Shown here: positions 1-64,000 of the stretch, one piece after another
How positions within the stretch are numbered: the stretch's first letter is position 1
Layout: each line of letters starts with the position of its first letter
DNA from: Eledone cirrhosa
Taxonomy: Eukaryota
NCBI GenBank assembly: GCA_964016885.1
Contig: OZ024741.1
Coordinates: forward strand, 51,336,001 to 51,400,000
Length of the DNA: 64,000 nucleotides
Direction of reading: 5' to 3'
Program-made: the position numbers and the translations under genes
The notes under the pieces: generated by a model
Databases searched by the model: none
Told to the model about the DNA's origin: nothing
What the model saw: only the letters and a program-made list of their open reading frames with translations

Positions 1-42
<42 letters not shown>

Positions 43-308
43 AGAAAGTATGACCCCGATGGCAGAGCTCAAGCCGTTTCGACGGCTATTTCTGGACTAA
101 ACTAATTTTGAGATAGAGTGCTCGGGATTTTTTTAAATTCACGAGCACTCTATCTCAAAATTATTTTTGAAAAGCATAAGAAATGCGCAACAGGTAAAAA
201 CTTAGAACTAAAACTGAATACTAACTAATATTTATTACTAATTTATACTTATTCCTAATTAAACTATTTTTCACTGGGAAAAATTTGTCAGCATTTTCTT
301 TTCAATTT

Positions 309-435
<127 letters not shown>

Positions 436-570
436 CATGCGGACACGTACATATACATGAATATATCCACATATATCCTTGAGTTAGTGGTACCAACCTC
501 AACCCATGTTGCTCTATGAATAACTGGGACAGGGCTAACCGAATGGATTAAATTGATTCAGTATCAGAGC

Positions 571-1340
571 TATATAATACATTATGAAGAGAGAAGAAAC
601 ATTAGATATAATTAGTAATAAGATATATCATACCTAAACTGCTTCTATAGTCCCCGACTACGTAGTTTCGTGGCATATTATGCAAAAACACTACATCATA
701 GAGATATAGAGTTTTTGTGAGGTCTGCTGACTTGTCAAGAGGTTACTTCATTAAGGGTTTCAAAACACGTCCGTAAGATGCGAGATAGAATCCCGAAAGG
801 CGGAGGGAGAGTCAATCATGTGATACAGCGGTCAAGAAACATAGCTCAGCCTCTTATAACCCTGAAAAAATACCACGGAGTGTATCTGTGTGTTTCTCTA
901 TATATTGTTTATAACTCCCTTTGGTCGAGTAACCTTTGAAGTGTAGTGACTGCTGGAAAACTACCATTACTCATACTTCTTGCCTCCTTAACCACTTCTT
1001 CTACGGCCTTGATATAAATACCCCCTCTGCCTCCGTGGTATTTTTTCAGGGTTATAAGAGGCTTAGCTCTGTTTCTTGACCGCTGTATCACGTGATTGAC
1101 TCCCCCTCCGCCTTTCGGGATTCTATCTCGCATCTTACGGACGTGTTTTGAAACCTTTAATGAGGTATCCTCTTGATAAGTCGGCAGACCTCACAAAAAC
1201 TCTATATCTCTGTGGTGTAGTGTTTTTGCATAATATGCCACGAAACTACGTAGTCGGGGACTATAGAAGCAGTTTAGGTATGATATATCTTATTACTAAT
1301 TATATCTAATGTTTCTTCTCTCTTCATAATGTATTATATA
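571..1340. repeat. about 310-bp inverted repeat with about 150-bp spacer
   Basis: 571-880 is the reverse complement of 1031-1340 with 11 mismatches counted by eye. Confidence 0.92.
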
Positions 1341-1612
1341 TATATATATATATTTCTCTATCTATCTATCTCTCTCTCTCACTCTCTCTCTCTCGCTTTC
1401 TCTCCTTCACACGCACATATACAAACGTACGCACGCGCGCGCGCGCACTCACAGACACACACACACCACACACACACACATATATATATATTATAAAGAG
1501 TCGGGACCTGACGACTGAGCTCTTGTATCAACAGCTAGTTCCAGAGTGTCATATTATATATATGTGTGTATGTGTGTATGTGTCTGTGTGTGTGTTATAT
1601 AGAAATATATAT

Positions 1613-1679
<67 letters not shown>

Positions 1680-1802
1680 ACATACACATATGCATGCATA
1701 AAAGGATAGAAAGGAAGAGATATAAATAAAAGTGGGCTGTATATAAGTATACATACAATAGTATGTATATAGTTTACTTACATCTAGTTCTATCTTTCCT
1801 GA

Positions 1803-1849
<47 letters not shown>

Positions 1850-1853
<4 letters not shown>

Positions 1854-2885
1854 TAGTCCTTCATCAGTGATCTTCCAACCATCATTGGTATTTCATCGCT
1901 TTAAAGACCATATACCTCCGGTTGGTGCGAGCAACGGCTAAAGAAAGTCGTTGGGACACGTAAATAAGGGGAACGAGCGAGAATGTAAACAAACAAGATG
2001 GTAAAGCAAAATCTGGGACTTGACTCTTTCTTCCTCACTTTTCGTTGCTTTACCATCTTTGTTTGTTTACATTCTCGCTCGTTCCCCTTATTTACGTGTC
2101 CCAACGACTTTCTTTAGCCGTTGCTCGCACCAACCGGAGGTATATGGTCTTTAAAGCGATGAAATACCAATGATGGCTGGAAGATCACTGATGAAGGACC
2201 ACTTTATTCATATGTAACCCATTTGCAACCACGCAGCACGTTTGTTTTCATATTTACACATATATTTTCCCCCGCTGTGACCCGTCTATTTCGTTCTTAC
2301 TGCTTCCTCTTTCTCTGTATATTTACCCTCTCTAACAGTCACTCTCTCTGTTAGCCTCTTCCTCACCCTTCACTCACTCACTCTCTGCTACTACCTCTCC
2401 TACTTCCTCCCGTTTGACCTGTGCGTAATTCTTTTCTCGCGCACGCTTGACCAGGCTGGTTGTTCCTTTTTTCTCTCTTGTCTACGATTTCACAGAACTT
2501 ATGTTCACCGAATTCAAGGACTAGACTCCTTCTTCCTCCCGTTTGACCTGTGCGGAATTCCTTCCTTGCTCACATTTCGACTAGGTTTGATGGTCTTTAT
2601 TCTCTCTCGCTCACGATTTCACCGAACTTATATTCATGGAAATCTGGGACTTGACTCTTTCTTCCTCACTTTTCGTTGCTTTACCATCTTTGTTTGTTTA
2701 CATTCTCGCTCGTTCCCCTTATTTACGTGTCCCAACGACTTTCTTTAGCCGTTGCTCGCACCAACCGGAGGTATATGGTCTTTAAAGCGATGAAATACCA
2801 ATGATGGTTGGAAGATCACTGATGAAGGACTAACTGTATTCATATGTAACCCATTTGCAACCACGCAGCACGTTTGTTTTCATAT
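1850..2885 (+). mobile_element. Penelope/retrozyme-like non-coding element: 631-nt period direct repeat plus adjacent inverted copy
   Basis: 2011-2255 repeated at 2642-2886; 1850-2010 is the reverse complement of about 2040-2200; flanked by (TA)n and (CA)n(TA)n. Confidence 0.7.
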
Positions 2886-2886
2886 T

Positions 2887-3616
<730 letters not shown>

Positions 3617-3619
<3 letters not shown>

Positions 3620-4494
3620 GAAGTGATATATTTGATATATCTCATATGAAATGATACAGCCAATTTTCCACACAATACAATTAGTTAGCACCCCGAACGT
3701 TTAATTAGGAATATACTCAGGTATTTCCTAATGTTTGTTGAGTGAGTTGGAATTTGGCCGGAGTATCGCTATTAGCTTTCTCCGATTATGTATTTATATA
3801 TTTACTCTTGGAGCAACAGATATGAACTTTCCCGATATAAAGTATGACTGTCTTTGTTTATTTTATATGAATATTGATTGTTTGTTCTTGTATCTCATTC
3901 TGTTATTTTGCCCGAGAAAATATCTATATGTGTCATTAAGCGATGCGCACATATGGTTATTTTTTCATATCCAATTGAGTTCTTAGCACGTGGCTTGAAT
4001 TCTTTTCAGAATTCAATGACCTGCGCATGTATTGTTTTTGGCGGTAATCTCCTTCCTCCTATTTTCGAGACAGTGTGAGATTTTCTTTAGAACTGCTGAA
4101 CTAACAACCTAGCAGCTCTCTCAAGCACTGATGGTGATTATCGCTAAATATTGATGTTGATTTGGTTATCAATATTAATATTATTGGGCACCCACTGAAG
4201 AATTATAAGAGCCGACTTGAATAAGTATCTGTTGATCTTATACAAGCTTCTACATAAATTGGTATAATTTCACCCAACTTGTAGAAATCTTATAATGAAA
4301 TGAGTCGTCTGGGAAATGATATATTTGATATATCTCATATGAAATGATACAGCCAATTTTCCACACAATACAATTAGTTAGCACCCCGAACGTTTAATTA
4401 GGAATATACTCAGGTATTTCCTAATGTTTGTTGAGTGAGTTGGAATTTGGCCGGAGTATCGCTATTAGCTTTCTCCGATTATGTATTTATATAT
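3617..4494 (+). mobile_element. retrozyme-like non-coding element: 693-nt unit plus about 185-nt direct repeat, in (TA)n
   Basis: 3617-3801 repeated at 4310-4494 (one mismatch seen); HHR ends at the repeat junction. Confidence 0.8.
4191..4313 (+). ncRNA. type I hammerhead ribozyme with long stem II insert; predicted cleavage after C4309
   Basis: ccca/tggg stem I; CTGAAGA 4195-4201; attataaga/tcttataat stem II; GAAA 4297-4300; tgagtcg stem-loop III; TC. Confidence 0.85.
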
Positions 4495-4534
4495 ATATAT
4501 ATAAATGCGTGTACATGTGCGCATGTGGGTGTGA

Positions 4535-4604
<70 letters not shown>

Positions 4605-4818
4605 TTCTTTATTTACCATAAAGGCATAAAAAGAAGGGACAAATACAAAGGGGGAGTTTACATATAATCGAGTAAAAAGGGTGTAACATGAAAATAATCG
4701 AAAATAACCTCAAAAGGGAGGGGACGTGATGGGGGTTGCACACACCCCCGAAAAAGTGTGCAATCCTTTGCCCGGGGAGCACATGGAGAAGGTGCTCCCC
4801 TCTCCATTACTTCTTTAC

Positions 4819-7800
4819 CTACAGGATGGTATACAGAGAAGGCCCATTTACACGAACCATTCTCGCCACTATCACCCACCTTTCATAAAACTGCCTGTGG
4901 CCAAGCACCTCTCTCTCCATTCTTATCCTTCTTCCGAAGTGATATCGGAAGAAGTAGACCAGACTATGGCCAGAGAGGAAGTTGCCTGACCTCAGACCTT
5001 TCAATCGTGTCCACCAAACAACCTCTTTCAACATGGCTATTACGTACAGAAAAACCGCCTTTGCTTCCTTTGTGAAGAGGGGAGGCGGTTTGATTGTCAT
5101 CACGGACTCGGCGGTCAATTTAATCGGCGCCACCTGCGACAGCAGTCGTTCGGTGTAGCCCCACAGATCAGCCACGCCCGGACATTGCACCAATGCGTGC
5201 GCAACGGTTTCTTCGTGACGTACGCATCTAGGGCAAATCTTTTTTGAGGGATCCCTGCCCGGGCGCCCGTGTCTGTAGAGCCTCTCTCGAACGGGTAGAG
5301 CACCCCGGTAGCACTGCCAGGCCAGTGACTTCTGGAAGTTGTCCATTGGTCCTGGGCCGAAAGTCCTACCGAACAGGCTGGCCAGTTCGTCTTCTTCCAT
5401 GTCCAGCGACTCTCCAAGGGTGTCATCGCCCCTGCTAGCCACCAGCCCTCTATAGAATGATGAGGTGGATTCTCCACCGATGGCCTGGCCCGCTTGCCAG
5501 AGAGCCCTGAGCGCCTGAGCACACTCAGTGTGCCAGTCTCCCAGTTTTCCGGATCTTTGCTTGACCCAGGACTGTAGCTCGGTGAGCGAGACGAGTCTCG
5601 GAAAGGCTCGTTTCACGAACGGAGCCCACACCGGTTGACCAGTGAGGAATACCTGTAGGTGCCGTAGCCTTAATGCGTGCCTACGCATCATCAACCACGG
5701 CATCCCCAGCCCTCCTTTCGAAGGTTGTTGGCAGCAGATGGATCTTCTCACCATAGGAGGGCGCTTCTTCCAAAGAAATTGGAAGAGCATGCGTTCCATG
5801 GTGGTGAGTGTTTCCTTAGGGCAAGGCACGACAGTCAGGCGGTAGTAAGTGACGGACGCTATGTAAATGTTCGCCACCTCCGCCCGGCCTTTTAGGGACA
5901 GCTTACACTTGGCCCATTTCTGGGTTAGTGCAAACACCTTGTTCGCAACCTCGTTCCAGTTCTTTTCCACCTGGAGGTCCGGTCCAAACCAGACCCCAAG
6001 CAACTTTACCGGGCCCTCCGTCCAGTGTCCGACGACACCGTCAGGAGGCATCAGTCTGCCTCTCCACGTTCCGAGTTGCAGCCCGATGGATTTTTCCCGG
6101 TTCAGTTTCGCTCCTGACAACCTTTCGTACTCCTCCAGTAAGGTACCGATCGCCTCGATCTCCGAGTCGGTCGATACCATTACTGTTACGTCATCGGCGT
6201 AGGCCGACACCGCTTTGCTCAATCCTGGTTCCAGGGGGATACCCTGCAACAACTCCAACTTCCTCAGTAAAGGCTCGAGAGTCAATACGTACAGAAGGGA
6301 GGAGAGAGGGCACCCCTGTCGAATGGATCGTGTGATTTCGAACGGCTTCGAAAGGTAGCCGTTCATCTTGATCCTAGAACAGATGTGGTTGCTATGTAGG
6401 GCAGTGATCCAGCCTCTGAAAACAGGACCGAACCCAGCCGCCGCTAGCACCGCATCCAGGTAACCATGGTCGACCCTATCGAAGGCCTTAGACTGATCCA
6501 AGTTGATCAGGGCCCCACCGAAGCCGGGTTTGTTGCCAACCCTCTCTATGATGTATCGCATGAGGTGGAGGTTATCGTGAATGGACCTGGATGGGATAGC
6601 ACATGTCTGCGCATCTCCCACCAGGCCACCCACGACAAGCGCCAACCTCTTTGCTAACACCTTGGCCAAAATCTTTAACTCTGTGTTTAGCAGGGTTATG
6701 GGCCGAAAATTATTTATACTATCCCCCTTGTTCTCGTCCTTCCTCACCAGCGTGACTACGCCCTTGGCTACAGAACAAGGAATTCTCCCGTTCTGCTGCC
6801 AATTGCAGTAGACCGCTTCGAGGAGTTCGGAGAAGAAGACCGGCATTGCTAAATAAAGTTCGTAAGGTATACCATTGAGACCTGGAGATTTGCGTCTGCT
6901 GCATTGGCTCAGCGCATCTCCGATCTCATCAGCCGAGATTGGTCCCTCGCAGGACTCTGCCTCTTCGCTCGAGAGACGCGGCAGGCCGTCGAGGTATGGA
7001 CCGAAATCCACGCCCCCCCCCCCCCCCGGACCCTCTCCTCCCCCGAACAATCGGGCAAAGTGCCTTTGAAAGGCCTCGCACATCTGCTTAGGCTCCCGGA
7101 TCACCCGTCCATCTTCGTCTTGCAACGACCGGATGGTGGATCGATTTCCACTCTTAGCTTCTGTCACGCGGGCCCATCCAACGGCTTTGGCCCCCTCATT
7201 ACCTAGAGCACGTATTTTACTTCGAATGACGCAGCCTTCGTGCTTTGCATCGAAAAACTGGTTCAAAGCCGTCCTCGATGCCAGCACTCTGGCCACATCT
7301 TCGCTCTTGATTGCCTCTTCTAATTTACCTGTTAATTCTTTCTCGTTTCTATTCCTATCGGCAGCTAACATCTTGCTATAACTTATTGATTCTGTTCTAA
7401 TCTCTCTTTTGAGAGATGCCCACCATCGGTTGTTGACGATTGCACCCGTCAACCTCTCCTTAACTAATCTGCTAATCCGGTTTCTGTAAGTCTCTTTTGC
7501 CGGTAAAGACAAATTAAGTTTCCAGTAACCGGGACCCTGTCTATGTGTTTTCTCGAGATTGACCACGCAGGTCACTAATTTGTGATCCGTGTAGCCAACC
7601 GTGCGCATTTCTGGACAGCTTAATATGTCCCTATCCTTACTTCTAACTAAGAATCTATCTAAGTACGATCTAGATTGACCACTGTGGTTTCTCCAAGTCC
7701 AGGTAGGCACAGTTGGAAAATCTAGTCGATATCTATCGACCAAGTTAAAACGGTCGAGTAACCCCTTGAGGCTGTTACACCCCCCTCTATTAGGACATGC

Positions 7801-8262
7801 TCCTGCATAGTCCCAACGTGCATCCAGGATGTCATTCCAATCCCCCGCTAGAAGCAGGGAACGCGACGTTCCCAAAAAAGTCTCCAAACGCTGGAAGAAG
7901 TCGGGCCGTTCAGCTCCGAAAGGGGAGTAGACGGCGACCAGTCTCAAGGCCGCACTTTCACTACTGCCAACGTCTAGCACCAACAAACGACCCTCCGGGT
8001 CCGAGTGCACAACCTGTACGGCAAGACCCAGGTGTTTTTGCAGCAGTACGACAACCCCACCCCCACCTCCAGGTTGACAGAGAGATGCATGCACCTCAAA
8101 GTCATCGAAGGTGGGGGCCAGCTGCCGCACGACGCTGATTCGAGTCTCACAGATAACCATTACATTTATACTACATGACCTGAGGTCATTTAGAAGCTTT
8201 GCTTGCTTCCAAGTTGAGCCCAAGCCACGTGCATTCAAACATCCTACTCTTAACACATCCAT
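4819..8262 (-). CDS. LINE ORF2: APE endonuclease + reverse transcriptase + C-terminal Cys/His motif
   Basis: LNARGL, GDWN, SYLDRF, YTDH (APE); FRPITLLN, LDQSKAFD, QGCPLS, YADD (RT); CPRC..ETVAHALVQC; 1147 aa open. Confidence 0.97.
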   Translation of the reverse strand: MDVLRVGCLNARGLGSTWKQAKLLNDLRSCSINVMVICETRISVVRQLAPTFDDFEVHASLCQPGGGGGVVVLLQKHLGLAVQVVHSDPEGRLLVLDVGSSESAALRLVAVYSPFGAERPDFFQRLETFLGTSRSLLLAGDWNDILDARWDYAGACPNRGGCNSLKGLLDRFNLVDRYRLDFPTVPTWTWRNHSGQSRSYLDRFLVRSKDRDILSCPEMRTVGYTDHKLVTCVVNLEKTHRQGPGYWKLNLSLPAKETYRNRISRLVKERLTGAIVNNRWWASLKREIRTESISYSKMLAADRNRNEKELTGKLEEAIKSEDVARVLASRTALNQFFDAKHEGCVIRSKIRALGNEGAKAVGWARVTEAKSGNRSTIRSLQDEDGRVIREPKQMCEAFQRHFARLFGGGEGPGGGGGVDFGPYLDGLPRLSSEEAESCEGPISADEIGDALSQCSRRKSPGLNGIPYELYLAMPVFFSELLEAVYCNWQQNGRIPCSVAKGVVTLVRKDENKGDSINNFRPITLLNTELKILAKVLAKRLALVVGGLVGDAQTCAIPSRSIHDNLHLMRYIIERVGNKPGFGGALINLDQSKAFDRVDHGYLDAVLAAAGFGPVFRGWITALHSNHICSRIKMNGYLSKPFEITRSIRQGCPLSSLLYVLTLEPLLRKLELLQGIPLEPGLSKAVSAYADDVTVMVSTDSEIEAIGTLLEEYERLSGAKLNREKSIGLQLGTWRGRLMPPDGVVGHWTEGPVKLLGVWFGPDLQVEKNWNEVANKVFALTQKWAKCKLSLKGRAEVANIYIASVTYYRLTVVPCPKETLTTMERMLFQFLWKKRPPMVRRSICCQQPSKGGLGMPWLMMRRHALRLRHLQVFLTGQPVWAPFVKRAFPRLVSLTELQSWVKQRSGKLGDWHTECAQALRALWQAGQAIGGESTSSFYRGLVASRGDDTLGESLDMEEDELASLFGRTFGPGPMDNFQKSLAWQCYRGALPVRERLYRHGRPGRDPSKKICPRCVRHEETVAHALVQCPGVADLWGYTERLLSQVAPIKLTAESVMTIKPPPLFTKEAKAVFLYVIAMLKEVVWWTRLKGLRSGNFLSGHSLVYFFRYHFGRRIRMEREVLGHRQFYERWVIVARMVRVNGPSLYTIL

Positions 8263-8295
8263 GTGGGCGGCAGAGCCAAAGGAGAGTGTAGAGAC

Positions 8296-10198
8296 CTACC
8301 TTTCCGCTTCCCGAGGTTCGGGTTGCACGACTTCCATGGGGTCGGGGGTGTTGGGTGAAGGGGTGTCTTGTGGTGGTGTGGGGTCGTCAGTGTGTGGTGG
8401 GGTTGGGGTGTTTGGAGTTGTGTTGGGGAGGGGAAGGGGAGGGGGAAAGCTTTTTAGTAGGACGCGGTTTATGGGTTTGACAGAGGGTGGTCCTACGTCC
8501 TCCTTAAAATCCTTTTTTAGTTTTTGGTAGAGGTTCATTGGGATCTTTATTAGTTTTAAATGTGGGTAGTTTTCTGACGAAACAAAGTTTACACCTTCGG
8601 TTTGTACCGAAGGATTATTGTATATGAGTTCATTTAGTTTATTATTGTTTCTGTTGATGTAAGTATAGTGTAATGTCTTTTTTTCCGATGGTGTGAGTGT
8701 TTCGAAGAGGGGAGGGGCAGGTTTGGTTTTGTTTGTTGCTGGAGGGGTGTTTTCTGTTTTGTTGGATTGTGTTGAGATTTGGGTGGGGGTTGTTTGTCCT
8801 TGTGTGTTTTGCACATGTTTTCTTTTTTTCCTTTTAATCTGTCTCAAGGACTCCGTTTCTTCCTCCGAATTCGTTGGGTTATCTTCAGTGTTGGAGGGAA
8901 GAGGTATGTTTGCTGGTAATGTTTCCGTGTTGGTTTTCTTTGTGGGGGAGATGGATGTCACTATGTTAGACTGTGTTGTGTGTTGTGTCTGCGGTGGTTG
9001 TGTTGTTTTATTGACTGAGGGGTTGGGTGGGCCTGTATTTTGTTTTGGGGTAATGTGTTGTGACTGTTTGTGTTGTGGTGGTGTTGTGGTTTTACTGAGG
9101 GACGGGTTGGGTGGGACTGAGTTTTGTTGTTTGTTTATCTGTTGTGGTGGTGGTGGTGGAGCTGGTGTTGGTAGCAGGGTTTTCTTTTTGTTGAGTTGGG
9201 GACAAGCGGCCTTCAGGTGCCCTCTGCCTGCACAGATATGGCAGGACGGCCTTCTCCCCTCCACGCTAATGTTTATATACCCGTGGTCCTCTAATAGGAT
9301 TCTGTCGGGTATTTGGGCGATGCGTTCAGGCTTCATTTGCACTACCAGCTCTATACCTGTTCCACTGAACCCATTGCCTGTGGTTTTCCCAATGGAAATC
9401 ACGTTGTCATTCACTGGATCGATGAAACCAGCTATGAGCCAGCAGTAGTCCACATCTGGCATCATTGCATCCAGCCATATGCGTTGAGTTCTTTTCCCCA
9501 TATAAGATGGATAAAAGGTGAAATTTTTCGAACGAATCGGTGACAAAGCACATTTTTTTGCCGCCGATTCGTTCTTCATGATAATTGCTAGGCTTCCATA
9601 CAGTCTGTCTTTTCTTATGAAAGTGGTTTCATTAAGTACTTCTGTGAGTACTGTTTTGATATCTGCTTGAGAAGGCTGTTCAGGTTTTTTTGTACTGTTG
9701 TTGATGGTCCGAAACTTGACCGTTCGGCTTTCAATGTCTTTCGTGAATTCTTGAGGCATTTTTACCGATAAAATACCATTCTCTCCTTCACTTATGTATT
9801 GTTTGGCGTCCGTGATCCTTCGTACCACATCTGAAATGTTTTCCGCTATATAAGTCAAAGATTTCTTTGTTTTCTGTGCAAATGAAATCTTGTCGTCTGC
9901 TTTGTTTTCTGATATGGTGTTATTTTCAACTGTTATTTTTGTGTTTGTTGTGTCTTTGTTTGTGTTATTAGTATTGTCATGCAATTTTTCAAATATTTTT
10001 TTTTTCGTTGTTGGAATCCAAGTCCAGATTTGTGTTTTCGTCATTTAATTTTTTCTCCGCAGATTCGTCTGTTTTTATTTTAATTTTTCCTTCCTTCTCT
10101 ATGACGTTAGTTGGGAAGGAAGGGAGGACTAAAGCGTGCGAGCTTACAACTCTTACCGCTGTCCCCCCACCACTATTTTCGTTCGCTGCGTTTAACAT
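8296..10198 (-). CDS. LINE ORF1 (gag-like, CCHC zinc knuckle); probable frameshift in A10 run near N-terminus
   Basis: CHICAGRGHLKAACP knuckle; Pro/Thr-rich C-terminal half; ORF 9989..10198 overlaps ORF 8296..10044 across homopolymer 9996-10005. Confidence 0.85.
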
Positions 10199-10814
10199 TT
10201 CTGTTAGACGATTGAAATTTTTTACACAAAATTTTTTAAAACAGGTTTTTCACCTCTAGGAGGGGTAAAGATGAGCTGATCCACCGCCTGACAGTTCAGA
10301 CGGAGGGTCAAGCTACACAATTGTATCAAAATTAAGTTTGAACTCACAAAATTTCCTCAATAAATTTGAACAAAACTTCTGTGCGAAGTGAATGACATCC
10401 ACACTGTAGAACAGACGACAGCTAGATTATATATAGATAGATAGATAGATAGGTAGATAGATATACGAGATCCGTCAAAAACGTAACCGACCTTTTTTTC
10501 CTACGGTAAATAATGACGTCAGAGATACAAGGTGTGCAAAGTAGAACCGCATATATTTATGCACATTTATAGTTTTCGGCGAACACACTGGATGCTTCAG
10601 TTGCTGTCGTGCAGCAAGTGTGTAAGTTGTTGTACTACTCACACGTCGTAGTTTCATTTCGCCCGATGCTGCCCCACAAGGATCTTGAGTTACTAAAGTA
10701 GATTACATGTAGGAGTACGTAGACGACCCGAAATGTGGCCCAGTCAGAACAGGAGGACTGTTTCAGTTCCTTTGGGTTTCTTGTTGGTGGTGTATGTGGT
10801 GCATCTCAGCAAAA

Positions 10815-11390
10815 TATTTTGATGGTGATAGTGCTGGTGCTGGTGCTGGTGTTTGTGTTGGTGATAGTGGGGATGGTGGTGGTGGTGGTCTGGTGGTGGT
10901 GATAGCTGTAGTGGTGATGGTGGTGGGGGGTGGGGGGTGATAGCTGTGGTGGTCGTGGTGGTGGTGGTGATAGCTGTAGTGGTGATGTTGGTGGTCGTCG
11001 TCGTCGTCTTGGTGTTGGTGATAACTGTAGTGGTGATGGTGGTGGTGGTGATAGCTGTAGTGATGGTGGTGGTGGTGGTGATAGCTGTAGTGGTGATGGT
11101 GGTGGTGGTGGTGGTGGTGGTGGTGGTGGTGGTGGTGGTGGTGGTGGTGATAGCTGTAGTGGTGATGGTGGTGGTGGTCTTGGTGTTGGTGTTGGTGATA
11201 ACTGTAATGGTGGTGGTGGACTTGGTGTTGGTGATAGCTGTAGTGGTGATGGTGGTGAAGGTGGTGGCGGCAGCAGAGGGTACTGGAGACGATGATAGCT
11301 GCAGTTGTTGTGGTGGTGGTGGTAGCAGTGGTGGAAGGTACTGGAGATGGTGGTAGCTGTGCTGGTGTTGGTGATGGTGGAGTGGTGGGG
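10815..11390 (+). repeat. (GGT)n-based compound repeat with periodic GATAGCTGTAGT
   Basis: Directly visible; source of the spurious poly-P/G/V ORFs. Confidence 0.9.
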
Positions 11391-11802
11391 TTTAAAAGGT
11401 GAAAAAGTGTACTTCATCAGACAGAAGCCTTATCTGAAATGTCTTGTATATGTATATAATGGTATAATGGAAGTAGCGGGTAATGGGTGGAGGAGAGTGG
11501 TGATGTGAATGTCATTCGGTTATTTAAATGAGAAAGATGGCGAACGAAGAGTGCTGAATGATGAGAAATAACAACAACAACAGCAATAATAATAATGGTT
11601 TCTATTATAGGCACAGGACCAACACTATTTGGGGAGGGGAAAGTCGATTAAATCGACCCCAGTGCATTACTGGTACTTTATTTTATCGACCCTGTAAGGA
11701 TGAAAGATAAAGCTAGCCTCGGCGGGATTTGAACTCAGAACTTAAAGGGTCGTAACTTTATGCCGCGAAGTATGTTGTCCAACGCTCTACCGATACTGCC
11801 AA

Positions 11803-12900
11803 TTTCTTTATTGGCCACAAGGACCGACATATAGGGGACAATACAATAGACAGGGACAGTGGGGGAGGAGGTTTACAATAAAATCGAGTAAAAAAAATTA
11901 ACAAATAACAATAAACAAAAGAATTACAACAATGAAAATTTCCCAATAGGGGGGGAGGACCACCCAGGGGCGAGTCAGGAAACCTACCAATCCTTAACCA
12001 TACAACGCTCCAAGATCACCTTAGGGGGTGCCTCTTTCTTCTCCAAATCAGCCAGCTTACAGGCGCAGGGTTAGAGTTCACCCATTCACACGAGCCATCA
12101 TTTACCCACCTTTTAGCAAATGTACTATGGGGGGGGGGACACTTTCCTCTCCACCCTCACCTTCCATTCAAAGTGAAACTTGAAAAAGTTGAGAGTTTGG
12201 CTAAAGAGTAAAGTGTCTTCAGTCCTTTCAGCCCCGTCCACCACACAACCTTTTTCGCTACCACCAGGCAGAGGAAAACTGCCTGCCGTTCCCGGCCAAA
12301 AGAAGGTGGTGGGTTGATCTTCATGGTGGCGTCAATCGATAGCCGGACCCGTCTTACATGCGATAGTAGCTGTTCGATAAAACTCCACAAGTCAGCAATG
12401 CTCGGACACTGGACAAGTGCATACATCACTCTACTTGCATCTCGGACAGCACTTCTATGCCTGAAGAGTTTATCTCGAGCTGGCAGTGCCCCGCAGTAGC
12501 ACTTCCAAGCCAGGGATTTCTAGAAATTGTCCATAGTCACCGGCTATGTTCTATTTTGTCGACACCCAGTTTCTCGGAGAACGTCGTCGCTCTTGCTCAC
12601 CATTAATCCTCTATAGAAAGCTAGAGTGGAATTTCCACTGACAGCATTGCCTGATTGGCTGAGAGCACCTGACCCCATTTCTGATGCTTGGCACCTCGTC
12701 TCGGTCTTAGCTTGACCTTCGACTACAGCTTAGTCAAAAGAGACGAACTGCAGAAAGTCCTGTCTCACAAACTGTTCACCTGTTCACCGTTTAGAAATAT
12801 CTGGAGTTGCTGTAGCCTCAACGCATGTTTGCGTATCATGATGGACGCGATGTACGCATTTACCACCTCTGCCCGACCTTTCGGGGATATATTTCTCTTT
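11803..12900 (-). mobile_element. degenerate 5'-truncated relative of the Tx1 LINE (3' ORF2 + 3' UTR)
   Basis: ALVQCPSIADLW..KKVVWWTGLKGL resembles the ORF2 C-terminus; ends AATAAAGAAA. Confidence 0.85.
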
Positions 12901-13247
12901 ACCGAGTTGTTCCCTTTTTTTGCATTTATTGTGAGTGGGTGCTAAAAATACGGATTTTATCCTAAATGATGATTCTACCTGAGACATAGGTTGAATATAC
13001 AAGTCTGTGAAGAATGAGATACTCCCTACCACTTCCCATGATTCTTTACTTACAATTAACTGATATTTCATATTTCTTTTCGACAAGCAACGTTAGCAAA
13101 AGATGAATTGCTGTTGATGGTATTTTTTGTTAAAGTAATTTCCTAAATTTATGAAACTGGGTCTCTGTTTACAATTAAGTTTGTTTAATTGTCATTTTTG
13201 TTCTCTTTGTGGGTTTTTTTTTTTCTTTTTGTGGATCCAAAAATTTG

Positions 13248-13497
13248 AAGGGTCATATTCACTGCTGTCAACTTTGTAGTTAGCACCTACCCGCAGTAGA
13301 CCAAAGGTCAAATTTGTAGCTAGCACCTACTCACTCTAGACCAAAGGTCAAATTTGTAGCTAGCACCTAGTCATACTACTCCAAAGGTCATATTCATTGC
13401 TGTCAAATTTGTAGTTGGCGCCTAGTCGCGTTCTCCAAAGGTCATATTTGCTGCTACCAAATTTGTACCTAGCACCAACTCTCGGTACTCTAAAGTT
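13248..13497 (+). repeat. 40/55-bp minisatellite
   Basis: ccaaaggtca(tattcattgctgtca)aatttgtagctagcaccta; unit spacings 55, 40, 40, 54. Confidence 0.88.
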
Positions 13498-14642
13498 GGG
13501 AATATTGATACACTGGTTACACAAAGTAAAGTGAATGTTTGCATAAGTATGTGGAGACAATAAAACTAGCTAAGAATGAAAATTATTATGAGTATCTACC
13601 TCAAAGCAGTATGGTAAACGTTCAGGTATTCTGACTTTTGGAGAAAAGAACCTAAAAGAAAGTTTCTTTTTTAAGACAATCCTGGAAGAAAATATCTTCT
13701 AAGTTTCACTTTGTGAAAACGTGTGCATCCACAACAAACAACAACAACAACAATAACAATAATAATGATGATAATAGCAACAACAACAACAATAATAGTG
13801 ATAATGATAACCACAACAAAACAACAACAATAATAATATGGTAATGATGATGGTGATGATGGTGATGGTGGTGGTGGTGGTGGTGATGATGATGATGATG
13901 TTGCTGATGCTGATGATGATGATTGGGGGGGGGGGGGTAATGATGATGATGGTAATGATGGTGATGGTGGTGGTGGAGGTGGTGGCGGTGATGATGATGA
14001 TGATGAGTAGTTGAGAAGTTGAGGTGACAACAACATTGAAAGTTGTGATGGACAAGAGTTCGGTAGAGCTCGGCATCAGAATTGGTAAGTGGAAGGTATT
14101 TTCTAAGAGATTTCCTAATGGTATTTGAGTGTTTGGTTCACTGCTAGAGTGCCATCATTAACAACATCAACAGTATACTCTCTTCCCGTTCAAGTATCCC
14201 TGTATGTATGTATGTATGTATGTATGTATGTATGTATGTATGTACGTATGTATGTATGTATGTATGTACGTATGTATGTATGTACGTATGTACGTATGTA
14301 TGTATGTACGTATGTATGTATGTATGTATGTACGTATGTATGTATATATGTATATATGTATGTGTGTGTATGTACGTATGTATGTATGTATTATGTATGT
14401 ATGTACGTATGTATGTATATATGTATGTATATGTATGTATATGTGCATGTATGTATGCATATATATATATATGTGTGTATATATATATATATATACATAC
14501 ATACGTACGCACATACAAACATACATACAAACATACATACATACATACATACATACATACATACATACATACAGACAGACATATATACATACACAAACAT
14601 ACATATATGCATATATATATACGTACACACATATATACATAT

Positions 14643-14709
<67 letters not shown>

Positions 14710-14761
14710 TGTATGTATGCATATATATATATATACGGATTAACAAATAATAGTTAAATGC

Positions 14762-14814
<53 letters not shown>

Positions 14815-15489
14815 TGTATGTATGCATATATATATATATTTATATATATAAAGAATTAGTATATCTACCAACATATATATACAGATGCATACCTATGCTA
14901 GCAAATATATAGGTTTTGTCTTAGTAACTTTGTGGTTCAATGCAAGGGGATGCAGAACAATTATATGAAAGACGTAATGTCACGTGATTGATTCTTTTGA
15001 ATTTGCCACCGACCAAGTAGGCAGTGATTTTTTCAATGTCTTGGAATTTAGTCCTCGCTTGCTTTTTTCCATCCACTGAATTATTTTTGTATAAGTTCCC
15101 TGTGTCCACGCATCGCCTGGGAACTTAGCTGAGAATTGACTTCCTGATGACGAAAGGTATTCTCCATGTTCCATTCGGAAACCATGTTTATTCCCTTTCA
15201 GAAACTAATTAGTTGGAGTGAAATTTTAGTAAGTAAGTTAATTTTTATAATTTTCTTATTATTTTACGTCTTTCATATATACATACATATACATATATAT
15301 ATATATATATATATGCATACATACATGCACATATACATACATATACATACATATATATATATGCATACATACATGCACATATACATACATATACATACAT
15401 ATATACATACATACGTACATACATACATATATATATGTGCATGTATGTATGCACATATATATATATGCATACATACATATGTATATGGG

Positions 15490-16380
15490 TGTGGGTCTTT
15501 TATTATCACACAGGGAATATCTCTCAAGGAGTTCCTTCCCAACTCTCATGATCTTATCTGTTTCATGCAGATAGACTTGCTTGGGAGACGGGCTCCTACG
15601 CTTGGAGGTTCGTAGATGTTGTCGGAGGGATATGATGCGACATTCAAATGTTGTCTGAACTGATGTTAGGCCTCTGCCTCCCTGCTTACGTTTCAAGTAA
15701 AGGAGGTCTATGTCACTGTTGATGTGGAAGTTGCCGGTGTTGTTTAGCATTTTTAGAGTTCTAACATCAATTGCTCGGATTTTGTCTATCGTTCAATTGA
15801 GTATAACAAACTTTGGTGTTAGGACAAGCACAGCAAACACATTGTGAGCCACTGTTTTGTTGTGCGCAGAGAGTTTCGATGACCATATTTTTCTTAATCG
15901 GGTGTAGTATTCCCTGGTTACGCGTTCCTTATTGCAGATACCATTATAGGATATGTTCTCAGCTATCCCCAGGTATCTGTAGCAGTCCTCATCAGATACC
16001 GGTGAAACAGTTAGGTCATTGATGACAATGTTGCTAGATTGGGTTGTTGGTTTTCCCCGCTTTACAGTCATATATGAGCATTTATCTTGGCCTAACTCCA
16101 TTCCTATATCCTTTAAGAATGTTGTAACCAGGTCAAGATTTTTCTTCATCCCATCTATGTTCTTGGCATAGAGTTTCAGATCATCCACAAAGAAATTATG
16201 GGTTAGGTTCGTATTTCTGTCCTCCTGTGAGCCAATGATGTATCCTTCACATTTCTTGAGCAGAAAGGACAAGGGGTTTAATGACAAGATGAATAATATT
16301 ACAGAGAGACTGTCCCCCTGAAATATACCCCTGCAATATTTTATTTTATCAGTGAAAATAGAGTCCTCCTTCTCTGTCTT
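15490..16380 (-). mobile_element. R4/Dong-like non-LTR RT fragment
   Basis: RGIFQGDSLS, THNFFVDDLKLYA, YRYLG, LYLKRKQGGRGL. Confidence 0.85.
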
Positions 16381-16537
16381 TAACTATGTATGTACGTATG
16401 TATGTATGTGTTTCGGTGCGTGCGTTTGATATGTATAACTGTTGGCTCTCTGCGAATGTTCAAGAGAACGATATATCCTTTCAACCGTATCTGTGATCTA
16501 TGTATATATGTGTTATGTGTGTACGGATATGTATAGG

Positions 16538-16644
<107 letters not shown>

Positions 16645-17078
16645 AAGAGGGTTTTTGGTAAGATACCAGGTGGACCATAATGCATCAGAGTACTCAATAC
16701 TGAGGGTTCGGATCTAGTTGTCGAAACGGCCGGAGCTCGGCCATCCGGATCCTGACTCTTTTCTTATATATATGTATATATAGTATATATATATATATTT
16801 GTTGAAACAAGTATTGTTGTATTTGGGGAGGGTCATGTTATAATATTGCCAGAAATATATAATAAAAAACACTCACTCTTTGGTTTGGGTTGGTTTTCGC
16901 TTCCATATACTCTATATCCTATCCCTATCGTTAATCTAGCTGGCAATCAATGTTTATCATTTATGGACCCCAACAATAAATGAATAAAAAATAGAATAAG
17001 TAAACATTACAACACAACGGGAGGAAACATAATAGTATCACTGATGATGTCACAGGTGTGTGATGAAAGAACTCTGAA

Positions 17079-17125
<47 letters not shown>

Positions 17126-17684
17126 CGAAGGAAATGTGGTAAGGAACCAGGTGGACCATAAGCACCAAAGTACTCAATACTTAGGGTAGTAGAGTGGGTA
17201 ATAGGAACGAGTAGGACCCCGACAGCTGAGCTCAAGCCGTTTCGACGGCTAATTCTGGACCAAGATTAGCCGTCGAAACGGCTTGAGCTCAGCCGTCGGG
17301 GTCCTACTCGTTCCTATATATATATATATATATATATATTTAAATGTTAGTGAATCAATGATAAACATTGATTATCAGCTAAATTAACGATAGGGATATA
17401 AAATATACGGGAGCGAAAATCAACCCAAACCAAACAGTGAGTGTTTTTTATTATAAATTTCTGGCAATATAACAACATGACCCTCTCCATGTATATATAT
17501 ATATATATATATATACAAGCAAATTATAAATGTAAACATGTAAGTATGTTTTTGAAACGGTGCGCGAGTTTGAAAATTAGAAATTAGAAATTATAAGCTT
17601 TCACCGTATTTTAGACTAAAGAAATGTCTAGCCTGATAGTGGGGTTTATAAGCCTCGGAGAAATGGAAAAAGATGAGTGTTGCC

Positions 17685-17776
<92 letters not shown>

Positions 17777-17807
17777 CAAGCATAGGCGAAGTGTCAAATT
17801 TTCAACA

Positions 17808-18011
17808 AGAGAGGTTGAAAAGTTCATAGGCTGGCTATGAAGGAATGATGTTAGGGCTAGGGCTGTAAAATCTTGCATGCATTAATTTCAACTCATCTTA
17901 ATAATAACTGCATTGTTTCTTTCCAGGGACTTTGTTATAAAACTAAACCTCATTTGATCATTCCATGAGAGTATCATGATCAGCTTATGAACTTTTCTGC
18001 CGACCTTCGTA
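17808..18011. mobile_element. mariner-derived MITE (relative at about 63350-63490)
   Basis: aaaagttcataggctg ... cagcttatgaactttt inverted ends. Confidence 0.65.
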
Positions 18012-19823
18012 TATATATATATGTGTTTGTGTGTGTGTGTGTGTGTTCGCGCGTGTGTGTGTGAATACCCGCCCATATTACATCTAACACCAATTAACAT
18101 TACTACTCACCCCATCATACATACCTATGATACCTGCGCATGTATAGAAATGTGATTGCACATCTGCGCGCGCTCTCATCACCAACACTGCCGCCAGCAC
18201 CATCACAAACAGCATATACACACACACGAACACAGATACATCCGCCGTCCACTCTGTCACCTTAATCACCACCCGCACTATCATCAGACATGTCAACACT
18301 CCCCGTCCGACGGGAAGATCTCCCACCCACTTTGGGGTAGGTGAAAGATGTCTTCTCTTGTGAAAATGGGTTTAGCTTTTTACAGTCTGAGTTCAAATCC
18401 CGCCGAGGTTAACTTTGCCTTTCATCCTTACGGGGTCGATAAAATAAAGTACCAGTAATGTACTGGGTAATTGCTGGCCTTGTGCCTAAAGTAGAAACAA
18501 TTATGTAAAATCTCCCCATTTTGCCTTTTTTTCCCCGTTTTGAGGCACTTTTTTTCATGGTACTCCCTGTTTGAGTTTTTAGAGGTTGGCAGGTCTGAAT
18601 ATGGTATGGAAAGAATTAAGGGAAAACACTGGCTGGAATGGTCAGTTAAGGAACAAAAATGTGTGCAGAAAATATACTATGTACTTTTCAGGGCACACAA
18701 TTCTATCTGACTGAAGCTAATCAAAAATTTGACTACCCACATCCTAGAGGTTGGCAGGTCTGCCTGATCTTCGCCACCTCTACAACCATCACCACAAATA
18801 CCACCACTGCCACCGCCACACCATTCGTACCATGGACTCTGGCTGCTCCCACTTGGTCACACCGATTCTCTTTCCCACACTCAACACGTTATCTATCAAC
18901 TCCCTCACCCACCACACACTTCTTCAACTCCCGTCCCCTCCACTCTGATTGCTGACCATAATACATACCCCTCCCCCTAGTACTCCCTTAGAACTCTGCC
19001 ACCACCATCTCCCCCCACACACGCACTTCCTGTGGCTACCACTACCCACAATTCTTTTCTCTTCCACTTTACGCACGGCTACCATATAAATCGGAGTAAC
19101 CACTTCGACCCTACTGGATACGAACTCCCAATCGGACCATACCAGTTGCGGAAACCCATCCAAACCCCTCCGTACACACACACACACACACACATACACA
19201 CACACATACACACATACGCATACACCAATACATGTAACCACACAATACACACCAATAATTACACATCCCTGTTAAACATACATACAAACATACACACGTG
19301 CACAAGTGCGCCCACAGGGATACGTGTGTATGTGTGTGTTTTTGTGCGTATTCATTGTGCGCACGCACGTCGACCCATATGTACACACACACACACACAC
19401 TTCCACCAACAAAACCCTTAACATCCACACATGTAGCATAATAACATATTGTGCTACACATAACTACACACAATCACCAACTACTCGTTTCCGCGCCCCC
19501 TCAATCTCCCATCCCCGCACGCCGGACCACTCCCCCGACAATTATAATTCATCCTCCTCCCCTCTCTCCATTTTTATTTTATTTTTTGTTTCATTAATTT
19601 TTTCTTTCTTTTCGTTTTTCCTTTTTTATTCTTTCTTTTTCTACACTCTGAACTCTGTTATTTCTGATGGAGGACAAATGCCCGATACGTTTAACTTTCT
19701 ATTATGCGTGAAACTAATACAACTTTATGTTAATACATCCTCTTGTACGTTCGCTTCTTTTTGTCTTTATACACATACATATATACATACATACACACAC
19801 ACACACACATACACAGATATATC

Positions 19824-19928
<105 letters not shown>

Positions 19929-19996
19929 CTAGCATACACCCAATGTTAGACAATGTCCCTCCACTCTACCGGGAAAATATACAGGAGACGACATTT

Positions 19997-20031
<35 letters not shown>

Positions 20032-20269
20032 GTATACAAAAAAATGTCGTCCCCTGTATATTTTCCCGGTAGAGTGGAGGGACATTGCCTAACATTAGGT
20101 TTATGTTCACATCTACATACCTAATACACAGACAACCATACACATGTATTTACGTATATGTATGTATATGTGTGTGTGCATGTGTGAACGTATGTATATC
20201 TTGTGTGTGTGTGCTTGGTGTGTGTTATATGTGTATTTTTTGTGCGTTTATAGGCGACAGAGAAATATG

Positions 20270-20830
20270 GTCATGGAGAATTTAGCAGGTCTGGTGAGGG
20301 GGCATCTTGGGGTGTGGGTTTCCAGTTGGACAGGAGATGGCTTTTCCGATGCAAACAATGTCTAAAAATTTCAGTCTTGAAGTTTAGATACATGTTCGGT
20401 AAGTATAATCTTTGCAAAATCCTAAATCTTTCACTGAGACAGAGTCATTTAGTTCCATTATGTATGGCGTGGACTTTTCGAATACTTTCCACCTTATATT
20501 ATGTGGTACTCCTTTTTCTTTTATCCGCCAGGTTCTTTTTGCAAGCACTGTGTTAGTTTTCGTATCGGGTTACCTGAATGAGGAGAGGTGCAAGTAGAAC
20601 CTTTGTTTAAATCGATCCTGCACCATACCCACATATTTCTGGCTGGCTGGTGTTTGTATATTTAATCTCTGCTTCTTAAACGATGAACTACAATTTGCAT
20701 TACAATTTAGTTGTAATGCAAGCGCATTCTGGATTTGCATCTGGTTTGTTCTTGGCGATCAACAAGCTCCTTTAAGGCCCTTTATGGCTTTTGATAAAAG
20801 AGAGAGTTTGATACTGTTGTCTTCATTTGT
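20270..20830 (-). mobile_element. Penelope GIY-YIG remnant
   Basis: Degenerate CLSERFRIL..LNFKTEI..CLH C-terminal motif similar to 52540-52700. Confidence 0.55.
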
Positions 20831-21109
20831 ATTTCTTGTATGATTGGTTCATTTGGGATCTTAGACAGTATAACGCCCAGCTATTAGTGTATCTGGTCCT
20901 TACTCTGGATTAGAAGAGTGGGACATTTGACACTATGCAGTAGTGTTCAGTTCGGAGAGTGATGTAGCTCTCAATGTCAAATCTTCATGCTGGCTCTTCT
21001 AGGAGGTAACAATAGTTACCGAGATGTTGAAAGCATCAGGGATGGGAGGCCGCACCATAACCTCCTATATTGTAAAACAAATAATACAAAATGGTGCTAT
21101 ACTCAATGA

Positions 21110-21600
21110 CTAGCGTAGCAGCAGCATCGTCAATTTCTATAAGGACAAAGGTGATGCACTAGACAGAGGGAACTACCAAGGCATGAAATTGATGGACCAA
21201 ACATGAAAATTACAGAAAGAGTCATTGTACAATTGATTAGGAATCGAATTAACCTAGATGAGATGCTGTTCAGATTTATGCCAGGTAAAAGTACCACGGA
21301 TGATCTCTTCCTTGTGAGGCAACTGCAGGAGAAGTATCGAGCTAAAAGTAAACCTCTCTACTAAGCATTTGTTGACCTGGAGAAAGCTTTTGACAGTGTT
21401 TCCCGTTCTGTTATTTAGTGAGCACATAGGAAACTAGGGATGGATGAGTGAATTGTGAGAGCAGTGGAAGCCATGTACAGAGGTGCAGTCAGCAAGGTTA
21501 TGTTAACAATGACTATAGTGAGGAGTTTAGCGTGAAAGTTGAGGTCCACCAGGGTTCCGTCTTAGCCCTCAACTGTTTATTATTGTCCTCCAGGCTATAA
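21110..21600 (+). mobile_element. RTE-clade RT fragment, degenerate
   Basis: YKDKGDALDRGNY, FVDLEKAFD, VHQGSVLSP with stops. Confidence 0.8.
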
Positions 21601-21712
21601 TCCTAACCCTAAACCTAATCATTTGTCAAGCAAGTACAGCAACTACCACTACAACCTCAACTACAACAACAACAACTACTACTACTACTACTACCAATAC
21701 TACTACTACTAC

Positions 21713-21795
<83 letters not shown>

Positions 21796-21797
<2 letters not shown>

Positions 21798-22565
21798 GAA
21801 GAGGAGAGAGACCTTAAAAAGGCTACAGAAGGAATGATAATGGCTGCGCAAGAGCAGGCCCTCAAAACGAAGTGGCTGAAACACCATATTTACAAGGAGG
21901 AGGCTAGCCCACCGTGCAGGATCTGTGGAGAGAGAGGAGACTGTGGCTTACATTGTATCCGAGTGTAAACACCTAGCCCAAACTCACTATAAAGGCTGGA
22001 GACATGATGTGATGGGCAGGGTGATCCACTGGCACCTATGCAAAGTAAACAATTAACCACATTCTGAGAAGTGGTATGAGCATAAGCCAGAGTCGGTGAT
22101 AGAAAACGATCAGGTGAAGGTGCTATGGGATTTTAGGATACAGACGGACAAGAAACTGGAACACAATAGACCTGACCTGGTGGTTTTGGACAAGGAAAAA
22201 AGATCGTGCCTGATTGCGGATGTGGCCTGCCCATTCGACACGAGAGTGCAAGAGAAGGCGAGGGAGAAAATTAACCGATACCAGGACTTAAAGTGGGAGG
22301 TAAAAAGGATTTGGAACTGCCATGAAGTCAAAGTGGTCCCGATTGTCATAGGCGCACTAGGTACTATCTCAAAAAGTTTCCAGGGATGGTTAAAGAAAAT
22401 TGGCCCCGCCACGCTTTTTGGAACACTTCAAAAGGCATGCTTGCTGGGAACAGCAAGAACCCTCCGATACGTCCTGAATATCTGAGGCTGCAGGTAGTGG
22501 CTTGATATTCATTTCAACAAACTTTCCAGTTAACTAACATCAATGACTGAGACTCAAAGAACAAT
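21796..22565 (+). mobile_element. 3' end of R4/Dong-like element (CCHC + restriction-like endonuclease) next to (TAA)n
   Basis: CRICG..RHD..WDF..NRPDLVV..DVACPFD..KINRYQDL..IVIGALG. Confidence 0.88.
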
Positions 22566-22668
22566 AATAGAACCACTACTACTACCACTACGACTACTAC
22601 GACAACTACTACTATTATTACAACCACCACTACTACTACTACAACCACCATTACTACCACTACTGCTG

Positions 22669-22726
<58 letters not shown>

Positions 22727-23384
22727 CACTACTACTACCATAAACAATAACATCACACGACAATTGACACGATGTTTCTAATACTTTTTTCAGGTCGAGA
22801 CGTGGAGGCGTCTGAAAAAGCCTTTTGTGGCTGTTGGTGATGCTGAACGAACTGCTGTGTCACTCTTAAGCCACCTCACTCTCGTACGTACCTCCTACAT
22901 TAGTGTATTTGATATATACATATATATATGAACATGTATTACATACATACACACACACATACATACATACATACATACATACATACATACATACATACAT
23001 ACATACATACATACATACATACCAGGCCAGCTTCACTCTCGTACATACCTCCTACATCAGTGTATTTCATAAACATGTCATAACACACACACATACATAC
23101 ACACACATACACATACATACACACACACACCGCGCCAGCTTCACTCACGTACCTACCTACATTAGTGTATTTCATATATATAAACATGTCATAACGCACA
23201 TACATACACACATACAAATACACACACATATGTACATACATACAGACATATATACACACATACATACATACACACCCGCGCGTATACACCACGCCAACAT
23301 GGTGGCTGACGAGGTAGAGATGTAGGTATCCGTCTTTTGTTTTGTGTACATTTTCTGCTGTTTAATATATCTGCTGTAAGACGA

Positions 23385-24145
23385 ACTATAAATAAATGTG
23401 ACTATAAACTATAATATATGTACCGACATACTATAAATAAATGTGACTATAAACTATAATATATGTACCGACATACTATTAATAAATGTGACTATAAACT
23501 ATAAGATATTTACTGACATACTATTAATATATGTGACTATAAACTATAAGATATGTACCGACATACTATTAATATATGTGACTATGAACTATAAGATATA
23601 TACCGATAATACTATAAATAAATCTGACTATAAACTATAAGATATGTACCGACATACTATTAATATATGTGACTATAAACTATAAGATATGTACCGATAA
23701 TACTATAAGTAAATGTGGCTATAAACTATAAGATATGTACCGATAATACTATAAATAAATGTGACTATAAACTATAAGATATGTACCGACATACTATAAG
23801 TAAATGTGACTATAAACTATAAGATATGTTCCGGCATACTGTTAAATATATGTACCGGCATACTGTTAAATATATGTACCGGCATACTGATAAATATATG
23901 TACCGGTATATTGTTAATATATGTACCGGCATGCTGTTAATATATGTACCGGCATACTGTTAATATATGTACCGGCATACTGTTAATATATGTACCGGCA
24001 TACTGATAAATATATGTACCGGTATATTGTTAATATATGTACCGGCATGCTGTTAATATATGTACCGGTATACTGTTAATATATGTACCGGCATACTGTT
24101 AATATATGTACCGGTATACTGTTAATATATGTACCGGCATACTAC
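23385..24145 (+). repeat. compound minisatellite: about 48-bp units grading into about 24-bp units
   Basis: atgtgactataaactataagatatgtaccgacatacta then atatgtaccggcatactgttaat. Confidence 0.92.
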
Positions 24146-25099
24146 TGATTTGATAATGATAACAATGATTTCTAACATTGACAGAAAGCTTCAAGTTTGG
24201 GTGGAAGGTGAAGGTGATTATATTGACCCCGGTCAGTATACAAATGGTTTCTTTATTTTGACGAGTTTGGGAAGGACAGAAAAGCTAAGTCAACTGTCCC
24301 AGAATTTAAACTCAGGGCGAAGTGCCCCAGGACATTTTGTCTGATGTTCTAATAATTGTTATAATAATATTGATAATTCTTTCAAACATTGGCACAAGGT
24401 CAACAATTTAGGGGAAAGGAAAAGTTAATTAAATTTAATTAATTGGTACTCGGAAGGATAAAAGGCAGAGTTGACCTCGGTGGGATTTGAACTCAGGATG
24501 TAGAGAGCCAGAACAAATACCGCCATGCCATTTTATCTGACGCCCTACCATTGCTGCTAATCGACCAGCCTATAAATAGAGGCCATAACTAAATACGATT
24601 CTGCCAAACTTAATTAGCCACACAACATCAATGTAAATACCACTTGCACGATTTCCACTTTGGTGAATATTCCAGTTATGAAGAGCCTGCTTAAGCGAAA
24701 CTCTATGTAAACTTCATCAAATATTCCGCTTAAGTCAGACGCATTAATATTTAAAGTATAGATCATTAATTAAATAATGTTTCAATTAAGTCAAATGGAG
24801 ATTTAGTGAGCAATGAATCAGTGCAGATATACCAGTGTGCTTAAGAGGTTCGCTTCTTAAATATGTGGTCCCGGTTTCGATGTTACTTTGTTGCTACTAT
24901 AAAAGGCGTCTAGTCAGAAATTATTCAGGAGCCGGCCGGAGTGAACGCTCGTGTTCTCATGAAGGTGTGGGAGTGGCTGGTGCTGAGCGCACTGTGGTCT
25001 AGTTTGTCCATGTATGAGATGGCCAGTATATCCGACAGGCTAAATCTCATGGGTAGTCACGAAGCCTGTCGGTAGATGTGATCGAGGAAGTCTAAAAAA

Positions 25100-25860
25100 A
25101 AGCATCATTGATGACAACGGATAGGAGCTGCAGCTTCTTCACGAGATGGCCAACGTGATATTCGAGTCATTCGGCAACACGGACGAACATATAAATTTCA
25201 GTATATAACATCCTTCTGATACCGGATCCCTCTCCTTTTTCGATTTCCGGCTGAACATTACGGAAGACAGTGAAGTCGACACCGATCTCTACCACAAAGT
25301 GGCCTCCAGGAACCTATTCGTCCACTACAAATTTGCCTTCGCCAACAATACTAAAACAAGATGCTTCGACGCCGATGTGCTAAAAGAGGATAAAAGTCCA
25401 GAAAACGGAACAGCTAAACAAAAAAGTGCCAACGTTATCCGCAGGGTCATCCGTAGGGAAAGTCTTGAAATCCAATTGGCCTACCCGAGACTCTCCCTGC
25501 CAAGATGCCTATCCAGGATTGTCTCCTCGATAGGCACAAGGAGAACACGTAATCGCTGAGCGACTTCCCTTTCCGCAACACAGGCTATTGTCTACGTGCA
25601 CACGTGGTTTATAGAATAGAAAGCTACATCGGCAGCACAATTCCACTCCTGTACATCAGAATAAAAGAACAGACCATGAACTCCTTGTCATTCCAGAAAC
25701 ACAAGGACAAGAGCCTAACTCCCACCATACTGGCCACGGAACTTAACAAAGGCATCTTACGGATTAAGGAAGCCCTATTACTAAAATAATTGGAACCATT
25801 CATCAATAATAGGCGAAAACGGAGCACGACCCAATGGCTAATATGAGCCGGCCACTTACA
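25100..25860 (+). mobile_element. Penelope remnant
   Basis: FFDFRL..TDLYHK; SYIGST..IRIKE; RIKEALLL. Confidence 0.65.
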
Positions 25861-26805
25861 CAAAAATAAAATAAAATATAAATAAATTTAATAGGTAAAT
25901 CAAATAAACAAACGATACACCACGATTTCGATCCATAAATAATAAAAGAAAAATAACAATGATTAACTGACTGTCGCCTCTATTAACTGACAACTATATA
26001 CCAATCTCAACCTACTACACCGGTTATAGTAGGCATTTAATAATTATGAAATGCCTACTAGCCTTAGTTAGAATAGACAATCAACCGACAATGATAGGCA
26101 TTACTACCTGCTTTTTAATGCCACCAACCACCGTAACCAAAATACACATGACAGAATCATCCACGTGCGCGGAACTCAACACAAGCCACACAGACACCTG
26201 AAAAGGGTTTTTTTCCGTGTTCGAAATTCGACGAGATTAATGAACCCCCAGGTAACATAATCTTTAGGCAGCGAACTGTCAGAGTCGTTAGAATATCTAA
26301 TGCTTTGTGATATTCGTTCCGACTCTCTGAGTTGAAATCCCGCCGGGGTCAACTTTGCTTTTTATCCATTCAAGGTCGATAAAAAAGTACCAGTCTAGTA
26401 CTGGGGTCGATTCTTCCTCTATATCACTTTCTCACTTCCATTCTCTCACTCTCTCTATCCTGCTCTGGAAGAAATCTGTTGTATTAAGACCCGGAGAGGA
26501 TTGGGCTCCGCCAGGTTTTAAATAATGCCCTAGAAACGCTGTTTGTTAATACGGCGTCCCTACGACTCCCCTAGGAGTTAAGGAACCATGCATGTATGCA
26601 ACAGAGTCATTGGTTTCTTGTCCTTTTGCCTTCTTTTCTTTGCACTGGATCTCATCTCTCTTATTCCTCATCAGATTTTATTGCCTCGGTATTTACAAGC
26701 AAACTACAACACTCTCTTATATATATATGTATGTGTGTGTGTCGCTTGTAATGCGAACAAAAAGAAATATTACGAATACATAATGTAGTATGTAATTATA
26801 CTAAT

Positions 26806-26836
<31 letters not shown>

Positions 26837-26934
26837 ATTGTTTCATCATTTATTCACTCTCCTTCTGAGACAGTTTTGTATGGCGCCAGTTTGTAATTTG
26901 AACTCGGGAATTTTATATTCTCCGAGAGAGAAAA

Positions 26935-27015
26935 GCCAGCTGACGATGATCTCTTTCTCAATGGATATCCGCTTGGATTATCTATTTGTTTGGGATCTGA
27001 AACCGCAGTAAAGGC
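26935..27015 (+). ncRNA. degenerate type I hammerhead ribozyme
   Basis: CTGACGA; gatctc/gggatc stem II; GAAA ccgcag TA; stem I only gcc/ggc with proximal mismatches. Confidence 0.6.
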
Positions 27016-27080
27016 ACATATAGTAAGTACAGTGAATTTTTTTTAATTTATTTTAAAATTTATTTGCTTTCGCTTGATTT

Positions 27081-27183
<103 letters not shown>

Positions 27184-27280
27184 GAAAAAATAGTTTAATT
27201 GTATACTACATTATATAGTACATTATGTATTGCGTAATATTTCTTTTTGTTCGCGTTGCAAGCGACAGACACACAGACAA

Positions 27281-27337
<57 letters not shown>

Positions 27338-27453
27338 CATATACTGTATATACATATATATATATACATATATATATATATACATATATTCATATATATA
27401 CATATATTCATATATATACATATATATATGTATATATATACATTTATATATAT

Positions 27454-27583
<130 letters not shown>

Positions 27584-27664
27584 GGAGGGGGAGATACTAC
27601 TCACCGCTGTACACTATATTTTTCTAAACAGCTTACTCTACCCCAAATCGCCGACATGATGATG

Positions 27665-27717
<53 letters not shown>

Positions 27718-28428
27718 TGTTTCTACTAATAATAATAATAAATTCAAATTAGAAGCCATAATTATATAATCTTTCTTTTTAATCTGTTTATACAGTTTTA
27801 GTTTGCTTCTCCTGCGTGAAATTCTTCCATATTTAGTATCACATTATTAATCTTCTGTAAACACACACACTCAGAGGCACGCATGCACAAGCGTTCAGGA
27901 ACACATACATACCTGCATACATACATTCGTATGTATGGATGCATATATATATATTGTTGTTGTTGTTGTTGAAAGTTTCCGTTTAAAAAAGATCGTGGAA
28001 AAACCATAATGAAATACAGGCTATGTTTATTTAAAAAAGCAATGACTTGCTTTCTTCTCAACAGAGTTTGTCAGAGAGTGAGGAGGGAAGTTTAAAATTT
28101 ATACCTGATTGAGTAGGATTTGGATAAAAGGGAGTAATCGTCAGTCGTTGACGTAGCCTGACAGTTTGGCCGATAACCATACGCGAAGTGCGAGTAAAGA
28201 AACAAAGAGATAGTCAGAACGATAGATGAAAAGAACATATTGAGTTGTAAGCGCCCTTGCAGAGAGAAAGAAAGGCGGTCCTGAAAAAATCCCCAATTGT
28301 GCTCACCTAATAAAAACTATGCAAACTGTGCACCACAGAAAACCTGGGAATTCTATTTGCCAACGACCCTCTTCTGAATAAACCCGCCAAATAGTTGTAG
28401 TATGTATATATATATATATATATCGTAT

Positions 28429-28524
<96 letters not shown>

Positions 28525-28886
28525 ATATATATGCGTTGGTGTATCTCAAACAACATATTTGTGTGTATAGTAAATTGTGTGCTTTTTCCGTAGTGCGTGC
28601 AGCTCAGGACAAGGTAAGAAGAGTAAGCTATAGAGATTATGATAAATTATTATATTCCAACTTCTCCCTCCCCACTCCTTATAGCTTACTCTTCTTACCT
28701 TGTCCTGGGCCGCACGCACTACGGAAATACTGAATCTACTATACATACACACACACACATACATATATATATGTGTGTGTTTGTGCGTGTGTGTGTATTC
28801 AATATGGGGGCGCACAGGACAAAGACAATGGAAAAAACAACGGTAAGACGGACACAGTATATATATATACATGGATATATATACAT

Positions 28887-28969
<83 letters not shown>

Positions 28970-29181
28970 TGTATATATAGTGTATTTTTCAATACATTGT
29001 ATGCTTAATTAAAAGCATTTTGAAGACCTTACGCTATTGTTTTAAAGTAGTGACTATGTCACTTACTTTTTTTCAACAATGTTTGCTGGACCGGCAACCG
29101 CTCTGTATAATCAGTTCCTGATTATTACTAGAATTCTATAAGAATCCAACATTTATAATTTTCAAGAAGCAAGGGGAGTGC

Positions 29182-29229
29182 TAAGCTCTGAGGAATACCA
29201 ACAGTATGAAACAGAGTTCTGTCAGCTTA
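29182..29229 (+). ncRNA. compact intact type I hammerhead ribozyme; predicted cleavage after C29223
   Basis: taagct/agctta stem I; CTGAGGA; atac-caaca-gtat stem II; GAAA; cagagttctg near-palindromic stem III; TC. Confidence 0.85.
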
Positions 29230-29302
29230 TCTCCCTTTGTTTGTTGAAATATATATATATATTTCCAAAAATCATTTTTGGAAACTCTGTTTCGTAGAAT
29301 CG

Positions 29303-29399
29303 AGACATATCTGAGGATATTGCGATTTCAGAGTCAGGTTTGATCATTGCATCGATCGTGCCTCGAGCTGGTCGCCAGAGAAACGATTGTAATATGTCT
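29303..29399 (+). ncRNA. type I hammerhead ribozyme; predicted cleavage after A29391
   Basis: agacatat/atatgtct 8-bp stem I; CTGAGGA; imperfect tattgcga/tcgccaga stem II; GAAA cgattg TA. Confidence 0.75.
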
Positions 29400-29444
29400 A
29401 ATAAATCTTATTCGTCGCACCACTGATTCTTCGTTTCTTATGTG

Positions 29445-29576
<132 letters not shown>

Positions 29577-29579
29577 ATT

Positions 29580-29699
<120 letters not shown>

Positions 29700-29702
29700 T
29701 TC

Positions 29703-29775
<73 letters not shown>

Positions 29776-31032
29776 AGATTCTGTGGTGCTGAGACCGGGA
29801 AAAGCACTAATCATGAGAATACTCAATGCATTGGGAGATCCAGAGTGGGTGTAGATATAGGTAAAATCCCGTTGTGTGTATGCGTGTATATGTGTGTGTA
29901 TATACCATCATAGTAGCAGTCACAAATGACGGGGTTTATTCCTTGATAACAACGCTTTGAATAACAATGCTTGAATCATCGAAGTTTTCAGAAAAACCAG
30001 TTTTATCACCTGACACGCTGAAGATTGTAAGCTGACAAAATACCTCATGCTCTCTGATAGGTTTCTCGTCGAATTCGGTGGAAACATCTGGAATCATGCC
30101 CAGTACCACCAACCCCCAACCCCACCCCACACACACTTACTCCCTACTTCTGTCAGGATGACGATAACCAACAGCAAGATCGAAGTACATTCCGCTCTTT
30201 AAGCGTATCTCCCTTACCATTCTCCGAGGTAATGGTATGATATGGACCTGGAACTTCCGAGGGAGTCGTAGAGGCACCATATTGAAATACGACGTTTCTT
30301 AGAGCATTTTTTTTTTAAACCTGGCGGAGGCCATCTCACTAGATCTGAATACAGCAGATTTCTTCCAGAGACAGATAGAGAGTAAAAGAATGGAAGTGAG
30401 GAAAAGATATAGAAGAAGAATCGACCCAAGTACTAGACTGGTATTTTTTTATTGACTTCGAATGGATGAAAGACAAAATTGACCTCGGTGGAATTACAAC
30501 AGAGAGAGAGCAAAAAGCCAGAACGAATACCGCAAAGCATTCTATCCGACGTTTTAACAACTCTACCAATTCGCTACCTTCTCCGGAGTAATACCTTCGC
30601 TATTTTGTCCACCAAGACCATGAAACATTAGCATGACACTCAGAGATTCCCTTTGCTTTTTTATTCAAGGTGTCTTCTTTCCAATTTTTCTTATTTTCTA
30701 CATTTAATAATGTATGTAGGGTCCCGTAACTCCTGATAGAGTCGTAGGGGCGTTGTATTGACTGACATACGATGTTTCTAGAGCATTTTTTAAAAACCTG
30801 GCGGAGCCCTCCTCCTCTTCTCTAGATACCTAATAATAGTGTATGAATAAGAACTTGGTATTAATATTCAAATATCCTTGTTTAAGTAAATATGTAAAAT
30901 GTTGTGCATTGTTTCACTGTGGCAAGGGGCTTTTTGTGTATTTCCTTTATTAATGACTACAGTCTACCCTGGGTAATTACACGCAGTTACACACAACACA
31001 TGCCAGGCGAATGTTTGTATGTGTATGTGTAA

Positions 31033-31362
31033 GCGCATGGCTTAGTGGATAGAGCGTTGGGCTTGCAATTGAGAGGTTGTGAGTTCAATTCTCGGACCGG
31101 GTGATGTGTTGTTTCCTTGAGCAAGACACTTTATTTCACGTTACTCCAGTTCACTCAGCTGTAGAAATGAGTGGTGACGTCACTAGTGCCAAGCTGTATC
31201 AGCCATTGCCTTTCGCCTGGACAACATTGGTGGCGTGGAGTAGGGATACTGATATACATGGGCGACTGCTGGTCTTCCACAAACAACCTTGTCTAGGCTT
31301 GTGTCTGGGAAGGAAACTTCCTAGGTGCAATCCCATGACCATTCATAACCGATGGGGGCTCT
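31033..31362 (+). mobile_element. tRNA-derived SINE family B (relatives about 49555-49690, 52130-52270, 57672-57990)
   Basis: tggcttagtggatagagc A-box, gagttcaattctc B-box, ccttgagcaagacacttt core. Confidence 0.75.
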
Positions 31363-31859
31363 AAATACGATACATATACAAGGTGGCGCAAAAGTCACGC
31401 CCAGTAAAATACAATTTTGCTATATCTTCTTATTCGTTATTTTTGTAAGTAAATGTGATAAATGTTCACTAAATAATTGTTTCTACTTTAGGCACAAGGC
31501 CAGCTAATTACCCAGTGTATTACTGGTACTTTATTTTATCGACCTCGTAAGGATGAAAGGCAAAGTCAACCTCAGCGGGATTTGAACTCAGAATGGCAAG
31601 GGCCGTAACTCTATGCGTCAAAGCATAGTGTCCGACCGTCTACGGATACTGCCAATCCACCGCACTAAATAAAGACTGTTATGGTGGTGCATCACTTTTA
31701 CGCCAAACTGTATGTATGTCTAGCGAGATGAGAGAGGGGGGAGAGTGCAGAATTTTATTTCGCAAAATCACAGTATAAATAAATAAATAAATAAATAGTT
31801 AAATAAATAGTTAAATAAATAATAAATAAATAAATAAATAAATAAATAGTTAAATAAAT

Positions 31860-31938
<79 letters not shown>

Positions 31939-32238
31939 CAAATAAATAAATAAATTGTTTTTGAAAAGGATTCAGTTCTGAGCTGAATTCTAATTAAATG
32001 TACATCGATTTAACATAATTAGGAAAATAATTAACAATATAATTATTTAACGGTTTCTATAGCAGCTAGTTTACTTACAATATTTTCTTCAGTTTCAAGA
32101 CAAACTGCATAAGAAAAACAAAACAGTTCTAAAGTTTAGTATGTCTATACATATGTGTTGTATATATATATATGCACACAGTATATATATATATGTTGTG
32201 TATATATATATATATGCACACAGTATATATATATATGT

Positions 32239-32302
<64 letters not shown>

Positions 32303-32584
32303 ACATATATATATATACTGTGTACATATATATATATATAGACACATATATATACATAAATATAAGTATGTATACGTACATACATATATAGACATATATA
32401 GACATATATATATACATAAATATAAGTATGTATACGTACATACATATATGTATACAGACGTACAGTAGTATGCATATATATATATATACATACATGCACA
32501 CATATATATGTGTTGTATATATGTCTTTATATGTGTTGTATATATGTCTATATATATATGTTGTATGTATGTCTATATATGTGT

Positions 32585-32645
<61 letters not shown>

Positions 32646-32697
32646 ATATACAACATATATATAAGAGTGGGAAATGAAATTTCGTTTCATTTTTTCC

Positions 32698-32733
<36 letters not shown>

Positions 32734-33293
32734 TATATATATATATATGTGTTGTATATATGTCTATATATGTGTTGTATATATATATATATATATATAT
32801 ATACAACACATATATAGACATACATACAACATATATATATAGACATATATACAACACATATAAAGACATATAGGAGTCCAGAATTAGCCGTCGAAACAGC
32901 TTGAGCTCAGCCGTCAGGTTCCTACTTGTTCTTATTACCCACTCTACTACCCTAAGTATTGAGTTCTTTGGTGCGTTATGGTCCATCTGGTTCCTTACCA
33001 CATTTCCTTCGTTAAATATATATATATATATACAGTATATATATATATGTCTTTATATGTGTTGTATATATGTCTATATATATATGCTGTATGTATGTCT
33101 ATATATATGTGTTGTATATATATATGTCTATATATGTGTTGTATGTATATATGTCTATGTGTGTGTTGTATGTATGTCTATATATGTGTTGTATGTATGT
33201 CTATATATGTGTTGTATGTATGTCTATATATGTGTTGTATATATGCTGTATATATGTTGATTACATCTATATGCGGTATTGGTGGGTATATAT

Positions 33294-33339
<46 letters not shown>

Positions 33340-33365
33340 CATATATACAACACATAGACATACAT

Positions 33366-33396
<31 letters not shown>

Positions 33397-33409
33397 GTAT
33401 ATATGTATG

Positions 33410-33442
<33 letters not shown>

Positions 33443-33615
33443 ATATGTATATATATATATATGTGTGTGTGAGTGTGCATATATGTATGTGTGTTGTATA
33501 CATCTGTATATATTTGTTATATATTTATTATATATTATTATATTAGATATATAGATATAAAGATATATAGATATATAGATATAGAGATATAGAGATATAG
33601 AGATATATAGATATA

Positions 33616-33694
<79 letters not shown>

Positions 33695-33908
33695 ATATAT
33701 GTGTGTATTACATACATTTATCCACGTTGTATACATCTATGTGCTCTATAATCCTATTTTCTTATATCAATTAATTTTTATTTTTATTTATAGAATTTTC
33801 TTTCTCATTTAAATGTTAATTGAGTTTCAAATTAAGAACATCTCAAATTTATTTATAAACAAATAATTTTGCTAGTAGAATTAGCGTGAATTGATCTCAC
33901 CATTAACC

Positions 33909-33952
<44 letters not shown>

Positions 33953-34053
33953 AGCAGCAGTAGCAGCATTATTATCATTATAATTATTATTATTATTGCT
34001 GTTGTTGTTATTATTGTTGTTTTTGTTGCTGTTGTTGTTTGCTTGGTTATATC

Positions 34054-34087
<34 letters not shown>

Positions 34088-34605
34088 AAAAATTAAAAAA
34101 TATATATATATATATATATCTGTGTGTGTGTGTGTGGGTGTGTGGGTGTATGTGTGTGAGTGTGTGTATGTGTGTGTATGTGTGTGTGTGTGTGGGTGTA
34201 TGTGTGTGAGTGTGTGTCTGTGTGTGTGTGTGTGCGTCTGTATGTGTGTGTATATATTCTATCTGCATTACGTTTCCAGTTGTCCTCTATGTTCTGATGG
34301 TCATCTGGTGAAAGTTGATCCTCCGACAGATTGAATGTACCTTCCCCTCCACCACCTCTCCCACCACCACTTGTATACTATTTCTTCACAGAACTAGTAA
34401 CCTAATTTGCTTCTACCACCCCCCTCGCAATGGGGCCCTTTCTCACCGCATTTGAGCTAATTGTTTCTCCTTTCACACAATGGTGTACTTTCTCAGGAAT
34501 TACCTGGTGATTTCTCACTCCACATAAAGATGACTTTTCTCACTTTAAGTGACATAATATTCTCCTTCATCCTCTCTCTCTCTCTCTCTCTTTCACTCCC
34601 TCCCC

Positions 34606-34640
<35 letters not shown>

Positions 34641-35029
34641 ATGGAGCTGGTTTTAGTGTCTTTTCTTTTGTTTTAACCCTTCTCGATAATGAATGCACTC
34701 GCATCGGAGAGGCCCGGCACCAGGGGTCTCGTTTGCCTTAAAAATGTGAGGGGGACAAACCAACATTTTTTTATTCTTAAAGGAGCATAAATTACTTATA
34801 GTGCTTTTCCAGGACCCTGTCACATAAGTAAAATTTTACGCTAATTAAATTTTATATATTCAAATGAAGTTCAGATATAAAAAAATATAAGCTTAAAAAG
34901 AATTTATTATATCAAATAAACAAAAAATAAAATATAGACGTTTGAAAAAGTGGGGGGACTTGTCCCCTGGCACCCCCTAAAGCAAGGCCCTTGACAATCA
35001 CCTTGGCCTCACCGTAAGTGTGAGTCACA

Positions 35030-35560
35030 CAAATGCTGTTGTGGGACCACGGCCGGCAAGTTGGACTACATCCTCTCTCTTCTCGCCACAGCGCTAGCTG
35101 GTTCCCTCGACACGCTGCCTTAAACGACGTCGTTAGAAAGAGTCATGAGGCGGCCGGTTTCACATCACAACTGGAGCCTGTCAGTCTTAACGGCCGTAAT
35201 GGCAAGCGCCTAAACGGAACCACCCTCTTAGCGTTCGAGGGAAGTTAATCTCTAATCAGAGACACCATGTGTTGTGACACGTTCTCTGCCTCCAGCATTG
35301 TCACTTTGGTCCCAAACCTAAGCAATGCTTATCCATATCGTGGAGGAGAGGAAGATAGCCAGATATAGTGACTTGACCGACCGCTTCCTTTTCATACCAG
35401 CCGCTATTTAGAACTCTGATGTCCTCAGTCCCAGAATTGGGATGAGATCATCACTCCTGAGAAAGGAAACCCGTGAGAAGGCGAATCGGCTGATACAGCG
35501 GGTGTCGTTGACTGTTTTCCGCTGCAATGCCTTCGTTATTTTGTCCGTGAGATACAGCTG
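35030..35560 (+). mobile_element. CRE-like RLE non-LTR 3' fragment (shorter relatives at about 37900-38040 and 44980-45100)
   Basis: RHAALNDVV..LEP..GKRLNG..QRVSLTVFRCNA. Confidence 0.65.
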
Positions 35561-36251
35561 AGTCATACGATCTACACAGGGGTGAACAGGTGAACAGTCT
35601 GCCACTTCCTCTCCTCCACCCCCCGTTTCCCTTACTTTCGCAAATATTATATAATTTATTTGACATTTGCTGAATAAAGATATCATTTTGTTAGTTAGAC
35701 TTATTAACTGACAGTGAAACATATACACCAGATCCGAACACAAACGAACCAAACTCCCACTGTCACTACCTCCGTCTCTCCCTCTCTCTCCATCTCTCAT
35801 ATACACCAGATCCGAACACAAAGGAACAAAACTCCCACTGTCACAGCCTAGGGCCAAAGACACCAGAAGTCTCCATTGCCACGGGCTCGACCGCAAACCT
35901 ATAGGAGAGCGACCGATATTTGGAGAGTTTTCACTCCTCAGCCTGAAGTCTGGGTTTATAGATAAAATTGCTCTCTTAAGCTTCCTCTGATAGGTTTGTG
36001 ATAGAGCCTGTAGCAGTGGAGACTTCCGGCGATCTTGATCATCCTCCCCCAGGACCACATCCCTGCTCACTGCTGTTGAGGTGGAGTGGTTGTTCGAACG
36101 CGTCTCCCTCGCCGTCCTTCGGAGCAATGTCTTCTTCATCTTGTCGGCAGGGACCCAGAGGCGGACGACAAATTAAGGCAGGAGTAGGGTGGTGGTCTTT
36201 TTTCCAATTCCAACCAGCCCGTCTCCTCAATCTATCTTATTTCTCATTCTT

Positions 36252-36287
36252 TCTTCTGATGAAGGACTAGCGCCCGAAACATTAAGA
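36252..36287 (+). ncRNA. minimal Penelope-type hammerhead, degenerate
   Basis: tctt CTGATGA aggactagcgccc GAAA ca TT aaga; lies 3' of a Penelope-like remnant. Confidence 0.55.
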
Positions 36288-36375
36288 CCCTCTTCCTGCT
36301 ATATCAAGCGTTAACCTAATATATCCCTTCCATATACTGTACCGATTGTGTTGTTATTTGTTTACCTTTTACATC

Positions 36376-36465
<90 letters not shown>

Positions 36466-36806
36466 AGCTTCACTTATTTCTAAAATGTTCTTCTGCAAGA
36501 AGGAATCCTCTAGAAAGAATGAAGTGTTGTGAGATGTAAGACGAGATTTTATCATTACTATCAAACTTCCTTCTCGTTTTGACATCACCTCTCTCCCATC
36601 ACACAAGCCAACGAGTAGAGCCTTTATGTGATCATTTGACCTGAGAGAAATAGCAGCCAACTCTCTTTCAAATCAATATGAACACTTTTGTTAATCTAAT
36701 TCTTGTTTCTCTATATATTGGAAAACATAAGAGATGGTCATTTCTGGAACGCCTTTAATTGTTCACCACCACCCCATATTAACACTATGGGAAAAAGGAA
36801 AATATT

Positions 36807-36838
<32 letters not shown>

Positions 36839-38269
36839 CACCGTCTCTCACACAATGTTTATATGTAGTTATATAGATATATATTCTGATTATACCACAT
36901 AACAGTTATATACCCCTGGTACAGTAATATATATACCCTGTCTTTACCATGTTAACAATTGCAGGACTGTTGCCATCTCTCACTCGCAACGTTCTCTAGA
37001 TTTTCAAACAAGGAATGAAAAACAAATATTTTAATCTGACCTTGTTAGAAATAGCAGCTATATACTTTTAAATCACACCCTCCCATCTTAAAAACGAAGG
37101 ACTTGTAATTAAACAAGAAATCCTTGAGTTTGGGGGTAAACATACTTTATTGCTATAATGCGTGAGCCCCTATTTGCTCATAATAGTGAGAGATGGGGAG
37201 AACGGGAGAGATGGAGGCAGTGACAGTGGGAGTTTGGTTCCTTTGTATTCGGACCTGGTGTATATATATATATATTTCACGGATACACATTCACTACATG
37301 GAACTGAGTTTAAAATTATGCGTTGTTAAAATGCAACTGTCGTAACCATAAATTTACTGAGTCCCACCAAAGCCAGACTGTAGTAAATCTATTCCAATGA
37401 GTGACTAGTTCTTTATCAAACTCAGAGTAAAAACGAAACACCACGTCCAGTACCTCTGTGTATTTGGACGACACGTCCACAATAACAGCATCGCCGAGTA
37501 ACTGACGGAGGAACACCTTACAACAGTGTAGCTTTCTCCCTGAAAGGAAGTTACGCCTTTAGTGGTGGATGCCTCAAGACTGCAAGTCACGCCCACAACA
37601 GTAAATGCCTGTGTTCGTAAGCCACGCCTACAACAATAACCACACCCGCTCGTTCAGGGAACTAACCAATACAAGCCCAGAGAACAGCTCCTCTCATAGT
37701 CAGCCAATAATAATAAAAAGGTCTCGCAGCCTGACTGACTGTGATCTTTTTAAAAATTTGCAAACGATGCTAAGATGATAATTTTCCTACGTGGAGTCAC
37801 TTATACCCACACTGCAATAAAAGTAGCACTAATGTTTTTATTGCACTACATGTATTGTTCTAAGAGAAAGTTATGGTAGAGATTAACAGTAAACCTGAGA
37901 TAACTCGAGATAGGTTATCAAAGTGGCGAAGACGGCAGCCCGCTTGAGGAGGGAGACCCGTGAGGTGATGAGGCTGTTGCAGCGAGTGTCTCTGACTATT
38001 CCCCGCGGTAACGCATTTGCCTTTTTGTCCTCGGGGCGGGGCGCGGCTGAGGCACCTCTCAGACTGGGGTACAGTGACTGTCCCTCTCCCTCTTCCTCTT
38101 CTTTCGTTGCTTGATTCTTCTTTCTTTTTCTCATTTTCTGTTCCTTTTAATATTGTGTTTTGTTTTTATTAGATACAGCTCAATTATATTTATATAATGT
38201 CTATGACCTTTCATGACATTGTGAGATTTTGTATATTGGATAAATTATCCAGTTCCGAAATAATTAGTG

Positions 38270-38500
38270 AGACGGGCGGCCCAGTAGAGGCAGTTCTGTG
38301 ACGGGCGGGCCAGTAGAGTCAGTTCTGAAGCGGGTGGCCCATTGTAGGTAGTTCTGTGACGGGCAGCCCAGTAGAGGCATTTATGAGACGGGAGGCCCAG
38401 TAGAGGCAGTTCTGAGACGGGAGGCCCAGTAGAGGCAGTTCTGAGACGGGAGGCCCAGTAGAGGCAGTTCTGAGACGGGAGGCCCAGTAGAGGCAGTTCA
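38270..38500 (+). repeat. 29-bp GC-rich minisatellite, about 8 copies
   Basis: gggaggcccagtagaggcagttctgagac. Confidence 0.93.
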
Positions 38501-39395
38501 AACTGAGATTTGATTCGACTCGTCAAATTGTCTCTAAGTTTCTTCGATTATACGAAAACAAATGGGTTGAATTTTATAGAAGTAAATAATCTGTGGTATT
38601 TAGCTAATTGGTAAGCTAAGTAGTTGGTTAGCTTGATGAGTGAGGTCTAAGCCTGTCTTGGACTTCTTCATAAAGCTAATTCTCTTTGCTTTATCTGTGT
38701 CATTGGTAGATGGGGCTTGATGTTGATTACTTCTCCAAAAACATTACTGACTTCAGTAGAGTGAATGAAAGTCGAAATGGAGAAATGAAACCACATTATC
38801 AGACTCACATATCCTCAAAGGCTTACCACGTCTTGTTTTATCCCATAATCTTTTCTGCCCAGCAGTTTTCGATTCAATGTTAGATGAAACCTCCGCTGGT
38901 CTGGGGGCTTACCTGTCCACATCGGTGAAGTACAGGCCGGACCACTTGTCCAACTATTCAACAATTCCACCAATCGTCCACCACCACCACCCCTAGCCTT
39001 CTACTTTATTAATCGACCCCGACAGGATGAAAGGTAAAGGTGAGTTCGCCGGGATTTCAACCTAGACGGTACAGAGCCATAATACTTTAAAGCATTTCGT
39101 CTAACGATCTAACATTTCCACTATCTATCCCCTATCCCCAGTCTGGACTTCTACTTTATTTATCGACCCAGACAGGATGAACGGTAAAGTTGACATTGGT
39201 GGTATTTGAACCCAGAGCACAGAAAGTATTTTGGTTGTCTTTCAGCCAGAAACTTTATTTCGCGTTGCTCCAGCTCCCTCAGCTGGCAACAATGAGCTGT
39301 GCCTCATCATACATGCTATGTATATATAATATTTATATATATATATGTGTGTGTATGTGGGTGTGTGGGTGTGTCTATTATATTATATCATATTG

Positions 39396-39446
<51 letters not shown>

Positions 39447-39539
39447 CAAAGGAATATTTAATTTGATGGTAATCCAGGTAAAATTTGAACCGTTAAGGTC
39501 TCGTTCCTGGATATGTCAATATTTATAAAACAAACTTTG

Positions 39540-39600
39540 TATTTTATCTGATGAGAGCGTACCAAAGTGTTGGTACCCTTGAAATATATATAATAGAATA
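39540..39600 (+). ncRNA. type I hammerhead ribozyme in an approximately 200-bp insert between (TA)n arrays
   Basis: tattttat/atagaata stem I; CTGATGA; gagcgtaccaa-agtg-ttggtaccctt stem II; GAAA tatata TA. Confidence 0.8.
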
Positions 39601-39641
39601 AATATGGTTTTTTAAATATAGTTTCCATTTATTAATATCAT

Positions 39642-39715
<74 letters not shown>

Positions 39716-39771
39716 ATATCCCGTTAAGGGTGAAAGCAGCGATTCTTTGCTTAAACTTTCATCTGTTCTTA

Positions 39772-39821
<50 letters not shown>

Positions 39822-40018
39822 CAAAGAAGGTGTAGTAAGATACCAGGTGGACCATAATGCACCAGAGTACTCAATACTTAGGGTAGTAGAGTAGGTAATA
39901 GGGAAAGAGTCAGGACCCCGACGGGTGAGCTTCGGACGTTTCAACAGCTAGATCCGAACTCTCTAGCTGTTGAAACGGCCGGAGTTCAGCCGTCGGATGC
40001 TGACTCTTTCTCTTTTCC

Positions 40019-40051
<33 letters not shown>

Positions 40052-40055
<4 letters not shown>

Positions 40056-40620
40056 CCCGCAGTTCCGTTGTCACGGCCCCCTTGGTAGCTTCCACGTCCA
40101 AAAAACGGGACCCCTGGATGACCCTCTTGAGCTTGGGGAAAAGGAAAAAAATCACACAGAGCCAGATCGGGTGAGCAGAGAGTTTGCTCAGCACGGCAAT
40201 GTTCTTCTTGGACAGGAACTGCCGGATGCTTGAGGTGTTGTATCCGGCGAGTTGTCATGGTAAAGCAGCCACGAGTTGTCTTGCCACAACTCTCGTTTCT
40301 TCTCGTGCACTGAACAAAGCAAACGTCGCAGGATCTCTTTGTAGACATGTTGGTTGATCGCCTGGCCATGTGGCAAGAACTCTAGTAGACGATGCTCCTC
40401 ACATCGAAGATGGCGATCAACAGGAGTTTGACTTTGGACGTCGACTGTCTTGCTTTCTTCAGCCTCGGTGACTCCGGGTTCATCCACTGAAGGTTCTGGC
40501 GCATAGCCTCCGGGTCGTACTTGAAGATCCATGAGTTATTACCAATGATGACTCTCCCCAGACGTCTGGTTTGGTTTCAACACCTGCATGTACTGCTCCT
40601 GGTCATCGTTCAGCAGCTTC
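40052..40620 (-). mobile_element. Tc1/mariner transposase remnant
   Basis: EFLPHGQAINQHVY, WLLYHDN, SPDLALCDFF. Confidence 0.85.
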
Positions 40621-41339
40621 GGCATTATCTTTGCACACATCTTCCACATGCCGAAATGTTCGGTGATAACAAACGCTGTTGTGGTTCATGACCAGCTCGA
40701 TCAATCGAACAGTCAGCTGTCTTTTTAAGTATATAGCTTGGATTACATTATTCATTCTCTTTAAGACAATAAAGTGTGATTTAGTTGTTATTTTTAACCG
40801 ATTTAGCGACCATGTAGAGTATACATTTTCGTATGTATGTGTGGTAGGAGTGGCTTTGATCAAAGTCATTCTAACCATGACCACCCTGTCGTTAGGAAGT
40901 GTACATCGAGGATTACATTATTCGGTGTCTCTTTAAGTCAGTGGTGTGATTTGGCTGCTATTTCTAACAGATTCAGCGAGCATAGAGGATGAGTAGATGT
41001 TTGTTTCTCTCCACATATAGAATAATTGTTTCTACTTTTGGCACAAGGCCAGCAATTATCTCAGTGCATTACTGGTACTTTATTTTATCGACCCTGTAAG
41101 GATGAAAGACAAAGTTAACCTCGGCAGGATTTGAAATCAGACCGCTAGGAGTCGTAACTCTATGCTGCAAAGTATAGCGTTCGACCCTCTATTGATACTG
41201 CCAATCCACATATAAAACAATAAGAGTAAGAATACATAAAAATAGATAGACACTTTTCCAAGTAAGCGACATTGTGTGGCGTGGATTTACGTCTGTGCAT
41301 AAGCTGTTGTTTAGACATGATCCCGGTTTCGTACATCAT

Positions 41340-42010
41340 TAAACATGATTTGAGGAAAGTCATGATGTCACCTCACACCCGTGAGCAGCTCTACTCCTTT
41401 CTCTCTTAACCTTGCTCCTTCTACCTAGCTTTCGACTTCACTTCCACTATCTCCACCACTTCCGCTCACCTCCAGACATCTTTGTCTCTATTGACCCCCT
41501 CCCATCGTTCCATCATCACCTTCGCCTTTTCAAACCAGCCGACTCCCACTCCTACCTCGACTTCACCTCCTTACACCCCACTAGTGCCAAACACTCCATG
41601 CCCTTCTCCCAATTCCTCCCCCTTCGCCACCTGCAGCTTCGCCATCAACACAAACATCCTCACTGATTCCAACGGCCAGTCTTTCCTAGTTAGGGACTCC
41701 TTCCGCTGCACCACTACCAGTCTTATCTACAGGCTCCGTTACACTCTATTGGGGCTGTCTATATTGGACAAACGGGTTGACGACTAGCGAACAGGTTCAC
41801 CGAGCATTTTCGAGACATCCAGCTCGGCAAGCAGTCTCCGGTTGTCCGACATTTCCGCTCCCTCGGACATTCCCTCACCACCTCACAGTTTTGGGTCTCG
41901 CTGCTTGCCACGGATTCAATCCTCAGAAGAGAACAGTACATCATATTTTCTCTTCGGACTTTTACTGGAAACGACCTAAACGCACCGCCTTTCTTCGTTA
42001 AGTCAGCTCT
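41340..42010 (+). mobile_element. Penelope remnant
   Basis: KPADSHSYLDFTSLHP..SMPFSQFL; FRCTTTSLIY; YIGQTG..NRFTEH. Confidence 0.72.
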
Positions 42011-43369
42011 TCCCAGCACCCACCACCCATCCACCAACACACATGCACTACCCCCAGCACTGGATGACTACTCACCACTCCCCATTCACACACTCACACA
42101 TAGACGCAAAGACACACACATCAACACAACAGATGAATTAGTGATGCCATAAACATGTTATACTAACACTACTAATTAACTAAACACCACTAAACAATAC
42201 TAACTCAACCGACTAATCAATGTGAGCTAATTTTACTAATTAAATAAACCACTAATTAAATAAACACAATTCATCAACTAAACTAACATGATCACACACA
42301 TACACATACCATCACACACACATACACATACTACCACCACCACTTACACAAGTCCCCACCACCACTGCCACACACACAAGCCACTCCCCATCATCACCAC
42401 CACACACACAAGTACCCCCACCACCACCACCACATATACACAAGTCCCCACTACCACTATCACCACACACACAAGCCCCCACCATATACACAAGTCCTTC
42501 CTGAACCACCACTACCACCACCATCACCACCACACACATATAATAGGGGTGTATATGAAAGCATATACGAATGTGTTTATATATATAATAATATTACAAG
42601 ACTCTCGCTATGAATATTTTAAACTGTGATCAAGTCACAGCTATCTCAGTACCCATTGAGGTTGTCAAACACACTTCTAGTTCCTTTTTATCCGTCATTG
42701 ATGACATTTACTCACTCGGAACCGAGACAAGACTAAACTAAAGCATTAATGCGTTTTTACGTATAAAACATCAGAGAACTTGACCAGCCATAATTAATTA
42801 ATAGTAGCACTAACATAGCATGGTACACTATATATATACATATATGTGTGTGCGTGTGCGTGTGCGTGTGTGTGTGAACATATATATTGTTTCAGGGGGT
42901 ACCAGAGGATAATTCCCCACCACACACACACTTTTTTCAAACGTCTATCTTTTATTTATTGTTTATTTGATATAATAAATTCTTTTTAAGCTTATTTTTT
43001 ATATCTGAACTTCATTTGAATACATAAAATTTAATTAGCATAACATTTCACTTATGTGGTAGGGTCCGGGAAAAGCACCATAACCAATACTAACATGCTC
43101 CTTCGTTAGAATATAAATATAAATCTAATTTCAAAACGAATAGACTGGAACGTTTTTTTCTCTGAGAGTTCCATATACTCTGACGAAGGGAATTTTGAGT
43201 CCCCAATATTAGGACGAAAGAAACAAAACAAAAAAAAACAAAGATTACCGGGTAACTAACTTTTTTCGTTGCATTCATCTTACCGTCCGTTTTGTATTGT
43301 TTAGCCTTCTTACATATATCACTTTCCATATTATATATCATATCTCAACTTGTTTCGTAAAGACCGCAT

Positions 43370-44625
43370 TAATCGTCGTGGTGGTGATGGTCTACGTTCG
43401 GTCAAATTTTTCGGCAATTCCTTGTTTTGATTTGAACCAATCGCAGCAGGAAGTATTTTTCTGCGATATACGTATGACTATGTCAACACTGCTACTTGGA
43501 GTCGTTTACCGTCCCCCAAATTACCATCAGGACACTCAACTTTGTGATATCCTCAGAGTTGCTGCCAGGAAAACAGCCACTTATGTTTTTATTGCAGGGG
43601 ACTTCAATCACCCTCAGATTGACTGGGAAACCTTTCGTTGGCCGCCAAGTGCAAATGACTTCCTTGAGCTAGTGCTGAACTCGAACTGGTCCCAAGTAGT
43701 CACCTCCCCAACAAGAGGTGACAACACTTTGGACCTACTCTTCACCACTACTCCTGAAACGGTCATTAGTGTTACTGCTGAGAAACCTTTAGGTGACTCT
43801 GATCATGCTATGATCATTGCCAATCTATCCCTCATGGGCAGTAACAAGAACCACAACCATCTCCAAACTGCTTACTTTGACTGGAATAAGGCAGACTGGA
43901 ACTGTTACTGCACCGAGTTGCAACGTCCAAACTGGCTTGAGTTCTACGACTCTGGATATGTCAACACTGTACTCCAGAACATCCTGAGCCCAATATGGAC
44001 AGCATGTGCAGAATCGGTGCCACGTAAGCAGAAAAAACATCCCAAAAGTGCAATTTGGGAGACTGCAGCAGTCCGTCTTGCTAGAAAAGAACGTCGTAAT
44101 GCTTAACGTGAGTACAAACTGCATAAATCAGATATCAATAGGAAGAAGCGAAATAAATCATCCAACCATCTCAAACAGGTGACAAAAAAGGCAATGCTTC
44201 AATTTGAGCAGCGCGTAGCAACCTGCCCTGACAGTAAGGTGTTCTGGAAGTATGTTCACTCAAAGCAGAGGCCTCACTCTCCAGTTGGTCCTCTTCGCAA
44301 TCCCCACACAAGCCAGGTTACTGACGACCCCAAGGAATGCGCAGAGCTCATTGCTGAATGCTACGCAGACATTTTCACTATTGAAGACCAGAGTGTACCG
44401 TCTCCACCACCTCTGACATCGGATTCTATTTCAACTATGGAATTTACACCTGCAATGCTGCGATATCACCTTAAAAATAAATGCAACCATGCCTCTCCTG
44501 GTCTTGATGGTGTTACGTATCTGCTTCTCAAACGTGGTGGGTACTTCCTTCTGCACCAGCTATCACACTTCTTCCAATTCTGTCTGAACAACAGTGCTAC
44601 TCCAGAACAGTGGGAAATTGCCAGT
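43370..44625 (+). mobile_element. CR1-clade LINE fragment (APE + RT start)
   Basis: GVVYRPP, GDFNHPQIDW, TRGDNTLDL, LGDSDH, FWKYV, SPGLDG. Confidence 0.88.
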
Positions 44626-44762
44626 GTACATGTATACATACTAGCCCCGTTAATCTCATATATATATATATATATATATAACAGAAAACCAACCAAACAG
44701 TGAGTGTGTTCTGTTATTATTTCTGGCTATATTATTGCAACAATATGACCCTCCCCAAGTAT

Positions 44763-44798
<36 letters not shown>

Positions 44799-45409
44799 TG
44801 TATACCGGCTATGTTCAAGTCCTGATCATATCAACTTTGCATTTCATCGTTTCGAGGTCGGTAATATAAAGAACCGATAAAAAATAGTGGATTGGATGAA
44901 CTGTTAAAGCGTCAGTTGAGATGCCTTGCGGTATTTATTTCAACTCTTTGCGTTCAATTCCTACTATGGTCTACTCACCACCATAGGCGCTGAGCTGGCC
45001 AGCCGCAGGTGTGAGCCCCGCAAGTTGGAGGCTTTTCCAGCGCGTCTCCCTTGCCATCCTCCGGAGAAACGCCTTCTCCATCCTGTCCGCCGGGGCTGTG
45101 TGTGGGGGGGGGGAGGGGGCATCGCGTATCATTCCATATTTAAGTATGGTCAATGAAGAATATGTGCCAATAGCCGGCTGTGGTTGGATTTCAGGTACTA
45201 TAGCAGTATATATATTGTAGTAGTTTTCCGTGAATAATTATAGCTGCATATTAACTCTTCCCCGTAGTCTATTTGGTTGGTAGATATAATCCATCCTGTG
45301 ATTTAACACCAACACCTGACGCTTGAATGCCTTTAGCAGAGCCCTCTTTGTTGCTAGCGTTCAAACCTTCTTTCTTCCCTCACAACAGTTGAAATAAATA
45401 TACAAGATA

Positions 45410-45880
45410 TTGACTTCCATACTCTGAACGCCTTGCTTCCCTGGGCATGGATTCATTGAAGCTCCGACGTCTGGCAATGGACTTGGTTTAATACCCACAA
45501 AGTTTTTAACCATCTCGCCAATTGCAACCCTGAGCGCCTCTTTGATCTCCATGTGTCTAACACACGTGGACATGCCTACAAGATCAGAAAACAGCACAGC
45601 TCCCATGACTTTCGTAGACATTTTTTCACGCTCAGAGTTGCTGAAGCATGGAACTGATCATTTTACTGATGTTTGTGCATTGCCCTATGTACTGTACATG
45701 CACTTTTTTGATGAGTTGTGGTGCACCTGGGCACTGTACACAATATTTCATTATTGTTATTATTATTATATCATGACTCGTACACTGTTCATTTTCCTGA
45801 CATTTGTACATTATTCTATGTACTATACATGCACCTGAGCACTGTACACAATAATTTCATTATTATTATTATATTATTAT
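45410..45880 (+). mobile_element. CR1-clade 3' end with (TAT)n tail
   Basis: LPYSERL..SLKLRRL..RGHAYKI..FFTLRVAEAWN. Confidence 0.75.
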
Positions 45881-47390
45881 ACCTCAACATCTGAGCGCCC
45901 GGTGTCGAGGTAGCTTTCGTATACAACGAAGCGAAAGGTAATGCTTATTATACCTAAGCATTGTATATGGGTTCATATACCCCGAAATCTGCTCAAATCT
46001 ACAAATAGCAACATCGCAAGAGGGGAGACAACTACATTCAATTAATAAACCAGATTCAACTTTAAGTTGTAAATAGTTTTACTATGTATTCTTGGGTCCC
46101 AAATAATAGAAGGGAGATAAGCGGAAGAGGGTTGGAAAATCGGTAATTTTTCTAGGTTGTCTCCGTTGATTAAAAAAAAAACAAAAAGAAAAACAGAATT
46201 AATCGTTTAGTTTACATATTGAGACCCTAACCCATATTTATTTTATAATATATGGGATTTTTTGTAATGTACTTTTTCATGTATAATTTTTTTTAATGTC
46301 AAAAGAAAAATTGTCGCAACAATGCTACCACTTAAAATAAAATTTCACCGGCGATAGATTAGCAGAATTTAATAAGTGTGTGGAAATGAATAGAATTTCT
46401 CCTGGTAGCCTTGATGTTCAACATTTTCTTTAAGAAGAAATGAACTTTGTGCAATGTTCTTGGTTATTGTTTAGCCCTAGGTGGACCCTGAGCAAAACTA
46501 TTATCTAAAAGAATGTCTGATATGACCATCACATCTAAGATTATCCACGTAAGACATATCTAGGGAATGGGGTATGATAGATTGTCAAGAAATCACGTGT
46601 GTTCCTAAGGAAATGTCGTAATAATTTACTATTTTAGGCACAAGGCCAGCAACTTGAAGGGGAGGGGAAAGTTGATCAAATGGTCCCCGATGCGTTACTA
46701 GTACTTTATTTTATCGAGTGGTGATATGACAATATCTACAACGAAACTACTTACACATCAGTGTGTACAGTATTAGTACTTATTTTACACACCTGCTCAA
46801 TAAATCAGTCTCTTTAAAGAGCTGCTAGAAATAGCAGTCAGATCTTCGTCAAACCTCATTACGTTTTAAATGAAGAATATAGTGGACAATGTAGTCCAAG
46901 ATACACAATAAGAGAGGATGTTAACATCTAGAACAGTCAGGAAAACTGTGGCCCGTTTGATTTTCTGAATGGCATGCATTATTTCAAAATTACCTTAAAT
47001 TTTTTAGTAGTGCTGCTTGGCTGATGAAGAGCCACATCCTATGTGGCTCACTGCTCGAAAAGGGTTGCCCAAGTCGGATCTAGAATGACTTTGATCAGAG
47101 GAATACTAGAGCTAAACAACATAGGTATACTGAATCAGGTGTGACCTGGTGACATGGTAAAATACACAAAGTAACTTCAGAATGAAGGCAGGGTAAGTAG
47201 AAATATAGTGACCTAACTTGAACCAGTTGCCTGGAGCAGGCTTTGAGTTTGGGTAGCTTTAGTCAAGTCTACTCTGCTGCAAGCATGAAGTCAGGTCTAC
47301 AATTTGAGGACACTTTCCTTCTTGTCCCACTAGTCTGAGGCCATGAAAAAGGGTAATAAGCATTGCTCTCCCCTCCTCAACTAAAAATGT

Positions 47391-47549
47391 TTAACCCTTT
47401 AGCATTTACATTACTCTAATATTCCCATGGTAAACATATTTGATATTATTTATTTTGAGAGCAATACATATCAGTATGAGTGGCCAGTTTGAACAGAAAG
47501 GTGACAGAATTCTGGCTGGATACAGCCAGTTTAAATGCTAAAGGGTTAA
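47391..47549. mobile_element. piggyBac-type MITE (second copy about 56986-57185)
   Basis: TTAA-CCCTTTAGCATTTA ... TAAATGCTAAAGGG-TTAA termini. Confidence 0.8.
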
Positions 47550-47599
47550 AAAAAATGTTAAAACCTGATGGCAAACTTTTTTTTAATAACTCACTTGTC

Positions 47600-48333
47600 T
47601 GACTACTCCTGTTTATATGTGCTCTATTGTTCATGTACACTAACATTAGATAACTAGCAAAGCAGAGTCACCTTGTTTCTTCCCAGCTTCCAAACTGGAA
47701 ATTGGCAGAAACTATCTGAAATGTTGCTGTTGTCTGATTCTTACAGCAGGGTCTTTCTCTCAGTTTATCTGTCTCTATTGATCATACACACTAACATTAC
47801 ATAACCAGCAAAACACGGCCATCATTTTTTCTCCAGTCTTATGGCAGAAACTAAATCTATTTCTCTAAAGTATTGTTGTCTGATTCTTCTTACAGTCGAA
47901 TCTTTCTGTGTTTATTTCTTCTCTATTGTTTATATACACTAACACTACATACACAGCAAAGCAGAGACACTTTGTTTCTTCCCAGCCTTCGAACAGACAG
48001 TTGGCAGAAACTATAAAGCTATTCTCTATCTAAAGTATTATTGTTATTTTGATACTTCTTATAGCCCGAGTCTTTTTCTCAATTTATGTACATACCCAGA
48101 AAAAGCAGTGTCACTTTGTTTCTTTCCAGCCTTCGAACAGGTTGGCAGAAATTACCATAAGTATTATTGTTTTCCAACACCAGTCTTTCTCAGTTTATTG
48201 CTGCTCTACATTTCATATACACTAACATTACATACCCAGCAAAACTGAGTTACTCAGTTTCTTTCCAGCCTTCAAACAAGGTTAATAGAAACTATATATT
48301 TCTCTATCTAAAGTGTTGTTATTGTTATTACAG
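47600..48333 (+). repeat. five degenerate 120-170-bp tandem units ending at the OAR exon acceptor
   Basis: cactaacatta..tttgtttcttcccag..ggcagaaacta..aagtattgttg..ttacag repeated. Confidence 0.85.
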
Positions 48334-48497
48334 GAAGATCAGTGTGTGACAGCAATGGACCAATCATGAACACTTCTTGCCTGCAGGCCGGTGGAGCAGA
48401 TTACAGGACATCAGATATGACCAGTGGTGCAGCTAGTTTGTCACAACTTCGTCTCAAAGCAAAAGAACACTCCCAGTTTTTGGTGCCGTCTCAATGA
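48334..48497 (+). CDS. terminal exon of a paired-class homeobox gene with OAR motif (..RSVCDSNGPIMNTSCLQAGGADYRTSDMTSGAASLSQLRLKAKEHSQFLVPSQ*)
   Basis: ttacag acceptor (phase 1); SLSQLRLKAKEHS matches OAR consensus S(I/L)xxLRLKAKEH; TGA stop; AATAAA at 48725-48730. Homeobox exons not found in the window, so orthology (Arx/Prrx/Pitx/Rx/Alx etc.) is unresolved. Confidence 0.8.
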
Positions 48498-51096
48498 GAT
48501 GTCCAGTGCCGCCGCTGCTAGCAGAGTCACCACCACCACCACCACCACCACCACCACCACCACCATGCTAGTTATACACACTATATACATATATATATAT
48601 AATATATATTGTACTACAGCCATTATTTTATATTTTATTTTCTGGTGTTTTTAACATTATATATTATGATTTTTACATTTTTTTTTTGCCATGTCATGTG
48701 TTCTTAGTTCAAGCACAGTTAATGAATAAAAATGATTGCTGTGGGAGAAAAAAAAAAAAATCAAATAAAAGAAATTTTAACTTTTGATTCCAATTTTTGG
48801 CTTATAGATATTTTGATCTTCTTCACCCACTTATTCCTGGAAGGGGTCGTGGAGGCAGAGTCCTCAAACACACCTTCCAGTAGATCTTGTCAGAAGCAAC
48901 TGTCTCCAATTGATACAGCAGACCAGCTGAGTTCATGGATGTTATCCATCTTGTTCAGGTCCAACCTCTAGGTCTCATGCCAGTTGGTTTTGCCCATAAA
49001 ATCTGTTTAACAATTCTTTCGTCAGACATTCTAAACATGCCTGTAATATCAGAGCTACAATTTCTCAATTCGGAGAAGTAGCAATTCTACCTGGAGCAAC
49101 TAATTTACAAGCTATGCACTCTCAAGTCATGTTACTCCATTTTAGCCACTTCTATGTACCGTTGGTGGAGTTCGACACCCACATGAAATGATTTTGACTA
49201 AGCACCATTTATCCAAACACAAATACCAGGGCATTAAAATAGAAACATTAGGACAACAAGCAGCTGCCCATTGATCCCCTACAGAACCTTTCACAAAAGG
49301 TATCGTGGCACGTAGTTGTTCGTATGCTTAAGAAATATAATAATTTTCAGTTTTACATTGGATAAACTTGTGTTGGAGTTCGACTAGCCACTCGCCGCTG
49401 TTAAAACTCCACATAAGGTGTGGTCATTTTCTGGAATCTCCAGGTTCCAATTTGGTCAACTAACAAAATTAATTCTTGCAATTTTTAGATTAGAATCTAC
49501 AAAGGCTATTGGAATACAATACTCTTCATGTCCTAAAGTCTACTATGGAAGCAAGTAGTCTAGTGGTTAGGCTGCTGGACTCATTATCACAAGGTTGTTG
49601 ATTTAATTCCTGAACTGGATGGTGAATCATATCCAGGAGAAAGATGCTTCTTTTTACATTGCTCCAATCCTCTCAGTTGAATAAAAAAAATTAATACCAA
49701 CAATATTGGAAGTTAACCCCTGCATCAGGTCAGAGAGGAGTCGTTTCATGAAAGGACTAGGATCCCTATCATAAAAGCTCTCAAGAAACCCGAAATGTAA
49801 CCCCATAGAAGGCAAGCTAAACATACGAGTTGTAACAAGAATATACATTGGAAAAGATGGAGGAGGGGTATCAAAGGCAGAGCAAAGAATGAAGAAAAAG
49901 AATATAAAGAGATAACTTCTAAAGAAGACATGTCTCCTCCTCCCCACTCAAATTGGTTGCTTGACTTGCTAGAAAGAACAGCAAATTAGCATATATGAAC
50001 AACAGTGAAGCTGAGCGTTTTTGGAGGTTGATGTAATACCTACTATGATGAAGGGGTAGTTCCCCACCCCACATTCAGAGAGCTAACAAAAACAGTAATG
50101 TGATGAAGTGGAAATATATATAAAGTTTTATACTATTCTTAGGTATACAAAATAGGTGAACGTGGATCACACAGTAGTTGTAGCTTATCCCAATATTCAT
50201 GGTAATGGAAGACACCAACTAGTTTCACAGAATATGTTTCTTCCCCACCAAACTGCAAAACTATTTGTGGGTTATTTATATCTATATAATCTGTGTGCGC
50301 ACGTGTGCATTTTTGCTTACAATGTACGATTAACTGGTTCTGTTTCGTCCCCAAACTGTCAACTATATATCATCACTGTTTAACATCCATTTCCCTGGGT
50401 TAGACAGGTTGTCCCGTTGCAAAACAAATTAGATCAGATGACTATCTTGCTCACACAGAACTGTTTCTGGCTTGGTTTCTACAGCTGGATGCCTTTCCTA
50501 ACACCAACCACATTTAGTGTAGACTGGATACCTTTTATTGTAACACACCTATACATACACACAAAAAATACATACATGACTGATTTATCATATATAGCAA
50601 AACCAATTAGTAAGTGCACTAACACCATCAGTAATATCAATAATAATATTATCAATTTAATAATGAAATAGTGGCTTCTAATATTGTATTACAACACCAG
50701 TGGTATTAATAATTAGTGGTTAGAATGAATATGGTGGTGGTAAGTGATAAAATGAAGAAAATATAGAAGAGTCTAGAAATGGCTTCTTCAGGAAAGCAGA
50801 CCGTCAATGTAATATGGTGGTATTTATACATTTTCTGGTGGTAGGGGAAGGTGGTGATTGGAATGGGTGGAAGTCATTGGCTGATGGATTTAAAGAAAAG
50901 GGGTTCTTTGAAAGAACTTAGAGGAAAATAGTGATACAGAATGATACAAATGCAGGCACTCCTAATATTCAAGGTTCATTTATTCTAAGCAAACAAAGGG
51001 TTTTCATTAAGTGGCTGTATTAACATGATCTGTTAAAGTCTGCAAAATGGTTAGGTATTTACAGTCACACACACACACACATTATAAATGTATATA

Positions 51097-51288
51097 GGTG
51101 GTGGATTGGCAGTATTGGTAGAGGGTCGGACGCCATGCTTTGACGCATAGAGTTACAGCCTTTGCCATTCTGAGTTCAAATCCCGCCGAGGTTAACTTTG
51201 CCATTCATCCTTACGGGGTCGATAAAATAAAGTACCAGTAATGCACTGGGTAATTGCTGGCCTTGTGCCAAACGTAGAAACAATTATA
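51097..51288 (+). mobile_element. tRNA-derived SINE family A (other copies about 11590-11803, 18380-18505, 24380-24570, 26265-26415, 30415-30580, 31475-31665, 39000-39220, 41020-41210, 54740-54900)
   Basis: A-box tggcagtattggtag, B-box gagttcaaatccc, shared core ggtcgataaaataaagtaccag. Confidence 0.8.
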
Positions 51289-51294
51289 AATATA

Positions 51295-51800
51295 TATTAA
51301 TCAAAATGGCAAGCTGTGTTGTTGCAATTAAGTATAATTAGAAATTAGAAGTTAGGATTATCCATCATCAGTTGTCTAGGCATTTCTTCGCGTTAAAGAC
51401 AATACCTCAGCCTAGGGAGAAACAATAACTAAAGTAAGTTATTGGGATAAAAAGAAGTGGGTGGAGAAAGAGAAGAACATGTAAAGACACGATGAGTGAG
51501 GCAACGTAAAGAGAGGAAAAAAGGAAAAAAATCAAGTCAATAATTCATTTCAAACATAAGAATGGACGAATTTTGACGAGGAGAAAAAGACGTCTTGACT
51601 GTGCGAGTGTGAGCGAGAAGACCGCGTACAGTGTTGGACGATGGAGGAAGTGAGAGAGAGAGAGAGTGAGTGAAGGAAAAGGCTAACCAAGGGAGGGTGA
51701 CTAGCAGAAGATAGCAGCAAGAGAAGAGAAAAAAAAGACAGGTCACAGCAGAGGGGGGAAGCATATATGAATCAAAATGGCGAGCTGTGTTGTTGCAAAT
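51295..51800 (-). mobile_element. diverged relative of the 1850-2885 element with short terminal direct repeat
   Basis: aatcaaaatggc(a/g)agctgtgttgttgcaa at about 51299 and 51770; shares the gaggtat..gtcttt..gcga.gaaat..actgatga.gga motif. Confidence 0.6.
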
Positions 51801-51966
51801 ATTGAAATATCTACACACATATATATATATATATACACACACATTCTTCTATAGAATCTGTATTTGGTATATATATACATATATGGCTCCTTTCCTCAAT
51901 GTAAACAAATGTATACATACATCTATACATATACAGAGAGAGAGAGAGAGAGAGAGAAGAGAGAGA

Positions 51967-52131
<165 letters not shown>

Positions 52132-52539
52132 CACATGGCTTAGTGGTTAGAGCATTGGCCTTACAATCGAAAGGTTGAGTTCAATTCTCGGACCGGGTGA
52201 TGTGTTGTTTCCTTGTGCAAGACACTTTATTTCACATTGCTCCAGTTTACTCAGCTGTAGAAATGAGATGATAGGGACTGGGGTCCCTATCATTCCAAAT
52301 GAAATGAATACATACATACACGCAAATGCATACATACTCACATACAAGTAGAAAAGGCAAGTAAAGAGAACTTACAAAACCTCAAAACCGTGAGGCAGAC
52401 AGAAACAGGGCGCAGGTTGAGGGTAGGGTGGGATGGAGAGGACGAGGGTATTTTGTCGGGTTAGGTCCTTTTTTAAACTATCGTTCTGGGGGCAGAACTG
52501 GTTTGTAGGATTTATATCTTGCATAGTTTTTGTGCATGC

Positions 52540-53640
52540 AGTTTGAGCAGTGTCAGGCAGAAAGTATGTTCAGTGTCGGGCCCTTGGCAAATAGTATTTC
52601 ATAGTTCTCCGAAATACGAAGGTCTCAACATTTGTGTCCTAAGTATGAGTGCGCTCTCTGGAGTAATTTCCATTTGAGCTTGAAAGGGGTGGAGTTCCTC
52701 TTGAGGTCCCAAGACATAGGCAGCAAGTGTTGTTTGGTTGGATTTGTCCAGTCTTCTGAAGATTGGGTATGGGCATACCTCCGGGGCTTAAATTTGATGG
52801 ATGTCATTCCAATATGTTTTTTTGTTGTCATCAATACCCAAGACAGCATCACATTTATATACGATGTCATTTATTTTTGAGGGGACATGCTTCCTTATCG
52901 TGGCAGTTGCACAAGGCTCCCATCCAGGGGTGGGTTTCGGAGGTAGTAGTATATTTAATGTAGCAGTGATGAGGTTGGTTATATTCCTAGATAAGTTAGG
53001 TGTAGTGGAGTAGGAGAGTCTTATCGCATTCTTATTAAAAATAGTGTAGTACCTATGTTGTGGTGGGAAGTGCTTATTCATCAATTTGAAGACAGTCCTA
53101 ACTATTGATGTAACCTCTCAGTTGAAGGAGAGGGGTGTATGAACTAATTTGCCTATGCCTATTTCTCCTAAGTGGTCTTGGGGTGATTTCTAGATAAGTA
53201 ATCTTTTCTTTAAAGCTACTGTGGGTGAGGGCTTCGTTGTAATAAGGGGAGAGGCACTAAAAAAGGTCTTCATTGGCTGAGAGACCGAAAATTCTAAGTG
53301 AGACACTTTTTATCAGTAATATTTTGGGGTGGTTCACTACTAACATCTATGTATCTAAGAGATTCATTAGATTTGTGGTGCAGGTAATACTGGGAAGTAC
53401 CTAAATATAAAGTGACATCGAAAAAGCTGGCGCTAGTCATATTTGATTCTATGGTTATTCTAAAACCTAGAGTACGAAAGAACGAGCTTCAGTTTTTCCA
53501 AAACCCATCAGTGGTTCTGGAGTTTACCTTGTGCAAAGCAAAAAGGCCATTGTTGCGTTATAATCCTCCAATCAGGCCTGTGAAAAGGTTCTTCAGGTGG
53601 TATAGGATATACAGACCAACCAGGTCGCTAACTTCTGCTG
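52540..53640 (-). mobile_element. Penelope-like element remnant (RT + GIY-YIG)
   Basis: KHFPPQHRYYTIFNKNAIRLSYS; frameshifted GIY-YIG-like segment. Confidence 0.8.
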
Positions 53641-55370
53641 AGTCACTTGCTCACATACTGACGTCTCAGACTTGTTAATCCATATATATATATATAGAGA
53701 GAGAGAAATGAGCAAACCAAACTATACTGAACTCATCCTCTGGGCTCAACGTACTACAGTTATAACCACCCGCTTTTTTACCACTATATGTGTGTGTGTG
53801 GGGGGGGGGGGGATATGCATGCATGCATACATACATACATACATGTATGCAAGCAAGCATGCATACATATTTAAACATCATATACAAGCACATACCACAG
53901 AATTATGTATGAAAAGGATAATTAAAAAAAGTAATTAATAATAAAGGTATAAACCTTACAAAATATAAAATTAAGATTAACTTAACTAGTGATATTGTAA
54001 GGAAGAAACAATGGTAGGTGGTAATATATATATACTCGCACAAACATACACACACTCGTATTAGGAAAGGTATCCAGCTGTAGAAAACTTGTCAAACAAA
54101 GGATCAAGGTCTCTTTAATTATGTCAATGACATGAAGCCACGATAATATCAACCCAGTACACTGTGAAATGTGAGATGTGGCCCCTGCTCATCTGATAGA
54201 TCAATAGCTCAGATTAAGTCTGTGACAACCTCTCCATCCCTTGCTAGGAAGGAAAATGGATGTTAAATGATATATAAATACATACACTCACACATATAGA
54301 ACAAACAAATAGTACCATTGGCAGAGAAGGCTGACTTCTGGCATGAATGAAAACATTTTAGAGCATTCTAAATAAAACTTGCATAAGTTTTAGAATGATT
54401 TTGGCAGATTGTTGACAAAAAAAAATACAGTACAATCATAATATAGATTATGCTCCAGGCTTACAAATGTGTAGGAGCAAGAAGAAACAAGTATGAAGAG
54501 AATTCAAGAGGGCCAAGTTCTGGGGCAGAAGGATTGCCTGGACAATATGAGCGACATGAAACAAATGAGTTAAGAGTATGAGTGCAGGTGGTATAAACCT
54601 GCCACTTCCAGCAAGTTTGTGAGGACCAAAGTTTGGAGTGTGTTGGTAAGTAACTTCATAGCCAATGTCTGTTTAGCAGTAATAGTAATAGTATCATTTC
54701 AGATGGAGAATAATAATAGTATTAGCTCTCACATAAAGAATGGTTTCTGATTTAGACACAAGGCCAGTGTGTTACTGGTACTTTATTTTATCGACCCCGT
54801 AGGATGAAAAGTAAAGCTAACCTCAACAGGATTTGAACTTAGACATAAAGGGTCGTAACTGTATGCTAGGAATCATGTCTACCGATACTGCCAAACCACC
54901 TATTATCATTCCATCTCACATAAAAAATAATAAACCTATTATTATACCAAGATTTTAATCTAAGGGGAGTTAATAAAAAAAAAAATTTAAAAAACATCAA
55001 TAGTGAATCCTGCCTTTATGCATTACCTGATAGAATAGTCACAGAAACAAATTATAAAAAAAAGGTTATACATTTTGTGCATGTGAATACACATTCATTA
55101 TAGCCCACCCTCACACCAGTGTATATATCTCATTGAATATTAAATCAGTCCTGCCCAAAAATAATAGCAATACTGGGAGAGGGAATAACCTGTGGGACAG
55201 CAGTTCAAATATGATATAGGGGAGAAAATCTGGCCTGGCCAATTAAGACAGAGGCCAGTCATCTGAGGCTGACAATTGGATAGTAAGATAGAAAAAATAA
55301 ATAGTTAGGTTTTTTTTTTTGCAACAGTCTTTTACTTGTGTTAAATAATAAGTAGAATATCAACAATGGT

Positions 55371-55376
55371 TTTATT
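55371..55376 (-). promoter_or_regulatory. candidate poly(A) signal of ABCF2-like gene
   Basis: AATAAA on minus strand about 620 nt after the stop codon. Confidence 0.35.
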
Positions 55377-55993
55377 GGAATCTGTCATTATCATGATGTT
55401 ATTGCACCAACATTGCAACTGCAACATACACTGAACACTTGCAACTGTCCATCATATTTCCATGCAGATACAAATGGTGTGCAGTTACACACAACATTGA
55501 TATACATTCACATATATATATATAAATATATATGTATGTATATATATATATGCATACGCACACTCACACATATATACATACACTCATATACATACATATA
55601 TAGATATATACACATTCATGTATACATATATATATCTATATACATATATATACATGTACACACACATATATATATATTTATATATATATATATATATATA
55701 CATATTTACACATATTTATACATACACATGTACATGCATCTGTATGTGTGTGTGCAAATATGTTTAAATATGCATATCTATGCTTACATATACTCATGTA
55801 ATCACAAGTATGATGCACAACCATGTAGACATATGCATGTTGTATGTGCATATGTATGCAATATTTGTGCATAAAATGACCACTGGAAAAGCACTGCGAT
55901 CTTTGAAAAAAGTTTTTGGTTTGGTTCAGCCTAAATAACAAAAAAAAAATGGTAATTAAAAAAAATTGAAAACTTCCTAAAACGAAGCTTTGG

Positions 55994-56116
55994 TTATTTA
56001 TCCAGGCTGGCCATCTTTTCTTGGACATTCTTGGCCAAATATTCCTTGTAAGAGAAAATGTCTTTGTCCCATTTCGTTATTGTCTGGTTTTGACACACCC
56101 AAATTTCATGGGCAAC
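55994..56116 (-). CDS. ABCF2: ABCF2-like terminal coding exon ([40 protein letters not shown])
   Basis: ttgtag acceptor; EIWVC..QTITKW matches ABCF2 C-terminus; TAA stop. Confidence 0.93.
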
Positions 56117-56546
56117 CTACAAATACACAAAATTGAGATAAAGAAAGACTGAGAATTTACATCCATCAATACAAAGGAAACTGGTCAAATCTATTAGTCA
56201 AGGTTCTTCTAACAAACCATGATCGAAGGTTTTACTAAACCACCTATAAACCATGCACACACTAAGTGTAGAGTGTGTACATTTGTGACTGAAGAGGAAT
56301 ATGTGGATGAAGTAACTAAGCATGAATGAGAGAGAAAAGGAGAATGTGTGAGTGAGTTTTGTTGTTACAGCTCACACCTATGTAGGTTTAGCTGGCCTCC
56401 TACAAGGATGTACCTCATAGGAAGTTTCTTGGGTGTTTTAATGATAGGGACTCCAGTCCTCTCATATGGGAGTAAGTAGAGGTATATGAATGAGAATGCA
56501 GGAGTGAGTGGAAGTATATGAAAATGCTGTTAAAGCAGTAACTTAC

Positions 56547-56750
56547 CTGAGAAATGAGTCTGAAGTCGTGACTCACAAGAACCATGCCCCCATCAAAATC
56601 GTTGATAGCTTCAGCAAGGGCATCAATAGTTTCAATATCTAAATGATTGGTAGGTTCGTCCAATAGAAGCATATGAGGACTCTGCCAAGCCAACCAGGCA
56701 AAGATCACACGGCACCGTTGACCATCGGACAGATTCTTAATTGGACACAC
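56547..56750 (-). CDS. ABCF2: ABCF2-like exon with signature LSDGQ, Walker [12 protein letters not shown] and H-loop VSHD
   Basis: ttcaag acceptor, gtaagt donor; motifs read in ORF 56415..56873. Confidence 0.96.
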
Positions 56751-57885
56751 CTTGAAATACAAACAGCAACAGCAATAAAGACAATTCCTCCTTTGTGGTT
56801 GAGTAACCCACATACACACACCTCTCATTACAGAATTGGAATAATCAAACCAATGTTGAGCAAAATAAAGCAAATAAAAACCAAAAAATTCTCTACATAT
56901 GTCATCAGTATTTGAAAATTTCCTGTAATAAGTATTATACCTACATATGTATTCAGTGTTTCAATGTATTTTATACTGCTAACTATTAACCCTTTAACAT
57001 TTACATTACTCTATACTTACTAATGTATTTTCACGGTAAAGGCTTTACCTCACATAATATCAAATCTGAGATTTTGATGTTATTTATTTTGAGAACAATA
57101 CCTTAACATCAGTATGAGTGGCCAGTTTGAACAGAAAGAGGTGAGAGAATTCTGATTGAATATGGCTGGTTTAAATGCTGGGTTAGAGTGGTGGAATGGT
57201 AAAATTGGTAAAGTATCAGATAAAATGCCATTGCAGTATTCGTCCTGGCCCTTTACATACTAAATTTAAATCCTCCTGGGGGCGATAAAATAAAGTACTA
57301 TTCACATCATTGTTTAGTGTCTATTTTCCATGCTAGCATGGGTTTAGATGAGTTGTCCCATTTGAGGCATGTCACATGACACGTCTTGCTCATATAGAAC
57401 TGTTTCTGGCTTGGTTTCTACAGCTGGATGCCCTTCCTAACACCAACCGCATTTACAAAGTGGGCTGAGTGCTTTTGATCATGATACCTACATGACCACT
57501 GTACAGTGTGAACTGAGCGCTTTTTATTGTGGCACATACACGACCACTTTACAGTGTGTACTAGGCGCTTTTTATTGTGGCACCGCAACAATCACAGGGA
57601 TGTAATTGATTTTTTTTCCCCTCCCGCAAAATTGCTGGCATCGTGCTTGTTAGAAATAATTATTAAGAGAAGGTACATGGTTAAGCAGTTAGGGAGTCAT
57701 GACTCACGAGCATAAAGTCGTGAGTCCTATTCCCAGACCAGGTAGCATGTTGTATGTTGTATCCTTGAGCTAGACACTTTATGACATGCTGCTCCAGTTC
57801 ACTTCGCAATCAAAAACGATTTGTACCTGTAATTCAAGAGACCAGCATTGTTAGACATGGTGTCATGCTGAATCTCCTTGTGACT

Positions 57886-58712
57886 AAGAGCTATGTTAGT
57901 AGTGCATGTGTTTGTGGAATGCTCAGGCACTTAGACGTTAATTTCATGACCAAATCAACTTGAACACTTATTATAGGAACGATGAAGGTACAACAATACA
58001 AAAAACACACAAATATATCTAAATCTGTGATCAGTATTTCAATGTATTTTGTACTACTAACTATTATACCTACATGTGATTAGAGTGTAAATGTATTTCG
58101 TACTAACTATTGTATCTACATATGTAGATCTAGTGGTGCTTATTATGGACAGGTGAACTGAGGCAATGAAGGCAAAATAAAGTGCTCAGCTCAAAGACAT
58201 TACAGTCCATAGACTTGAACTCCCAGCCATTGAATATGTGGCCTCAATACTTTAACTATTCAGCTCACTGTAGTATACTCCCACTCCACTATGCTGAACA
58301 GATAAACTTATGGCTAACTTCCAAAGAGGCCAGAGAGTGCCTCCTAATCCCAAGATAGATAGTTAAGTTAAGTAACAATCACAAGACAGTCATTTCAGAT
58401 GGCCCACTGCACAAAGACGTCAAACATTAGCCACATATGTGACCTCTGCTTCCTCTGACACCACATGTGACAGGGAGTTTAGGCAGCATTCATCACTAAT
58501 AAACCAGTCAAGTGAATTGTTCCGTTATAGATTGTGTAAGTTAGATAGGTCTGTAGAGCAGGTGACCTGTGGGTTAGATAGGTCTGTAGAGCAGGTGACC
58601 TGTGGGCTAGATAGGTCTGTAGAGCAGGTGACCTGTGGGTTAGATAGGTTTGTAGAGCAGGAGACCTGTTTTACAAAAAGAGGAAAAGATGAGATACAGG
58701 TAGAATATTAAT
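57886..58712 (+). repeat. intronic segment duplicated at about 61862-62732
   Basis: Long near-identical stretches including gttagataggtctgtagagcaggtgacct sub-repeats. Confidence 0.9.
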
Positions 58713-58906
58713 GAAAAAAGTAGAAGTTGTGCGTATGGAGAGACCAGTCTTGTTCCAAAATGGTCAGCTAGAAGGAACACCCTAGAGAATGGTCAGCTAG
58801 ATGGGAGATATACTAGAGAATGGACAGCAGAGTAAATAAAGAGGACAATATGTGGACATAAATGTTGGTGGAGGGATGGTTAATGTGGTGAGATATCTGG
58901 ACATAC

Positions 58907-59035
58907 CTGCTGTTGTCCTGACAATCCATAACGACCAATAATTTTCCTCATTTCTTCCTTCTCACGAATATCTGGGTAACACTTCATCATCCAGTCGAGG
59001 GCACTCATTTCTAGGTCTAAGATCTCTCTGAGATG
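58907..59035 (-). CDS. ABCF2: ABCF2-like exon ([43 protein letters not shown])
   Basis: gtgcag acceptor, gtatgt donor; [14 protein letters not shown] typical of ABCF2. Confidence 0.95.
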
Positions 59036-60353
59036 CTGCACGGAAAAAGATTTTAATAGAACATTAACAATACAAACAACTGCTGACATGTTATGCTTGC
59101 TGATCAACCATTCAACAGACTGATGCCCATCAGATATCACACCACACTGCAAGTCAGGGGACACCAAGCCACCCTGCAATGACCAGGGGATGACAGGTCA
59201 CATCATTAGGGTCAGGGAATGCCAAACCACACTGCAACAACCAGAATGTCACCCCATATCATTTTAGGACAATTTTATTCTAAGTTTATAATGGTAGAAT
59301 GAGTCTTCTCCAATATAGTTGTACTGAACTAGTTGCAGTTCTTTATCTCCTGTGAGGTTCTTGAGACCAGTAATCACTAAATTTCATGTCTTCTTTTTAA
59401 AAAGACTGCTTCATACTTCTTTAACCAACTGTTATCCTCCATACTTTTCCCCCTATCTGTATTAGCTCAAGTCTTCTACCTTGCATGCTACACCCACTTC
59501 CTCTTATAACCAGTCCTTTTCAACCCATTTGTCCTCTGCTATCCATGCAAACTAACATTAAATATCCAGCTCTCACAAATCTTCCACATGAAAGCATAAT
59601 ATAGGTGATAGGAAGGGCATCCAACCATAGAAATCTTGCCAAACAAAGGGTCAGGAGGATCCTTAGTTGTGTCAAGGGCATGACCTCTCCTGAGCACTCG
59701 AAAGAACGCAAGACCATACACAAGCACACAGGTCCCTAGCCTGCCTGGGAAATCAGAGGCTCTGCTTCAGTACTGACTTGGTCTATGTAGACCTGTCCAA
59801 CTCTAGCTAGCAGGGAAGGCGGATGTTAAAACAATAATGATGATGATTATACACACAATGCATAATAGCTGAATCATCATGTCAGCTTTTCCATGCTTGG
59901 GTCTTTTCTAACATGCCACCCTCAACTTGTACTCCATCTCTGTAAGTATCAGTTTTTTTAGATCAGCTCTCACTCTCACAACTTCTGCCCAGGTCTTCCT
60001 TGGTTTCCCTCTACTGCTGTTTTCTTCCACATCACACTCTTCTCTACATTTGATACCTCTTAGACCCAGCTTTTCTATCAGCTCATCCATGCTTTGTCGT
60101 TCATGCATATTAACATTACACATTCATCAAAGCATGCTCACTTTTGCATATCCCCAGCATTCAGTACCATGAAACATTGCATATCATGCACATATAACTG
60201 GTTTTTCATTCATAGAATGATGATATATATGTATTTTAAGTGCATATAATATACATACATATATACATGATATATATGCATATCTAATATATAATACACA
60301 TAAATACATACAATGTATAATAGATGATAAATATATAACACGTGTGTGTGTGT

Positions 60354-60453
60354 ATAGGGTGTCCCCCCAAAATGTATACACACTTTGATTACCTGTTTAG
60401 GCAATATTTATTAGAACACAATTGAAGAGTGTATACGTTTTTGGGGACACTAT
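60354..60453. mobile_element. short Tc1/mariner-type MITE
   Basis: gtgtccccc..aaaatgtatacac / gtgtatacgtttttggggacac inverted ends in TA context. Confidence 0.7.
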
Positions 60454-60507
60454 ATATATATACATACTTACATACAATATAAATAAATAAATAAACCATT
60501 TGTTTAC

Positions 60508-60570
60508 CTGGTGATAACGACCAATCTTTAAGTGGGAATGTCGCCGAATTAATCCCTGAGTTGGTACAAG
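60508..60570 (-). CDS. ABCF2: ABCF2-like exon (LVPTQGLIRRHSHLKIGRYHQ)
   Basis: ctcag acceptor, gtaaac donor; in frame with flanking exons; Q-loop region. Confidence 0.93.
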
Positions 60571-60709
60571 CTGAGAATGAAAAGAGAAAAGAAAATGTAG
60601 AAATTTATAGACTTTATAGACATTAAAACTGTAGCACATTTAACTGGTTCCTTCTTCATTTGGAATTGCAGCTGCCAGCTGATTACACCAATTACAAACA
60701 CCATTATTA

Positions 60710-60920
60710 GAGAGGAGTGCCCTCCTAGGGTGCTCTTGGAGATGAGGGTGGGTTGAGATTTGTGGGATTCCTAATTTCACCCCTGGGTGGTATTCCCCCA
60801 TTGGAGAATTCTGTTGTTATTTTGTTTTTTGTTTATTTGTTTTATTAATTTTTTACTCAACTGCGTGTAAATCCTCACTGTCCCCTATGTTCAGCCCTTG
60901 TGGCCAATAATAAATAAATC
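60710..60920 (+). mobile_element. 3' UTR fragment of the Tx1-related family in an ABCF2 intron
   Basis: Resembles reverse complement of 11803-12040 (cccctgggtgg..ccttgtggccaataa). Confidence 0.7.
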
Positions 60921-63139
60921 ATTATTATTGTCTCCATTAGTATATAAGCCATTACTTTACAGACAAAATATTGGGTTTCTTCAGTAAACAAGAGATTTGG
61001 ATTCAGAATACAGAACTAGCACAAATACTGTAAGGTATCTTGTCAGAAGCTCTAAAAATTATGCCCAGTACTTTGAACCCAGAGAGATGAAAGGCAAATT
61101 TGACCCTAAAAGGACATGAACTCAGAAAGAAGGGAGCCAGAATAAATCTTGTAGGGTAATTTTGTCTAACATGAATATTTCTTAGAATTCATTGCCTTCA
61201 GAGTAAATCTAACAACACTAAACACACAAATATATATACCCCCACTGAGGACATGATAAAATACACCAAGTACACTCTGCAAAGTGATTAGTGATAGAAG
61301 GGAATCCAGCCATAGAAAACTTGCCAATCAAAGGCTCAAGTAGCATTAAAGGCATAACAACCTACCTAGTGCTGGTGCCATGATAAAACACCAAATGCAC
61401 CCCGTTGAGTACAAGAACATATGCAAGCGAGATACAGCCCCTGGCCTATCTGATAGAGCATAAATTCCAAGTACTGACTTGGTCTGTGACAGCACATCCA
61501 ACCCTTACTTGCAGGGAAAATGGACTTAAATGATGACAAATACATGTATGCATACATATATAAATACACATATATATGCAATCATCATCATCAGCACTGT
61601 TTAAAGTCCATTTTTCCAAGCTAACATGGATTAGACAAGTCAGATCAGGTGACTATGTCTTGCTCATTCAGAACTGATTTTGATTTAGTTTCTATGGCAA
61701 GATGCCCTTCCTAACACCAATCACATTTACTATGTGGACTGGATATTTTTTATTGTGGCACCTAAATCATTTTACAGGGTGGACTGGACACTTTTCGCCA
61801 CCATCACAATCACTTTACAGTATGAATTAGAAAACTTATGGCTAACTTTCAAAGAGGCTAGAGAGCTACGTTAGTAGTGCTTGTGTATGTGGAATGCTCA
61901 GGCATTTGGACGTTAATTTCATGAGCAGGTTGTTACTTTGACTGAATCAACTTGAACACTCATTGTCAATGATGGAGTACAATAATACAAAAACACAAAT
62001 ATATCTAAATCTCAGTCAGTATTTCAATATATTTTCTATTACACCATCATGTGATCAGTATTTCAATGTATTTTGTACTACTAACTATTATACCTACATG
62101 TGATTAGAGTGTAAATGTATTTCGTACTAACTATTGTATCTACATATGTAGATCTAGTGGTGCTTATTATGGACAGGTGAATTGAGGCAATGAAGGCAAA
62201 ATAAAGTGCTCAGCTCAGAGACATTACAGACCATAGACTTGAACTCCCAGCCATTGAATATGTGGCCTCAATACTTTAACTATTCAGCTCACTGTAGTAT
62301 ACTCCCACTCCACTATGCTGAACAGATAAACTTATGGCTAACTTCCAAAGAGGCCAGAGAGTGCCTCCTAATCCCAAGATAGATAGTTAAGTTAAGTAAC
62401 AATCACAAGACAGTCATTTCAGATGGCCCACTGCACAAAGACGTCAAACATTAGCCACATATGTGACCTCTGCTTCCTCTGACACCACATGTGACAGGGA
62501 GTTTAGGCAGCATTCATCACTAATAAACCAGTCAAGTGAATTGTTCCGTTATAGATTGTGTGGGTTAGATATGTCTGTAGAGCAGGTGACCTGTAGGTTA
62601 GATAGGTTTGTAGAGCAGGAGACCTGTTAGATAGGTCTGTAGAACAGGAGACCTGTTAGATAGGTCTGTAGAACAGGAGACCCGATCTACAGAAAGAGGA
62701 AAAGATGAGATACAGGTAGAATATTAATGAATGTGAATTGTTCTGTTAAAGATGGTGTGGGTTAGATAGGTCTGTAGATATATCTGCAATCATCACTATT
62801 AGCACCGTTTAAAGTCCATTTTCCCAAGCTAACATGGGTTAGTTGAGTAGTACCATTGTTAGACAAGTCAGAACAGATGACTGTGTCTTGCTCATATAGA
62901 ACTGATTTTGGCTTAGGTTCTATGGCAAGATGCCCTTCCTAACGCCAATCACATTTACTGTGTGGACTAGGTGCTTTTTATCATGGCACCAAAACAACCA
63001 CTTTACAGTGTGGACTGGGTGCTTTTTGATGTGGCACCTAAATCATTTTACAGGGTGGACTGGATGCTTTTTGTCACTATCACAACCACTTTACAGTATT
63101 GATCAGGTGGTATACATATATATCTGACATTTAACTTAC

Positions 63140-63250
63140 CTCACCACATAACAGTTTCAACAACGTTGATTTCCCAGCTCCGTTCGGTCCCACCAAGGCA
63201 ACTCTGGTGTCAAGATCAATACCAAAATCCAAATTTTTGTAGATATAAGG
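63140..63250 (-). CDS. ABCF2: ABCF2-like exon with Walker A ([37 protein letters not shown])
   Basis: GPNGAGKST Walker A; ctgtag acceptor and gtaagt donor; phase 0. Confidence 0.95.
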
Positions 63251-63563
63251 CTACAGACAGACAAATTGAAAAATACAATCAGAAAATCAAAGACGTTAAA
63301 TAGAAAACTACAAACTACCTATATAATGTAACAAGTGTATATATGAGGATAGGCTGACTATGAAATCTTGCATGGATTAATTTCAACTCTTATTAATAAC
63401 TGCATTGTTTCTTCCCAGGAACTATGAAAAATAAACCTCATTTGGTCATTCAATGAGAGTAACTTGGTCAGCCTATGAACTATTCAGCCAGAAACAATAT
63501 GAAAGAATACATATTCAGCAAACATAGAGAGAGTAAAAAATACTGTCAAGGGACATAACTCAC

Positions 63564-63653
63564 CTTCTCTGGTTCGTAGCGAAAGTAGACATGTTGCACC
63601 ATGACAATAGGAGGTGGCAAAGTGCCACATGATGGAAAATAAAATGTCAGTGT
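63564..63653 (-). CDS. ABCF2: ABCF2-like exon ([30 protein letters not shown]); gene continues beyond window end
   Basis: Manual translation between tttcag acceptor and gtgagt donor; resembles the ABCF2 linker FYFPxCGxxPPPxxMVQ preceding ABC domain 2. Confidence 0.9.
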
Positions 63654-64000
63654 CTGAAAGAGAAAACAGAAGATTCAAATCTCAAGCTTTGCCAATATTT
63701 CAGCCTTTATAATATAAACGTTAGGCCAATATAACAGCACCGTCTCTCCTACATGAAATGGTGAGTCAACAAAGCCTGCATACAGATGTAAGACAGACCT
63801 GTCTACAAGCCAATAATTCTTAAAAGACACCTTACAACAAACACACAAGATATTTCCAATTTTCACTTTCAGATAAATTGACAAAATAAACAGTTTCTAT
63901 GTTAATGGTAACTAAACCAATGACAGAACTGCTATATGGTCACTTGGCCAAATAGTCAAATCTCCCTCTGATCACACCATATCTGCTTAAAAGGGAAGGA

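Follow-up and report, generated by a model that had tools for sequence, protein, structure and literature searches.

Eckert et al. (2023) named the blocks of the hammerhead ribozyme S, G and C, and the sections of their paper covered here (PMC10085705) report that RNAs of type SGC cleave in vitro. These are viroid-like RNAs from soil metatranscriptomes that are linked to hairpin ribozymes; for HRIMA-1 and its variant, which have a direct stem II, 407 and 176 sequences are listed there, with soil as habitat and RNA as molecule. Type CSG is represented in the same sections by two sequences only. The words 'Octopus', 'Mollusc', 'Metazoa' and 'Acropora' do not occur in the supplement, and another paper (PMC13725137) only cites hammerhead permutations in the sections covered. 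Our literature search, which reached mostly journals outside subscription, found no report of permuted hammerheads in animal retroelements.

Two kinds of animal element are relevant for comparison. Naiad Penelope-like elements (PLEs) insert into (TA)n targets as partial tandems, with inverted copies on the 5' side and a tail of 30-40 bp (Craig et al., 2021; PMC8557442). The covered parts of that paper state that Naiads are without canonical hammerheads, mark some 3' ends as 'HHR_core' or 'HHR_half_core', fitting no descriptor and given no structure, and call the cephalopod Naiads remnants. The other kind is the retrozyme; for those with type I hammerheads, the sections covered describe monomers that are circularised by a host ligase (PMC7229834). 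A 2026 annotation of octopus repeats mentions neither ribozymes nor Naiad in the portion covered (PMC13282606).

The window analysed here is a 64,000-nt stretch of the Eledone cirrhosa genome (contig OZ024741.1, positions 51,336,001 to 51,400,000), and window coordinates count from its first letter. It contains a complete predicted ribozyme at 2729..2830 (+), wider than the interval 2761..2830 in which a preliminary description, made from the letters alone, had placed a possible hammerhead. Each hammerhead strand named there was found at its position, and their order does lie outside types I-III: the cleavage strand comes first, then GAAA, then CUGAUGA, giving the block order S-G-C against the circular order C-G-S of types I, II and III. 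Our main reading, to which we assign a probability of roughly 0.7, is that this is a hammerhead-type RNA of order S-G-C, predicted to cut after A2775, and that the non-coding tandem repeat around it probably has a Naiad ancestor. The strand order is already published; the setting and the periphery are new.

The S block (2770..2781, this and all following parts on the plus strand) holds the 3' strand of stem III, the AUA triplet with the predicted cut after A2775 (H17, at 2775), and the 5' strand of stem I. A TTAA linker (2782..2785) leads from stem I to P3. The G block (2787..2799) comprises the 3' strand of P3, U11.1 (U2791), GAAA (2792-2795) and the 5' strand of stem III, and the C block (2813..2826) the 3' strand of stem I, CUGAUGA (CTGATGA at 2819-2825) and A10.1. 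Stem III pairs 2770-2774/2795-2799, and stem I 2776-2781/2813-2818. Behind stem III lies a K-turn-like loop, with the short strand GGA (2767..2769) opposite 2800-2805 (a 3-nt bulge, GA and U), and then the outer helix P4, in which 2761..2766 pairs with 2806-2811. Further upstream, the 5' strand of P3 (2756..2759) pairs with 2787-2790, 5' of GAAA, and appears to substitute for stem II. Hairpin P2 (2733..2754; 2733-2739/2748-2754) is optional and was not seen in older subfamilies. The 5' strand of P1 (2729..2732) has its partner at 2827-2830, directly after CUGAUGA-A, and would close the entire fold. In the window copy and its relatives, the core bases of CUGANGA, GAAA and UH lie next to their stems, as expected of a hammerhead.

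Two further near-identical copies, at 2188 (+) and 1867 (-), had gone unnoticed in the preliminary description. A covariance model built from relatives, the window copy included, matches the latter at 2754-2833 with 89 bits. No hammerhead family appeared among the best 150 of 269 matches in an Rfam scan of the window, these matches being microsatellite-driven, and the lowest-energy nested fold of the window copy pairs the 5' strand of stem I inside the stem III hairpin instead. The earlier suggestion of a pseudoknotted, non-standard hammerhead that standard descriptors miss is in our judgement the best reading, with covariation in its support. The window also has a CTGATGA followed 14 nt later by GAAA at 36256-36290 (+), possibly the remnant of an ordinary hammerhead.

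To see how common the motif is, we searched the 3.0-Gb genome with the pattern GAAA-N7-GA-N14-CTGATGA, which has 20,880 matches against 54 for the reversed control; dropping the GA gives 28,105 against 506. The predicted fold is present at about 20,000 copies in the E. cirrhosa genome, far above chance. When distinct matches were tested for three stems and UH, 83/127 passed in the genome and 0/24 in viral contigs (from 31 pattern loci). A set of 147 distinct genome matches formed 38 clusters, with UH at the fixed offset in 123/147. The commonest additional family listed without the GA is unrelated: its 470-nt repeat, found in tandem and inverted arrays (L500, L501 and L508-L511; for example G000:C1:22634300-22637400), has the core of an ordinary type I hammerhead, with CTGATGA, a short stem II, GAAA and a short palindromic stem III. 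This separate repeat is a conventional retrozyme beside the SGC families.

For covariation, we kept 26 of the 38 cluster representatives; the 12 removed had fewer than three of the four TTAA letters or no A at the 1n position. This filter is independent of pairing, yet it makes TTAA and the 1n A circular in the 26. Pairing filled 85.7% of cells (66.3% when shuffled), and the covariation score was 0.631, compared with 0.285 for shuffled alignments and at most 0.157 for slid registers. Changes on both sides were seen in 19 of 22 pairs, a count reached by 27/500 shuffles, which retain relatedness. They affect 5/6 pairs of stem I, 4/5 of stem III and 6/6 of P4, so stems I and III and the outer helix covary over 26 subfamilies drawn from across the genome. 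P3 is 75% paired, with two-sided changes in 3/4 pairs.

A second set comprised 14 closer families: of the 16 representatives in which GAAA is followed by T, L068 and L084 were omitted for their degraded upstream parts. Here, two-sided changes occur in 21 of 33 pairs, which 0/500 shuffles reached; P1 has 80% of cells paired and two-sided changes in 2/4 pairs, and P2 is 94% paired with such changes in 3/7. In the 26 representatives, a blind ranking of 3,240 column pairs placed predicted pairs at 1, 4, 5, 11, 20, 22 and 26, and several others low (530, 805 and 2,167), and unaided RNAalifold recovers P4 and stem III. The 10.1-11.1 pair is formed in 20/26 subfamilies (G-U in 9) and unpaired in 6/26. 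At least three of the four TTAA letters are present in 32/38 representatives.

Could the arrangement have arisen by chance in an amplified repeat, or by decay of an ordinary hammerhead? The copies share ancestry, and copy counts are therefore not independent, which leaves some room for this explanation. It nevertheless seems extremely improbable, given two-sided changes in every helix and the recurrence of the fold in other elements and other animals (see below). A decayed ordinary hammerhead should also have left a GAAA after CTGATGA, and none was found at a fixed place: as the preliminary description had held for its two copies, there is no stem II-GAAA downstream, GAAA falling within 60 nt downstream in 11/38 subfamily representatives at varying positions. 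(It lies 27 nt upstream in all of them, a spacing set by the search pattern itself.)

A more distant relative in the window, a member of what is here called family B, had been put forward as a second copy with compensatory changes and small deletions. It lies at 51357..51422 (-), within an insertion of an approximately 470-nt unit flanked by a 39-nt direct repeat (51292..51801, -). A natural intact relative has 2 nt more at the cleavage site and 12 nt more in the K-turn and outer stem, so the suspected deletions are real, and we regard this copy as likely dead as a ribozyme. Because of them, the outer stem drawn there earlier overlaps stem III and has to be given up; the compensatory pairs themselves are seen in intact family-B copies, full spacing being kept in 20 of the 30 best relatives. 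An exon-like frame lies at about 56420-56960 (-), and the 51.4-kb copy may be in or near that gene, which presumably encodes an ABC-F protein, as the frame resembles the C-terminal ABC domain.

An ordinary hammerhead has a direct stem II, in which the strand after CUGANGA pairs with the strand before GAAA. This was not the case here, direct pairing coming to 0 bp in 12, 1 bp in 16, 2 bp in 3 and 4 bp in 1 of 32 sequences. The 1-bp stem II of the preliminary description is correct in that direct pairing is minimal, but the picture was incomplete, because both strands also pair with upstream sequence. P3 joins the strand before GAAA to sequence immediately 5' of P4, and P1 joins the strand after CUGAUGA to sequence lying further 5', in many cases with hairpin P2 enclosed. 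Across the 32 sequences, own upstream partners fitted better than ones swapped in from other families in 2,000/2,000 permutations, for P3 and equally for P1.

The K-turn consensus places a 3-nt bulge and then tandem G-A/A-G pairs between two helices. The window copy fits this consensus: where stem III meets P4, its loop has a 3-nt bulge and then GA, opposite another GA. The GA of the long strand is present in 20,880 of the 28,105 pattern matches, and the short strand has GA in 15/26 subfamilies and UA in 10/26 (U for G at the 2n position). Judging from the sequences, this loop behind stem III and the upstream-strand substitute for stem II appear to be new features of this hammerhead.

In ordinary hammerheads, a contact between loops I and II clamps stems I and II. 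In the RNA described here, stem III would run through the K-turn into P4, which would bend back, and the far ends of P4, stem I and P3 would meet in a second three-way junction (with linkers of 1 nt, 1 nt and TTAA-N). This junction may clamp stems I and II in the manner of the loop I-loop II contact.

The window motif has the block order of type SGC. That type also combines a direct stem II with a helix that links stems I and II on their other sides, a combination that the motif lacks, and we therefore treat the window RNA as a variant that would work like SGC and not as the published motif. In contrast to HRIMA-1, it resides in a retroelement of an animal genome, has a stem II of 0-1 bp for which upstream strands provide new pairing, and has an extra helix that prolongs stem III through the K-turn-like loop. 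The topology is that of type CSG circularly permuted, the window RNA being opened at stem II and CSG after stem III. As CSG and SGC are circular permutations of each other, P1 and P3 would represent a stem II that is broken open between 10.1 and 10.2, with upstream strands supplying the new partners.

The ribozyme lies in a full, pyrimidine-rich, non-coding tandem unit of 631 nt (2261..2892, +), retrozyme-like in character, with an internal 129-bp duplication (2397-2667, +). It is preceded by a 5'-truncated copy (2009..2260, +; 98% identical) with its own ribozyme, predicted to cut after A2144, and by an inverted truncated copy at the 5' end (1838..2009, -), which carries the third ribozyme and ends without a tail. 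A tail of about 40 nt is found at one end only (2849..2886, +), and at 3' ends of both kinds the last letters ahead of the microsatellite are TTCATA. With (TA)n on the left (1805..1849) and (CA)n(TA)n on the right (2887..2983), the three window copies make up one insertion: an inverted piece, a 5'-truncated copy and a full unit. This partial tandem with inverted 5' copy, tail and (TA)n target follows the published Naiad/PLE insertion pattern, as far as the covered parts of that source describe it (PMC8557442). Unlike a Naiad PLE, the unit has no RT/EN ORF: no RT-like ORF was found in its 631 nt, nor the autonomous Naiad ORF (N-terminal GIY-YIG, CxC, DKA motif and RT).

Relatives elsewhere occur as 5'-truncated singles, tandems of up to at least 4 units and inverted pairs, and end about 25 nt past CTGATGA or, where a tail is added, 40 nt beyond that. 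Spacings between copies on the same strand group at 616-641 nt in the window family and at 654-706 nt in another. Three sets of contigs aligned to the unit contained many copies and head-to-tail joins. In DNA-like sequencing runs, one of the 40 variable sites listed (of 50 in the unit) falls within 2744-2833. Among 99 entries for copy 5' ends, with duplicates partly removed, 18 begin within 60 nt of GAAA and 2 exactly at the cut site; 3 from one locus begin 3 nt upstream of it, and there is no clear pile-up at the predicted cut site in this set.

Short non-coding tandem units with one ribozyme per unit, thousands of copies, a GC content under 50% and a proposed Penelope-like origin also characterise the animal non-LTR retrozymes, according to the sections covered of two reports (Cervera and de la Pena, 2020; Li et al., 2026; PMC7229834; 10.64898/2026.07.22.740005). 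Those retrozymes are defined by a type I hammerhead, the only kind of motif treated in the sections covered, whereas the element here has the order SGC and a 631-nt unit, and is known from DNA. By analogy, read-through tandem transcripts would be cut at successive sites (A2144 and A2775) into 631-nt monomers, which a host ligase may circularise as in type I retrozymes, and a Penelope-like reverse transcriptase acting in trans could then copy the circle into (TA)n.

We also read the published Naiad 3' ends by eye in the part of the supplement covered (PMC8557442), using the contexts of CTGANGA matches in the Naiad file, in which matches split by a line end are missed. Of 54 consensuses, 10 end in S-G-C with upstream pairings: Obim, Ovul, Esco, Amil, Aacu and Anas, together with families identified from their place in the file (one from Clytia, two from Morbakka and one from a crustacean). 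A weak eleventh case is Bfor. Six more, from the nematode section (Nbra-1, -2 and -3 and three others), read as C-S-G; these have a direct stem II, and an additional helix occupies the position of P4. Naiad_Obim and Naiad_Ovul share the GAAA-to-CUGAUGA spacing, K-turn letters and hairpin loop of the window relatives. The S-G-C order at the Naiad tail is likely the reason that Naiads have been reported without such an RNA. Several half-core ends of ostracod and spider Naiads, viewed in the same way, fitted neither SGC nor CSG and may be further variants.

The Naiads of E. cirrhosa itself seem to survive only as relics. Naiad protein searches of the genome gave 90 and 154 matches, degenerate ones, and the patterns DKA(S/T)NN and DKA(A/G)NN yielded one Naiad-like relic and none, respectively. 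A sense-strand ribozyme within 5 kb downstream was found at 0/40 Naiad-like relics, and none was found in 30 relic flanks that overlap these 40; an alignment of relic 3' ends gave nothing callable. As possible autonomous partners, we considered loci with long ORFs and top GIY-YIG loci (20 and 30 of 150 matches), which have a C-terminal endonuclease where readable and no SGC motif tied to the ORF end. The 19 matches to CxxCxxQYVGQT were likewise set aside, their letters, as listed, resembling C-terminal-EN families. At five loci (L152, L153, L158, L164 and L165), which are PLEs with a C-terminal endonuclease, a minimal core resembling type I follows the ORF at a distance of 350-410 nt; some relatives have long open frames (L149, 938 aa, and L151) and are candidate mobilisers.

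The same fold was found in a second group of retroelements. A metagenome scan gave 119 loci with 114 distinct matches, of which two (L455 and L499) have the full periphery and one passes the strict test; among the first 80 loci, 0/76 distinct matches pass it. L455 and L499 are fish-like contigs, the former with what we read as a vertebrate-like exon, and in both the motif, TTAA linker included, lies about 100 nt after the end of one common kind of ORF. Helix and linker lengths are nearly constant across the subfamilies and in these contigs. A protein piece from this ORF has 148 matches in the E. cirrhosa genome. Of 30 LINE loci fetched, 14 satisfy a strict S-G-C descriptor on the downstream sense strand, with 0 in the upstream and antisense controls. 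A covariance model built from the window superfamily only matches 15/30 of these loci at E <=0.001 and the fish-like contigs at E 0.005 and 0.02, all E-values being rough; it has no match in 6 PLE loci with a C-terminal EN, in the flanks of 10 Naiad relics or in 2 type I repeats.

One of these LINE loci, L542, encodes an RT (Pfam RVT_1), a zinc-knuckle and a C-terminal endonuclease-like region whose relatives occur in many fish, amphioxus and bivalves. Such LINEs are of the RLE type, and we take the clade to be Hero or Hero-like. The ribozymes of R2, which also belongs to the RLE group, are 5' and HDV-like, and we found no 3' hammerhead of RLE-type LINEs in the literature, searched mostly outside subscription journals. 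A PDB sequence search with the LINE piece returned 0 matches; the RLE protein has 1 weak locus in viral contigs and 0 in prokaryote contigs.

Might the tandem unit have descended from, or been mobilised by, such a LINE instead of a Naiad? The question bears only on ancestry, and either answer agrees with the ribozyme reading. It would fit the presence of the fold in the LINEs of this genome and its absence from the Naiad relics found there. We nevertheless think it unlikely, as the insertion has the features published for PLEs (a partial tandem, an inverted 5' copy, a tail on one side and a (TA)n target), and the hairpin and K-turn region is, by eye, nearer to the octopus Naiad consensuses than to the LINE version.

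A further question is whether the fold forms within one molecule. The active form could be a dimer, in which the multiloop (P3 5' strand and C block) of one copy docks on the hairpin loop (S and G blocks) of another, and which would arise only in tandem transcripts or paired molecules. Minimal Penelope hammerheads act as dimers, the copies here occur in tandem, and covariation is blind to the difference between cis and trans. Some of the published Naiad versions viewed in the part of the supplement covered have nearly unbroken stem III-P4 rods of 13-15 bp with little bend, by eye, and such long rods would probably be hard to fold within one molecule. On the other hand, helix and linker lengths are near-fixed across subfamilies and fish-like contigs, and most RLE-LINE copies have a single ribozyme. 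The nematode CSG versions, by eye in the covered part of the same source, combine a long helix with a short linker or a short helix with a long linker, a trade that fits a distance constraint in cis. Overall, a strictly dimeric ribozyme seems rather unlikely.

The fold might also be real but weakly or no longer catalytic, serving as a 3' structure for the reverse transcriptase or for an L7Ae-family K-turn binder. The irregular stem II, the weak or missing 10.1-11.1 pair in many families and the lack of a 5'-end pile-up at the cut site in the 99 entries could be taken this way, and a cut 100 nt into the 3' UTR of a LINE would separate the ORF from the 3' end. Yet the catalytic positions, including UH (at its fixed offset in 123/147), are kept across otherwise divergent families and in two unrelated groups of retroelements, which makes a non-catalytic role improbable.

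Taking the predicted S-G-C ribozyme as the better reading, on balance we favour a wider view in which non-circularly permuted hammerheads are a widespread and overlooked 3' module of animal retroelements. Naiads would use SGC or CSG from cnidarians to cephalopods and nematodes; RLE-type LINEs of E. cirrhosa and fish would share the K-turn-clamped fold in their 3' UTR; and a Naiad-derived retrozyme would have reached about 20,000 copies, possibly by a switch to the reverse transcriptase of another element after the Naiads died. If these RNAs cleave, the scrambled hammerhead, so far a matter of a few hundred contigs of soil RNA, would have tens of thousands of copies in an animal genome and a place in two unrelated retrotransposon groups. 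This would solve the printed puzzle of Naiads whose cores fit no descriptor and which are said to proliferate without hammerheads, and would give RLE-type LINEs a 3' ribozyme, of which we found no description. There would also be a naturally occurring hammerhead that has a K-turn and a second junction in place of stem II and the loop-loop contact, and that might offer proteins a point of control. Surveys of ribozymes and retrozymes based on types I-III would then be too low in their counts for animals.

Several minor observations concern the LINEs. Two subfamilies of RLE-LINE (L524, L533, L537 and L539; L535, L538 and L540) have more diverged S-G-C motifs, one of them with a longer 3' UTR and no clear K-turn. 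The window itself has two long adjacent open frames (582 and 1,158 aa) at about 4820-10050 (-), which read like a young endonuclease-RT LINE. L542 contains two LINE copies head to tail, 3.6 kb apart, and over 363 aa its C-terminal LINE region (L542:6951-8039) shares 71% identity with a seahorse protein, a similarity that possibly reflects horizontal transfer between the E. cirrhosa genome and fish.
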